Source: Pelomyxa schiedti (Eukaryota; Protista; Evosea). From it: a stretch of DNA of 64,000 bases. The position numbers and the translations under genes are program-made. Location of the stretch: NCBI GenBank assembly GCA_020536535.1, contig JAHLWZ010000016.1, positions 186,001 to 250,000 on the forward strand, in the 5' to 3' direction. The notes beneath the pieces were generated by a model. The model was not told the DNA's origin. It was given only the letters and a program-made list of their open reading frames with translations, and searched no databases. Positions 1 to 64,000 of the stretch are shown here, in pieces; within the stretch, counting starts at the first letter, position 1, and every line of letters begins with the position of its first letter.

Positions 1-3000
1 GTTGATTTGCGAGAAGATAGATGCTGCGAGTTCAACTGTGGTGCCATCTAAGTGAGTCCCAACAAGAACTATGTGAGGTTTTTCTGGAACCTCAATTCTA
101 CTTTTTGTGGCTTCCTTTTGGGAAACAGAAATCTGGTTCACCCAATATGTGATTTTTGGTGGAATGTTTAACTTTCCAGTGTCTGTTAGCTTTGCCAATG
201 CCACATCGAATAGAAGCAGAAATATAGAGTTGCTGCATAAGAAGAATTGATGTGAAGGATACAACACATCTTGGCCTCCTTAATTACTGTAAGGATAATC
301 AGTCTCACGGAGAAAGACAGACCTAAATCCCAGGCAACCCACATATGGTCACTCCTCTTCCTCAGTTTGAAGGGACTGTGAATAGCAACTCCATCTGTAG
401 CGAGATTCTTCCTCACATTTGCCAACTCCTTCATTTTCTGCATGCACCTCAGTAAAGTCGTCTTGCCCACACCACCATCCCCAACTAACAAGAGCTTGTG
501 ATTCTTCCACGGAACTGGTTCTTCTCCATTGAATTTAATAAAATGTGCCAGAACGTCCCAATGCTCATTTCGAAATCTCAGTGGAATGTTTTCCAATGGG
601 TTTCCTTCAAAAATAACTTTCTCAACTCGGTGCATCCACTGTGGTAGTTCATCGATGGCATTGAATGATATATCCAGCATTGAGCAAGAGATTCCACAAA
701 GAGCTGATGGGATGGTACGGAGTGAGAGGAAAGATAAATCCACATCTTGACCAGCCACTCCTCCTGCAAGGCATACTTCAGAAACAGCATCCCAGTTTTT
801 GCTTTTCACCCATTCTCGCAGAAGTAAGGACACAATGTGTCGAAGTGGGGCAGTATCTTTTGGGTGTAGAAGAAGTTGAATAATCTCCCGCACAGTTGAA
901 GGTCTCGCATTGCTGATGTCCAGGCCACCTTTAAACAGAAGAGATTCAATCATGACTTTGAAGGCAACTCCGCTTGGAGCTGTATGAAATGCAGTGTGCA
1001 GAATAGACAAGGCAGTTTCTTCGTCATCAATAAGTGCCACCTTCTTTATTGTAGTGGAACTTTGACTTACGCGAGGGATGTCTACTGCACTACTATCTGT
1101 TGGGAACAACTTGGCAAGTGACCGCGCTGAAGACCCTGAGCTAGAAGCAATACTAAAAATCTCGTCCAGCTCACTTGTTTCCAGCTCCTGCTGATTCCCA
1201 TGCAGGGTGCATGCAATAGAATTCATAAGTATGGCAAGCTCCACAGCATCGCCTGTCTTGATACAACTCCACAGCACCTTCACAAAGTCTGATCTTGTTC
1301 CGTGGCCAGAGAGGAGTGTGTTATGCTTTGTTTTGACTGCCTGAACTCGAGAAACGTTGGTTTCCAAGAAGGGTTTAATCTGAGCTTCAAACACTAGTGC
1401 CGCGGGTTGTTTGTAGGATGACAAAACGAGTGGCTTCCAAGAATCTCGATCCTCTGTCAAACAGCTCAGGAAAAGAGATACACAGAAGTAGTACCTTGGA
1501 GAATCCTTAAATATCTAAGAAACAAGTTACTCTTCAAAACAGCTGATAACGTTTAGAGGCTAAGGAGAAAATTCTTTCAGAGTACATTCCCAGTTGCTGA
1601 AAGTGGGGGGATCTGTATGAGGATACACAACAGAAAGTTTCTCAAGAGTGTGATGATTTTTCAATGCCTGAAGCATTTTTCCTCCTCCGTCAATGAATCT
1701 TGCTGGAGGTGAAGTTTATTTTTAGTCAAAGGGAAGCCAACACACAATCGAGACTGAGGCGTTTGAGGGTAAAATTCTTCTGTAAGTATCTGGGGAAAGA
1801 GAGACAAATATCAGGTAGGTAGCTTAGTTTGCCTGTCAGAGGGTAAAAGTGCACTACAAAGAAAGAAAGAAAAAAAAGAATTACGTGAAATGTCTAGTGC
1901 AGTAAGGTGATCCAAAACACGGAAAATGTGTGCTTCACATCCACGTGGCAAGGAATCTAGTGTGATTGTTTATGCTCTCTTCTTTTATATAATAAGGCAC
2001 TACGCTGGAGTATCAACTTGAGATTACTGTGTGGCATAGACTGTATTCCCACGGCAAGTGTTTTTATTGCTTCTTCTTCAATGAGAATACCTTAAGGAAA
2101 TCAATGATGTTTCTCAAAAAGATGACCAGTTCACTTGAGAGGTCCAGCTTATGCAAATAGGAGCAATGCTTCAGACTGTCTGCAATTTCAGTATAGATAG
2201 TGAGAAGCTCCTTGGTTGTGGCAAAAACTCCTGGGAAGGTCATGAAGTGGAGCCATTTTAATTTTCAACCGTTATACCACTCTCGTGCATTCCAATGCGA
2301 CATGTCAGCAAATGTTTGTTTTTAAAAATAGCCAAAAAAAGTCTATGATCAATGACACGAATGTCTGTAATGAAGCATTACAACAAAAAAAAAGGGGAAA
2401 ATCTTTCAAGCTTTCAACAGAAATGTCTAAGGGGAAATCAACTGCCAAATCTTCAACCACATCGTCCAAGGATTTAAATAGGCAAGAGTACAAGGTATCT
2501 GTGACGAAATTACCAAGCATCGAGATTAAATAGCATACCAATATCAATTACAATCTCCTTTCCTTTGCGTATAACCTGCTTATACTCATTTTCAAACCAG
2601 CTGTATTCAAACCATTGCTGTCTTCCTTCAGGGAATCAGTTAATTCTTAATCATACTAAAAAAAAAATACCATTCCAAGAAAAATGATTTTCAGAACAAA
2701 GAGGACGGAGATATTCACTTTCTGCTAATTGGAGTGCTTGCAAAAGAACAGCTTGAACCGATAAGGAATCACTTGGGGAGCACTTGATCAGTTTACTTGC
2801 ATGCAACTTCGAGAAGTGAGATAGGGATTGAGGGCAAAACATAACAACCATGGAAGCCATTGCGAAACCTTCAAGCAAGGAAACTTCACATCTTGCTTGT
2901 TGTTCCTCACTGGTACTTATCTCAGTGTCATTTGTGTAGGAAAATAGTTTACTTTGTGCAGGCCCTTCGACTGAGGACTCGTCAGTCCAATTAACGCATC

Positions 3001-3557
3001 CAACAAGCAAAAGAGGTGGAATGTGCATTTTGGGTGTGCAATGAGCCTGCTGCAAAAAATCTCCATATGCATAGTCCAACATGTGAGGTATTCTCAGAAA
3101 GAACTGCCGATTTGACATTGGGTACAAAACCACAATAACACCACATTGAATATGTTTCACTGCGAATCCACGTGGTTTATCATCAAGTCGCGTTGCTCTA
3201 GTTAAGGGGAGAAAAATTTAAAATGTTGCGAAAACTAGGGTAATCAAAAAGAAGGGATTAGACATTAAACCCTTACTAGTCCCACTCAGTTTAGGTTGTT
3301 TGTGCATTAGGTATATCTTACAGAATGAGATTGAGATTAGCAGGTATGCCGCCTTCTCTGACAAATGACACCTTAGTAACCCGGTTGTTCACAGGTCCAC
3401 TTTGTTGGTGCTCCAGCAGAGCAGCAGTAGCATCACGGGGACCGAGGTCACCCACAATGGCGTTGTAGGTAACTACGCTGGGGCACAAGATAAGACAAGG
3501 CACCACAGCTTGCATCATCCCAGGAGCGCGCTGTTGGTGTGGCGAGTCATGCGACAT
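1..3557 (-). CDS. ROCO-family protein (degenerate Rho-like domain, LRRs, Roc GTPase), multi-exon, 3' end runs off the window
   Basis: Roc motifs: KLLLVGDGGVGKTT (G1), WDLG (G3) and VLVGTHLD (G4, near nt 30-60), preceded by LRRs (LDISFNAIDELP, LEGNPLENIP). Upstream exons (2651-3160, 3318-3557) read as a decayed Rho fold (PLLLVG, EVSLLEGFAMA, LIKCSP) and splice in frame through a 25-nt intron at 2646-2670. Confidence 0.8.
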
Positions 3558-3808
3558 TTTACCATAACTACCTTCCTGGAATAAATTGGGAAATTGCCCC
3601 ATCAAGATCTTAGTAGATGCCCACTGTACCCTTCACTCAGGTCCTCATCAGAAGGGAGAATATTGACCACGTGCGAACCACTTGAAAACAATCGATCACC
3701 AGACTCCAGTATCTCATTACCAACTAGATTTTCGCCAAGTTACTAGCAGATTTAAACGTCTCCTGAAGAGCCGCGCTTAAAATTGAATTAATTAAAAGAG
3801 AAAGAAAC

Positions 3809-4951
3809 ATGGCGGAGGACCAGCCGTTGGTGGTCCAGATCCAATCCAATCGTGTCTACGATGACCGGGTGTTTTGTTGCTGTTGCAGGTTGGTTGGCCG
3901 AGATCTCATGTTGTGAACTGACTTTTCTTTTCATTTGTTCTGTTTGTTTTTGAATGAAATAGACGCAGCCCGCATGTGAGGTGTTTGATTTTTACTTTTT
4001 TGGTTGTTGGGAGCCTTATTTACTTGCCAATTGCACTGGTACCTTTCCTAGTAATAAGTTCAAAACAGAAATCCAATCAATAACATAACTATTTTATTTA
4101 ATCCTGTGAATACTGAACTGACAAACACTATTTGTGGACAACAGACAGTGCTCAGCTCAGTGGCCTGGTGTGACATTGCGGCTTACTGCGCAGTGGGTGT
4201 AACTTACCTTACATACTTTATTGACTGTGCATTTGGAATTACGTCGCGGCATCTCTGGTTCATGCGTGATGTGGAGAGTGTATTTGATTATGTCATAAGA
4301 ATCAAGTCGGTTCCTCCTCGTCTTTCGATTCACTGTGAATGTTATCACTATGAGGTATCTCTGTACTTTTTTGCATTTATTCTGCTGAGTGTGTCTTTTT
4401 TCATTGTCCAAGCACAGACTAGAACCAAATATATAACAGAGAGAGATTCACAAGGAAACACACATACAAGAACAGAAACCGAGACTGTGAAGGTTACAAC
4501 CTACACAGAAACAGAAAACTTCTCGTGAGTTCTTGGATTTTATCGAGTTCATTTGGAACTTACAGACCAAAGATATGATCGCTGGGATGACCAATCTGGA
4601 GACCTCACCACAGAAATTGCCTCCCGGCGCTACATCAAGGTTGATTATGAAAAGACTTGGCACTGTGGGGACAGCCACACTGAACATGCGTGGCAGAGGT
4701 TCCAGGATGTGTTCAATGCCAGGAACCAAAACAGAGACACACACTACAGCTGGTTCACCTCCTATTCCATTGATGGCCTTCATGACCACATGCTCTCGGT
4801 AACTGACCTCTCCAAAAAGTCACCTATGTTGGCCTGGCGGTGGTACTTTTTGTTCAGCCTTGTCCTATTATCCTATCCTTACAGAATGTGGGTAGAAGGA
4901 CTGGCTGACTATGCCAAATTCACGTTTTCCAAACGTGTATTCGTAAATTAA
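3809..4951 (+). CDS. TMEM151: TMEM151-family membrane protein
   Basis: Spliced product contains SIHCECYHYE...TRTETETVKVTTYTETENF and ends WYFLFSLVLLSYPYRMWVEGLADYAKFTFSKRVF, matching the TMEM151 pattern (HCYHY...FWAAALLTLSWPLRV...YHVEKLF). Confidence 0.8.
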
Positions 4952-5104
4952 AAAGATGAATTTGGCGAGTCGAAACCTTCGTGGGTTTCTTCTGATCATC
5001 TTGTACAGTGATTAGCTCTTCTTTATCGTGCATTAGCAAAGAGCCCTAAAATGAAAACAAAAAGAAAGTTCAATTGTGTTTTCCTGTGGCCTTTTTGGCT
5101 TGCA

Positions 5105-7692
5105 TCACTCTGAAGATGCTGGAGTTGGTTGTGTTGTTGTTACTGGTGGAAGCTCAGAGGGTGATTCCGTTGGTTGTTGTTTTGTTTGTTGGTCCTGTGC
5201 CTTAATGGAAGTACTGCTTGGGGGTTCCGGCAAAGTCTCGGGAGGAGTGATTCGTGGAAGCAGGGAGCTCAAAGGGCTGGTGAGATTAGTGGTGTTGATA
5301 AGCGGGGCCTCTGCATGGTAAACTGTGTCAAATGATTTGCTGAGATACGGTATCATTGTGTCACAGACAACCTGGTGTTGTGTTAGGATCAGCTGTTGGG
5401 TTGTGGGGAAGTACCAATGCCAGCGACACTATCCCAGACGGGGAGCTTGATGGTACTGTAGTTTGGTGAGTAGTAACACATGAAACTACGGCGGAGACCA
5501 CTATTTGGAATGCTTGGGTAAGCACCTGTTTTTGTTGAAGGAAAAAGGAAGCACAGGGGTATTGTACCTGCGATAACTGTGGAATAATAGCGGTAGCAGC
5601 ACAACTACGAAGCTCATTCAGTGCAGCCAACACTTTGTTAGTTAGTGTGGACACTGGAAGGTAGTCGGCCAGTGATGACGGTGGACTACTAGGTGAAGGT
5701 GAAGGTAGTGGTGCATTACTAGATAAAGTTATGTTGCTATCAGAAGATGGGGTGTTCAAGAGTCCTTGAGGCTGAATGGTGGTTGTGGGAGACTTGGGTG
5801 TGAAAGATATTGGTTTGTAATTTGGGAGGTCTTGTGCAAATTGTTGTGCTGCTTCCGACACAGAAGATCCAAAAACAGAGATAATACGCTGGGAAAAAAT
5901 AGGAAGGAAAACACCTGGGCATAATTTTGAATAACCTTTTCCTTTTGTCTGGGCAAACACACCACGGAAATCCAATCCCGAGTGTGCCAAGCTTGCCGCC
6001 GCATACATTGTCTGGTCTGCTAATGTGCCCACAAGTGACAGTTCGCTAATTCGTGAGATATTTCTGAAAAGCTTGTAAGGAAAAGCAAATTAATATGTGC
6101 TAACAATGAAATGGTATCATGTAGCCAGGACACTTGTTGGGTGACATAGGAGTACAAAAGAGAGGACACTTCCTGGGAATAGTTGCTTTTAATAAAGCTG
6201 AGGATAAATTAATTGGGGTACCATATCAGTGTTGGAAGCTCCTTGAACAAGAAAAAGGGCTCGATATTGCGTTACGCAGTCGAACATGTGTTCCCGGAAT
6301 TTATCAACAACTGTGGTGAGCTTTTTTGACTTAAAATAGAAAGGGATATTCGAGGCATTGGTACATAATTATATGGATTTGTTTCCTGCAATGGCGCTAC
6401 TGAAGACATGAAACACGCTTTTTTGCATGCTAAAAACGTGAAACGCAATTCTTGAGGACTGTACACATCCATTTTCTTCAATAGTAATACACTCTGTGAA
6501 ACAAAAGAAAGGTAAAGAATAGTTTGCCTATATCAGCAGATTACCTTGGCCACTGACGGAAGCTGGAGGGGTGTACATAATGACTGTTCGATGTATTGCT
6601 GTAGAACTACCTCCAGTTGAGACGTTTCACTGGCCTAACTTGACAGCAAATAACTATTAGATATAGCATGAAAAGTTCAGTGTGTAAGAAATGCGATGAT
6701 TGTGAGGGCATTACAATCAACTGTAACAGCTTGATGGAGGGATTTTGATTCAATTGCTTTCGAGCATGTTGTGAGAGGACAAGAGCTTCTTCGTACGCCT
6801 TCTTTGATTTAAACAGGGAAAAAAAAAACAGTCAATAGAACCTGGTTTCTGATGCATGCATCCATAAGTTGGGGTATTTCAAGAATTTCAATGACTGATT
6901 GCAGATTATTCAAAATTGTGGAAGAGTTTCTGCTCTTCGCCAAAAACTGTTTGCCATCCTCCAGAAATTTGTGGAAGTGTGTCTTTTTTTTCATTTAGAC
7001 AGAAGTATTTAGGGGTGGAATAGGAAAAACTACTGAAAGATTAGTTATTGTCTCGGACATATGAACAAGCTGATGAGATGTCATATGGTCTAGCCTGGTT
7101 TGCATCCCAGCGATGCACTCTGATGTTCTCACGAACGAACGGTAGTTGTCTCTAGCCAGTGCCTAGACATAGGTGACTATGAGTGATTCCAATCATAGTA
7201 TCTTGCTCACCTGACTGGCAGCCTTGTTTCTCTGGAGGTTCTCATGCATTAATTCGAGTTCGGACCCCATCCGGTCAAGGCTTAGTGAATTAATAACCTA
7301 CTTCTACAAAACGAAACGCGATACCTAAAGGTTGAAACAGCATGCGAAATGTAACGCGCGTACTCAGGGGCCACCAACTCCGGTTTTGTAAGTCTCCCTC
7401 GCGACGCCAAAACATTCAAGACGCTGCACCACAATGAGGGAAAAAAAAAGATAAAAAGGAAGACGGTAGACGTACTGCATCCCCGACACCTCTTTCTCGT
7501 CGGGATCTCCTGTGCTTGCTGTCGCTTCTCCGCTATTCGCATGAGCCATGACTCGCCCTTTCGATTGCCAAAGGAAATTGAATCAAATTGAAGCTTTAGA
7601 TTTCCGTTCGTACCGCCCTGTGGCACCAGTTCCCTGCCTCCGTTTTTTGTAACAAAAAAGTCGTGCAATGATGTTGTTTGGAAGATATCCAT
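5105..7692 (-). CDS. COG8: Conserved oligomeric Golgi complex subunit 8 (Dor1 family)
   Basis: ALARDNYRSFV, VIEILEIPQLMDACIRN, SLAHSGLDFRG, VLAALNELRSC and MIPYLSKSF match COG8 blocks in order across about 8 exons. Confidence 0.85.
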
Positions 7693-7763
7693 TTATGAAC
7701 AATTAGGAATTAGGATTGTTGTGGTGTAGACTTACAGACTTACATTTGTTGAAAAAATGGGTA

Positions 7764-8497
7764 CTAGGGGAGATCATCTAGTTCGGCGTCAGTGGTGTCC
7801 TTCTTGCTTCTATCAGGTAGGTTGTACTTCTTCCTGATTTCCTCCCTCTTCTTTGCATATTCTGATTCGTGGTCTTTGCCTTTCCTCCTGCGAGAAGAGC
7901 TGTCGCCAATGACACTTTCTCCAGATGCTGCATCCAGAGGAGCGAAATCCTTTTTGGATTTGCAGCACCTTTTCCGGCAACAGCAACAACAGCATATCAA
8001 AAAGAATGATATCAATGCCAATCCCGCAGTCAAACCAAGTGCTATATACAATGCCACTGCCCCAGTAACTAAATCCATATTAGCACCGTGTACTTACCCA
8101 TCTCCACATATATATATATATATATCTTTCTATATCAACACAAAAACAGCACCAGCAATAACAATAAGAAACAGTAAATTCAACCTGAGCACTGGGTCCA
8201 GTACCACTGGCCGCTCCCACAATCGAAGAAACTCCCTTGGTCGGGCCCAGTCCACCCCCCGGCGACGCACTGGGAGTCACACCACACGCACCCAGAATCC
8301 CCAGTGCACTCATCACACCCCCCGGCCGTGTAGGTGCTGCAGTTCACTGCCGCCGGCTGGCCAGACGACACCGAGCTGTGCCCCCCAGTCCCCGACCCAG
8401 ACGTCTTGGACGTGGCGGAAGCAGTACTTCCCTGCGCATCCACGCACACCAAGAAACAAAACGCGGCAACAGCCACGCACAGAGGTTTGCCAATCAT
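7764..8497 (-). CDS. PTTG1IP-like (PSI domain) type I membrane protein
   Basis: Signal peptide, PSI-like CSTY..CDECTGDSGCVWC....C...C...WYWTQC, one TM helix, CCCCCCRKRCC, and the C-terminal EYAKKREEIRKKYNL typical of PTTG1IP. Confidence 0.75.
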
Positions 8498-8651
8498 TTG
8501 TTTTTTTTCCCCCTTTATTGTTGCCCGTTGTTTTTTTTCGTTTTTGCTTTGTTCAGGGATAGGATCTTTATTTTTTTGTTCCTTATGGGGGTGGGGGGGT
8601 TCAGTATTAACAGGTGAAAAAAACAGATTTTGGGGAAGAGTCCTAAGCAGC

Positions 8652-9766
8652 TCAGAAGCGCCTAGTGCGACGATGGCAGTGTGGGGCTTCCCCTCGGCGA
8701 AAGTAGTATTCCTGGTGATAGTCCTCTGCTGGGAAGAACTCAGGGGCAGGGTGTGTGGCTCTGGTCTGGACTTTCTGGCCTTTGGAACGCAGCTCCTTTA
8801 TCAGGCTTTCCACTACTGCCACTTGCCCAGAGTCAAAACAGAACACCTCAGACCTATACTGGTCTCCAACATCAGGACCTTGCCGGTTCAGCTGTTTTCA
8901 GCACGTTAGCCGAGACTATCCACATGATGCTAAATAGAAAATACCTGGCTTGGGTCATGTATTTCGAAGAATGTACGGCACAACGCTTCATAAGTGACAC
9001 GAGAAGGATCAAATACAACCAAAACGGTCTCTGCATGGCCAGTATCACCTTCACAGACTTGCTCATAGGTAGGATTTGGTAGTCTGCCGCCAGTAAATCC
9101 GCAAGTGGTGCTCACAACACCAGGCATTTTGGCTAAGTAGTACTCAACCTTCCATTTTTGTTGGAAATTGCATTCACTATGATTTTACTGTGGAATCAGA
9201 CTCACCCCCCAAAAGCAGCCGCCTGCAAAAAGAGCTCGTTGCAGAACTTCACTTGGTTGATGTGTAAACTTCAGTGAGAGTGAATTGACACAATGCCTAG
9301 TATTGGTAGCAGTGAACTGCTCTCCCTCAAAGACATGACCAAGGTGTCCCCCACATTTCCCACAAGTTATCTCTTCAGGATAAAAAGTAGTTGTTAGATA
9401 TAAACAAAAAAAAAAAAATCCCACACAAAAACCCTACAAGTTCCTTTTTCAAACATATGACATTAAAGAAAAGGAGCACAACCAAGGTTAATAATAGCCA
9501 ACAACAGCACAAATATGCACACCAGTTCTGGAACCATCTGGGCGTCTCGAAACAGCCCCTTTTGAAACCTCTGCATCAAAAGCGGGCCAGCCGCACTCAG
9601 AGTCGAATTTTGAGGAGTACAAATACAGAGGGTTTCCACAGCGTCTGCAGGAATATGTGCCTCTCTCGAAGTGATCACAAAAACGGCCACTGTGGGGCCG
9701 CTCTGTGCCCCTCCCCACAAGAACACTTCGTTCTGCCTCTGTGAGCGAGTTATGGGATGTTGCCAT
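8652..9766 (-). CDS. msrBA: Bifunctional methionine sulfoxide reductase, MsrB-MsrA fusion (3 introns)
   Basis: MsrB: [47 protein letters not shown]. MsrA: [55 protein letters not shown]. The three GT-AG introns splice in frame. Confidence 0.95.
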
Positions 9767-10336
9767 TGGTTGATGGTATTCGTGTGCTTGAAATGGTGTG
9801 GCTTTTTTAAATAGATTTTGGTGTTGGGTTAGCAATGGCGTCTATTAAAACACCCACAAGTCGTGTCTCTCGAACGGCATTCGCCCTCTCTTCTTGTAAC
9901 CAGCTCCAAACCAAGTTTTTTTTCCTGGTGAATCACAGAAGGAGTCAGACTGAGTTTTCCTTGAGAGTGCAGATCTCAAACATGAGTGTTGGTAACCCAA
10001 GAGGGGAAATACCTCGTCCATGAGATGACAGAAACCACCAAGTTCCGACCGCGGAAAAGAATCCTAGTTGTGTCAGAAAAGCACAGTTGCCGCAGATCAA
10101 AAAAAGAAAAAACCTTGAAGCATTTTTTTTTAGTTTTACAACCTCCAGCAACAACAACATCAACCAACCAAACCCCGACAACCCCCGCGACTTCGCCTCC
10201 GTCAAGATCTACCCCAAATTCCTCTCCGCTTTTCTTTAAGACAAAAAACAACCTACAAAGTCGACTTCCTATTTGTCTACGACACCGCCGTCAAGCCGAA
10301 CAAACAAAAACCCCTTCAAAACCCATCAAACCAAGC

Positions 10337-11524
10337 ATGTCTAACGTTCAAGTCGTTGTCATCTTCTTGCCAGCAACAACCGTGGAATCATTCAACTCCG
10401 AGGTATCGCTCTTTGCCTATCAAATTAAGTTTTAACGACTTTTCTTTTTTAGCTTTACGCTGCTCTCGTCCAGAAAGTGGCGCCCTCTAAGCAGCACATC
10501 CAAGAAAAGGCCTCATTCTCCGTAAATGGAGCCTCATTCGATGCCGTTGTTTTCAAGCCTGCTTCCGAGAAGCAGACTGCCTTTGCTGCTCGTCCTGCTA
10601 AGCAAGTGGAGCAGGTTGTTGCGGTCAACAACCTTTGTCGCAGGAGGTTTGTACCTCTTCCGGGTGGTTGTTGATTTGCTCACCGTTTTCCAGGCTGGAC
10701 GAGCAGCGTCTTCTTTGTGGTTCTACGACGCCCATGGTCACCAAAACTTGTGAAACTAGGGAAGGTGAGCAGCGTTTTGAGGTGGCCCCTAAGAGGCATT
10801 CTGTTCGACGCGTCGTTAGCCAGCGCTTTGTTAACCACCGTATGCCAGCTTCCGACCTAAGCTTTGCACTTACATATCTGTTTTAGGCGTCGTCAAGCAG
10901 TGTCTTATTATCGCTTCGGGCGTTCCGCAGTGTGTTCCTTGTGTTTTACGTGATCCAACTTGCCCGACTACTCAGAGCATCAACACAGAGACCACCCCAG
11001 TCGCGTGCATGGGCGTCGGTCAGTGTTTTGGCACGCGCCTTCTGCAGGCTCAAGAGCAGCAGCGTGTTCAGAGTTGCTATCTTTATCGTCGCATACCGGT
11101 CGACCAGCAGCGTTCCTCCTCGGTCGACAAGTGGTGTTTTGATAAGTGCCGCTGGCAGTGTGAAAAGCGCTCTGACGACTCCTCGCGTCTTTCGAAGCTG
11201 CCCTCAGAAGACAATAATTGCGAAAATACCCAGGGCGAAATGCATCATGAAAGAATGGAAATGCACCAGAGCCTTCATTGCCGCTTTGTACCGGTGGACG
11301 AGCTGTGTCTTTTTGGAGGTGCCTATGCCGCTTGTGCTGCTATTCGGCGCCGGGCAGGAGCCCCATGCGCTATCTCATTCATTCCTGGCAGTGGTAGTAA
11401 ACAGAGCCGCAGTGGTCGCTTTGTGCATGATTCCAAACCTGGGAAAGACCAATCCGCGCCAGTGGTCGCTGAGGCCCGCCTTTTGGCGGAGACCCAGCGT
11501 CGCTTGCTCTTGCATACTTTATAA
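10337..11524 (+). CDS. Hypothetical Cys-rich protein (4 exons); may be the 5' part of the downstream AAC4-like gene
   Basis: An ATG at 10337 and three canonical introns give a continuous frame MSNVQVV...ELYAALVQKVAP...LCRRRLDEQ...ETREGVVKQC...LLLHTL*. No recognisable domain. Confidence 0.5.
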
Positions 11525-11786
11525 GAGCTGTGCCATTGCACAGCTCCAGCAGCAAACACATTCATGCTGCTGCATTACAACACCAAAATACACCAATCAA
11601 CCAACTGTCTCAACCACACAAACATCAACAGCCTCACCCAACTCTTACCAATGTATTATACTGACAATCTTGCTGCATCCATCTGAATGTTTAATAGTTG
11701 CTGGTTTCTCAAATGATAGCATCTCCCCAAGTACATCTTTTCAGCGTTTAGTCAGAGAATCTCTCTGCTTTCTCTTGTTCACTGAG

Positions 11787-12749
11787 CTCAAGCCTTATTC
11801 ATGCCACAGCCTGAATGTTGCTCATAAAAGAGAACTGAAAAAAGGAGTGAAAGAATCCAAAGCCGAACTGAAGAAAAAGAAACTTGCTCTAAGTGCTGCT
11901 GCCAAGAAAAAACCTTTGGTTTACGATGCTGAAGCACTCAGACTTACTGAAGAGGCTTTCCGTGTTCCTCGTTTAAGCCATACATTCACTTCTTCCTTCG
12001 CAATTAGCAGTTCGTTAATGAACAGATTCCAATTCGAGTACGCTTGTTTCTTGTGTCAACGTATATCTAATGTTCATTAACAGGAAAATGATTAGAACCA
12101 AGACAAGCTGCGGAATTCTCTATAACGTGTTTGAAGGGATGAAACGACAAGCTACCGTTGAGAAATACCTTTCCGCAAGTGGTAAAAGAATGCTGGATAC
12201 CCCTAACGCTGGGGGGAATTCCATTTGGAGTGAAGTCTTGTCTCTGGAAATGCTTGCTTCAGAATTCGGTGCCAAGTTACAACGAACAGAGACTGAAATC
12301 GAGTACGACATGCAGTGCAAAATCACTGATTACTCCATTTGTATTCACCACCCTCCCAACAACCTAATTTCTAACATTGCTTTCCCAGCTGTTTACGGGC
12401 ATCACATTGGGGTCAGTGTTACCCGTCTCATCAACTTCCGGGATTTGCCAACCAAGAACTGCAAGATAGAATTTTCCGCTGAAGAAGTCAATCGACTCCT
12501 GGTCAAGAAGCTTTTCGGCATTAATGTGTCTACCAAGTTCGTTTCCGATGCCCACAAGTGGGAGAAGCAGATATTGCACGTTCTCACCACCTCTGAATCA
12601 GCAGCAAGAGAAGTTTACGCACAGTATTGCATGATGGACAAAGAGTTGAGGGTACGCCCACACATCAGCCTATGAAACCTACTAACGTTACACAGGCCAA
12701 TTCCATAGTTCTGGTGAGCTGTTGCAAGAACTTTGAGTGGCTTTTCTAG
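11787..12749 (+). CDS. AAC-rich mRNA clone AAC4-like protein; true start upstream and uncertain
   Basis: PNAGGNSIWSEVLSLEML, TETEIEY, ITDY, GVSVTR, LLVKKLFGI, WEKQILHV and the spliced end LRANSIVLVSCCKNFEWLF* match the Dictyostelium AAC4 family signature as recalled. Confidence 0.75.
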
Positions 12750-13046
12750 ACACCTCACCACACACCACCGTAGCAGCACCCACACCACCAAATCCACAAA
12801 CCAAATAAAACAACTTGTTTTCTTTGACTTCCCCAAACACACCGAATTTCTTTCTGATCAGCAAGAAGCAGGGGACGGTTTGTGAAGCGTCTTTGGGAAA
12901 CCCGATTTTTTCTATATCAGGTGTATCCTTGAGGTTCTCAGCCAAAGGTGGCAACAAGAAAAACTCAATGGACAAAAAAGCCACAGCGGGGAAAAAAAAC
13001 CCTTTGTTCATACAACAAGGATCATGAGGGAACAACTCTTGAATTC

Positions 13047-14387
13047 TTAGGAAGAGAAGCCAATTGACAACACCAGGAAGTTCCACAAGGGAAATGAAAG
13101 AACCAGCACCACACCAACAGTGTGCAGGGGTGTCACGGTGGTGTCAATGACTGTGACACATGATTCTTCTGGGTTAGTGTGGAACAAGAACCCCATTGAA
13201 CCTTGCACTGTGGGCCTTCCACCTTTGCTCTTACTGGGTTTTTTTGTATTTGTGATGAGACTGCCTCCAGTTGTTTTTGGCAACGGAATCTCTTTTACCT
13301 GTTTTGTTGTGACTTGGTTATTGCAATTCCAGATTGGCACACTGCCACCCACTCTCCCTGAAGAGAAATACTCAGAATCACTGAGGGGCTGATAGGCACG
13401 TTCAGATAGCTTTCTTGCAATGCCACTTGATGCTTCAACTTCAAAGGAATGGTTCCCCACTTCAACGATGAAGGTGCGAGTACCGTCGTTCCTCCTCATT
13501 GAAAACACATGGAGGAACCTCGGGAGAACAGATACGTCAATTAGGCAACGTGTGACACATAGAACACACAGTGTGCCACTGGAGTGGGTTCCTTCCACGT
13601 CCACAATCAGCACATCTGGTGCGGATGCACTGTCCCCAACCACTGCCATCAGCAGTTGGTTGGGCTGCGATGGAATCCACGTCAAATCACCAGTACTGAA
13701 CCAGCCACCAGCAACAGAAAACTTATGTGGAAGCACAGCTGTTGTGACCCCTCCAGGCTTGTTGGCCTGTGCCACCAGTTCTTCCAGTTGCACATTCAGC
13801 CGTTTCGTGAGCAGCACTGTTTCCTGGTGCCCTCCGCGGTCCAAGTTGCCCCCTCTCACCAGCCACTTCCCATTTACTGCATCGCAACCCCACTCAAAGT
13901 CCACAGGCTCAGTATCCACGAGCCCAATTGTCTCCAAGCCGCCAGTGTTGCCGACGCAATTGCACAAATACAAGCCCTCAGGCCCACCCACATCGAGCCA
14001 GTCCTTCACCAAGAACAGCCTGTCACTCATCCAGCAACGGTTCTTTGGGAGCCCAGGCCACCTCCTCTCGATGTCACCCACCACACTCCCCAGCAGCGGT
14101 GACACCCTCACACACAGACAAGCTTGCATGAGTGTGTTAATGATGGTGCCCTTCGTCTTGCTGCGCCTGCCTGGCGGGGCCGGCGGCCCGCAGTCTCCTT
14201 CCGGTTCGTCGTAAAGGAACTTCTCGCCAGTCAGTTGCAACACAAACGTCCTGGCTGTACCCCTTGCCAGGTCCCACACCAACTGACCAACAACGTGACC
14301 AACCACAGGTAGGTGGGCCAGGGCACCCAGTTGCTCACGTGAATGTATCATCGAACTAACCACATAGTCGCCGCTCCCCTTAATCAT
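13047..14387 (-). CDS. Intronless hypothetical protein of a lineage-expanded family (446 aa)
   Basis: Long uninterrupted ORF. N-terminal REQLGAL motif followed by beta-rich repeats (VNGKWLV, LIVDVEGTHSSG..V), similar in layout to ORF 39752-41035. Confidence 0.75.
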   Translation of the reverse strand: MIKGSGDYVVSSMIHSREQLGALAHLPVVGHVVGQLVWDLARGTARTFVLQLTGEKFLYDEPEGDCGPPAPPGRRSKTKGTIINTLMQACLCVRVSPLLGSVVGDIERRWPGLPKNRCWMSDRLFLVKDWLDVGGPEGLYLCNCVGNTGGLETIGLVDTEPVDFEWGCDAVNGKWLVRGGNLDRGGHQETVLLTKRLNVQLEELVAQANKPGGVTTAVLPHKFSVAGGWFSTGDLTWIPSQPNQLLMAVVGDSASAPDVLIVDVEGTHSSGTLCVLCVTRCLIDVSVLPRFLHVFSMRRNDGTRTFIVEVGNHSFEVEASSGIARKLSERAYQPLSDSEYFSSGRVGGSVPIWNCNNQVTTKQVKEIPLPKTTGGSLITNTKKPSKSKGGRPTVQGSMGFLFHTNPEESCVTVIDTTVTPLHTVGVVLVLSFPLWNFLVLSIGFSS

Positions 14388-14633
14388 CGGCCAGCAAATC
14401 TGAAAAACAAACGGTTCTTGACAAGAAAGGGATCGGACCGACCACTGAGACCCATCTCAATGGACAAGGTGAGGCTCAATAACATGTCACAACGTATGAA
14501 CGCGGCGCACTGATCATACCGAACAACCCTTGCACTGAAGCCCTCTCACCAGAATTTGTTCAATTTGGTTTTCACATAGGATGAAGTTGTTGTTTTTTTT
14601 TTTCGCCGGTGTACAAAAATCCTCTGCGCAGCC

Positions 14634-17600
14634 TTAGTTCGCGTCGTCGTCTTCCTCGTCACCTTCCTCCCACTCGCCTTCTTCCTCGTCGTCGTCTGCT
14701 TCTTCCTCTTGTTCTTCCTCCCTGAGCTCGGTTCTGCGAGTTATCAGAGCCGCGGCAAGGAGGCTAACCATGTCGTTCTTCTTGGGCTTCTCGGCTTCAA
14801 CTTGTGCCTGCAGTGTAGTTTTGGTTGTGGGTGGTTAGAGTGGTACAGAGAGTAATTGTTTTGTTTGCACTCGCGGAAAGGCAAGCATACCTGGTCAACA
14901 TGCTTGAGGCTGGCACCTTGTTGGATGGAGGAAAGGAGGTCGGCACGGCCACCTGTTGCAGCTTTTATATGTTGATATGAGTATCAGTAAGGAAAGGAAT
15001 CAGTGAAAGAGCCAAAGAAACACACGTGAAGGGGGCGCCGCCGCTCTGGCCACTGGAGGCGGCGGAGGAGCGCGAGGCGTGGGGCCCGAAGGAGGCGGCG
15101 GCGGGGGGGGGAGGCGGCGGCGGCGAGGAAGAGGACGGGGACGGGGACGCCGCGGGCTCGGGCTCGTCCTGAATTATGGGCGTGGCGGCGTGTGTCGAGT
15201 GCGGTGTCGATGCCGGTGCGGAATTGGACATTGAACTGAGTCTGGAACACTCCGCTTGAAGCCTGTCATTCTCTTGCTCGTGCTGTGGTTCGTGGGAGAA
15301 AAGAGGTTGTGATCGACAAAAGAAATTGTGGGTTAGGACACTTACTGTGGCGATGGTTCGTTGTAGTTGTTGTATCTTGGACTCGAATTGGGAGACTGTT
15401 TTGGTATGTGCTTCTGTGAGTTGAGCCTGCTCTTTTTTGCTTTCCACTCTGATTTTTGCTAGATCATCTATTCAGATAGCGTGAGTGAGGCTTGAAAAAT
15501 AATTCACAATACCCTCTTGTTTCTTCTTCAGGGCCTTCATTTCTCTTTCAAGGGTTTCACGGAGTCCGGCTAAGTCCGAGGCACCTTTAGTAGAGGATTC
15601 CACAGTGACTCTCAATTCCTTCAACTCGAGTGTGGCTTTGTTTGTTGCTGAGTGAGCATCATCTCGTTCTTTAAGGGCCACACTCAAAGCTTTTTTAGTA
15701 GTTTCTAACTTTTTCTCGTCACAAATTTATTGAAAAGACTATATCTGTACCTCTGTTTTAAGCAAGGCCATTTCTTTAGCAGCCCTTTCAGCTCCCCGCA
15801 TTTCTCCTTCCCGTGCAGCAGTTTCTTTAGCTGACCGCAGTTCGTCTTAGCAAAGAATGTCAGGTTGAGACGAAAGTGAGAAGTTACAAAAAAGCAAAAA
15901 TTAGAACTACTTCCATTAGAAATTAACACAAAATCCACATACCTTCAAATCGCTTTTGCATTTCAGCAAATTCACGCTTCAGCTTGTCTTGTGCAGCTTT
16001 TACTTCAACTGAAGTTCCCTGAGCAGCAACAGCAGAGTGCGCTTGTAATTCCCTTACCTGTGCCCGTAGTTATTTGAAGACAAGAATAGTAGTGTGTACC
16101 TCCGCATCTTTAGCTCTTACACTTGTGACAAGTGCCTCTTTCTCTTTTTCTACAGCAAGTAACCTTTTACGGCAATTTTCCACCTGGGAGTGATGTTAGG
16201 GAGGTAGAAGGGTACTCAAACGAACTTCGCTTTTTGACGTCTCCACCCCCTTAGCTAAATCAAGATTTTTGCCTCGCTCCCTGTTTATTTCCTCCTTCAG
16301 TCCTTTCATTTCCACTGTCAAGTGTTATAATGGTAGCTTTGTTGGGGGTGCTTCTTACGGTCGTATTTTGATTGCAATTCTTTAAGGCTTCTTTGCATCT
16401 CTTCACCAGCTCTATCTGGTAATCTTGCTTTAAGAGAGGCTTCTTGTACCTTAACGTGGTTTCTAGTATGCAGTGAAAGTGAATCCTTACTTCGAGTTCC
16501 AAGTTTCTTTTAGCTGTGGATAATGTTTCTTTGTCTTGAGTAAGAGTGGCCACACTTTTCTTCAAGGTATCTATCTGGGGAAGGCTGGTAGGGAAGAAGA
16601 TAGTCAGAGAAGGGATTGAACCTGTGCAACTTGCAATTGCAGCTTATCGATGAGAGAATCTTTTTCATGTATTTCTTTTCTCAAGCTCTCGATTAACTGT
16701 GTTTGAGCAGCATTGGCACTTGAATTTGAATTCGAGGTTGTTTGCAATGAAGACTTCATTGTAGGGGATGATACAGATGTGCTGTGAGTTAATTGTGGGC
16801 GAGTTGTGGGAACTGCTGGTGGACGGTTAACAGTGGGAGAACTGTAGGAGCTGGATCCACTTGAAGAAAGTGTGGAACTAAAAAAGGTCAGTACCGAAGA
16901 AGTAGAAAGGGGAAGGAACAACGGTTGTTTTGCTGTGACAACTGATGAGCCTGTGGCTAATGTTTTATCAGAGGGGGGAAAAGAAAGTTGCATGCAGACC
17001 AGGTGTTTTTGTGGCACTACCATTTTGTATAGGTGCTGGTTTGACTGTTGAAGTAGTATTTGTACCACCTACAATAATATTAGTGCTTAATCTTGAACAA
17101 ATTTAACCTGAAGTTTTCAAAGACCCTGTTGATGAAGGAACAGTAGGAGAGGGCCCTTTACAAAGTGATTTTGGAATTGGGGAGGCATATGGACATACGT
17201 GTTATCGGGGAGGGCCTGGTAGTTTGCTGGTTGTTGGGTGCTGTGGTTGGTTTAGGACTTGTTGGAACTGATGGCTTTGTTGCTGGGGAGGGAGAAGCCG
17301 TCTTGGGGGGTGCTCCTGTACCAGTTTTCGAGGATTGATTTGGTTCTGGTTCATTAGTAATGTTTTTTAGCATATCCATATCAATATTCTTCAACAAGTC
17401 CGTTGCTTCTGCTCTTGTCATAGGTTTTTGTCCTTGTTTCTAATACTAGTTAGAGATGAAGCTGGAGGAAAGGTGAGAAACAACCTTGAGTTCAACATCG
17501 AGATCCGAAAACAGTTTGGAAAGTTCAGGTGGCAGATTAGAGGTAACAAACCCCTTTTCTTCAGAGTAACCAATATGCCCTCCATGGTGGCATGATGTCG

Positions 17601-18324
17601 GCCCTTGGGAGACATTATGAAAATTGCATCACCCATTAAGTTGGAAAAACCGGTAATTACAAGGGCCTTTTCTTCTTCTTTTGTATCCCCAACTAATTTA
17701 TTCATAAAGGACATAAAGGTTCCTTTCCTTTAAAGGTGGTTAGGACCAGTAGAGTTTCAAATAGATATGAAAGAGATAGAACTCACGTTGAAGTTGACGT
17801 TGACGTTGAAGATGGTGTTGGAGTTGAAGCAGGTTTTGCAGCTGCTGGCTTAGCGGTTGTACTACCACCTGATGGTGTAGAACGTGAAGCAGAATTACTA
17901 TGTGGAGTTGTGCTCTTTGATGCTGGCTTCTTCTTTCTTTTTCTTGCACCAGTGGGAGTATCACCTTTGGGCCTTGATCCAGTCCTGCGAAGCTTTGGAT
18001 TTTCCGCCAGTGTATCATTTCCAGCAACATACTCTAATGCACCATAAAAAACGAATTCCAACACCACAGAAAAAGAAAAAAAAAACTGAGTGGCAGAAAC
18101 AAAAAAATAGCCTCCAATTCGCCACAAAAACAAAACCCAACAGACGATGTGTCGATGTAACACCAATAAAAAACCAAAAAAATCTAAAAAAAAAAAGGGA
18201 ACCAACTGGGGGTGGAAGACACGGCTGACGGTGCCTTTGAGTGATTGTGTTGACATGTGATGCACTTCTCAGGCATGAACGGATTGGGTCGCATATTGGC
18301 ACACGAGCATGTCTTGCACGACAT
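14634..18324 (-). CDS. WASP-family-like actin nucleation-promoting factor: Cys/His motif, basic region, CRIB, coiled coil, polyproline, WH2-C-A
   Basis: Spliced CRIB VITGPTSCHHGGHIGYSEEKGFVTSNLPPELSKLF (about 17500-17670); WH2 GGRADLLSSIQQGASLKHVD (14891-14960); central MVSLLAAALITRRTEL; acidic tail DDDEEEGEWEE...*. Heptad-rich exons at about 15330-16700. A 1-nt frame discrepancy lies at the G9 run 15103-15111. Confidence 0.85.
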
Positions 18325-18672
18325 TTTTGATGTTACAGCCTTTTTTTTTCCTCTCTGGTGTGTTGCTCACACCTTTGTTTGTCTCTCGTATAGTTTTCCC
18401 CACGACCTTTCGTTTGGTGGCCTTCAAAACCCCGAGAAACGTCGATCGGTGTTTGCCACAGCTCAAAAATGGCCTTTTTGGAAATGTTGGTACACGATCA
18501 AACTCGAGTGTCTGAGCACATGTAGCCCACGTCTGCACAGCTGGAAATCAACCAGTAGCTTTACTCTTTTCTCTGGCCTCAGAGACTCCGGAAAAGGACA
18601 CTCGATCAGATCGACGATCGACATTTCCTCCATCGCCTAAAACCGAAAACGGACAAACATTTCAATTTGACG

Positions 18673-20615
18673 ATGCGGGGCCTGTTCTTGTTGGTAGTGG
18701 TGGCTTGTTTCGTCTCCACGTTGATTAGAAGTTCTGTTTCCCTCCCGAATTTTGTGGTGTTCTTTGCTGATGACTTGGGCTCAGTTACCTTCCATTTCTT
18801 TTCAAATCTCCACCTCTCCCAAAGCCACTCCCTGCCACTTTTTTCAACTCCCTTAATTTTGTTTTAAGGACTTGGGTGATGTGAGCCCCACGGTTTTTAC
18901 ACCAAATATTGATCGCATGCGTAGTGAGGGAATGAAGCTCTCGCAATGGTAGTCTACATTCTTTGTCTTCTTTCTTTTGAATATCAGTAATTGGTTCTTC
19001 TCACAATTACATTTGTTTTTGCTCGCAGGTACGCCCCTGCTGTTGTTTGTACTCCAGCGAGGGCTACTTTGTTGACTGGGAGATACGCACTGCGCAGTGG
19101 AATGACAGACAATCTAATGAGGGTGTTGGAATGCGATGCTGCGGGAGGATTGCCTGAAAACGAGACGACATTTGCCACACACCTTAAAACTAAGGGATAT
19201 GCTACGGCTGCTATCGGAAAGGTTTATTTCTACTCACCAATTGAGCATCACACCTAATTCACATAATTTCTCGTCTAGTGGCACTTGGGCCAAAGAGAGG
19301 AGTATTTACCTACAAATAGGGGATTTGACTATTACTATGGAATTCCTTATAGCATTGATATGGGCCTATTCTTAGAGGGTCCATGCCAGCAGCTGGGAAA
19401 AGTAAGATATCCTTAGTTCAAACTAAGTGAAATCTGAATTGTAAAGTGTGTTTGGCTCCCCCTTCTGGAAGGGACCAAAGTTGTAAAGCAGCCTGTGAGT
19501 CCTTATGAGCTCGCTCCTCTTCTTAGGCAGAAAGCCATTGATTGGATCACAGCTCACAAAGACTCCCCGTTTTTATTGTATTACCCATCACCCCACACCC
19601 ATGTAACAGACATATGCCTCTCAAATGGAACTACTATACGGCAGTACAGCTCTTCAATGGTGAGTCTTTCAACCTAGAAATTGTCACTTTCCACTTATCA
19701 CAGTGTAGTTTACTGGTACTTCCAAGAGGGGAACATACGGAGATGCTGTTCAGGAACTTGACTGGGAGCTTGGTGGAATCCTGGATACACTTCGAAGTTT
19801 AGGATTGGAAGAAAATACACTCGTATTTTTTGTTTCTGATCAGGTCCACAATCCCTCTTGAACCCCGTTTTTTTTACTGAGTACCATTCAGGGTCCTTGG
19901 GTAAAGCTCGGGACGGAGAGCGGAAATGTGGGAATTTTTTCTGGGAGGTATGCCTCATACATGGACGTCGGAAAAGGTAGTACTTGGGAGGGTGGCCTCA
20001 GAGTCTCCTCATACGCCTGGTGGCCTTCTCACATTGCTGCGGGGTCAACTTCACAAGAAGTTTGCATGCACCCTTATTCGTGTTGAATAGTGATTTCTTT
20101 CACCAGGTTCTCAGCCACATGGATATCTTTTCAACAATCCTGTCTCTTGCAGGCATTTCTCCTCCAGATAATGTTACCATTGATGGGCACGATATTACCG
20201 GTGTTCTCACACCAAGTCCTGACATTCCATATACACCCCTCGATTACCTTTTCCTTTACCGCGATGAAGACCTCTACGCAGTGCGGAATGGGGCATACAA
20301 AGTCCACTACACCACACACTCTGGATATGGCCATGAACCGGCCATACAACACGATCCTCCTCTAGTTTTCAATGTGGAAGTAGACCCATCTGAGGCCTAC
20401 CCCCTTGATACCAATGACACAACAATACAACAAGTAATCTTCTCTTCCACTCCCCAGGTACACTAAATTCATCCCGTTAGGTCATTGTAAATTGCCAGGC
20501 GGCAGTTGACCAACACAAAGCAACAATGGTTCCAGGGCACAACCAGTTGAAAATTGCAGCACCACAATTCACAATATGTTGTGATGAATCCACAGATTGT
20601 ATTTGTGGACAGTAA
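18673..20615 (+). CDS. Arylsulfatase (Cys-type, ARSA/ARSG-like), secreted or lysosomal
   Basis: Signal peptide, [77 protein letters not shown]. Confidence 0.9.
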
Positions 20616-20655
20616 AAAAAAAAAATGTTGGATTTTCTTTTATTTGCTTCGATTT

Positions 20656-23124
20656 TCACCACTTGCTGAAGTCACCATAGGAAGGTGAAGCTGAAGCGGA
20701 AGCGGAAGCAGAAGCAGTTGTGTTTGTGGTGTTTTTGAGTTTGGGAACTCCAACTCTTCTCTCTTTTGGAATTGGAGCTTCATAGGAGAATTCAATGCCG
20801 GGTCGTTTTCTTTCTGCCATAGCACGCGCTCGCTGGGTCATTGGAGGTGGGGGCTCGGTTGAGGGTGTGGTGGGTATAACTCCAATGAAACGGCCCACTC
20901 CAGTCTTGGTTGTTTTTGGCAGTCTCGGTGCTGGGTTGGAGAACCATTCTCCTCGGTTTTCCTTTTGGGTGTTAGAATGAAGAATACTCGGCGAGGTTAG
21001 TGGAGGTAGGTGCAGGTGAAATGTGTTTTTGTTGGTGAGTACCTCATCCCATTTGGATTGCTCTAAACGGGCTGCTTCTTCCTGTTTTCTTCTTTCTTCT
21101 TCAAGTTCTTTTTCGACATCATTGAATGGGTTGACATAAACAATGGCTCTTTCCAAAATGACAGGTTCCTTTTTTTTTTTGATAAGTAGAGTTTGAACAA
21201 AAGTTCGATAAAGTCAACCACTGGGTGATTCTCATCATCAGTGGGAATTTCCTCGATTTGTCTAAGTACATCAACACCGCCAACTACATGTCCGAATATC
21301 GTGTGCAGTCCATCCAGGTGGTGTGCAGATTTATAGGTTATAAAGCTGTAGGACCGATTTTAGAAAAGGAGAACTATTGCAGGTATCTCACAATTGGGAG
21401 CCATTTGTATTCGGGCCTCTGTTTGCCATAGATACAACTCCGGTTCCTTTGTGAACGAGATGTGCTCTAATTTCGTCCTGAGTGTGTTGATTTGGTTAAA
21501 AATACAAAAGCACTCAGGGGAGAAAACCTTAAAAGGCTTCTTCCAAAAGGAGTCCCCCCCTTTACCAGTACCAGTAGGATCACCTCCTTGTAAGATGAAA
21601 TTCTTTATGCTTCTATGAAATACTGTTCCATTGTAGTAACCACTTTCACATAGGGAAAGAAAGTTTTCTGTTGTTTTTGGTACCTAAGAATAAGTTAAAG
21701 GTAAAGAGGATGTGATATTAGTTATGGAGTGTATGCACGTGGTATTGTGGCGTTATTTTCGATTTTGTTGGGGAGGCCGCACACGAGATCACAGAAGAGC
21801 TCCATATTGAGTAATCCTTTGTTTGTCTGTAGTGTGACATAACCCTTTTTCTTCGTTTTTTTAACAACTTCAGAAGGGTCCCTGTCAGAAAGAACGGTGG
21901 CAGTGAATGCTGATGAAGTGAATGAAGGAGCTTGGGCATTAAGCCGCTGCGGAAGAGCATCCGATGGGCGTGCAGGTGTTGGAGTGGATGGAAGTGGTGT
22001 TGAAGGGGTAATGGAAGATGCGCTGGTGCTAGTGCTTGTGCTTGTGCTTGTTGAACTTGATGTAGAAGTGCTGGATGTTGTTGAGGAAGTAGCTGTGGTG
22101 GTTGGAGTTGCGGATGGTGTTTCAGTTTCAGATGGTAATGGTGGAGGCATTGATGTGGCCTTCTTTTGGTAAGAAAAGGCTTTAAAAAACGAAGCTTACA
22201 GGTGCAACTTTTTCTTTCTCCAGGAACTCTTTGACGACCCGTTCCGTGGAACTCGACATATTGATATTTTTGCCCGGTTCCCATTGCTCTTCAGCTTGAG
22301 CACGGAGGTGTTCCTTCACATAGTAAAAGTTATTTATATCTCTTCGTTTAGGGTCTGTAGGATCCTATATTCCCCTTGTGAAAAACCACTTTGTAAATTG
22401 GTGCCAGAGATTACTTGAATGGTTATTATATCGGCTTTGGTGAATGGGTCACCTGTAAGTAGGTCTTTCCAGTAGTCGGGCTGCAGTTCAATTAGGCTAG
22501 GAATAATAAAGACAAGACTTACTTTTATATTGAGTTGTTCAATGGCCTCCCATGAAAAAACATTTCCCGATGGTTTTAGTGCAACAATATGTGAAAATTG
22601 CGTGAACTCTTTTTTTAATAGAGGGCATTGATAATTGCCTTTTGTAAAGTCGCCTCAAGTAAGTAGTTTCAATTAAAAAATAAGGAAATAACCGTCAGCA
22701 TTCTTTTCAAAATGGAGTCTTATGAGCTCTTTTGCAGTCATCTTCTTCCCTGATGCTGGGTCATGCCCGTGCCTCTTCAGATACGGTATAACATTCCTGT
22801 TATAATTTTAGACAAAACAGTTATGTAGAGAAAGAGAAACGAAAGTCAAGAACGCACAATATGTCGTATATAATGCCATCAGAGTTGCAAACAGGGTCCT
22901 CGAAAGGGTTGAGAGACAAAGCACAAGTGTCAAAAGGAAGGGGTTTGATGCCCGGCCCACCCAAGTCGTCTTCTTCCTTTCCTCCATAGTCACGTGCCCA
23001 CTCGGTCATCGTGATGTACCTGCATAAAAAAAAAAAAAAAAAACGGACAGCATGTTGGCTCATTTTGCACAAAAACTGCGTCCAGGAGCACACACGCTCG
23101 GTCCGTTTTCTTTCGCTGCGGCAT
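20656..23124 (-). CDS. PPIL2: Peptidyl-prolyl isomerase-like 2 (U-box + cyclophilin)
   Basis: [87 protein letters not shown]. Confidence 0.9.
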
Positions 23125-23219
23125 TCCCGTGCACTAGGTTTTCCTTTCTTTATCGAAAACAAAAGGAATTTTTATTAACTTGGGGTGATGAAGGGAGGTG
23201 TTCTTAGACACTGTTTTAC

Positions 23220-23836
23220 ATGTCGCTACATCCTTCTCCAATCACGAAGAAATCCAACGTTCTTCTTGGGTCGTACAGCCGAGAAAATGATTATTTCCTC
23301 AAGTGAGGCTACAGAGGTCATTTATTTGCACCAAACCTTTTCTCCCTTGAAACGCATCTACTATGTGAACACTAATGGTGTTATTAAGTCAAATCCTCCC
23401 TTGATTAACTTGTACGTTTCTCCAACTCCTTCCACTGAACTCAGACCCATTGTGCGCGCGGTTCACGATCTCCCTCTCCAGTGCATACAAACGAAAACAC
23501 CCCTCCGCCTCCCACTGACCAATATCCACTTCCATCTCTTCCAAGTTCGCTCCCAGAAGTCAATTTAGATGAACCCCGTTCCTTGCCATCTCTATCAAAT
23601 GGATGTACTCCCCCTTCAAAGGAACGCACCGATTACACTGACTCCACCTGCAGTGCGCCTATGCCTACCACCCACACCAGCTCAACTAACATGCTGCCAC
23701 CACACCTGCACATATATATATAGGTGCACCACACACCACTATAGCACTCGCTACCCTCCTACCAACAACCCCCATCAAGAGGGCAACACCTCCAGCCAGC
23801 GGACATCATGCAGCGATTTTAAGTGAAAAAAGTTGA
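23220..23836 (+). CDS. Possible small spliced Pro/Ser-rich hypothetical protein
   Basis: Canonical donors (gtgagg, gtacgt, gtgcgc) and a P/S/T-rich frame (NTPPPPTDQYPLPSLP) that splices in frame to a terminal exon. The 5' junctions could not be fully reconciled. Confidence 0.3.
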
Positions 23837-23867
23837 TCGATTCTTTTGCTCTATTGGGAAATAGCTC

Positions 23868-24896
23868 TCAGTGGCCTATGCACGATGGGTGCAGGTCAAA
23901 AGAGCAGGTCTCACAGTGATACACCCAGCTAGTACCGGTTCCGTGACAACCATCGCAGGTATACCTGCATATTGTTGGAGGTGAGTGGTCATTTCATACA
24001 AAGATAGGTGCTTGAGTGTTTTGTGTTTTGTGTTTACAAACCCTCCATGGTATGGAGCCGGAAGCTGGCCTGAACTCTGAAGCAAGAGAGGGTGGGCATG
24101 CCGGGCATCAGTCACAGTTCTTGGAAGTGTGGCCATCTGGGCGTCTACTTTCATGGCAAGGTCGGTGATGTGCTCTTTGGTGAAGGGGTAGCCGGGAGTC
24201 CGGTATGTTGTGACTTCGAAGGTGGCATCATCATCGCGTACATTGCCCACTTGATCAAGAAGTACGAGTGTGGGGAATGCTCCTACCTGGGTTTTTGTGT
24301 TGATTTTGAGCTTATAGAAAGAGCGAAGGAGAGGACCCAACCTGGTACCTCTCCATGAGGAAATCGGGTGTGTCCGGCTCATCCAAAGGTACAGCGAGCC
24401 AAGGCATCTCTGACATGGCGGCATTGAAGACCTGAGGTGTAACCTAGTTAGACCCAAAGTAGTTTGAAAGTGATTGGGGGGCGGGGGGATGCCTCAGGTG
24501 CAATCTTTTCTGGTACTACAAGAACCACCTCAAATGGCTTGTTTCCTGCCGCCCTCAATTCGTTGTATACTGATACAAGAATAGCAGTGAATTCTTTGCA
24601 GTGCACACTTTTTTTGTGTAAGTTACGCAGACTATAAAAGCTAACTGACATTGAACAATAACACCACTTTTCCCGACTACGCCGTGTATCACACTTTTTT
24701 AAATTTTAGCACTTACAAACGGAACAACAACAACGCACTCGGGGCTCCAGAAGTACAATCCAACGAGTGGGTGGTTGAAAAGGGCAGCAACATCAACCCT
24801 CTGGCCAGTTTTGTTGATCAGCCAATTTCTGGCAGGCGTTCGCAGTACGAGGGCGGCGGGCAACGCTTCGAATTTCGGTGACCCAAACGTGGCCAT
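23868..24896 (-). CDS. Nucleoredoxin/tryparedoxin-like thioredoxin-fold protein with C-terminal C1 (DC1) domain
   Basis: LVGLYF...[16 protein letters not shown]...[26 protein letters not shown], then HAHPL...[28 protein letters not shown]. Confidence 0.85.
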
Positions 24897-25058
24897 TGTC
24901 TCGTTGTCTTTTTTGGTTTTTTTTTTTTTTTTTTCTTTTCGTTTGTGTTTTTTTTTTTTTTTTTGTTGGCTTCGGTTTTTTCATCGGTTTGCCTTCTTAA
25001 CGGTTGCTTTTTTGTTTGTGATGGAAGTTTGATGGGAGTTTGTCGCCAGCATTATTTA

Positions 25059-26267
25059 TTAGTGTCTTTGTTGTTGACTCTTGTTACGTTCATAGTCAGC
25101 GTCATCAGTGGGTAGTTCGAAGCGACACGAGGGACATGTGTTGTGCTGGAATGGGCATCAGGGATGGGAGGTTTCAAATAGAACGAGAGGTACCATGTTG
25201 AGCCACGGCTTAATGCAGTCTTGATGGTATAAGTGCTTACATGGGAGCATAACTACTTCTTCATCGAGTTGGAAATCATCCTTACAAACGTTGCATTCCT
25301 CTTTGTCATCTGCAAGTAACATTACAAACTCTTTGTATGTTTAAGGTGAGCAAGTACCTATGTGCTTTTGCTGAATTTTGACAGTGGGCAATGTGGAAAT
25401 CGCGCTAGTAGATGCCGGAGGTGGGCCTCTACCTTGACTTATGATATATTTATATCGTTTTAGTGCTGCGGAAAGAATTCCTGTCATGACTGTACCTGCT
25501 TTCAAACAAACGGTGCAAAAGGTCATTCAAATTGCGGCCCCAAGCATAATTATTTGGGTCAGATGCTATCCCTGATCTGTTTACGCACGCTTGTTAGTGT
25601 GATGCTGTAGCGGCAGCAACCATTTTCAATCAAAAAGGGAAGGGAATAACGAAAAGGGGGTGTCAAACTGAGGAAGTGGAACGGCACCGGGGCGGCCACT
25701 TGCCAATGGCACAGCACCAGGGCCAATATCAATATCGCCAAACGGGAACATCACTTGTTGAAAGTTGAGGTGCACAACCGGAGCGTGGCCGTGGCGAGAA
25801 GCCACTCCATTGAACAGTGCCTGCATGTGACGATAGAACTGCTCCGGCATCTGCCCAACCATGTTGGTGTGCACAGTGAAGTGAGCCGCCCCAGGTCCCC
25901 ACGCAAACATCGGCGGCATCCCCCCATTAACACTCGCATTCACATTCGCATTGGCATTATGGGAAGGAGGCTGCTGCTGCTGTCCATTTACATTTCGTCC
26001 CTGCGGTGATTCCTGTTGTGCAGTTGCGGGCTGCTGCTGAGCCGAGACAGGCGGATCGGTGGGGTCTACTTCCTCAACAAAGTCGGAACCGCACGTGATG
26101 CACCGGAACCCGACGTTCTCGGCGTCTTCGTCGCTGCTGATGTTGTTGTTGTTAGTGGTGGTGGTGGCATCCGCGGCCGTCGCCGTCGACGTGCTGGTCG
26201 TGGTACTGCTGGTGTCGATGACTGTGTCGAAAAACTTGTTGCAGACGTGACAGTAGCACTGCGGCAT
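25059..26267 (-). CDS. RNF115/RNF126-like E3 ubiquitin ligase (zinc ribbon + RING-H2)
   Basis: N-terminal YCHVC...CITCGSDFVEE; GPPPASTSAISTLP; CNVCKDDF...LPCKHLYHQDCIKPWL..HNTCPSCRFELPTDD. Confidence 0.9.
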
Positions 26268-26386
26268 TACTGTGGGTGTGTAACGAACCAAGAAAAAGCA
26301 CAAGAAGGAAAATAAAAAAAATTTGGGTGTGGGAAGGGAATTAACTACCAGATCGGAGAATAGGGCTGTGGGTGACTGTCACGGGG

Positions 26387-29300
26387 TCAAGGAGACTTTT
26401 TGGGAGTGAGTTGATCTCTCAGATCGGTGCGAAGTGACAAGAACAACAGGGTCTCCTTGTCGTTGAGACACCAGGCGGATGTGGCTTGTTTGTACTCTTC
26501 AACGTCAGACACCTGGGTGAATGAAAAAAATGTAATGAATTTTCAGTTGGGTGGGTTTGGGATTTACCTTCTCAACGGATAGTACAAGTGCTACTTGTTT
26601 TATTCTGGCAAATTTCACTTGGCAGGAGAATACACTGTGCTTTTGGCTAAGGAAGTCCATGACAATTTGAATCTTGTGATAGTCATTCAGTGGCAGATGA
26701 GAATTGAGTGGTTACACACATCTTTTGTGAATTGGAGACCTCCAAATAGCGTGAAGTTTTTCTCCGATATCAGTGCCTCAATGTTGTTAGCAATTTCGCC
26801 AGCAAGGAGAGACACCAAATGCTCAAATACACTTGGTGTGACTGCTTTCTGTTTTATAGTTACTTCGAATTTGCAATAAATTGAAAATGAACTGACTGTA
26901 TAGGCTGCCAAAAGTGATTCCAATCCTGTTAGTAAATCCTCGGGAACCACACCATTTATTTCATTGGCAAGGAAATCAGCCTTGTTTTGTTTTTTAGTGT
27001 TCCACCAACGGGTCAATTAGATACCTCAGATAGAGCATAATTAGCAAGACTAAAACTAGATTGAAGCGGCCACTGCAAAGGACCCATGGCGGTTGTTACC
27101 AGTTTTAGGCAAAGAGAATTACGTTTTTCACGAAATTCCTATATAACTCAGTACTTCTTGGGGCATACAGAAAACTCTTACGTTAGCTGCTTGCGAGAAA
27201 CCTTCCAATAAACCCAAGGATTTCTGCAAAGGAATCCCAGAAAATTGCTTGGGGAGAGTGACTTTTGCTGTTGATTGGAACTTCTGAGTATACTCCGAGC
27301 ATGTATCAATGGAATTTAGAATAATCTTCCAGTTTTCATCAAAAAAATGAAAAAGGGATAGCCTTACCAGGAATTGATCCATCCGCCGCGTTCCTTTTTG
27401 CCACTCTTCAACAGAATTAAATAAAATCTATAGGACAATGAGTCATTGGGAAGACTCGATAATCTTACTGTCTTAATGTCACTTGTTATGCAGCTTAGAA
27501 TAGTGTTGAGTGAACCACACAAACAACTTAAGTCGCATGTGTCCTCAGACCGCAGCAAACCCTCTGTGAAGAGGTAGTAAATATCGTCTATTGAACTGAA
27601 CGTATGACAGTTGGTGCTGAACTCTTTTTTAAGTACATCTTTCTTCAGCATCTATTTTAGTGAGTATCATAAAACGCTGTAGTGTGGGGAGAAAAATTTA
27701 AAATTTGCAGTTTCTTTTTTCTTTGTTGGTTTTAATACCTCAGGAATGGCTGATGTGAAATAATTATGCTCAAGTAAGACATAATTACTTGCCAATTCGT
27801 GCATAAGCAGTTTCAGTTGAGTAGAGGCAGGGGTTGAAAACGCTGAAGCCTCAATCTAAGGTTAAACGTTACCCAAAGAAGCCAAATTCAAGAAAAAAAA
27901 GAAGAAAAACCTCTCTTTGTATATTGTCATCTGCTTTCTTTGTGATATCACATGTTTATGACATATTAGAAAGAATAAAAAAGAGGAGTAGTTTGAGGTA
28001 GGTCATACTAACTCGTCAATGAATTGATCGTGCAAGTGGACCTGCATGAGTGCAACAGATAGTTGTCTGAGAATGGGTAAAAGTTTTCCTGATACACATC
28101 CTGTACCAAGCCGTGAAATCTGGAAGTTGATAAGTGGGGAAAAGACTCCTGGGAGAAGAATGACCATTTCAGTAATACCGAGTGATTGGAGCATTCTATG
28201 AATTACAAGGCAAGCGCAGGCATGAAGGTGTGATACAACTTCAACTGATACCGGGTACAAGGGTAAAGGCTTGTAAACCACGCATTCGGAAATGAAGGAT
28301 TCACCTCTTTCAAGAATTCTTAGGGAATGTTTTAGCTTTCCCGATAACTCAACTGAAATTCAAGAAGAACACTGTGGACTTACACTGCAAGGATGTCTGC
28401 ATATGTTGATGGGATATTTTTGTGGTCATCTTGTGGATGGTCACCCTGCCCCAACTTTTCGAGAAGTGTCAACAATCGTTGAGTGTGGAAAGAAATAGCA
28501 GCATTGAAGTAGGAGGCGAAGACAGTCCACCAATCAGAATCTTTGTTACAAACCCCAATCATGCATGCAATATGGCACAATCTGATTGTGTTCGATTACT
28601 TTTTTTGGGAGAACCTTGTTGTCTTACAAAACGAAATCCGCTGGTGGGGATGTTAGAGTTTTTACAGTTTTGTCCAACGCCTGGCATACTCGTAGCTGTA
28701 ACTTCGCAATCATTTCTCCTTTTTAGTTGTTACTTCTTGTAGTGCTTGATATGAGGTACTTTTTCTTTCGTCATCGGAGATAACAGATGGAGAAAGGGAT
28801 GGCGGGATTTTTAAAAGAGCACTGCATGCTGCAGAGTATTTTGACTGTTTTACAAGGAGTCTTACAGTTTTTACATTGACATACTCCAATGGTGGCGCAA
28901 AATACTTGGGCAGCCGTGAGACTGTCCTTTGGGTGCTGTCTTGGGTGGCCTGGGTTGAAGAAATTACAGGTGCTTGGAACTGAGGTGAATTTTCAACTAA
29001 GTTTTCGCTCTTGGGTGGTGAGGTAAGCACTGTTGAGCTACTACATGAAGAATTTTCACCTGCTACAGATGAAACATTGTCCAGAGGAGTTGCTGGTTTG
29101 AGTTGGGAGTTTTCATCTGACAAAACTTTTGGTTTGCACACAGGTGTCTTCTCCAAATCAGTTTGTGTGGCCCGAATGGCACATGAATCCGAGGTTGCCA
29201 CCGAGATTGGAACAATAGGTAACTGCGGGTTCACATCAATGACTCCAACAAGCACCGCAGGTGGTTCCAAACAAGTCAATGGGGGACTGCTGTGTACGGG

Positions 29301-29408
29301 TGTTTCCGCAGCAGTTGTGTGTGGCATATGACCTGATTGCGGTTCTTCAGCTGTGTATTGTTGTGTGTCAGCATCCGCAGTGGGCGAAGTCGTGTCACTT
29401 AAAAACAT
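26387..29408 (-). CDS. COG4: Conserved oligomeric Golgi complex subunit 4 (divergent); start approximate
   Basis: IDDIYYLFTEGLLRS, LCGSLN, KNFTLFGGLQFTKDV, VALVLSVEKV and FLSLRTDL align in order with the COG4 C-terminal half. Confidence 0.7.
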
Positions 29409-29720
29409 GTAAGGGTTAAGATCCAGTAACAATAACTCCCACTTTGCAAGCAAAACGAAGATCCCAATTAAATTAATGTTGTGTCGTTTTGCCTGCCTCG
29501 GGGTCTGACCCATTCCTTTCGTTGCAATTTCCGAGTGACGGTGACACTACTTCCCGGTCGTCGAAAAGAATAGATTTTGTTTGAAACGAGTTTAGAAAGG
29601 AATTTAGACTGTTGGGTGTGATAAACAAGGTATCTGTGGAGCCACGGGCATAATGGTATTGCCATAACACCAATAATGCAGTGGATTCCAACAGTGAAGT
29701 GGTATGTGGTGTGTGTTGTG

Positions 29721-32700
29721 TTAATGCAGCTTTCCCTCTGTGTGAAGTTTCAACAAGTTTCTTGCAACCTTTGGGTATTTGTTAGAAAAAGAAACAAAAA
29801 GAAAGGAAAGTACCTCATCTTCTGGATTATCCTGCAGATAGTTTTCAAGAGGACCGCGAACATCACCCTTGCCCTGCAGCAGAAGCTCATCGATTTCCAG
29901 AAAAGCAGGGGACAATTTCGTTGTGGAATGGATCCACCCCAGGAGCTCATGGACAAGAACCGTGTGTTGAAACCCTCTTATGGGTAAATGGCCCAGTGCC
30001 CTGAATAAAAACCTGCCAATGCCATTAGAGGAAAACAAAAAGATCTTGATGTACCGATCATAGCACTTGGCCCTTACACTGGAAGAAACGCAAACGGAGG
30101 TTGCCAACTCCTTGTTTAAGGGCTCTAACCGGGCAGCCAAGTTCACAGTGTTTCCTACACATTTACCATGAATAGTTTGAAGGAAATTTTTGGGCTTACC
30201 AATCACTGTGAAGTTTAATCGGTGTGAACAGCCAACATTACCTGCCAGGCATATTCCACTATGGATTCCTATCCTTACTCGTACTTCTGTCTTAATTTTG
30301 TGGCAAAATAACTCGTTGTGTTTATGCAGGGCACTTTGTATTTCTAAAGCTGACTTGCACGCCAAAAACTCAGAGTCCTCCACTTTGTCTAATGCTCCCC
30401 AAACAGCCTTTTATGACAATCAATACAGAAAAGGAAACTATCAGTTACCATGATGGCATCTCCTATATACTAGAGTCGTTAGTTTTGATTGTTAAATTAT
30501 TGCAGAAATACTTTGTCTATGATTGCTTTGTTTGAAACTAGAATGCCAGTAAAACTTTCAAATAGAAGATGTAAAAGAGGAATAACAATTTCACTCCCAA
30601 TTTCATCCATCATTTTAGTCTTGGAGGAAATAAGAATAGCGGTCCCAAAAGGAAGGAATACACACAAAATCTACAACATCTAAAAAGAAAACAGTGCAGT
30701 AGCATTTCTGTACGCCTACTTCAGCCACCATCCCATTATGACAAAGGTGCTTTACAGTGTCTGTCGGGACATATCTTGTGCAGGTATGTTATTAAAGTCA
30801 AAGAAATCCATCATTTCACACTTGCTGAAGGCATCCAAAGCGTTTCGCATTAATTTGACCTTACATTGGAGCTAAAAAAAATGGGTGTCATAAACAAGAC
30901 AGAATAAAGATACATCAAATATTTCTGAAACAACACTGTAGGAGGACTCTTGCCTTGGGCAATCAAATTCTCCATCAGATACTTGCTTGAGCTGCCGAAC
31001 CACTCTCCTTGAATACACGTTACAGACAATTAAAGGAAAAAGTAAAAGAATAACCGAAGTGTATGACCAAGCAGAGTTATGAAAATAACTCCAAAAGAGA
31101 GAACTAATATTCCTAAAACGCATTCACTTGATACAACTATGCCCATCCACATTCTGGCTGCCTTCAACGATTGTTGATTTTCTTTCACAAGATTGTCCAT
31201 AAAATCCTGTGGACACTGTTAAAAAGAGTACTAAAGGTACATGCACAAACCACAGAAGGGGTCAACAAAACAAGCCAGACTACCAGCCCACCTTCCTCTT
31301 CAACGCTTGTTATATCCACAAAAACAGAACTATTTACAATAAAGCTATGTGGAATTCGAAGGCCAGCAGTCAAATTCAACCACTGGCATAGTTATTACAC
31401 ATGCACAGTGGAATGAGAGAACCTGTGATATAACATATCCAATATTAGACTGGTTGGCAAAAAGAACGCCTGATGCATCTTGGACTGATATTCCCGGTGA
31501 CCCAGCAATCATTCTGGTAGAGTCCTCCATAAGGAAGGCAGCTCCATGAGGCGTTGAATTCCATGAAGCAAAGTAAGCTGATAAGCCACCAATAGACATT
31601 GTACATTGAATAAGTACTTGTGAATTTAAGCACACAGAAGTGTTTGTAGCATTGGCCTCCCTTAGAAGCATTATTTACCAAAATGTAGGGATGATGGAAT
31701 ACTGGTGCTCTGCTGCTAACGATAAGTTGAGCTTGCCAGTGAGAGAAATGACGCGAGTATTCATGATCAGGGATGTGTATACACTTGTCCACACAAGAGT
31801 GTTTGTGGATGTATAGGCTGTAATCCTGGTAAAATCTTATTTAAGTGCTATTCCTTTTATCTTCACAGCATAGTACCACCAAGGCCGGGCTGTCAGATTG
31901 TAGTTTGTTGTGACTCGAGGCGTTTTTAGATTTGTAGCAAATATCCCGTCATAGAGATAATATGTAACATTTGATGATGTCGCACTGTCATAGACCCCGA
32001 ACATATCGGACTGAATGGACAATACATGCTCTCCATTAGAGTCTAACCATCCAAGGTTCTGAAAGTCTGTATCATTACTCAAAGTGTTATTAATTATCAA
32101 CATACAGCATTGCTAAAATCTTTTGAGTCAACATCAAAAACTGGCTTCAACAGTACATGAAAGGCCCAATGCACAGTGCTGATAAAATGCCCGCAATATA
32201 GGTCGTTTTGTGTAAGTAGACTTTGAATAACTTGATTGATGAACATTACCTAGCATTTTCGTAAGGCAATTAAGTCAGCAGTGTGTTGCCTTACCGGTTC
32301 ATTCAATTTGGCAGTTATATTGTTTTTTGCTCGGGTAACAACAGTATTCCGTAATGCTTCCAACTCCTAGAATACCCCATGGGTGTAGAAATTAGTAAAG
32401 AAGAGTACTACATTACAGGGAAATTAAAAGGTTTTATATAAATGTACAAATGAAGAAAGAGAGGGTACAGAACTGTTTCCAAACTCTTAGTTGCAGTCAA
32501 GCTTATTTGGTTAAATGAGCGCGTCCAACCAGCCATAAGTGGCACTACAGCAACCAGAATTGCCATACTCAATACCACAATTCCAAATCCGAGAAGCACA
32601 GCCCTGATGGGAACAGTCACTCCACTCTTAGTGGTTGGTTTCTGATTACCCAGTTTTCCCTTTGTTGTTATATCTACAGCCCCTGTTGAATTCGATTTCG

Positions 32701-33136
32701 AAGGTGCAGCAATTGCACCAGGGGCACCGACGTCATCAGAAGCAACTGCGGGTGAGGCACTGTTGCTGCCGGCAACCGGAGAGATGCTGAGGTCGATTCT
32801 ATCGGGGACTGGAGACTTAGCATCAGATATCAGATGCCCAAATGGGGGCGACGCCGCTGGAGACTCAGCGCCCCAGTCGAGGAGCATCCCGGCCGAGTTG
32901 TCCAAGCCCCCACTGCAGGCCCTCCCACAATTCTCCTGAGCCGCGTCGGCGCCCTCGCCCCCCTCGGAGGCACCAGCTCCCTGCATATGTACCACTTTGA
33001 TCGCCGCGTCGTCGGCCTCGTCCCCGTGCATCTCGTCGCCAGGCGCCGTCGAGACGAGCGACTGGCACGGCGATGCCCGCATCGCTACAGCGCTGGCCCA
33101 GCTAGGTTGATTCGTAAGCCCAGGCTGTAGTTGCAT
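29721..33136 (-). CDS. Transmembrane class III adenylyl cyclase with extracellular Cache-like sensor
   Basis: Two TM helices flank a Cache-like region. Catalytic motifs: FFLDVVDF, IDKYIGDAIMAVWG, RIGIHSG..LAGNVG, NFTVIG.TVNLAARLE. Confidence 0.85.
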
Positions 33137-33294
33137 TCTTCCTGGCAAACCAGAGCCACAGCAAACCAGCAACACAACAACTATCGATAATAAAAACAAA
33201 GATTTGTTCTTCGTCGAAATCTGGAAAGTGCAGAGGAACTCTCACACACCTACAGATTCGGTAGTGCGCCCAACACACTGGTGCTTCAGGACAC

Positions 33295-35010
33295 TCAGTT
33301 GCTCTGCAGTGCCAGGTAGAGGCGATCAGACGGCGTGAAGTTCTGAGGCCTGGCCCACCCGGGTCTCTTCACCCTGAACGCGCACAGCTCCCCTGATGTG
33401 CAGCCCAGCGACGGCTCGTTGTCTGGGTTCACCATCTCTTCGTTGATGGTGAAGATGCCGATGGTCTTGTTCCTTGGGTTGGTCGGCACGCCCTTGGTCA
33501 CCACCCACGCGTCCTCGTCGAGGTTGCGCACATAGTTCAGCAGGTACACCACGTCGCCGTGGGTCTTTGGGTTCCACCACCTGAGCATAGGGAAATGGTT
33601 GGCCGCGACGGCCTCGCAGTCCGCCACAGTGGATAGAACGCCCAGTGGCACCACGCGCACTTCGCGGTTTTGGAATCGGTATACTAGCCTGCTGGGTGGT
33701 GGTGGTGGTGTTGTGGTTGGTTCGAAGGAGGATGGCACTGGGGGAAATGCAGGCAACGCTGACTGAAAGCTGCGGCTTGACGGTGATCCTATTGATGTTG
33801 GTGCTGAGATTAGGGATGGTGGTGCTGCTGGTCTTGAGGGTGTAATTGGAACTGGCTGCAACGAATTTGCGAGCGTGTCTAGGCGGGTCGGCTGGGATTT
33901 TACAGCCTCCTGGGCATCGTTGTCCATTGCCAGTGCCTCTCGAACTTTCGAGACATGCAGCGCGTCTGCTTTAACTTGTTCGCGGAGCTGCATAACCAGT
34001 TCTTGGAGATTTGCGTTTATTTGTTTCTGAAGTACCAGCTCGTGAACGAGTTGTTGAATGCAAGGCATTTGACATGTGATCATATGTGCACTCGCCTCTC
34101 TTCTAGCTCCTTTCCAATTTTCCCTACAATAAGGGGATAACGGACAAGGAATCTACAGAATTTGTTATTGCTTTCCAGTAAAAGAGGTGAAAAGGTACCG
34201 TATACTCTGGGCACTGTTCATAGTGTGCATGAAGTTCCGAGTTCAGGATCTCAACCGAACAAAACCCACACTTGACCGTACCTGTTTGAAGGATTAGATA
34301 ATCTATAGAGCTGAATAGCAGGGGGGGTAAGGCTCCGACTGCATACATCTATGGTTTGCCCAATCTCGATACAAGCAGGCAGCGCCGCAGGAATTGCAGA
34401 CGACCTCTATGCGACCTAACTGATTGATGTAAGTGCCTGTACTGGTGCAAAAAAAAATTACTCACCCCGTCAAGAATTGAAGCTGGGTCTGCAATGATTT
34501 CATTATCCAACACCACTTTTTTACATGCAGCACACCAGCGGTTTCCATCAGACAAACGGGTGCATTTTTCACAAAACGCATTGCAGCATCCTGGTGCTGA
34601 ATGCATCACAACAGGGTATTTGATTACTTTTTGGCACTTTTTGCAAAGATACATCTTGTTGTTCAGTGCCTCTTGAGGGAAAATAGGTTCGTCTGGGTCA
34701 TTGGGTACCCTTTTCAAACATTAATATTACGGTTGTAGTAATTTATTATGCTTCATTTAATATTATAACTCGAAGGGGGCGGGGGAAAAAAAAAACCGCA
34801 CAAGTGAATAGTAGAAGCCTCGGCAATATTGTATTCGCGAAGCGGGTGGCCGCGTATAAGCGGGTGGCCAATGTACAGCAACTTGTGATAACGCATCGAC
34901 TTGCCGGTCTTTTCCTCTATCTGCAACAGCAACGAGTCCACGGTGTTGTCTCCGTTCGGTACGTCGACGACTAAGTTCGGCACACCATTCCCCTTAACGC
35001 ACAGCTGCAT
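33295..35010 (-). CDS. Ubiquitin-like + RING + TRAF-type zinc finger + coiled-coil protein with unknown C-terminal domain
   Basis: UBL (QIEEKTG...KLLYIGHPL..GHPLREYNIAEASTIHL) splices in frame to a RING (CKKC..VIKYPV...CCNAFCEKC...CAAC), followed by CGFC...LHAHYEQCPE and a coiled coil. Confidence 0.75.
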
Positions 35011-35460
35011 TCGAACGGGAGAAAAAAGATTTTTTTCGTTTGGCCCCCTTCGATTCTTTAAATTCCTGTCAACTTGTCTGCCACTAGAACAACTTGGAGG
35101 GCCCAGTCCTCCAGTTTTCAAGTCACATGCTCCCATGCCAGTATACAAGAATCCCTGGGTTCCAAGTCACAAGAGCTGTGAGACCTCTCTGGGAGGCCCT
35201 TAGCCTTGGGGATGTGATTGTAGATCGAATGCAGACCCCAGGGGACACGAATCGCGCAATTGAACCGGGTAGTTTTGAGCATTTACAGCAGAGAAGAGCC
35301 CAAGCCTTGTCAGAAGTTACAAGGTTGCCTCTTTTCGTTTGTCAATGGATCGTAGCGGTAGAGTCACCTTCTTTGTCCCTTCTTTCGCTTTCACGGACAT
35401 CTTGATCCATAGTCCGTTCTAAATTGCCCTGTGATCAACCATAACTAAAAAAAAAACCAG

Positions 35461-38286
35461 TTCAGTAGGCTGAGTAACAAGAAGGTGAGTGACTTTGCCG
35501 AACACCCAGGACAAATTCGCTTTGTGGGCCTATTTGGCAAAACGGATCATGGCAGAACCACAACCTTTGAGTCACTTCTTCAGTCGTACAAAGAATCACA
35601 TCCCTGTGCCCCAGGGAGTTCAGAGGAAACAACTTTCGGTAAGCTACATATAGCTTTAGATAAATGCTTGGCTGTGATTGGCTGTGATTTGATGCCTACT
35701 CTCATTCACAAAAACAAACAAAGGCCTTGAGCACATTTATACTCGTGACCCTATGCATCTGAGTACATATTTGCACACACTGCCAGATACATGCACTGCA
35801 CCAAGGGATGCTATTGTATGTATTGGACCCAACTTTGCAACTTTTTTCACTCAACGGGAGTCTTACTCTATTACGCCAGGACAACCAGTTTTTGATCCAC
35901 GTGTTTCGAACTCCCACGGTTTTTGATAGTTTTGTCAATGCTACTCTTCTTATGGATGGGGCACTTCTCGTTTTTGACTGTATGGAAGGGATATCAACGA
36001 ATTTGATTGACATAGTTCGTGACGTAAGTGCTCTTTTAAACACAGTAGTGTTTTCAACTTTTTTTTTTTGTACATATAGCTTCTGAACTGCCAAACACAA
36101 CCCGTTGCCTTTGCAAATAAGCTCGATACTTTGATTGTAAACCTTGGTTTACCATCTGAAGAGATATATATGTGCTTAGCTAGAGAAATTAACAATCTGA
36201 ATGAATTCGGGCAGCTCTATTCTAACAAGAATTTCAATCTTCACTTCTCTCCAGTCCTGGTAGAACACCTCTCTTTCCCATACTCAACCCTTAGTAAACA
36301 CCTCAGGGGACAGTCGCTTTTGGATGTGCCAGTGGGTGCTGGGCTTTCACACTCTCTCACTTTGCAAAACTGTACGCCAAAAAATTTGGTATTAAGGAAG
36401 CCGTCATGACGGAGAAGCTGTGGGGTGACAATTTCTTTGATATAAGTACAAAGAAATGGGTATCAGCCCCAGGAAAAACACATTCTGTTAGAGGATTTTC
36501 ACACTTTGTGATGGATCCGTTATTGAAATTGTGGCAGGCAGTTCAAGCAAACCAAAAACCAGCTTATGAGAAGATGACGTCAATTCTCGGTATCAATTTG
36601 TCACCAGAAGAGAAAGTATTTCACTGTTCAGAACATGTCAGATACTAACTTCTTCATAGGAAATTACAGCCCCTAACAAGTTATTCGATTGTATTATGAA
36701 AAAGTTTCTCCCATTTTGTGATACACTCTTATCGCTCTTTGCAATTCATCTGCCTTCCCCGAAAACTGCACAGACCTATAGACTCCCTTCTGCATTGACT
36801 CCTATTGACGCCCCAGCACCTTCAATGAGTTCCTGTGCGAGAGAAATGCTTTCTTGTAGCCCACAGGGTCCTGTCACTCTCTATACGTTCAGAAAGGTAG
36901 ATACAGCAAAGGAGTCACTTGTATGTGCAAGAGTATTTTCTGGTACACTTAGAGGCAAGTCAGCCGGACGTATCCTCAGTGCCCCATCTATAAATGATGT
37001 ATTGCTCTCTCTGCTAAAGATATACAGTCACATATCTTTGTGCAGATTAAGATTCCATTTGGGAACTCACTTGTAAGTGTCCCAGAATGTCCCAGTGGCA
37101 ACATAGTTGTGATTTCCATTCCACTTACCGTGAAAAATATATCCATCCCCTGCCTTACAGCTTCCACTGTATCATGCCTTCCCTTTCAACTCCCTTCTTC
37201 AAGTACATTCTTCTCTTCTGCTAGAGTGAATGTAAGGGCAATTGATTCTCGTTACAGCGTGCAGTTGGATCATGCCATTAGACGGACTGTAAATGGTGAC
37301 GCCATAAGTAAATATGAAAAAAACCGCGATGGTTCATACACCATATTTGGTCAGGGCGCTCTACATCTCGAAGTTCTTTTGAAAGATCTGAAGGAGGAAT
37401 ATTCTCCATATGAACTGGTTGTTTCTCAGACCCAGTACCCTCTTGCCGAAGGTTTGCGGGAATGTTCCCCAACAGTAAGACAGGATTACCCACCAGGAAC
37501 TGAGGAACCACTTTTATCAATGAGTGCAACAAAAATCCCTGAGCCAATTGTGAATTCCATATCAGCATTTGCTTCAGCTGGAACAACAATACCAATTGCT
37601 GTCAATAATTCGGATTTGCTATCTTTCACGGGTGGCAAACCTTGGGCCTATGGTGAAAGTCCTTTAACTGCCACGTGCATATTGGTGGATCTTAATGATA
37701 CTTCACCGGTCCTAAAGGCTCCATTTGCTCAAGCGTTCCATGTAACTTCCTGAGGTGCATTACGCTATTAATTATATTTAGACTCTGGTGACTGGCGGGC
37801 CTCTCCGTGGGAACCCTCTTAGGGGGGTTCAATTCAGTATCCTTAAATGTAGTGCCAGGTGCTTAGCTACTTCGCCTGCCGTTCTTATCAACAGTGCAAT
37901 GGAGTGTATGAGGTTGTGCCTGCTCTCTTCTTCACTGAGCGTGTGGGAGCAGACTCGTCAAGTTTCTCTTAAAGTGTGGTTTCTCCCCCACATATTTGCT
38001 CCTGTGCGTCGATAACAACACAAATAAGACTCTTCCGTCTGAAGTTGCAACGGTCTATAGCGTACTACAGGCATACCAATGCATAGATGCCAACCAAGAG
38101 GACAAGGGCGAGTTTATTGTAATAACTGGAAAAATTCCGGCAAGGCTCTGCCAAGGTGCCTTCCCCCCTGACAAACTTTGTAAGGCAATCAACACCATAC
38201 AGAATTTCCCGCATCCCTGCGGGCCAAAACAGCCGGAAAGGTATTCATCGAAATTGCACACACGACCACCTGGTCTGAGACACTAG
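35461..38286 (+). CDS. Highly divergent elongation factor 2 paralog with degenerate GTPase motifs
   Basis: eEF2-like blocks in order: IRF...DHG, DGALLVFDCMEG, NKLD, KLWGDNFFD.STKKW, KFLP..DTLL...HLPSPKTAQTYR, ARVFSGT, GALHLEVLLKDLKEE, GGPL...RGVQF. Not every splice junction was resolved. Confidence 0.8.
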
Positions 38287-38428
38287 GGATGCCATAAATA
38301 ACAGTAATGAGTAACCAGAGAATGGATTCCCCTGCACCAATCTGGAGTTCATCGACTCCTTGTTCCCATCAAAATGGAATTGTGTTACAGTGCCTTCTCG
38401 GAAAAAACAACACATGTGATCGCCATTA

Positions 38429-38498
38429 CCGTATGTTGAGAAACCTTCGTTCTGAAAAACTTTCGTCGGCGAAAACTTTCGTTGCTGAAAACTTTGGC
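38429..38498 (+). repeat. Left TIR with about 15-bp subrepeats (AAAACTTTCGTTGCC-like)
   Basis: ccgtatgttgagaaaccttcgttctgaaaaactttcgtcggcgaaaactttcgttgctgaaaacttt is an imperfect reverse complement of 39665-39736. Confidence 0.85.
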
Positions 38499-39631
38499 GT
38501 CTCAGCACCAGGGACGAAAGTTTTGGCACCAGCATTTTCGCGGCGGATAGATCTGTGGATAGATCGAGACGGATAGAAAATAAAAATATGAGCACCGCCT
38601 TGGTTGTCCGTCGGCAACAGTGCACGTTGTTGGAGATGTGGTCCAGTCCGGTGCACTCGGAAAGCTTTGCCGAAGTGTCTCTCTTAAGAAATCGGCGGAG
38701 GTGTTTGGAATGGACCAAAAAAAGCGGCAATAATAATCCACACACAGCACAAGTTTGGGACCAGGCAAGGCCTTCTAAATACCAAAAGGTATCACATTAC
38801 AGGCACTATGGTCCTGTTCACTAACTTATGGAGGTTCCTAAGGACACACAACTCGAAATTGTGAAAACAATTGTGAGCTCTCATTGCCTTACAATTCCAG
38901 AGGTTTAGAGTTGTTTTTCTTTTTTTTTTTTTTGAGTTGATACAATTGTAGTTTCTGCACTCTTCTCCTCTTGTTAGGCAATTTATTTTACCTGCAACAA
39001 CAATTCGAACTTGGGTGACTAAGTACAAGAAACTGCTGCTCAAGTACTGGTTTTCAGAGAGCCCATGACAATATTGAACTTTGTGCAGCCGGCAAAGGAG
39101 ACCAGTTGCAGGTTTTAATCCATTGCTACAAACCTGACTTACCTAATGTAGATGGGCCGGCATACAACTGATGAACCTAGGGCACCACTCCTAACCGTAC
39201 AACCTCCACACCTCCCTCAACCATTTCCACAACTTCCGCACCTCCTTCACAGACTCCAATAACCATTTCCATAACTTCCGCTTCTCAGTCGATGGACTCG
39301 CCCTAACACAACAGCTGTCTCCCATAGTGCGTTATTATCTCCACTTTTGTAATCGCTATTAACACAAATCTCCACAGCCTGTTGTTGCTTGCCCAGCACC
39401 TGTAGTTTCCATACTGACTGATCCTGTGTGTATACTAGTGTTTGGATTACCTTCTTACATCTAACAGGGAAGAATTCTACCGATGGGTACTTCTCTCATG
39501 GCAGCGATGACGATGGATACTCTTCCCATGGAAGCGGAATGGACAATCCCAGCCCCATGCTTCCTCCGCTTTCTGCCACCGATACCTAACCATAGAAAAA
39601 GAAATTTTATTTCTATTACTAATTTCTAATC

Positions 39632-39736
39632 GGCCTTCGATCATTTTGGCCACGAATCATTTTCGGCAACAAAAGTTTTTGACAACGAAAGTTTTGGGCA
39701 ACGAAAGTTTTCTGGAACGAAGGTTTCAACATACGG
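39632..39736 (-). repeat. Right TIR with about 15-bp subrepeats
   Basis: Reverse complement reads ccgtatgttgaaaccttcgttccagaaaactttcgttgcccaaaactttcgttgtcaaaaacttttgttgccgaaaatgattcg. Confidence 0.85.
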
Positions 39737-39751
39737 TATTGGGTCCATTCA

Positions 39752-41035
39752 ATGGGAGCGGCACTATGGAAGTCGAGTTCCGACGGTGATAACAACGACA
39801 GGATCGACGCAAGTCCTCCTTCCCCAGTGAAGGTCGACACACGAACCAGCGCGAGGATGCAGTTCATTGCCCTCGCAGTCGGCCCAATTGTGGGACGCAG
39901 GCGCGGCCGAACACGGCCCCCAGTCGCGGCCCCGGTCTCCTGTCTCACGGCGCCGTTGCTGGCACTGATTGGGCGCGACTGGGTCGTGTTCCCCAGCCGC
40001 CGCGTTCTTTTCCTGCTGCGCGTGTACTCCGACGAGACGAAGTCGCGGAACATTCTGTTCTCCGTGTCGCCGACTCTGGGCCTCGTCGACTACCCCGCCG
40101 TCGTCGACTTTGGCTCCGCTGAGCATCACTTTGGCTCCGCTGAGCATCACTTTGGCGGGTGGGTCGGGCCCGCCGTCGATTATTATCACCGTCGCGGTTC
40201 TCGTCGCGGTGGCAAGTCGAGACGCGTCATCCTGGGATGCAGGTTCGCCCTTTTGCATCTGCTTGCGCGTAGCGACGACGGCTTCAACTTCGATGTCATT
40301 GACATGATGAATGGGCACATAATCGCGTCGGTGCGCGACCCGAGCCTGAGCCTTCTTCGGAGCGAAACGTGGGAGCAAAACAGGAGGTGGGGTGTTCTTA
40401 TGATAGCAGGGAGGAACGAGCGGCCACCGTCGATGTCACTGTGGAACTTTGATGAAGTCGGCGGCGGCTCACCGAATGGCGGTGTGCGCCATTCGGAGGA
40501 TATGCCACTGCCGTGGGCCCCTGGGACGTTTGATACTGCTTTTGATGGTGATTCTTTCGTTTTCAGGGTGAGGCGTGGCGTTGACTTCGAGGTGATCGTT
40601 GTTGACCTTGAAGCGACTTGGGAGCAGGGCCATGTAGTTGTCAAGAGTCAGGTACCAGGGCCCGTACTTGTTAATGACTTTGAACGGATGTGGTGCTGGC
40701 GTGGAATGGTGTACATGACGGGGTTTGCTGGCTTGTGTTGCACAACAACCGGCGAGACAACCGCTTTCCACAAACACAGAAGCGTGTGTCCAATTGGAGG
40801 GCCGTACTTCCTGTCTGAGTCACCCAAGTCGCCTGGGCTCGAACTATACAGCGTTGTGGAACCAACCAAGCTGTGCTTCAGACATGAAAGGGGAGCGTTT
40901 GAGCAGGAGCTTGTGCAGGAGCTGGTTGTCAGGCGATCAGTTCCTGGAGCAATAGAAGTGATTGATGCTGTCAGTGGCTCTTCCATTTTCACAATGACCA
41001 GTGCTTGTCACTTCAATAGTGTAGATGTTTGGTGA
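39752..41035 (+). CDS. Intronless hypothetical protein of a lineage-expanded family (427 aa)
   Basis: Long GC-rich ORF with ARMQFIALA...IGRDWVV...FSVSPTLGLV, NRRWGV and VIVVDLEATWEQGHVVV. The layout resembles ORF 13047-14387. Confidence 0.8.
   Translation: MGAALWKSSSDGDNNDRIDASPPSPVKVDTRTSARMQFIALAVGPIVGRRRGRTRPPVAAPVSCLTAPLLALIGRDWVVFPSRRVLFLLRVYSDETKSRNILFSVSPTLGLVDYPAVVDFGSAEHHFGSAEHHFGGWVGPAVDYYHRRGSRRGGKSRRVILGCRFALLHLLARSDDGFNFDVIDMMNGHIIASVRDPSLSLLRSETWEQNRRWGVLMIAGRNERPPSMSLWNFDEVGGGSPNGGVRHSEDMPLPWAPGTFDTAFDGDSFVFRVRRGVDFEVIVVDLEATWEQGHVVVKSQVPGPVLVNDFERMWCWRGMVYMTGFAGLCCTTTGETTAFHKHRSVCPIGGPYFLSESPKSPGLELYSVVEPTKLCFRHERGAFEQELVQELVVRRSVPGAIEVIDAVSGSSIFTMTSACHFNSVDVW
40107..40156 (+). 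repeat. In-frame 21-bp tandem duplication (FGSAEHH x2)
   Basis: actttggctccgctgagcatc repeated about 2.4 times, with two exact full copies. Confidence 0.9.
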
Positions 41036-41225
41036 TGTGCATAAGAGTTCTCCTTGCAGTGTAACAAAGTACCACAAAACTTATCCATCCAATCACCTTC
41101 CCCGATTGAGGAATTATTGTGTATTTTGTTGCTGCTTGGGATTGTTGGCCCTGAGCGTTAGTGAACGGCCGACGCTCCTTTAGGGGAAAAGCAGAATCCT
41201 CTCGTGAAACGAAATTCAAATCGAC

Positions 41226-43668
41226 ATGGATGGGCAGTACGAAGGCGGCGGGGAAGGCGGGGGCGCGCAAGGGGACGACAACGGGGGGACGAGCAGGATG
41301 GACGGCGGGGGGATGAGCGCGGGGGTGGGCGGGGACGCGGGGGGCGGCGGGGCGAGCGGGGGGCCGGGGGGGCTCGGGGCGTCGGGGCCGGGCACGAACG
41401 ACCCGGTGGGGTCCGTGGCCGCCGACCTGCTCCACGACGACGTGCACGCCCGCATAGGGGCGATGAGGAGACTGCCCCTCGTGGCCCAGCAGGTGGGCGC
41501 GGCTCGCACAAGAGACGAACTAATACCCTTCTTACTCACCCCTGGTAAAGTTTTTTTTTTAATTCATTTATTTATCCATTTTATAATTTTTTAATTGATG
41601 TTTTATTTTTATTTATGATGTTTGGGTTATGTTGAGGTTTATGACATTTGTACTAGAGTGCTTGGATGATGAAGACGAAGTTCTGGGCACAATGGCTGAA
41701 GAGATAGGACGAATGATTGATTTGGTGGGTGGGGCTGAATTTGCACCCATCTTGGTTGGTCCCCTTGGACTGCTGGTAGCCCTTGAGGAATCTACCGTGC
41801 GAGAAAAGGCCATTGAGTCACTAGCCTTGATAGCACCACATATTCCTGCCTCACTTTTCATGGATACCTTCATGGGACTTATCACTCGCCTATTGGAAAA
41901 AAACTGGTTCACTACACTTGCTTCAGCTGCTAGTCTTTTACCTATAGCATACCCACGAGTTCCTGACTCTGCCAAGGCTGAAACTAGAGGGTATATTTCT
42001 TTATTTCACTGTTTTCGGCTGATTCTTATTTGTTCACAGTTTATTTTGGCGCTTGTGCAAGGATGCGAGCCCTATTGTAAGAGCAGCCTGCTTGTCTGGA
42101 ATAGGGGTCCTCTACCTTCCATTCAGTTCGCAGATTAAATTTACTGCAGGTTCTAGCGAAACATCTGGAACCCAGAACGATTAAAAGTGAGTTGATACCA
42201 ATGTATAATATTCTTTGTTCTGATCAAAATGTATTCTTGTTGAACTCACTTCTTATAAGTGATTGAACACTTAGGACGCCATAAGAATGCGATCTGTGGA
42301 ATCCATTACTTCCATTTGCTCGCATCTGCCACCTACCGACATGTCCATAGTCCTGCCTCTTGTACTTTCCCTTTTCAAAGATAAGTCTTGGCGAGTGAGG
42401 CGCCTAGGTGCTCAGCACATCGTTCATGTATGGATTGCAATAATTTGGTTTCAACTAATAATCTTTGATCTCTGACCATAACCAGTTTCCTTCTTCACAA
42501 TCAGATATGTGATGCCCTGGGACCAACGATAACACAGCATGAACTGCTGAACACTTTTTTGACTCTTCTGCGAGATTTAGAGGCCGAAGTACGAGCTGAA
42601 GCCGCAATCCACACTGCAGAAGTTGCAAAAAGGGTGCCAAAAGAACTTGTGCTCACGAAAGTTGTACCTTGCTTACGAGATATTTCCCTAAATGAAGCTG
42701 ATCCATCTCCTAACGTTCGTGGTATGCGTGTGGCCTGGGGTTGAGATCTGCTTACTTCATATCTGCAGCTGCCATTGCTGCGAATATTACAAGTCTTGCC
42801 TCAATTCTTGGAAAAGAAGACTCTGAGAGGATTTTGCTTGAGATGATACAGAGGTCACTGGAGGACGAATTTCCAGAAGTACCTTTTCTTCTCAGTACTT
42901 GTATAAAGTCACATTGTACAGGTCCGCCTAAATTTGTTGACTAAGCTGGATTCCCTGCATGATGTTATCGGTGTAGAAACATTTGCCCAGACACTACTGA
43001 ACTTATTCCCGTCACTGTGTGAAGATCCCCAATGGCGAGTACGCAGGGCCGTGATCCACTTTACTCCGCAGATTGCAGCTCAACTGGTGTGGGAAAATCA
43101 CATACGACCACTTTCTTTACCATTTCTCCTAGGGCATCTCTGTATTTGACGAGAAGTTGTGTAGTCTGTGGCTATCTTGGCTCACTGATCCGGTGTTTGC
43201 TGTACGGAAAGAAACCACTCTGACACTAGCCAAGCTCACACAGCTCTTTGGCATACAATGGGCACAACAAACCATGATCCCGCGTGTCCTTAGTCTACAC
43301 TGCCACACCAACTACCTATACCGAGAAACGACGCTATTTGCTTTGTCCGTAAGCAACTTCCCCCAATCCACCATCCTCCTATCCTATACAATCCAATATA
43401 GTCTGACCTTATCACAAAGGAACTTTCGTCAGTGGTTGACATGAAAGTGATCACGAGCACGTTCATGCCGCTGGTTCTGCGAATGGCACAGGACCCGGTT
43501 GCAAACGTGCGGTACAACGTCGCCAAAACGCTGCAAGTGATGATTCCACATCTGGAATCAGCCACCTTGGTGACCCGTGTGAAGCCCCTTCTCTCGAGGC
43601 TGGCCGTGGATCCTGACAAGGACGTGCAGGCAATGGCGAGCCTCGCTCTATCAAAGTCCTCAGTCTGA
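41226..43668 (+). CDS. PPP2R1: Protein phosphatase 2A scaffold subunit A (PR65, HEAT repeats)
   Basis: RTRDELIPFL, DDEDEVL..MAEE, EESTVREKAIESL, WFT...SA..L...AYPRV, DKSWRVR, WRVRRAVI, WLTDPVFAVR, DPVANVRYNVAKTL, DPDKDV. Confidence 0.95.
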
Positions 43669-43983
43669 GGAGGAAGGAAGCCGTGTTCTTTGTTGGCTTT
43701 TTAAATCAAAGCCAAAAATGGGGGAAAAAAATGAACAAACAAAACTCTCCAGGTGATTCTTTGGCGCCAAGTTGGCCATTCACAGGAACCAGCGAGTTCA
43801 AGCTAACAGAACCTGGGAACCGAATCACTTTTTAACCCTTGGTATACCGTAAATAGGGAAGAAAAAGTTGTAGATAGTACAAACAACCCTGCAAAAGTAA
43901 CTCGAAGGCATTCCCTTTCGGCTAGCAATCTAGAGTTTCTTCAGGGAAAAGCCGTTCACCTCCCGAAAAAAAAAAACCCCACC

Positions 43984-45656
43984 ATGCACCAGCCACCGAT
44001 TGTGTTGAGCAACCAGAAGACCAAAGCTGGGGATCTCAGCATAGATCCAGCCAAGTTAACCAAGTCATCGGCAGTGCACGTGTCGCGGTGCATAGGATGC
44101 AAGGTGACGATACCCTCGCCCGCCCCTGTTGCCGCAGATGAGCCCACTGCCGCCACGCCAACACCAACACCACCAACAACCACCGAGGGTGGTCCCGAAC
44201 CTACTGTTGTCGCAGTACCCAGTGTGGCTAAACTTATGTACCCTTCTACTTGTTTTTTTTGTTTTTTTTCCCTCTTTAGGCCTCATTTTTTTTTTTTTTT
44301 TTGCCCAAAACACAGTATCGAGCAATGTACCATTACCGTTGTTGCAGTTAATGTAAAAATACTGAGTGGAACAGCAGGTTTCCTCATTAATAGCGTTTTG
44401 TCATTTTCTCACTGCGGGAAGAGTGTATATCCTTAAACGGGTGTCGGGCGGAATTCAGTACCTGTGTCCCAACCATCCAAGTGGACAACTGTACTAACAC
44501 CACGATTGTACTTCCTGATAGTTGGGGTATCCCAGAAGACAGTGCAAGGCTTCACACGCATGCTTCTTTTTTTCCCCTCTGCTCAATTGACGCCTTTCTC
44601 AAGATCAAGAAACAAGGGACTAGTTATTCGCATTAAAGGAGTAGAGCACACAATTCCTGACGCTGATTATCCCCAGATTACAACGTAACATCAATCCACT
44701 GTCCCTTCATAACGCGGTAACAGGAGATCCGAGGATACACTGACCACAGAGAAGACTGTATGGGATGGTGCCGGCTACCCTACCACTGAGACCCTAAAGG
44801 AAAAAGCTGTAACTATTCCCTCTAACGCATTTTCTCCCGATTTCTCCTCAAACATCTTTCTCCTCAAGGATAGGAAGCTCCAGGAAAACCTCCAGATTCT
44901 TGAAGACAACCTCAGTGGAAAATCGTATCCCCTTACTTTATTTTTACAAGTTGACCCTTGTAGAAGCAAAACAACAACACTTGGTAAAGGTGCCGGCCCA
45001 TATGCAGAAGTACAAAAACGTCTGGTACCATATGCAAGTGAGTCTGGAGATGTACTTATAGTAGAGACACTATCCAATGATGTGATTCTTATTGAGAATA
45101 ACACTGATGCCAACTTCTACGTTTTGCAGAACCAAGTTTCTCCTCACTCAAATTAAGCTGCCCTAATCGTTGTTTGGTTATCAGAGGCTTTCGAGTCTTT
45201 TATGCATTAATTGCAAAAACTGCAAAATTTCTGCTCTTGACAGTGCTGTTATCGCCTCAAGAACTTGTCGGCTTATTGATTGTGACAATTGCACATTCAT
45301 TTTCGAAGATGTTGATGTCAGAAAAGTGGAGTGCTTCAGAACAACAAATTGCTCTATTATCTTCATTGGAGATGAAGTCGTTCTCGAGAATTCACGGGTC
45401 ATCTGGCGTGAAGGTTGCCAAAACAATACTGTTAATCAGGGAGTGATGACGGTGACAACGTCGGCCGTAAGAACACAGCACAGACTGACCAGAAGCATCC
45501 CGGTGCCACCAACAACAATTAATTGCCAATTGTGCACTACTCTTTATCCTGTGCAGCATATGCACAACTTGAATATTGTGGATAAAACCGGTAATTCCTC
45601 TCAAGCTTATTAGGGGACTCACCACTTAGTAGCCAGTGGTACGCCAGTTATTACTG
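43984..45656 (+). CDS. Protein with two CAP_C / cofactor-C-like beta-helix domains; 3' end uncertain, may continue into the sirtuin
   Basis: Repeating I.xC..C.I turns (HVSRCIGCKVTI, IEQCT, VPTIQVDN; INCKNCKI, LIDCDNCTFIF, ECFRTTNCSI) typical of CARP beta-helices. Confidence 0.6.
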
Positions 45657-45697
45657 AGGCTGGTTTGTCCTTAATAACGGAGCTAACACCTTTTACA

Positions 45698-46887
45698 ATG
45701 AACTCCCTTCCCGGAGATGAGCGATGGAATTCTTCCATACCGACTGCTGAGGATATCCTACAAGTTTTCTTAAAATCAGTGATACTCCTATAACATCTCT
45801 TAGAGCCTTGCCACACTTCGAGAAGCTCCTTTCACGCTTACTAAGAAAGATCTCCGCGATATATACGATACAGAGCGTATGGAGTATGAGGAACCTCTTG
45901 AAGTGGTGGCTGAGAAGGTCCTTTTCTGAAATCCAGCAAATTCCTTTTACAAGCAATAGGCAAAAGAAATTGCTCTGATGATGAAGGCAGCAAAACATTG
46001 CGTATTGTACAGTGGCGCGGGCATAAGTACGTCTGGTGGCATTCCCGATTTCAGGGGTCCACAAGTTAGAAGGCCTCTCTATTTGCCAAAACTTAAAATG
46101 TCCAGGGAGTATGGACTCTTCGTGATAAAGGACTGCATGTGGGTGGAAAAGATATTTGTGGAGCTTCTCCAACGTTGGCTCACTATGCAGTTACGGAGTT
46201 AGCAAGAAAACTTTTAATCCGTTTTGTCATAACCACCAATATGGATGGTATGTGAACACCCCTAACTGAGATGTAACCTTCTTTAGGTCTTCATCTTCGC
46301 AGTGGCCTCCCCAACCATCTTCTGGTTGAGTTGCATGGATGTTGCTACAAAGAGTGGTGTTCTGGGTGTGGAAAGTATTTCATGCGTGCATACGACGTAG
46401 CTGAAGGTACCAACACACGTGAGCACTGGACTAAGCGAAGGTGCAACTTCTGCAACACTCAGCTTCAGGACACGATTGTGCACTTCTCGTGTGTTCCCCA
46501 GTCACCCATTTTTCCCTTTCTGAGTGTTCACAGAGAGACATACCGCTCCCAGATGGACCCAATGACTGCTATGTATCATTCACGGACAGCTGACTTGGCC
46601 ATCGTAATGGGAACGAGCATGTGTGTGCAAGGTGCTGCCAGTTACCCCGACAAAGTGCTCAAGAATCCTGGAGGGAAAATGGTCATTGTAAACCTACAGG
46701 TTGGCATCCCTCAGTCACTTCTTCGACTCACCTAACACCCCAGAACACCCCTTATGACAAACTAGCAGCTGTGCGTGTATTTGCACGCACTGATACCTTC
46801 ATGAAAGCCTTACTCACAGCACTTGAAATTACAGAATTTGACCAACAAACAGACTGCATTCAGCAGTGGGATGAAAACATGTCCTAA
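45698..46887 (+). CDS. NAD-dependent deacylase, class IV sirtuin (SIRT6/SRT1-like)
   Basis: [50 protein letters not shown]...[29 protein letters not shown]. Confidence 0.9.
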
Positions 46888-46937
46888 TTCCAAGTCTTTG
46901 GGTAAAATACAACCAAAATTCTTTTCTTCCAGTGTTT

Positions 46938-49678
46938 TTACAACAGTATTGGTACAAGGGAACACAAAGCACTTACCAAAAGTACCACCAGTCCTGCAAT
47001 CACAATAACAGCAACTGTTATTTGGTTGCTGAATACCGCGTGCGAATATGGTGTTTGATCCTTGCCCGCATAAACACTTTGGAAGTATCTGCAGGAGAGC
47101 AGCTGGAGTACACAGGGAATTATGCACTGAATAAGGAATGCAGGAAGGCCACTGAACATAAATACATAGGTGAGGTCATGTTCTACCTATTTACACACCG
47201 TTGTTAGTAATGTTGGTTTTTCTTCTGGATTGGGTTTTCTTCTACCATGGCACAGATGAGAGGGGGAATCACAACAATTATTCTTGACAACACTTTGGTT
47301 TTCGATGGGTAAGCCGCAATAAGCGAGGATGGCAATGAGTGTATGAGATTATCAGACATAGTCACCGCCACGAGGGGGAAAATGCTGACAAGATCAACAA
47401 CAGGAAACAATAATATTATGATGTCTATAAATTGCAGCGTTAGCAATGTGACCAGTTGAAGTGAACGGAGGAAATTTACATGTTAGCCAAGCAAACCAAG
47501 TCCGGTCTCCCTCTGACCACCCAGAAGGACCCAAGCCAGTGAAAAACCTTGATGTTTTTAATCGTCTAGTAACGGTAGAAATTAGTACCTCCAGTTGAGA
47601 ATGCATAAAGGCTCTATACTCCCGTTGAAAAACCAGGCACACAGTAGCCCTACACTTACAGTGACAATAGCAACTGTGAAGATGATGAAAATCATAAGGC
47701 CTCTCAAGTTCTTCTTACTCCTAACGGGTGTTAAGATATCTGTGGTTGTGGGTAAGAAGAATTCATAGCCAGGGTACACACCAGGCATGTTGTACTGAAC
47801 AACAAATACATATGCCATCCCAGTAAAGGCAAGATAAAATCCATCCCAATGTGCCGCCCACATATCTTCGGGGCCCCCTTCACCCTCATTGCCCATACTC
47901 GTTGATAAAGTGAGAGGCCCAGAAGTGATTAGAGCATAAATTATTGTCACCAGCATTAATAGGAATCCAATGAACCTGTAAACCTACCAAAAAATAAGAA
48001 TTACCTTATTCTAGAAAAGAAGCTCACAGAAAGGAACAACTGGATGACGAGCTGATAGCCATAATCAAGCAGCGTCAATGCAATCACAATTACACCGTAG
48101 CTAGGGCAGGATTAGCAGAAACAATTAGAGAAAAAGGAAGATACAATACTATTGCTATTAGGTATGTGGCAGAGCACGATGAAGAGGGCTTGAAATAAAC
48201 GTCACAAGTATTACCACCAATTAATTCAAAAATCTTAATGTTCTTTTCTCAGTACCTCACAGACAAAGGAGCATAGGCTTACCAGTTGAGCTGTGCTGGA
48301 ACCGAAGACTGCAGCACAGGCCCACATACAACCAAAGCAGTATGCAATGATTACAATTTGGCATGTTAGTCTTCCAGCAGTCCCTCCAAAAACATGTGAC
48401 ATCTTCCCCAAGTCATATTTTTCATAATCAATTGTATTTTTCGGAATGAAAGTGTGGTGGGCTTTTGAGTGCATTACTCCCTGTGTGCGTGCCATAACCT
48501 GATGAAGAAAGGGTGTTGGAGGTAAAAAATAATGGTGAGAAATCACCTCTAACACCCATAGACATGTAAGCACATTAACAATCAGTAAAAATATTCCCAT
48601 AAAAATAGCCAAAGGAGCCCCTGCATGCCTTATTTCCCTTAGTTCATTTGGTTGCTAAATGAGGACACTACCAGAAGGCATGTGGTAAGCCGAAGATTCC
48701 CACACCCATCATGCAGTTGAGTAACAAAGCATAGGCAACAAGACTATTGTATTTCCCACCTTCCGCATGAGGAGGGAGGGTACTACCAGCATTCAGACCA
48801 GCCGCAGATGCATCAGGAAGTAATCTTTTGCTGGCATTACTCTTGGAAGGTTCTATATCCTCTGGTGCCTCCCATAAATTCCCGACGGATAACGCCGCAC
48901 CTGGAAGGTCTTTTGAGACGGGTCTGCCCTCTGGTGAAACTTGAAACCCGGAAATCCTGGCCATTGAAGAGGCATTTATACTGCCGGGACCAACGGGGGA
49001 GACCGATGGCCTGTAAGGAATATTCATCATAGACTGCATAGACCTATTCGCCGGAGAAGTAGAGGCAACCAATCCACGATGCACGTGCTTGCTGTGGCAC
49101 CACTGGGCGGACAAGTGTGACGCCTGTATAGGATACGAACTCGGACTGGGAGAGTTGCTTGCCAGTGTGAGCGTCGGGGGGGCCGGAACCCAAGCAGAGG
49201 AGCCATAGGCGGAACCAACGGCCGGTTGCGCTATTTTCGATCCCTGGGGTAAGGAGTAGATAGGAGGCGGCTGTTGCACGTAAACCGTAGCGGGGCTCTC
49301 AATGTCATAATCCTCCCGCCCAGGGGAGTTGGTCACGGCGCTACCTTCCCCGCCCTGGGGAGCTTCGTTCCCATTATTCTCATTCTCGCTTTCGTCGCCG
49401 CCGCCGCCGCCTTGGTCGTTCGTTTCGCTCTGAGCGCAGCTGCCGCCCAGCATATCGGTATTCTCCACCAACGTCTCAGACACCTCGTGATTGCCGCCAC
49501 TTGAAGCCTCGCCGCCGTCGCGGTGGCCGCGGTGGTGGTTGTGGTGGTGGCTACCGTGGCCGTGGTGGTGGTGGTTGTTGTGATGGTGATGGTGCCGTGG
49601 AGGGCCTTCTGGAGGGGCCGCATCGCCGCCGGTATTTGGTTGAGCCGACGGCGTGCTCTCGTCTTTAACTGTCAACAT
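46938..49678 (-). CDS. Amino acid transporter family protein (TMEM104-like) with long disordered His-rich N-terminus
   Basis: LLNCMMGVGIFGLPHAF, TCLWVLEVMAR, YDLGKMSHVFGG...IIAYCFGCMWACAAVF and about 11 hydrophobic segments. Confidence 0.75.
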
Positions 49679-49960
49679 GGTTGTCCCCACTGAGTAACAG
49701 TAAGCCTCACGCTGCCTCCGTGGGTTACTACCCCAAACGCGTAGTGGTTCCCTTTTGCGTGGCCTTTGCTTTAATTGAAGATCGAACGAAATGAAAAAGC
49801 CGATGAAAAAGCTCCTTGACCATTTCTACATTTTTTCCACTTTCTGGAAATCCCAACAAAATTTTGCCATTTAGGTGCAGGCCTGTTCCACAGAACACAA
49901 TAGGGTGAGCTCCTACCCCAATCCCCTAGGCACTTACTTGGCTGCCGATGCTCAATCATT

Positions 49961-52463
49961 CTATGAGGAGGAAGTGCCAGTGAACGGGGGACGCACAGCG
50001 GGTGAGGCCGGGGAGTCTGGTAGTGGTGGTGTTGGTGTGGCTGTGGGTGTGGATGTTGATGTGGGTGTGGGTGTGGGAGTGGGTGTGGGTGTGGCTACTC
50101 GCGCCGATTTTCTAAGGTTGTCACATTCCCGTTTGAGGCGCTCCATTTGAGTTGCCCATATCTTCTGCCGCTGGCCCATGTCTTTTACAAGGTCTAGTTT
50201 TGGTTTGGGGTGTGTGAAATAAATCCGGAAAGATAGGAGGATATATGCCGTACCTTCAATTTTGTTATTGTATTGCTTAGTGATATCCTCCATTTGAGTC
50301 AAGAGCCGTTGTTTGAGTGTGTCCATTTGCTGTTCTTTATTACGAATATTTTGTGATAGCTCTGCTACAGTCTTTTCATATCCAGCTTTCATTGCAGCGG
50401 TTTTTTCTGCACTGTGTCACCATTAGAAGAAGGACTTGTACAGACCTTGTAAAGAATCTAATTGGGCTCGCATTTCCGCATTGCTGGATCGCAGGTCATC
50501 GCAGGCCATATGTTCATCGTGAAATTCCCCTGCAACATGTCAGACACTTACTAAGAGGGGCTAGTAAGTGGGATACGTTTTAAATTAAGTATTTCATCTT
50601 CCCGTTGCTTTAATAATGCCAGGAGTTGCTGTTCTTGCTCGTTGTCCTCTTCCTTAGGCGGTTCTTCATCTGAAACAATGTTGGTGACGCAGTTTACGGG
50701 TATATACCTGTTTGGGTTTCAGAAGAATGACTGGAAACGGGAGCTGCCGGCAATAGATTACCAGTCATACTATTTATACTTGACACAAAGGCACTTGTGG
50801 ATGCAGTAGCGGTATATTGATTAAACTCGGTACATTTTTCCTCAAATTGTTTGGAAAGTTGCTCTATTTTCTCGGCTTGAATCTTGTTCTTTCTTTCTGA
50901 TACAAGGAGTTTGGCTTTAAACCACGCTGCACTCTTTTCAGCCGATTCTGCTGTAGAACCCACAGAAGGAACGGACCCATCTCTGTATCTTGAATGGGTG
51001 GCCGTTTTCCTGGGAGAACTGCCGTTATAACTATTTTCATATCCCAGGTCAATGGCCATGGATGATGTGGAAAGGATGTTGGAATCCGCATTGACAGAAA
51101 TGTCAGCTTCAATGTCTTGTGCCCCGCTCTTGCTTGCAGCTGTATCAGTTGCTGTAGCGTCGATACAAAAAGATGGAGTCATCCCGTTCCTTGAGAAGAC
51201 ACCCAAACTACTGCCAACACTGATACCCAGCCCAATGTCATCGGCAGTTGTTGAATTTTCAATGGCCCCATCTGAAACAGTTGAGTCAGAAAAGAAGGTC
51301 AGCTTTCTTGACAGAGAGGAGCTGATACCAACCGCCTGAAGGAGCTAGAGTGATGCTCATGTCATTTGACTGTGCATCCTGTTCATCTTCTAACAGCAAT
51401 CACATGCAAATTTAATGAGTTAATTCCTGGACATACCCCTAGGTTTGTAGGTATCACGGTAATCGAGAAAAGGGATTGCCATTTTTTGTGGTGACCCCTC
51501 CTCACCAGTGTCAGTCCCAACCAGAGGGAGAGATTGGAGAAGGGAAGGACGTGTTGAAGATGCAGTTCTGATTGTTCTGGTTGGTGTAGGTGGGTGAGTT
51601 GCACGCAACAGAGACCTCTGAGTAGTAGTAGTGGCTGTTGTAGTTGTGGCTGTAGTGGTGGTTTGTAAAGCAGCTGTCGACTGGTGGGATACACGAGAAT
51701 ATCTGGGGGATACTGTAGTAGTGGATGTAATCGAGGATACAGACCTAGACGAGGAAGGTGGTTGTGACCTGCTGCTACTCACAGGCAAAGGTGAGTAAGT
51801 TGTTTTGGGAGTGTAAGTGTAACGGCGGTATGAGGTAATTGGAGTTGGAGTTAGAGAATATGAGTAACGGCGGTACGTCGCCGTCTGCGAAATCGGCTGC
51901 GCATAGTGCGGAACGTGGCCTGTCGAGGAGGAAGAGGTTCCAGTACGCGAAGACGGGGGGACGGAACCCCTAGCAGTAGCAGTGACCGTTGTGTTTCTGA
52001 GGCGAGACGAGGAAGAGTATGAGGAGCCCTGGGGCGTGCGTGTGGACGGAACGACGGCGTTTGTGGTGGCGGCTCCTCGAGAGTAGAAGTTGTATTTGGA
52101 CGAGGAAGCCGTGACTGCGCCGTATGAGCGAGAGGCCCCGGCAGCACCCGCCGAGTTGGAACTGAAACCATAAGAACGGCTGGTGCTGCCGCCGCCGAAG
52201 CTGCGGCTGCTGGTGCCTCTTCCTGTACCTGTTCCGGTTCTTGGTCCCGGGCCTGTTGTTGCCTTGGATCGGGAAGGAGGCGTCGGGGTGGTTGTTGAGA
52301 CGATGCGGCGGTTGTAGTAGGCGACGGTGGACGAGGTGGGGGTGGTGGGCGCACGGCCGACGAGGGGCGCGTGCATGTTCTGCCGCAGCCACGCGGAGGT
52401 GTTGGTGTGGTACGTGGGGACCGTGCCTGTGCCGGGCGGCGGTGACAACGAGGCCGCACTCAT
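49961..52463 (-). CDS. Hypothetical Ser/Thr-rich protein with C-terminal coiled coil
   Basis: Long S/T/R-rich ORFs (51420-52463, 50694-51206) and heptad exons (KNKIQAEKIEQLSKQFEEK; YEKTVAELSQNIRNKEQQMD). Confidence 0.6.
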
Positions 52464-52704
52464 TTTTTTTCACATAACAAGAAGTGGCCTTTTTGTGTTT
52501 TTTTTTGTGGAAACAAGACAAAAAGACAGAACTACAGCTCCGGTGGATGTGTGCAAAGGGAAGTTTGAATCCCGTGATTTAGGTGAAGGCTCGAAGATTC
52601 GGTGATTAACGTGGTTCTGTGTTGTGGTGTTGTTTGGCGTGGTGGCATTTGAGAGAATAGGATGAATCGGCTCTTAAATACAAATAATATTCCAAAATTT
52701 GTGT

Positions 52705-55795
<3,091 letters not shown>

Positions 55796-56175
55796 GGTTG
55801 AATTCGACTGTTGACGTTTTGAGTGCCGCTTTTTCTTTGCTTCTGATGGTTACTATCAGCAGATGGGGAGATGTACCTGAGTGTGTGGAGGAAAGATCTT
55901 AATAATGATTAAGTGAAAGGGACAAGTATAAGTGAGAGTACTTGTTGGGGTTTTACTTGACACATTGGCGTCTGCCAAGCAAAAATAGAAATTTAGGTTG
56001 AGAAAAAGCGGAAGTTGTCAAACAAAATTGGCTTCTAATTTAAACTCGGCGAAATTGCCACAAAGAAAAAAAAATCAGGCGGAGTAGTAGTACCGTAGTC
56101 GGAAACAAAAACAAAGTAGTCAAGTCACAACAACACAGACACAGCGTAGTTTTTACCGGTACACACAAAGGAGCA

Positions 56176-57050
56176 ATGATAAAGCTGAAACGTTCGTTCG
56201 CTAGCATGAACATCACCCCTCCATCTTTCCCGAGTGGCGAACAAAACAGCTCTGACGATGAAAACGAGACTCCTGTGAACACTACTACTACTTCCAGTGC
56301 GAACTTGCCCGCCAATTCCGCGCCTCTCGTAGCGCAGCAAGAAGTACTTGAGCCGATCGGCGCTGTGCTTTTCCAGCGCTCCTTGTCTCCTGTGAAACGC
56401 CCCCGATTGCAGTTTGAGAGTCCTTGTGCATCTGTACCTGGTATGTCACTTTCTCCCTGTATTTTGTTTTACAGTTTCAATTCCTAATTGCTGTACTTTG
56501 CAGCTACTCCGCCCCCTTCCCCGCGTGACGGTGTACGAGTGTATAGAAGGGACGTGGAATCTGCTTTTGCTGCTGTGAAAGTTCCTCCTCCTGGTAAGTG
56601 ATTCGGTTTATTTGCACTTGGTAACGTGGTTATAGAAGATGTTTCCGTTTATGCCCCGACTGCAAAGAAGCCCAGGTCACGTGAAATGTGTATGACACCT
56701 CACGGTACCAGTAACACTGGCAGAACATACACAATTGACGAAGTGGTTCACATTGTGAAAGTCGCCCTTGCTGTGAGCTTTCGAGCTTTCCACTTTTCTC
56801 CAACACTAAAACACAATTTAGGACCAAGAGGACAAACTCAGAACCGAGTATGACAAAATTTTGCAGCAAAAACTTCAAGGTTTGCCCTCGCGCGTGCACC
56901 ACTGTTCGCTAATCCCTTAATAGAGCAATTCATGTCCTTCTCCAAGTTCAATGAAGACTATGTATCCCATCGCATGCGTGAAAGGTAAACAACAAAACCA
57001 CATGTTTGTAACCCTAATGTAACCCAAGGGACTTGAGTTACGTGTCATAA
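56176..57050 (+). CDS. AKIRIN: Akirin
   Basis: N-terminal LKR and NLS-like SPVKRPR. Spliced C-terminus YTIDEVVHIVKVALA..EDKLRTEYDKILQQKLQEQFMSFSKFNEDYVSHRMRERDLSYVS* matches akirin ([26 protein letters not shown]...SYVS). Confidence 0.9.
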
Positions 57051-57190
57051 TCAGACAGAGGAAGCTCATTTTGTTGTCCAGATTCTATTTGTAAAAAAAG
57101 GAAAAAAAAAAAAAGTTGATGGACCGACCCCTTTTGTTGGGGGGAGACTCTATTAATTTGGCTGTTTCTTTTCTTTTTCTTATTTGGGGT

Positions 57191-59367
57191 CTATGGTTTG
57201 GGCCTACGGAATTTCACTGGTGGACCTTGTAGAACTCCTCTGGGCTGTTTCACAACCAAGTCCACATCAATTCTTTTGTCTCCCCTTATCACAGTCACGG
57301 TCTTTCTTAGTGTTGTGCCGTCATCTTTATGGTTATGTCAGAAAATAAGTAGAAAGTGGGAGGGATTGAACCTTGCAATTGCTCTTGTTTGGTGGGTATG
57401 GTATTCGTATTTGTTGGTGTTTGTTGAGCCTCAATGCTAGGTAAATTTGAAAGCTGTGTTGTAATGCCGGAAATTGGAACGGGAAGCTGGGGTGATGCCG
57501 TGGGGGTATTTATCTGAGGCGAGGTATGAACCTCTGAGACTTGGGATTTTCTTTGGCGCATAAGCTCCAGTGCTTGCTTTCTTAATTCAAGTTCTTTGAG
57601 TGATGATTGAATGTCTTCAACTGTTTCCGGTTGAGAGGGTGCTAATGGCTGGGTTTGCGGGATAGAAGGAGGTGACATGGTTTGCGCGGTGGAGGTAATT
57701 GTTGAGGATATGGTAGGTATGATGGCTAGTGATGCGATAGCTTTGTCAGCAAGCGTTTCTCGTGTTGGACCCTGTCCAATAGTTTCTGGTGGGTTATTGG
57801 TTCTTCTTTTTTTGTGTTGTAAATCCCCGGTTGTGCCAGAGTGTGGAGGTGAACGTTTCTGTGGTATCAGCGTGTCGGAAGCCGCACTTTGGAGGTGATT
57901 TTCAGATGGCTGTCTTTGTAATAAGGCAGGTTTTTTTTATTGAGTAGTGGAAAGCAGAGAGGGATAGATGCATTAATCTTGATGAATAGGAATGAAAGTA
58001 AAGCATACTTGGTTTTGTGGAGAATTAGTAAGTGCATCAACATCAACAATCTCAGGTTGGGACTCATTGACTGGTCTTACTGCAGTGATTGTACTGGAAA
58101 CTTTGTGGCGAGGAACCTCAGTGCTTTCTCTATCACTCCTTTCTACTTCTCTGTCATTCCTATATGAATGAGTAGGGGTGCCTCGAGGGGAATGGTCGTG
58201 GCGATGACGGGTATCGCGGTATTTATCATGTACCCATTCCTCCCGTGTTGGTGAGTCATATGTATGTCCCTTGTGAAATCGGTCAGAACTGGGTTCTTCA
58301 CACCGTGTATAGTGCCCGGTTCTGTGTTGTGGGAGTCGGTCATCCCTATCGGAATAGTGCGTTTCTCGGTCTCTATGGTGGCTGTATCTCCCCGAATGTG
58401 CCGCTGAACTGTGGCGACTTGATGGATATCTTTCGTAGTGGCTTCGGGCCACATCACTATCGCCTGTTGCGTGTCTCTCTCCTCTTTCTCTCTCTGCCCT
58501 ACCACAAGCGCCATTACCTTCAGAACTATTGTGTGAGTGTGAAGACACTATCTCTGAAGGGGGAGAGATGGTTCCCTCCTCCTGGCGTCCCACAATTGGA
58601 GAAGGCCATTGGGTTTCTCGCACATCAGGCGGCCTGCTATCCATACATCTAGAGTCAGAACCAACACCAGAACTTGAAGCTGAGACTGAGCTCGAGCTAG
58701 AACCAGGTTGGTGCACATGGTCTGGGTTCATTTTCAGTGGTATTTCAAGTGATTCTCCTTTGCTCTCACTGTCCCTTCTGGTCTTCTCTGACTTCCCATG
58801 ATTCTTTTTCACTTTGGGTTTTCCCTTCCGCTTTGTGTGCGGGACTTTACTTATAGATTCGGCGTCATTGTCACTGTCGCTGCTTTCACTCGACGAAGAA
58901 GATGACGAATCAGAGGGTTCACTTTCAGAACTAGAGTCAGACTCCTCGTCGTCAGAAGATGAATCAGAGTCAGATGACTTGGCCTTTGCTTTCTTCTTCT
59001 TTTTGTGTTTGTGCTTCTTGCGCTTCTTCTTGTCTTTTTCCTTTTCCTTCTCCTTTTCTTTGTCCTTTTTCTTGTGCTTATGCTTGTGCTTCTTCTTGTT
59101 CTTTTTGTGCTTGTCGCCCTTATCCTTTTTTTCCTTCGCCTTGCCATTTGCCCCGTCGCCGCCGTCCTTGCCGCCTTTTTTCTTTTTCATCTTCTTGTCC
59201 CTGTGCTTTTTGCACCTTTGTAGATACTGCTGCATGCCCCTCGCCAGCTCCGCGTCCTCCATCGCGGTGCTGTCCAGTCCGTGCTGCTGCGTGGCCTTCA
59301 TTCGCGTCATCAGTTGGTCCTCCAGCTCTTTCTTGGCCAGAGCCTCGAACTCGTCATTGATCGACAT
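57191..59367 (-). CDS. Hypothetical Lys/Ser/Arg-rich low-complexity protein, probably nuclear
   Basis: 464-aa first exon with poly-K/E, S/D and R/D/H-rich tracts. Further exons end VKFRRPKP*. Confidence 0.65.
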
Positions 59368-59881
59368 CGGGGAGTTTTATTTTTTTTTTTGGCTTTCTTT
59401 TTTTTGTGTTTGGAACATTTGATCATGGGCGTTGTGGTTGGGACCTAGAGACTGTTGGTCACTGTCTAGTGTGTTCACTGTCGCAGTAGAATGCAGTGTC
59501 ATTCTGGTTACCAGGGCGCACGCAATAACCGCGAAAGTATGAACAAGAAGCTCTTGCCAACACAAACAGCACGTTGGAAATGATAACTCTGCCCCCATAA
59601 TTTACATGGATAACACCTTGCTCCCAGAATTCGAAATTATGAACAAGAAGCTCATGCCCAACAAATGATACACTTTGGCATCTTCGAGCGAATTTAATGC
59701 ATGTTGCTGTGGCACAAATGCTCTTCAGAAACACTACCCAGCAACATTACATACACCACAACAGACTTCCTCTTGTAGGCACTGGCTTGTAAATGACTTT
59801 GTTTACAAAAAAACCTCTTTTTTTTCTATGTCGTGTTGTTTTGGCTAATAAACAAAGTGTGTTTGTTGGATTTGGTGGCGG

Positions 59882-61087
59882 TCAGTGCTTGGTCTTGTCC
59901 TTGTTGCGCTTCCATGAGAAGAATGACTGTTTGGTTTTTGTTGGAGTGGTTGGTGTTGCTGATGTGGGTGTTGGTGCTGTGGTTGATGTGGTTGTTGAGG
60001 CCGGTGCTGGTGTGGAAGAGCTGCTGGAATGTGCTGTTGGGGCCGACGACTTGGATTTTTTCTTATCCTTGGAGCGGGACCCGGTTTCCTTTTCTACTAC
60101 CACTTTGATGGATTCGTGGAAAATCTCGTTTATTCCACTCTGGGTGAGTGCCGAACACTCAAGATACGATGCGGCATTTATCTGGTCTTTCAGTTCCTCA
60201 CCCTGTTTTCGTGCATTGTTTAATTTTCAAATAAAAACCAATGCAAGCGTACTTCTTCAAGTGATATCGGTTGCTGGTGATTAGCTTCAAGTTCCCGCAG
60301 TTTTTTCATATCATTTCTTAGATCCAGTTTTGTGCCAACGAGAACCTGAAAAAAAGTTAGTAAATTTCTGGGAGGGAAAAAGTCTACAATGGGAGTATCG
60401 GGATTTGTAGAGCGAATTTCGGGAACCCACTAACAATAAATAAGGCATTGATAAATGAATTGGATAAATACTTTTGATCTGACGTTCTCATATGAATCCC
60501 GCTGTGTAATTTCAAAACATATTACAAAGACATCCGTATCAGGGTAGCTACAAGTTCATGAGAAGGTTTCAAAGTAATGAAAGGAGAGAAACCTCAAAGG
60601 GCGAAGTTTGTCATAACTAAAGAGAGGAATGGTTAGTAAGAATATCCGCAAGTTTATTTAATTTGATTACTTACTCTTCTTGTCCAGCTGTATCCTAAAA
60701 GAGAAAAAAATGGGTACACAGAATAACGACAGGTAGGCATACCCAAAGAACAAGGTTCACTGGCTTGTTTTGGTACATTTCTATGGCATTGAAGTTGTCA
60801 AAGACCTGGCTCAGTGTAAAAAGAAACTCAAGGCGGAGAATGAGGAGGGAACAAACTGTTGGCACATAAACTTTGGGGAAGGCGTGGCTTTAGTGGCGGG
60901 AATTTTGGTTATTTGAGACAACACCGAGGATATTGAAAATAAAGGAGTACTCACGTAGTATAAGAGATCAACAAACTCTAAAACAGAATTAGAATAGGAA
61001 AAAGAAAAGAAGAAAATTACGCACCGTCTTCCCCACAGCGCCGTCACCGACAAGAACTATTTTTACACTCTTTTTTATACCGGCCAT
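59882..61087 (-). CDS. Rac/Rho-family small GTPase with extended C-terminus and no CAAX box (not evident in the ORF track because exons are tiny)
   Basis: Spliced: [44 protein letters not shown]...[31 protein letters not shown]...VLVGTKLDLR...YLECSALTQ...FFSWKRNKDKTKH*. Confidence 0.92.
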
Positions 61088-61492
61088 ACAACACGCTACT
61101 TTTTTCCCTCAATCGACTACAACGGGCGTTGTGCGTTGCGCGTGGTTGTTTATTTTGTTTATTTGAAGTTTTTCCCGTATTTGCTTTTCTCCGCGAAGAC
61201 AAAATATTTCAACCCGCAATTTCAGCCTCTTTTTTCCCTTTCTGAATAATCGCCTTTTCCTGAAGTACCAATTGATTTCCTGAGTGGTCTTGTTCCCATC
61301 GTACTCTCCTCGGCTTGGGATTTGGAGGTGAATACCTTGGCAGATCAGTGGATCCTCACTGTTTCCTTCTGCCCTTATATAGCCAGAAGAAAATCTCATC
61401 GCACAATAGCACCCCAAAACCTTGATTTTAACGGCTTCCAACATCAAAAAGCCGAAATGCAACCTTTATCTCCTTGGAATTAATAAAAAAAG

Positions 61493-64000
61493 ATGGTAAA
61501 CACAAAGATCGTACCTTGTTGTGTGTTTCTGCTGTGCCTCTTTGGGTGCACTACAGAACAAGCAAATGACAGCTGCGACGTCGCCTTTCAGATACCAAGC
61601 CTACCATGGGGGGGAACAATGACAACAGAATCCTCGGAGCCTTCTGAATTCTACTGCTATTTGAACCCCGTGTACACGTCTTTGCCAGGTGCATCTGTGT
61701 GCATTGCTCGTGTGAATTACAGGCGAAACTTATCAAAACTGTCCTATTCTATTGAAGTGTTGTTAACAGACCCGCAGGGGCATATTTGCAGTATACTGCA
61801 ACACAAGACACTATTTTGACAGCTACGACGTGTGGAGGAATCGTCGGAACAGACACAACGATTTACGTGTTCACGGACTGTTCCAAGGGCATAGCTGGAA
61901 CCTGCATTGGATTTAATGACGATTACTGTGATGATTTGAGCCAGGTCAGTTGGGACGCTGTTGCTGGCACCACATATTACATTATGGTCGCTGGATTCAA
62001 GGGGACGACCGGTTCCTTCACATTCTATCTCAGGGACACAGGTTCTCCTATTAAATTCTCTAAATACAAGAGTTCCTTACAACAGTTAGGTTCTCCTGAG
62101 ATTCTGAATGACGTGTGCACCGAAGCTGAAGCAATTACGGCACTTCCTTTTTCTTTCACTGGAAATAATGAGGACTCTGTTACAATTAGAACGGGATGCA
62201 TGGATACTAACTATGCAGGTATGTCACCTAGAAACTACTCAGGAAAACATCACATTCGAAAAAGGTTTGTGGTTCTCTGTCGTTGGAACTGGAATAGAGA
62301 TCAAGGCTTCAACATGTGAAAATCCAATGGTGGATACCGTAATTGAAATTTATAGTGACTGTGACGGAACATGTGTTGCCTGGGTACATCCAGAATTGTC
62401 TCCTTCACTACTCATGCTTCTAGAATGACGACAGTTGCTCAACACAATCTGACGTTCTTTGGACTGCTAAGGAAGGCGTCACATACTATATCTTCGTAGC
62501 TACTTTCAACCTGATCCGTGGGGAGTTTACTTTGACCGTGGATTATTGTGTGCCTTGGCGTTTTTCCGTCTATTTCTCACTTCTTTCTTTTAGACAACTC
62601 CCCCTCATTTCATGACTGCCAGGACGCACAGAAAATAGAGGCACTTCCTTTCAAGACTACTGCCTCCACAGCCAACACCCCAACGTCATACAGTACCTGT
62701 ACCAGCACTAATCAAAACGGTATCAATTTTGTGGCCCGCTTTCCTGTCTCACACTTGTCAGCTCTGTGGTACATAGTTGCTGGAACTGGCGATAGATTCA
62801 CGGCCTGGACATGCACAGACGATAACTATGTATTTTTTCCTACACTCCCATCGAGTTGTTTATATCCTCAGGCTTACGACACTATTCTCGATGTATACAG
62901 CGACTGTGATGAAAATGCAATTGCTCAAGGGTGCATTGGATATTCTGACGATTTCTGTGGACTGAATTCAAAAGTACTAAATCCCACGCTCATAATGATT
63001 TACCTTCTTCAGGTTGAATGGGAGACTTACGCTGGCAAGTTCTACTATATATCAGTAGCTGGTTTTAGGTCCGGCGTGACGGGTGTTACTTTCTCACTTA
63101 CAGTTGAAATAGGTGTGTTGGTTGTTTCGGATAGAGATAGTTCACTAACTAAAACCTCAAGTCAAAGATTCTGATAATTCTCTCTGCTGGTCAGCTGCCC
63201 CAGTAACGGCACTGCCTACTAGTTTCTCTCAATCAACTGCCGATGCGGAACTCACGATTGGGGGTTGTACCACTCAGCCTACTTCAAGACCAGGTTTCTC
63301 TGTAAGCTTTGCTAGGTGGACTAAATCCAGTAATGAAAGGACGCTGGTTCGAAGTTACACTTCCCGATGGCGCGAGCAATGCGTTTGCCTCAGTATGCAA
63401 TGCTGAGACAACAACCCCATTTTCAATTGAGGTTTATTCAAGCTGCACAATGTCAGGGTGCCTTACCCAGAGGTGCATTATCTTTCGTTCTCAATTGGGT
63501 TCACTCATTACGCCTTCTATTGTAGTGATTCTACCGCATGTGATGGAAAAGGTACTGTTGAGTGGCCAGCAATAGCCAGCCGATCATACTGGGTATTTGT
63601 TACAGCGGGAGTTGACGTAACTGGAGACTTCAAGATAGATTTCTATGAAGGTATGTTCGCCTTTCTCACTGTTCCAGATTCTCAATACACACAGAGGAAT
63701 CAAATCCGAATAGTGAATGTGTAAATGCCATTCCCCTTGAAGTTCCTTCCACAGTTACAGGGGACACTACCTCTTCTTCTTATTCATATTCACCATGTTA
63801 CGCCAACCAAGTTCGAGGCATGTACCTTTTGTTTTCTTGGCACCTGGGCTCTTACCTGCTAATACTCACAAAGGTATATGGTACTCTGTGGTGGGGAACG
63901 GGAGGAAGATGACAATCAGCACTTGTTCGGAGTCCACCAACTTTGACACTGTGATCTCTGTTGTCCAATCATGTTCCAACGTCACAGGCAACTGCATAGG
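61493..64000 (+). CDS. Secreted or surface multi-repeat Cys-containing beta-sandwich (PPC-like) protein; runs off the window
   Basis: Signal peptide followed by at least 5 repeats of ND.C..A..I...P...G...(L/V)W(Y/F).V.GTG....STC...DT.I.VY..C...C...NDD.C...S.V.W....G.TYYI.VA. Confidence 0.75.

Follow-up and report, generated by a model that had tools for sequence, protein, structure and literature searches.

A gene on the minus strand at positions 14634..18324 of the window, by which we mean the whole stretch of 64,000 nucleotides of Pelomyxa schiedti (Archamoebae) DNA analysed here, encodes a WASP-type protein without a WH1 domain. Judged by sequence homology, it is probably (at roughly 0.88) the P. 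schiedti ortholog of the amoebozoan type-II WAWHs, a described subfamily of WASP-family nucleation-promoting factors. [quoted passage not shown] What is new here is that this lineage has a type-II WAWH and that the annotation hides the active end of the protein through a splice-site error. A sequence-only reading of the locus had recognized an amoebozoan WASP-type protein without WH1 and with a CRIB/GBD, long coiled coil, polyproline, and WH2-C-A, all of which stands. Its view of the architecture as novel does not, and the prospect it had itself raised, that the same architecture was already a known subfamily, is realized in WAWH type II, published in 2012 (PMC3298513).

Gene model and Mastigella ortholog

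Manual splicing yields an ORF that runs in a single frame throughout from the ATG at 18324 to the TAA at 14636-14634. It comprises 19 coding exons (877 aa), or 20 exons (862 aa) when an optional 45-nt intron is spliced, which may remove 15 aa from the protein. All 18 introns are GT..AG, keep the frame, and measure 39-173 nt, mostly 39-47 nt. The exon chain and the modules of the sequence-only reading were recovered on the minus strand within this one ORF, in the order Cys/His motif, S/T-rich region with RKRKKK, CRIB/GBD, S/T/P linker, coiled coil, polyproline, and WH2-C-acidic(W). A sulfatase gene, transcribed divergently, begins ~340 bp upstream of the ATG. The features are as follows:

14634..18324, minus strand: whole gene, WASP-type without WH1
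18324-18207, 18033-17787, 17727-17651, 17603-17485, 17439-17199, 17155-17108, 17068-17000, minus strand: exons 1-7
16956-16622, 16574-16491, 16449-16359, 16314-16226, 16183-16100, 16057-15943, minus strand: exons 8-13
15845-15751, 15708-15513, 15467-15346, 15282-15024, 14961-14891, 14807-14634, minus strand: exons 14-19
18318-18241, minus strand: Cys/His motif C-x2-C-x-C-x5-NPF-x-P-x2-C-x2-C-x-H-x-H, aa 3-28, by regex
18010-17981, minus strand: LAENPKLRRT, noted as WH2-like
17944-17927, minus strand: basic patch RKRKKK, aa 70-75, separated from the downstream CRIB by ~70 residues
17657-17383, minus strand: GBD, with CRIB at aa 146-159 and a WAID-like helical part to ~aa 206, by Pfam PBD and DdWAWH_A alignment
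17352-16703, minus strand: S/T/P-rich disordered linker, aa 217-391, by composition
16922-16878, minus strand: optional in-frame 45-nt intron within the S/T/P linker, spliced in the annotated model
16702-15232, minus strand: coiled-coil region, ~aa 392-727 (~335 aa), in 10 short exons
15219-14954, minus strand: proline/serine-rich region containing P7
15024..15026, minus strand: tandem GT donors (..TTCAC/GT/GTGTTT); the annotation splices after 15026
14947-14897, minus strand: WH2 (V) motif RADLLSSIQQGASLKHV, by Pfam WH2
14771-14637, minus strand: central (C) helix MVSLLAAALITRRTEL and acidic tail with GEW, the C region itself at 14771-14724

Pfam, PDB, and structure tools were run on the exon translations, on the deposited protein (P0001), and on the ortholog from Mastigella eilhardi (P0002), which took the place of the full spliced protein. 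P0002 is an ORF on a single Trinity-assembled transcript that carries the full architecture and is colinear with the Pelomyxa model (356/678 identical). As to the concern that CRIB and WCA might lie on separate transcripts, in this ortholog one transcript holds the CRIB and WCA together with the N-terminal motif and the coiled coil. A protein search based on a 5-residue word index with P0002 residues 1-190 and 1-40 returned the query alone and missed even P0001, the index being too coarse for this family.

N-terminal region and GBD

The predicted Cys/His motif at the N-terminus, in place of a WH1 domain, was found at aa 3-28. Its CxxC pair is CKTC (aa 3-6) and CITC (aa 21-24), its regex has one match in the six-frame translation of the window, and P0002 also matches. 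Neither Pfam nor PDB sequences gave a match to the N-terminal exon, and the literature searched held no functional study of a Cys/His-NPF motif of this kind. The resemblance to the MPRIP/TRIOBP N-terminus suggested in the sequence-only reading drew no support from these searches. The motif is probably a zinc-binding or targeting module. The region that follows is rich in Ser/Thr (aa 81-120 are 68% S/T/P). The basic RKRKKK is present as described, with a K-rich stretch at the equivalent position in Mastigella. Residues directly before the CRIB are mixed or acidic (DTKEEEKALV), which suits the type-II definition, although RKRKKK lies further upstream, and a canonical WASP-style adjacent basic region is absent. 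LAENPKLRRTG had been read as WH2-like, for which Pfam offers no support: exon 2 has no WH2 match at E<=5, and a second WH2 at this site was rejected as unsupported. The stretch is conserved in Mastigella as VLAEKPKLKKT.

The CRIB (ITG/PTSCHHGGHIG) is divided by a 47-nt GT..AG intron (17650-17604), exactly as anticipated, and the WAID-like part crosses a 45-nt intron (17484-17440). Pfam PBD matches exon 4 with 24.3 bits and P0001 with 22.8 bits against a cut-off of 21.3; the Mastigella ortholog scores under this cut-off. A strict CRIB regex fails, with Cys at the Phe/Tyr position in Pelomyxa and, in Mastigella, Arg for the first His and Ala for the Gly. Given a CRIB that departs from the strict consensus and a PBD score that in Pelomyxa barely passes the cut-off and in Mastigella falls short of it, binding to a GTPase is not assured. 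PDB sequence matches to the GBD are all WASP/N-WASP GBDs (8s5t, 1cee, 2lnh, 1ej5; E ~1e-3). AlphaFold2 predicts a hairpin and two helices, and a Foldseek search with the isolated Pelomyxa GBD model (mean pLDDT 58) ranks the WASP GBD 1cee_B first at a non-significant E=0.24.

Coiled coil, polyproline, and WH2-C-acidic module

The S/T/P linker, long coiled coil, and polyproline are all in place and in the order that had been claimed. The stretch at ~aa 392-727 is heptad-patterned, charged, and contains a single proline; near-continuous helices are predicted at 277-601 in the equivalent region of the Mastigella ortholog (pLDDT 70-88). Pfam returns only weak, generic coiled-coil matches for this region, and PDB sequences give no match at E<=0.01, hence no specific relative. 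The P7 run is at aa 764-770 (15123-15103).

A complete WH2-central-acidic (GEW) module had also been described, and it is borne out by each of its parts. Pfam WH2 scores 36.2 bits on exon 18 (cut-off 23.1), and SSIQQGASLKHVD of the WH2 is identical in Mastigella. The C region fits the C-domain pattern worded in PMC3298513, encoded here as a regex, and the acidic Trp is present.

Tandem donor and deposited annotation

The GenBank model of the locus is KAH3767818.1 (P0001), a "hypothetical protein" of 802 aa built by Augustus, PASA, and EVM. It equals our model except at two splice points: 17/18 introns are identical, the donor of the 18th is moved by 2 nt, and the 45-nt intron is extra. The moved donor is one of two tandem GT donors. 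At the junction to the exon 14961-14891, which starts CTGCAACAGG, donor 15024 gives ...TTCACGT + CTGCAACAGG and keeps the frame into the WH2-C-A, whereas donor 15026 gives ...TTCAC + CTGCAACAGG, shifts the frame to a stop (TGA, 14897-14895), and leaves out the entire WH2-C-A. Splicing from donor 15026 yields P0001 exactly. The annotated gene ends at window position 14895, and the last exon, with the C region and acidic tail (14807-14634), is outside any annotated gene. The activator had been called hidden, and it is: the WCA is absent from the public protein model as a result of this 2-nt choice. Comparison with the M. eilhardi transcript supports donor 15024 as the one that would give the true reading frame.

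Relationship to type-II WAWH

A search with the 39-aa CRIB exon gave 11 matches at E<=1e-3 (the protein itself, Mastigella, animal N-WASP fragments, and multi-CRIB proteins). As no Dictyostelid protein was among them, homology to DdWAWH_A of Dictyostelium discoideum was tested on short segments of the published supplementary alignment by Smith-Waterman against 500 shuffles. The N-terminal motif, GBD, WH2, and C+A align in the same order. The Cys/His motif is spaced exactly as in the Dictyostelid WAWH_A sequences and is identical to that of DdWAWH_A at 13/26 positions (z=13, 0/500 shuffles reach the score). The GBD aligns ungapped across CRIB and WAID (24/61 identical, z=21.6, 0/500), and C+A is identical at 14/36 positions (z=7.1, 0/500). 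These three of the four conserved modules show significant homology; that of the 17-aa WH2 is weaker (9/17 identical, z=3.5, 6/500).

Other type-II members are orthologs in D. fasciculatum, D. purpureum, Polysphondylium pallidum, and Acytostelium subglobosum, and the Entamoeba WAWHs in the published alignment are without the CxxC motif and without the coiled coil (PMC3298513). The Pelomyxa protein shares with type II the absence of WH1, the Cys/His-NPF motif, the Ser/Thr-rich region, the GBD of CRIB and WAID, a long coiled coil between GBD and PPR, polyproline, WH2, a C helix of the pattern M-x3-L-x3-L-x2-RR-x2-[LM], and an acidic tail with Trp. It differs in a shorter coiled coil (~335 aa), in its RKRKKK patch after the N-terminal motif and far from the CRIB, in Cys at the CRIB Phe/Tyr position, and in a WH2 ending LKHV rather than LKKV. 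Unlike the Entamoeba WAWHs, this archamoebal protein has the CxxC motif and the coiled coil.

Alternative readings

That the locus represents a distinct and previously undescribed class of Rac-regulated, oligomerising nucleation-promoting factor is highly improbable. The architecture is indeed unlike canonical WASP, WAVE, WASH, and WHAMM/JMY, the N-terminal motif falls outside every Pfam family, and GenBank offers no more than "hypothetical protein". However, the published type II has the same architecture, including two CxxC motifs and a coiled coil between GBD and PPR, and the segment comparisons with DdWAWH_A point the same way. Even more remote is the notion that this is a canonical WASP with WH1 exons overlooked further upstream. 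Introns can interrupt a WH1 domain and its sequence can diverge, but no Pfam WH1 match was found in P0001, P0002, P0012, or the exon translations, and the ~340 bp between the ATG and the divergent sulfatase gene leave no space for a WH1 exon. Moreover, the complete Mastigella transcript ORF and the Dictyostelid proteins begin with the same Met-Cys/His N-terminus.

A separate issue is whether the annotated 802-aa product exists, be it as the gene's sole protein or as a regulated isoform of GBD and coiled coil without WCA. Such a product could heterodimerise with the full-length form and damp it, or might do no more than sequester active Rac. In its favour, the two donors are both GT, with no clear bias towards either among the other introns of the gene; transcript data went into refining the deposited model (PASA/EVM); and Mastigella has two transcript isoforms that differ at the C-terminus. 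Yet the frameshifted tail of 21 aa (Cys/Pro/Arg-rich) has no counterpart in Mastigella, whereas the in-frame alternative is 81 aa with the Pfam WH2 match, ~70% identical to the Mastigella WCA and aligned with it free of indels across the next exon junction. Conservation of this kind is expected only if the exons are translated in that frame, which makes the 802-aa form very unlikely as the sole product. It may be made as a minor isoform, and we consider the product unlikely overall. We hold equally little confidence in a pair of more speculative proposals taken together: either both tandem donors are used, such that a WCA-less isoform would heterodimerise via the coiled coil as a built-in dominant negative tuning nucleation, or the N-terminal Cys/His-NPF motif is a zinc-binding targeting module also outside WAWH, e.g., at the metazoan MPRIP-like N-terminus.

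Discussion

With the type-II WAWH assignment, the Pelomyxa protein can be placed among better known systems. With canonical WASP/N-WASP it shares the GBD sequence, the order GBD-PRD-WH2-C-A, and presumably the logic of autoinhibition, and it departs from them in lacking WH1 and a CRIB-adjacent basic region, in having only one WH2, and in the 335-aa coiled coil inserted between GBD and PRD. WHAMM/JMY resemble it in that a proline-rich region and WCA follow a central coiled coil. Their N-termini carry domains of their own, they are not known to contain a CRIB/GBD, and their WH2 motifs number two or three. The Pelomyxa protein differs from them by its CRIB, and no Pfam match to the WHAMM/JMY families was found in the Pelomyxa or Mastigella sequences. 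Dictyostelium has WASP-B (wasB, Q7KWP7) and WASP-C (wasC, Q54QH4) as its two WH1-less WASPs, with GBD and WCA as in the Pelomyxa protein; the WASP-B GBD binds RacC, Rac1B, RacA, and RacB, and both proteins localise to clathrin puncta. One of the two should correspond to DdWAWH_A.

We infer Rac regulation, autoinhibition, dimerisation, and Arp2/3 activation for the Pelomyxa protein. Following established WASP biochemistry, the C helix would fold back on the GBD in an autoinhibited state, and binding of a GTP-bound Rac-type GTPase to the CRIB would release the WCA. The WH2 would then deliver an actin monomer while the C region and acidic Trp engage Arp2/3, such that a branch is nucleated. Dimerisation or oligomerisation of VCA regions is known to raise their potency on Arp2/3, and through its coiled coil the protein may be constitutively dimeric or oligomeric. 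In place of WH1, targeting may fall to the basic patch and the probably zinc-binding Cys/His motif at the N-terminus.

The value of the finding is modest and it opens no long-standing question. Its practical side is the correction of a public model, KAH3767818.1, which is without its WH2-C-A through the choice of a donor 2 nt away; a census of Archamoebae Arp2/3 activators based on that proteome would overlook this protein. The Cys/His-NPF motif, strictly conserved and with no match to a Pfam family or solved structure, is a reasonable target for researchers working on Dictyostelium WASP-B/C. Were it to prove a zinc-binding targeting module that exists outside WAWH as well, type-II WAWH would be linked to a conserved receptor at the cortex or membrane. 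Finally, the features of type II are found in the free-living archamoebae Pelomyxa and Mastigella and are absent from the Entamoeba WAWHs of the 2012 alignment, which suggests that type II already existed before Archamoebae and Dictyostelids diverged and that Entamoeba lost or remodelled it.

Gene organization and domain architecture

Pelomyxa schiedti is a free-living, anaerobic archamoeba. Three-frame translation of 18450-14500 and explicit splicing give a minus-strand gene that runs from the ATG at 18324 to the TAA at 14636-14634, with 19 exons joined into one 877-aa ORF (the Pelomyxa model). All 18 introns are GT..AG and 39-173 nt long, the majority being 39-47 nt. The encoded parts, in order, are:

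aa 3-28, minus strand, Cys/His motif CKTCSC...NPFMPEKCITCQHNH
aa 48-57, minus strand, LAENPKLRRT
aa 70-75, minus strand, RKRKKK
between RKRKKK and CRIB, minus strand, S/T-rich stretch
aa 146-159, minus strand, CRIB ITG/PTSCHHGGHIG, split by a 47-nt intron (17650-17604)
aa 217-391, minus strand, S/T/P linker
about aa 392-727, minus strand, heptad-patterned charged stretch with one proline
after the heptad stretch and before WH2, minus strand, P7
after P7, minus strand, WH2 RADLLSSIQQGASLKHV
after WH2, minus strand, C helix MVSLLAAALITRRTEL
after the C helix, minus strand, acidic tail with GEW

The gene is real, and the sequence-only reading had read it correctly: every part proposed at 18324-14634 was found, in the proposed order. 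In Pfam the CRIB exon reaches 24.3 bits for PBD against a cut-off of 21.3, and the exon with WH2 reaches 36.2 bits for WH2 against 23.1; the matches of the CRIB exon among PDB sequences are WASP or N-WASP GBDs in every case. LAENPKLRRT, described as WH2-like, is conserved in Mastigella eilhardi as VLAEKPKLKKT, but Pfam gives its WH2 nature no support.

When the 39-aa CRIB exon was compared with 1.84 billion representative proteins, two of the matches were informative: P0001 (KAH3767818.1, “hypothetical protein Pelo_342 [Pelomyxa schiedti]”, 802 aa), the deposited product of this gene, with a 100% identical CRIB exon, and P0002, a complete 705-aa ORF from a Mastigella eilhardi Trinity transcript (EukProt), with a 67% identical one. 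P0001 and P0002 have NPFMPEKC, VITGPT and TSNLPP in common. Over the whole Pelomyxa model, P0002 is identical at 356 of 678 positions; both keep SSIQQGASLKHVD and KKNDMVS(L/I)LAAALI(T/S)RRTE(L/M)REEE, and there are no indels across the WH2/C exon junction. P0002 carries the whole architecture on one mRNA. This answers, for the Mastigella ortholog, the concern that separate transcripts might carry CRIB and WCA, and conservation suggests the same for Pelomyxa. A second Mastigella Trinity isoform, P0012 (753 aa), departs from P0002 within the acidic region: it has an insert of ~60 residues with much Ala, Pro and Val, and its last residues are ...NSEW. Either an intron has probably been retained, or an alternative 3´ exon is used that again finishes with an acidic Trp.

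Pfam found no WH1 in P0001, P0002, P0012 or any exon translation. A canonical WASP whose WH1 exon was missed upstream is excluded, since a sulfatase gene (PF00884, PF14707) on the opposite strand starts ~340 bp upstream of the Pelomyxa ATG and the N-terminus is conserved, the same Met-Cys/His start opening the Mastigella ORF and the Dictyostelid proteins. The divergent sulfatase gene occupies 18667-20466 (plus strand), matches Pfam Sulfatase and Sulfatase_C and has an annotated product of 494 aa; the short distance implies a short promoter region common to both genes.

Assignment to type-II WAWH

Identification as a WASP-family activator with a coiled coil and no WH1 was right. The further proposal of a previously undescribed class is refuted: its novelty was overstated, as this architecture was described in 2012 as type II of the WAWHs, “WASP without WH1 domain” (Kollmar, Lbik and Enge, BMC Res Notes 2012; PMC3298513). 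[quoted passage not shown] In the supplementary alignment of that study, DdWAWH_A and four other Dictyostelid sequences share these features: the N-terminus contains CQNCDCKTFDPNPFKPLYCSICLHNH and the GBD EISGPTDYKHNTHIG..., the coiled coil is long, and polyproline is present along with WH2, a C helix reading MVNILVRALIDRR and an acidic tail Trp (PMC3298513). The pattern C-x2-C-x-C-x5-NPF-x-P-x2-C-x2-C-x-H-x-H occurs at aa 3-28 in Pelomyxa and at aa 4-29 in Mastigella, and nowhere else when the window is translated in all six frames. Smith-Waterman comparison of DdWAWH_A segments with the Pelomyxa model (500 shuffles per segment) gave 13/26 identities for the N-terminal motif (z=13), 24/61, gapless, for the GBD (z=21.6), 9/17 for WH2 (z=3.5) and 14/36 for C+A (z=7.1), and the four matches keep the same order along the Pelomyxa protein. 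Given these shared features and ordered matches, the Pelomyxa gene is, by sequence, a type-II WAWH. Searches with P0002 regions 1-190 and 1-40 missed P0001, whose length was within the range allowed, and negatives from that search weigh little for this family.

Differences from published type II are minor. An RKRKKK patch is present, though it does not adjoin the CRIB but precedes it by ~70 residues, the coiled coil is shorter, WH2 ends in LKHV instead of LKKV, and Cys occupies the aromatic position of the CRIB.

The deposited protein

The P. schiedti genome was annotated by Augustus, PASA and EVM, with 7.4 introns per gene (PMC8887013). P0001 equals the Pelomyxa model except for two differences, and was exactly rebuilt from the window with both changes. 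One is an extra in-frame 45-nt intron (16922-16878, minus strand), which shortens the linker by 15 aa; this GTTGTT..TTTTAG segment within an S/T-rich exon is retained in our model. Because the LFLPLSTSSVLTFFS it would encode is oddly hydrophobic, this segment is probably spliced out as a genuine intron, in which case the protein has 862 aa. The other concerns the tandem ..CAC/GT/GTGTTT (minus strand), where the donor is placed after 15026 and not after 15024, the acceptor being unchanged; the two GT donors are 2 nt apart and the deposited model takes the upstream one. This causes a frameshift into a 21-aa Cys/Pro/Arg-rich tail with a stop at TGA 14897-14895. Position 14895 is also the end of the deposited gene, and no annotated gene covers the C+A exon (14807-14634). 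The tandem donor may yield a genuine product without WCA, or such a product as a minor isoform. As the main product it is disfavoured: the in-frame WH2-C-A is deeply conserved, and the frameshifted tail is meaningless. The deposited model is a concrete annotation error that hides the WCA.

Proposed mechanism

From the observed domain order and homology, we infer the remaining steps by analogy with WASP-family biochemistry. The C helix would dock onto the WAID part of the GBD in an autoinhibited state, and the WCA would be freed when a GTP-bound Rac-type GTPase occupies the CRIB; WH2 would then supply an actin monomer while C and the acidic Trp contact Arp2/3. The ~335-aa coiled coil may form a dimer, and dimerisation strongly increases VCA potency on Arp2/3. 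The Cys/His-NPF motif has five Cys and two His, whose spacing is invariant between Dictyostelids and Archamoebae, and is the strongest candidate to take over the targeting role of WH1 in WASP. AlphaFold2 predicts, at modest confidence, that the GBD forms the expected hairpin plus helices and that the coil consists of long helices; Foldseek ranked a WASP GBD (1cee_B) top for the GBD model, in a match that was not significant.

Pfam PBD scores are marginal. Relative to the consensus, the CRIB has Phe replaced by Cys in Pelomyxa (aa 146-159), and the first His by Arg and Gly by Ala in Mastigella (P0002 aa 122-135). The two CRIBs are thus broken at different key positions, within a GBD whose flanking parts are well conserved; GTPase specificity may be relaxed or altered. 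Dictyostelium has two WH1-less WASPs, WASP-B and WASP-C (PMC8305917; UniProt ids in PMC8847673); both are found at clathrin puncta, and the WASP-B GBD binds RacC, Rac1B, RacA and RacB (PMC8305917). One of the two should be the protein listed as DdWAWH_A.

A multi-exon Rho/Rac-family GTPase at 59885-61087 (minus strand; MAGIKKSVKIVLVGDGAVGKT..., FPKVYVPTV, LVGTKLDLR, YLECSALTQ) has a long S/T/P-rich C-terminal extension ending in ...WKRNKDKTKH and apparently no CAAX box, which is unusual for a Rac and would bear on any proposal of this GTPase as CRIB partner. At 13047-14387 (minus strand) a 446-aa ORF with no Pfam match is overlapped by a 264-aa plus-strand ORF (13420-14214), which is the deposited gene; either strand may be the coding one.

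In conclusion, the gene is a new member, from an archamoeba, of a family already described in 2012, and its deposited model contains the annotation error over the WCA. As the Entamoeba WAWHs have neither the CxxC motif nor the coiled coil (alignment of PMC3298513), Pelomyxa and Mastigella extend the known range of type-II WAWHs to Archamoebae.

Follow-up and report, generated by a model that had tools for sequence, protein, structure and literature searches.

In the genome of the anaerobic amoeba Pelomyxa schiedti, the gene for the predicted protein KAH3767826.1 is likely a maintained, noncatalytic paralogue of eukaryotic elongation factor 2 (eEF2), an old DNA-level duplicate whose product would now be neither a GTPase nor a translocase. 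The gene lies in a 64,000-nucleotide stretch of DNA that was analyzed as a whole (the window; scaffold C16:186001-250000), where it occupies C16:221229-224297; the assembly itself comprises 52.4 Mb in 5337 scaffolds (PMC8887013). In the history that we propose, an intron-rich P. schiedti eEF2 gene would have been duplicated at the DNA level long ago, and one copy would have been kept as a coding gene. That copy would have lost both the elements for binding and sensing GTP (the G1 lysine, G2, and G3) and the decoding-center loops, with the G' subdomain being kept far above the rest.

On the plus strand, a run of short eEF2-like open reading frames in changing phases extends from 35.2 to 38.3 kb. 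A HMMER search with exon 8 against a representative protein library returned KAH3767826.1, at 100% identity over that exon, and this protein maps exactly onto 11 exons (Table 1), without a single in-frame stop in 826 codons. The gene model is a predicted one, built with Augustus, PASA, and EVM (PMC8887013). The span given in the first-pass annotation, 35461 to 38286, does fall within the gene but stops short of its ends: the first of these positions is merely the start of exon 2, and the last is the stop codon of a reading that does without the final intron. Exon 1 is the least certain part of the model, since the intron that follows it is not common to the paralogues. In the model, the only role of this exon is to provide the ATG; an in-frame ATG was looked for in exon 2 and is absent there. 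For exons 2 to 4, we considered an alternative in which exon 2 is extended to ...DKCLA and followed by a single 205-nt intron, and we dropped it because the donors of the GenBank model are stronger (GTAAGC and GTATGT) and its intron sizes are typical.

Table 1. The eEF2-like gene of the window and its exons (positions are those of the window; aa, residues of KAH3767826.1)
Feature	Position	Strand	Residues	Content
eEF2-like gene	35229-38297	+	826 aa	11 exons; GenBank KAH3767826.1, "elongation factor 2 [Pelomyxa schiedti]"
Exon 1	35229-35357	+	aa 1-43	ATG at 35229; N-terminal extension without eEF2 homology; pLDDT <50
Exon 2	35461-35638	+	aa 44-103	Degenerate P-loop GKTDHGRT (aa 69-76, 35536-35559)
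Exon 3	35724-35815	+	aa 103-133	Switch I position, RGITIK unrecognizable; pLDDT <50 at aa 93-111
Exon 4	35880-36023	+	aa 134-181	Switch II remnant FRTP--TV (35907-35921) where eEF2 has DSPGHVDF; acceptor position the same as in the eEF2 copies on C803, C792, and C434
Exon 5	36080-36259	+	aa 182-241	G4 motif NKLD kept (aa 194-197, 36116-36127); flanking introns at reference positions 145 and 206, common to paralogues
Exon 6	36307-36615	+	aa 242-344	G' subdomain with KLWGDNFFD; best conserved part, pLDDT >90
Exon 7	36660-36998	+	aa 345-457	G/II linker HLPSPKTAQTYR and first half of domain II; preceding intron of 44 nt, containing TACTAAC, at reference position 312, common to C149 and C408
Exon 8	37046-37741	+	aa 458-689	Remainder of domain II, domain III, most of domain IV; SPNKHNR loop lost
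Exon 9	37782-37973	+	aa 690-753	Domain IV tip, with KCSARCLATSPA (37845-37880) in place of the diphthamide loop; flanking introns at reference positions 668 and 734, common to paralogues
Exon 10	38029-38155	+	aa 754-795/796	First half of domain V (VYSVL...)
Intron 10	38156-38202	+		47 nt, GTGCCT...ACAG; restores the domain V motif FPASLRAKTAGKVF; found in this gene alone
Exon 11	38203-38297	+	aa 796-826	Domain V motif FPASLRAKTAGKVF; stop TAA at 38295-38297; no C-terminal helix

All 10 introns are of the GT-AG type and measure 40 to 103 nt, matching the norm of the species, in which genes have 7.4 introns on average and 98.4% of introns are GT-AG (PMC8887013). In the numbering of a reference eEF2 (P0012), they lie at positions 7, 67, 94, 145, 206, 312, ~423-433, 668, 734, and 778, and seven of them (those at 94, 145, 206, 312, 423, 668, and 734) coincide with an intron of at least one other P. 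schiedti eEF2 gene. Because of these common positions, we ruled out a retrocopy and trace the gene to an intron-rich eEF2 gene that was copied as DNA.

Whether such a duplicate is still maintained is the point on which the main rival explanation turns. By that account, the gene is a relic, either recently inactivated or never expressed: a weakly constrained, long-diverging eEF2 copy that is now a pseudogene, with introns placed over its lesions by the gene predictor. Several properties of the locus are in keeping with this. GC content varies less among the three codon positions (0.50/0.45/0.40) than it does in other family members, with GC3 equal to intron GC, and the amino acid composition is shifted toward, and comes near, the random-codon expectation (C, S, L, and P up; K, E, D, and G down). 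The canonical N terminus and the C-terminal helix have been lost, and exon 1, together with introns 1 to 3 and 10, was rated as being without paralogue support; the predictor might have used these four introns to step over frameshifts or other lesions. In per-exon trees, the gene forms a very long, unresolved branch, with a length of 3.2 changes per site for exon 7. Finally, a search of a collection of 15 billion proteins, from which entries of this genome may have been withheld, found no orthologue or transcript-derived protein of KAH3767826.1, which is a singleton cluster there, its best nonself relatives being ordinary eEF2s with 26 to 33% identity.

Against decay, exons 4 to 10 are open, and the six introns that join them sit at conserved positions (145 to 734) with intact GT-AG boundaries; pseudogene marks could still be masked by introns 1 to 3 and 10. 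The domain V motif, moreover, is still read in frame past intron 10. When a canonical exon was left to decay neutrally in simulation until 25 to 45% identity remained, 11 to 15 in-frame stops per 424 codons accumulated, and in none of 200 runs (0/200) was the count zero. From the simulated stop rate, with indels and splice sites allowed for by our own reckoning, we roughly estimate that a neutral sequence would stay free of lesions for less than ~2% divergence, and inactivation would need to have occurred more recently than that. This limit is a small fraction of the history needed to saturate synonymous sites, yet dS is saturated against every paralogue (dN, 0.47 to 0.81 in exons 6 and 7). 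While this saturation means that a pairwise dN/dS ratio is not computable for the gene, it does carry information of its own in combination with codon usage: at residues identical between KAH3767826.1 and its paralogues, the same codon is used in only 22 to 37% of cases, so these residues have been retained through many rounds of mutation and are neither merely unmutated nor recently converted. For the same reason, gene conversion was ruled out as the source of G' conservation, since the codon is common with any paralogue at just 28 to 37% of the conserved residues of exon 6. Replacements in exons 6 to 9 are also more conservative than those produced by stop-avoiding neutral drift under identical realignment (z = 1.5, 2.6, 3.6, and 2.0, respectively); part of this signal may stem from the canonical lineage.

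A further argument for maintenance is that conservation is strongly domain specific, as neutral decay would wear down all domains alike. At 302 alignment columns that are ≥90% conserved in eEF2, the G' subdomain has kept the conserved residue in 26 of its 31 columns (84%), compared with 37% for G, 42% for domain II, 40% for domain III, 21% for domain IV, and 34% for domain V (G' versus the remaining domains, Fisher P = 1.9e-7). At the exon level, exon 6 is 45 to 51% identical to the canonical P. schiedti copies, and exon 8 is ~22% identical to its counterpart on C803. Taken together, the open reading frame, the GT-AG introns, the decay simulation, the saturated dS, and the uneven retention bear out the impression, already recorded in the first-pass annotation, of a maintained gene rather than a pseudogene, with the reservation that lesions may lie hidden in four of the ten introns. 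We consider the relic a less likely explanation, albeit one with an appreciable chance of being right.

The maintained copy has lost most of what makes eEF2 a translocase. Relative to 40 eEF2 sequences (alignment A1, also used for the column counts above), the P-loop (G1) has changed from AHVDHGKS to GKTDHGRT, with arginine in place of the Walker lysine; switch I (G2; RGITIK in eEF2) has no alignable counterpart; and in switch II (G3), where DSPGHVDF has given way to FRTP--TV, both DxxG and the catalytic histidine are gone. G5 reads CASGCW instead of SGLHGW, and G4 has been retained (NKLD for NKVD). In domain IV, loop 1 (the diphthamide loop, HADAIHRGGGQ) is represented by KCS--ARCLATSPA, in which the diphthamide histidine is replaced, and loop 2 has changed from SPNKHNR to YPPGTEEP. 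At the C terminus, the ~35 residues of the final helix are absent, and no exon that could encode them was detectable downstream to position 44000. The losses listed in the first-pass annotation (P-loop, switch II, and diphthamide loop, with NKxD surviving) were thus all found, as were the two eEF2 blocks that it had pointed out, KLWGDNFFD and the G/II linker; the list was nevertheless incomplete, as switch I, the SPNKHNR loop, and the C-terminal helix have disappeared too. To judge from the missing motifs, the protein probably does not hydrolyze GTP and probably binds it poorly at best; by the same reasoning, it would be unable to drive translocation or to be modified with diphthamide.

What KAH3767826.1 does have in common with canonical eEF2 (yeast Eft1/2, PDB 1N0U/1N0V, and the P. 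schiedti genes on C149 and C803) is the set of five domains with a eukaryote-type G' insert, NKxD, the HLPSPxxAQxYR linker, and FxxxLRxxTxG in domain V, in addition to the intron positions that it shares with the amoeba's own genes. Setting it apart are an identity of only 26 to 33%, an N-terminal extension that is not homologous, and the changes described above in G1 (K to R), G2 (unrecognizable), G3 with its catalytic histidine, the two loops of domain IV, and the C-terminal helix. The proposition that this is a working elongation factor 2, in line with its GenBank product name and its overall homology to eEF2, is therefore extremely improbable, given that G1 to G3 are degenerate and the domain IV loops and C-terminal helix are lost and that several motif-intact canonical genes exist elsewhere in the genome, a check that the first-pass annotation had called for: an eEF2 gene on C149 with every motif intact and copies on C803, C792, C434, and C1237 that are 70 to 77% identical and likewise intact in their motifs.

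Descent from eEF2 is supported from several sides. In a phmmer search against the PDB, residues 50 to 823 of KAH3767826.1 aligned to residues 7 to 805 of eEF2 (E = 5e-69), so that domains G through V are traceable, as had been claimed, and the EF-2 architecture of five domains with the G' insert is present, on which the AlphaFold2 and Foldseek results agree. The AlphaFold2 model, for which alignment A1 served as input, has a mean pLDDT of 75; confidence peaks at residues 190 to 380 (G' and the last part of G) and is lowest in the two switches and the N-terminal extension, and yeast eEF2 is the top Foldseek match. Since alignment A1 consists of canonical eEF2s, the model speaks for fold compatibility and nothing more. 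With Pfam, GTP_EFTU was the one domain to score above the threshold in the full protein, and single exons gave only sub-threshold matches. In the per-exon trees, in which the KAH3767826.1 branch has no firm place, a clade joining it to the remaining eEF2 genes of the amoeba was not rejected by AU tests (P = 0.36 and 0.40).

The first-pass annotation had also preferred eEF2 over the related EFL1 and Snu114, and we reached the same conclusion. Since both resemble eEF2, and since a KLWGD-type block can occur outside eEF2 too, there is some room for reading the gene as the diverged EFL1 or Snu114 orthologue of P. schiedti; that reading has next to no chance of being correct, however, because the PDB search yielded 236 bits for eEF2 and well under that for Snu114 (143 bits) and EFL1 (108 bits), because the EFTUD2 N-terminal domain (PF16004) was not found in KAH3767826.1 by Pfam, and because other genes hold these places, namely Snu114 on C76, where an eEF2-like gene is preceded by the EFTUD2 domain, and an EFL1-like gene on C310, with an intact P-loop start, whose identity as EFL1 we infer. 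With canonical eEF2 encoded elsewhere as well, KAH3767826.1 is not the only eEF2 of this organism, and it is not its orthologue of EFL1 or of Snu114.

Nor is it the only member of its family with damaged GTPase motifs, as eEF2 copies of this kind were found at no fewer than four further loci in the genome (at least four). The paralogue on C943 has a degraded P-loop, switch II, and G4 (INARDGRH, IE-PLKAH, and NNVD, respectively) and retains HLDTIHRGVGQ; the one on C408 has DSRPNH and NNVD and carries MTCDINRRGGGQ; that on C2665, with C1604, has degraded G motifs; and that on C628 has GDFDRGCT. In exon-level trees, the canonical and degraded-motif copies together make up a P. schiedti clade. The C943 and C408 copies are a sister pair with a dN/dS ratio of 0.18 to 0.31, which indicates that their clade is under purifying selection. 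All of these loci resemble the KAH3767826.1 gene in belonging to the same genome and family and in showing degradation of the P-loop, switch II, or NKxD, but they are 44 to 65% identical to eEF2 and mostly retain the domain IV loops, whereas KAH3767826.1 has diverged much further and is not close kin of them.

As to what a maintained, noncatalytic eEF2 paralogue might do, the conservation of G' offers a lead. Archaeal EF-2 receives the C-terminal P-stalk helix in a groove that G and G' form between them, and for yeast eEF2, a matching groove has been proposed on the G' subdomain (PMC5887453). As G' is the best-kept part of KAH3767826.1, we suggest, by analogy and quite tentatively, that the protein could be a noncatalytic binder of the P stalk, the GTPase-associated center, or another eEF2 partner, modulating or competing with eEF2 (for instance, over its access to the site) instead of taking its place; this is the simplest hypothesis that we see. 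Domains III to V, which in eEF2 make most of the ribosome contacts, are the least conserved in KAH3767826.1. A bolder and still less probable proposal would unite KAH3767826.1 with the copies on C943, C408, C2665/C1604, and C628 in a non-GTPase, eEF2-derived family, of which it would be the extreme member, a stalk binder acting through G' and tuning translation, for instance, by parking or shielding ribosomes in a giant anaerobic cell. Roles in hibernation or anti-association, as put forward in the first-pass annotation, are conjectural. A role as a toxin decoy, another of its possibilities, was rejected: diphthamide-directed toxins target the diphthamide loop, and a protein without that loop is unlikely to be either a target or a decoy for them.

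eEF2 is among the most conserved proteins known, and to our knowledge, Snu114 and EFL1 are its only established eukaryotic offshoots. Snu114/EFTUD2 and EFL1/Ria1 are eEF2-fold proteins with jobs other than translocation, and both are without the diphthamide histidine; they are ancient, are universal in eukaryotes, and have kept functional nucleotide-binding motifs and the switch. KAH3767826.1, in contrast, exists beside a Snu114 orthologue (C76) and a likely EFL1 orthologue (C310), is lineage specific, and lacks the nucleotide-binding motifs. The nearest published case is aEF-2p (Narrowe et al. 2018), an EF-2 paralogue that accompanies a bona fide EF-2 in Asgard archaea and Korarchaeota; the two loops at the tip of its domain IV are missing, and with them the diphthamide histidine, and it was judged not to be a translocase (PMC6143161). 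KAH3767826.1 is likewise a paralogue beside a true EF-2 and has likewise lost the domain IV loops. However, aEF-2p has kept G1 to G5, is thought to be a GTPase still, and is found in archaea that have no dph genes (PMC6143161), whereas KAH3767826.1 has lost G1 to G3 as well and belongs to a eukaryote in whose genome Dph1/2 genes are present. In the open-access literature, we found no eukaryotic eEF2 paralogue described as missing the loops as well as the switch, nor any account of eEF2 in Pelomyxa. If KAH3767826.1 is indeed a selected copy that does without the switch and decoding loops and has kept G', it would be a natural separation-of-function variant, could reveal what the eEF2 scaffold, and G' especially, does without GTP, and would bring translation factors into the growing list of pseudoenzymes. 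Its significance is limited by its status as a singleton from a single species and is raised somewhat by the accompanying degraded-motif paralogues. The protein is already in GenBank under the plain name "elongation factor 2," which is misleading, and it would distort eEF2-based phylogenies if chosen to represent the species.

Besides the gene under study, the P. schiedti genome encodes at least four further eEF2 paralogues with degraded GTPase motifs. In the paralogue on scaffold C943, the P-loop reads INARDGRH, switch II reads IE-PLKAH, and NNVD is present; the C408 copy combines DSRPNH with NNVD and carries a substitution of the diphthamide histidine (MTCDINRRGGGQ), and GDFDRGCT was found in the C628 paralogue. 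With dN/dS values of 0.18 to 0.31, both the C943 and the C408 copies look like maintained genes. Together with the gene under study, these paralogues suggest a family of eEF2-derived proteins without a nucleotide switch.

Coordinates of the degraded-motif eEF2 paralogues and of features in and around the gene under study
Feature	Location	Positions	Strand
Paralogue	C943 (L044)	3700-6720	
Paralogue	C408 (L045)	3800-6290	
Paralogue	C2665 (L029) with C1604 (L046)		
Paralogue	C628 (L047)	4300-8200	minus
Gene under study (KAH3767826.1)	window	35229-38297	plus
Exon 1 of that gene	window	35229-35357	
Ubiquitin-family ORF (Pfam PF00240, E 1.4e-8)	window	34753-35148	minus
Cys-rich ORF	window	34349-34717	minus
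Putative TIR transposon remnant	window	38427-39738	

Canonical eEF2 genes with every motif intact number at least five in the same genome (C149, C803, C792, C434, and C1237), and a fragment lies on C559. These copies share 70 to 77% protein identity with one another, are saturated at synonymous sites, and draw differing subsets of introns from one common set. For a single genome, this eEF2 expansion is unusually large and old. The top nonself matches of exon 8 (31 to 35% identity) were the environmental eEF2-like database proteins P0009/P0002 (JGI, Logan) and P0005, in which the G motifs are intact and the diphthamide loops are altered (HSDSAHHGPGQ and HADAIHRGAGA).

KAH3767826.1 is misleadingly labelled "elongation factor 2" in GenBank, as the protein lacks the P-loop lysine, switch II, and the diphthamide loop. 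Its first exon may be an annotation device providing a start codon. Upstream, the ubiquitin-family and Cys-rich ORFs form a head-to-head arrangement with this gene, in which just ~80 to 300 nucleotides are available for a shared promoter region. At the other end, the putative TIR transposon remnant begins ~130 nucleotides past the stop codon; given the absence of the eEF2 C-terminal helix, the 3' end of the gene may have been truncated by an insertion.
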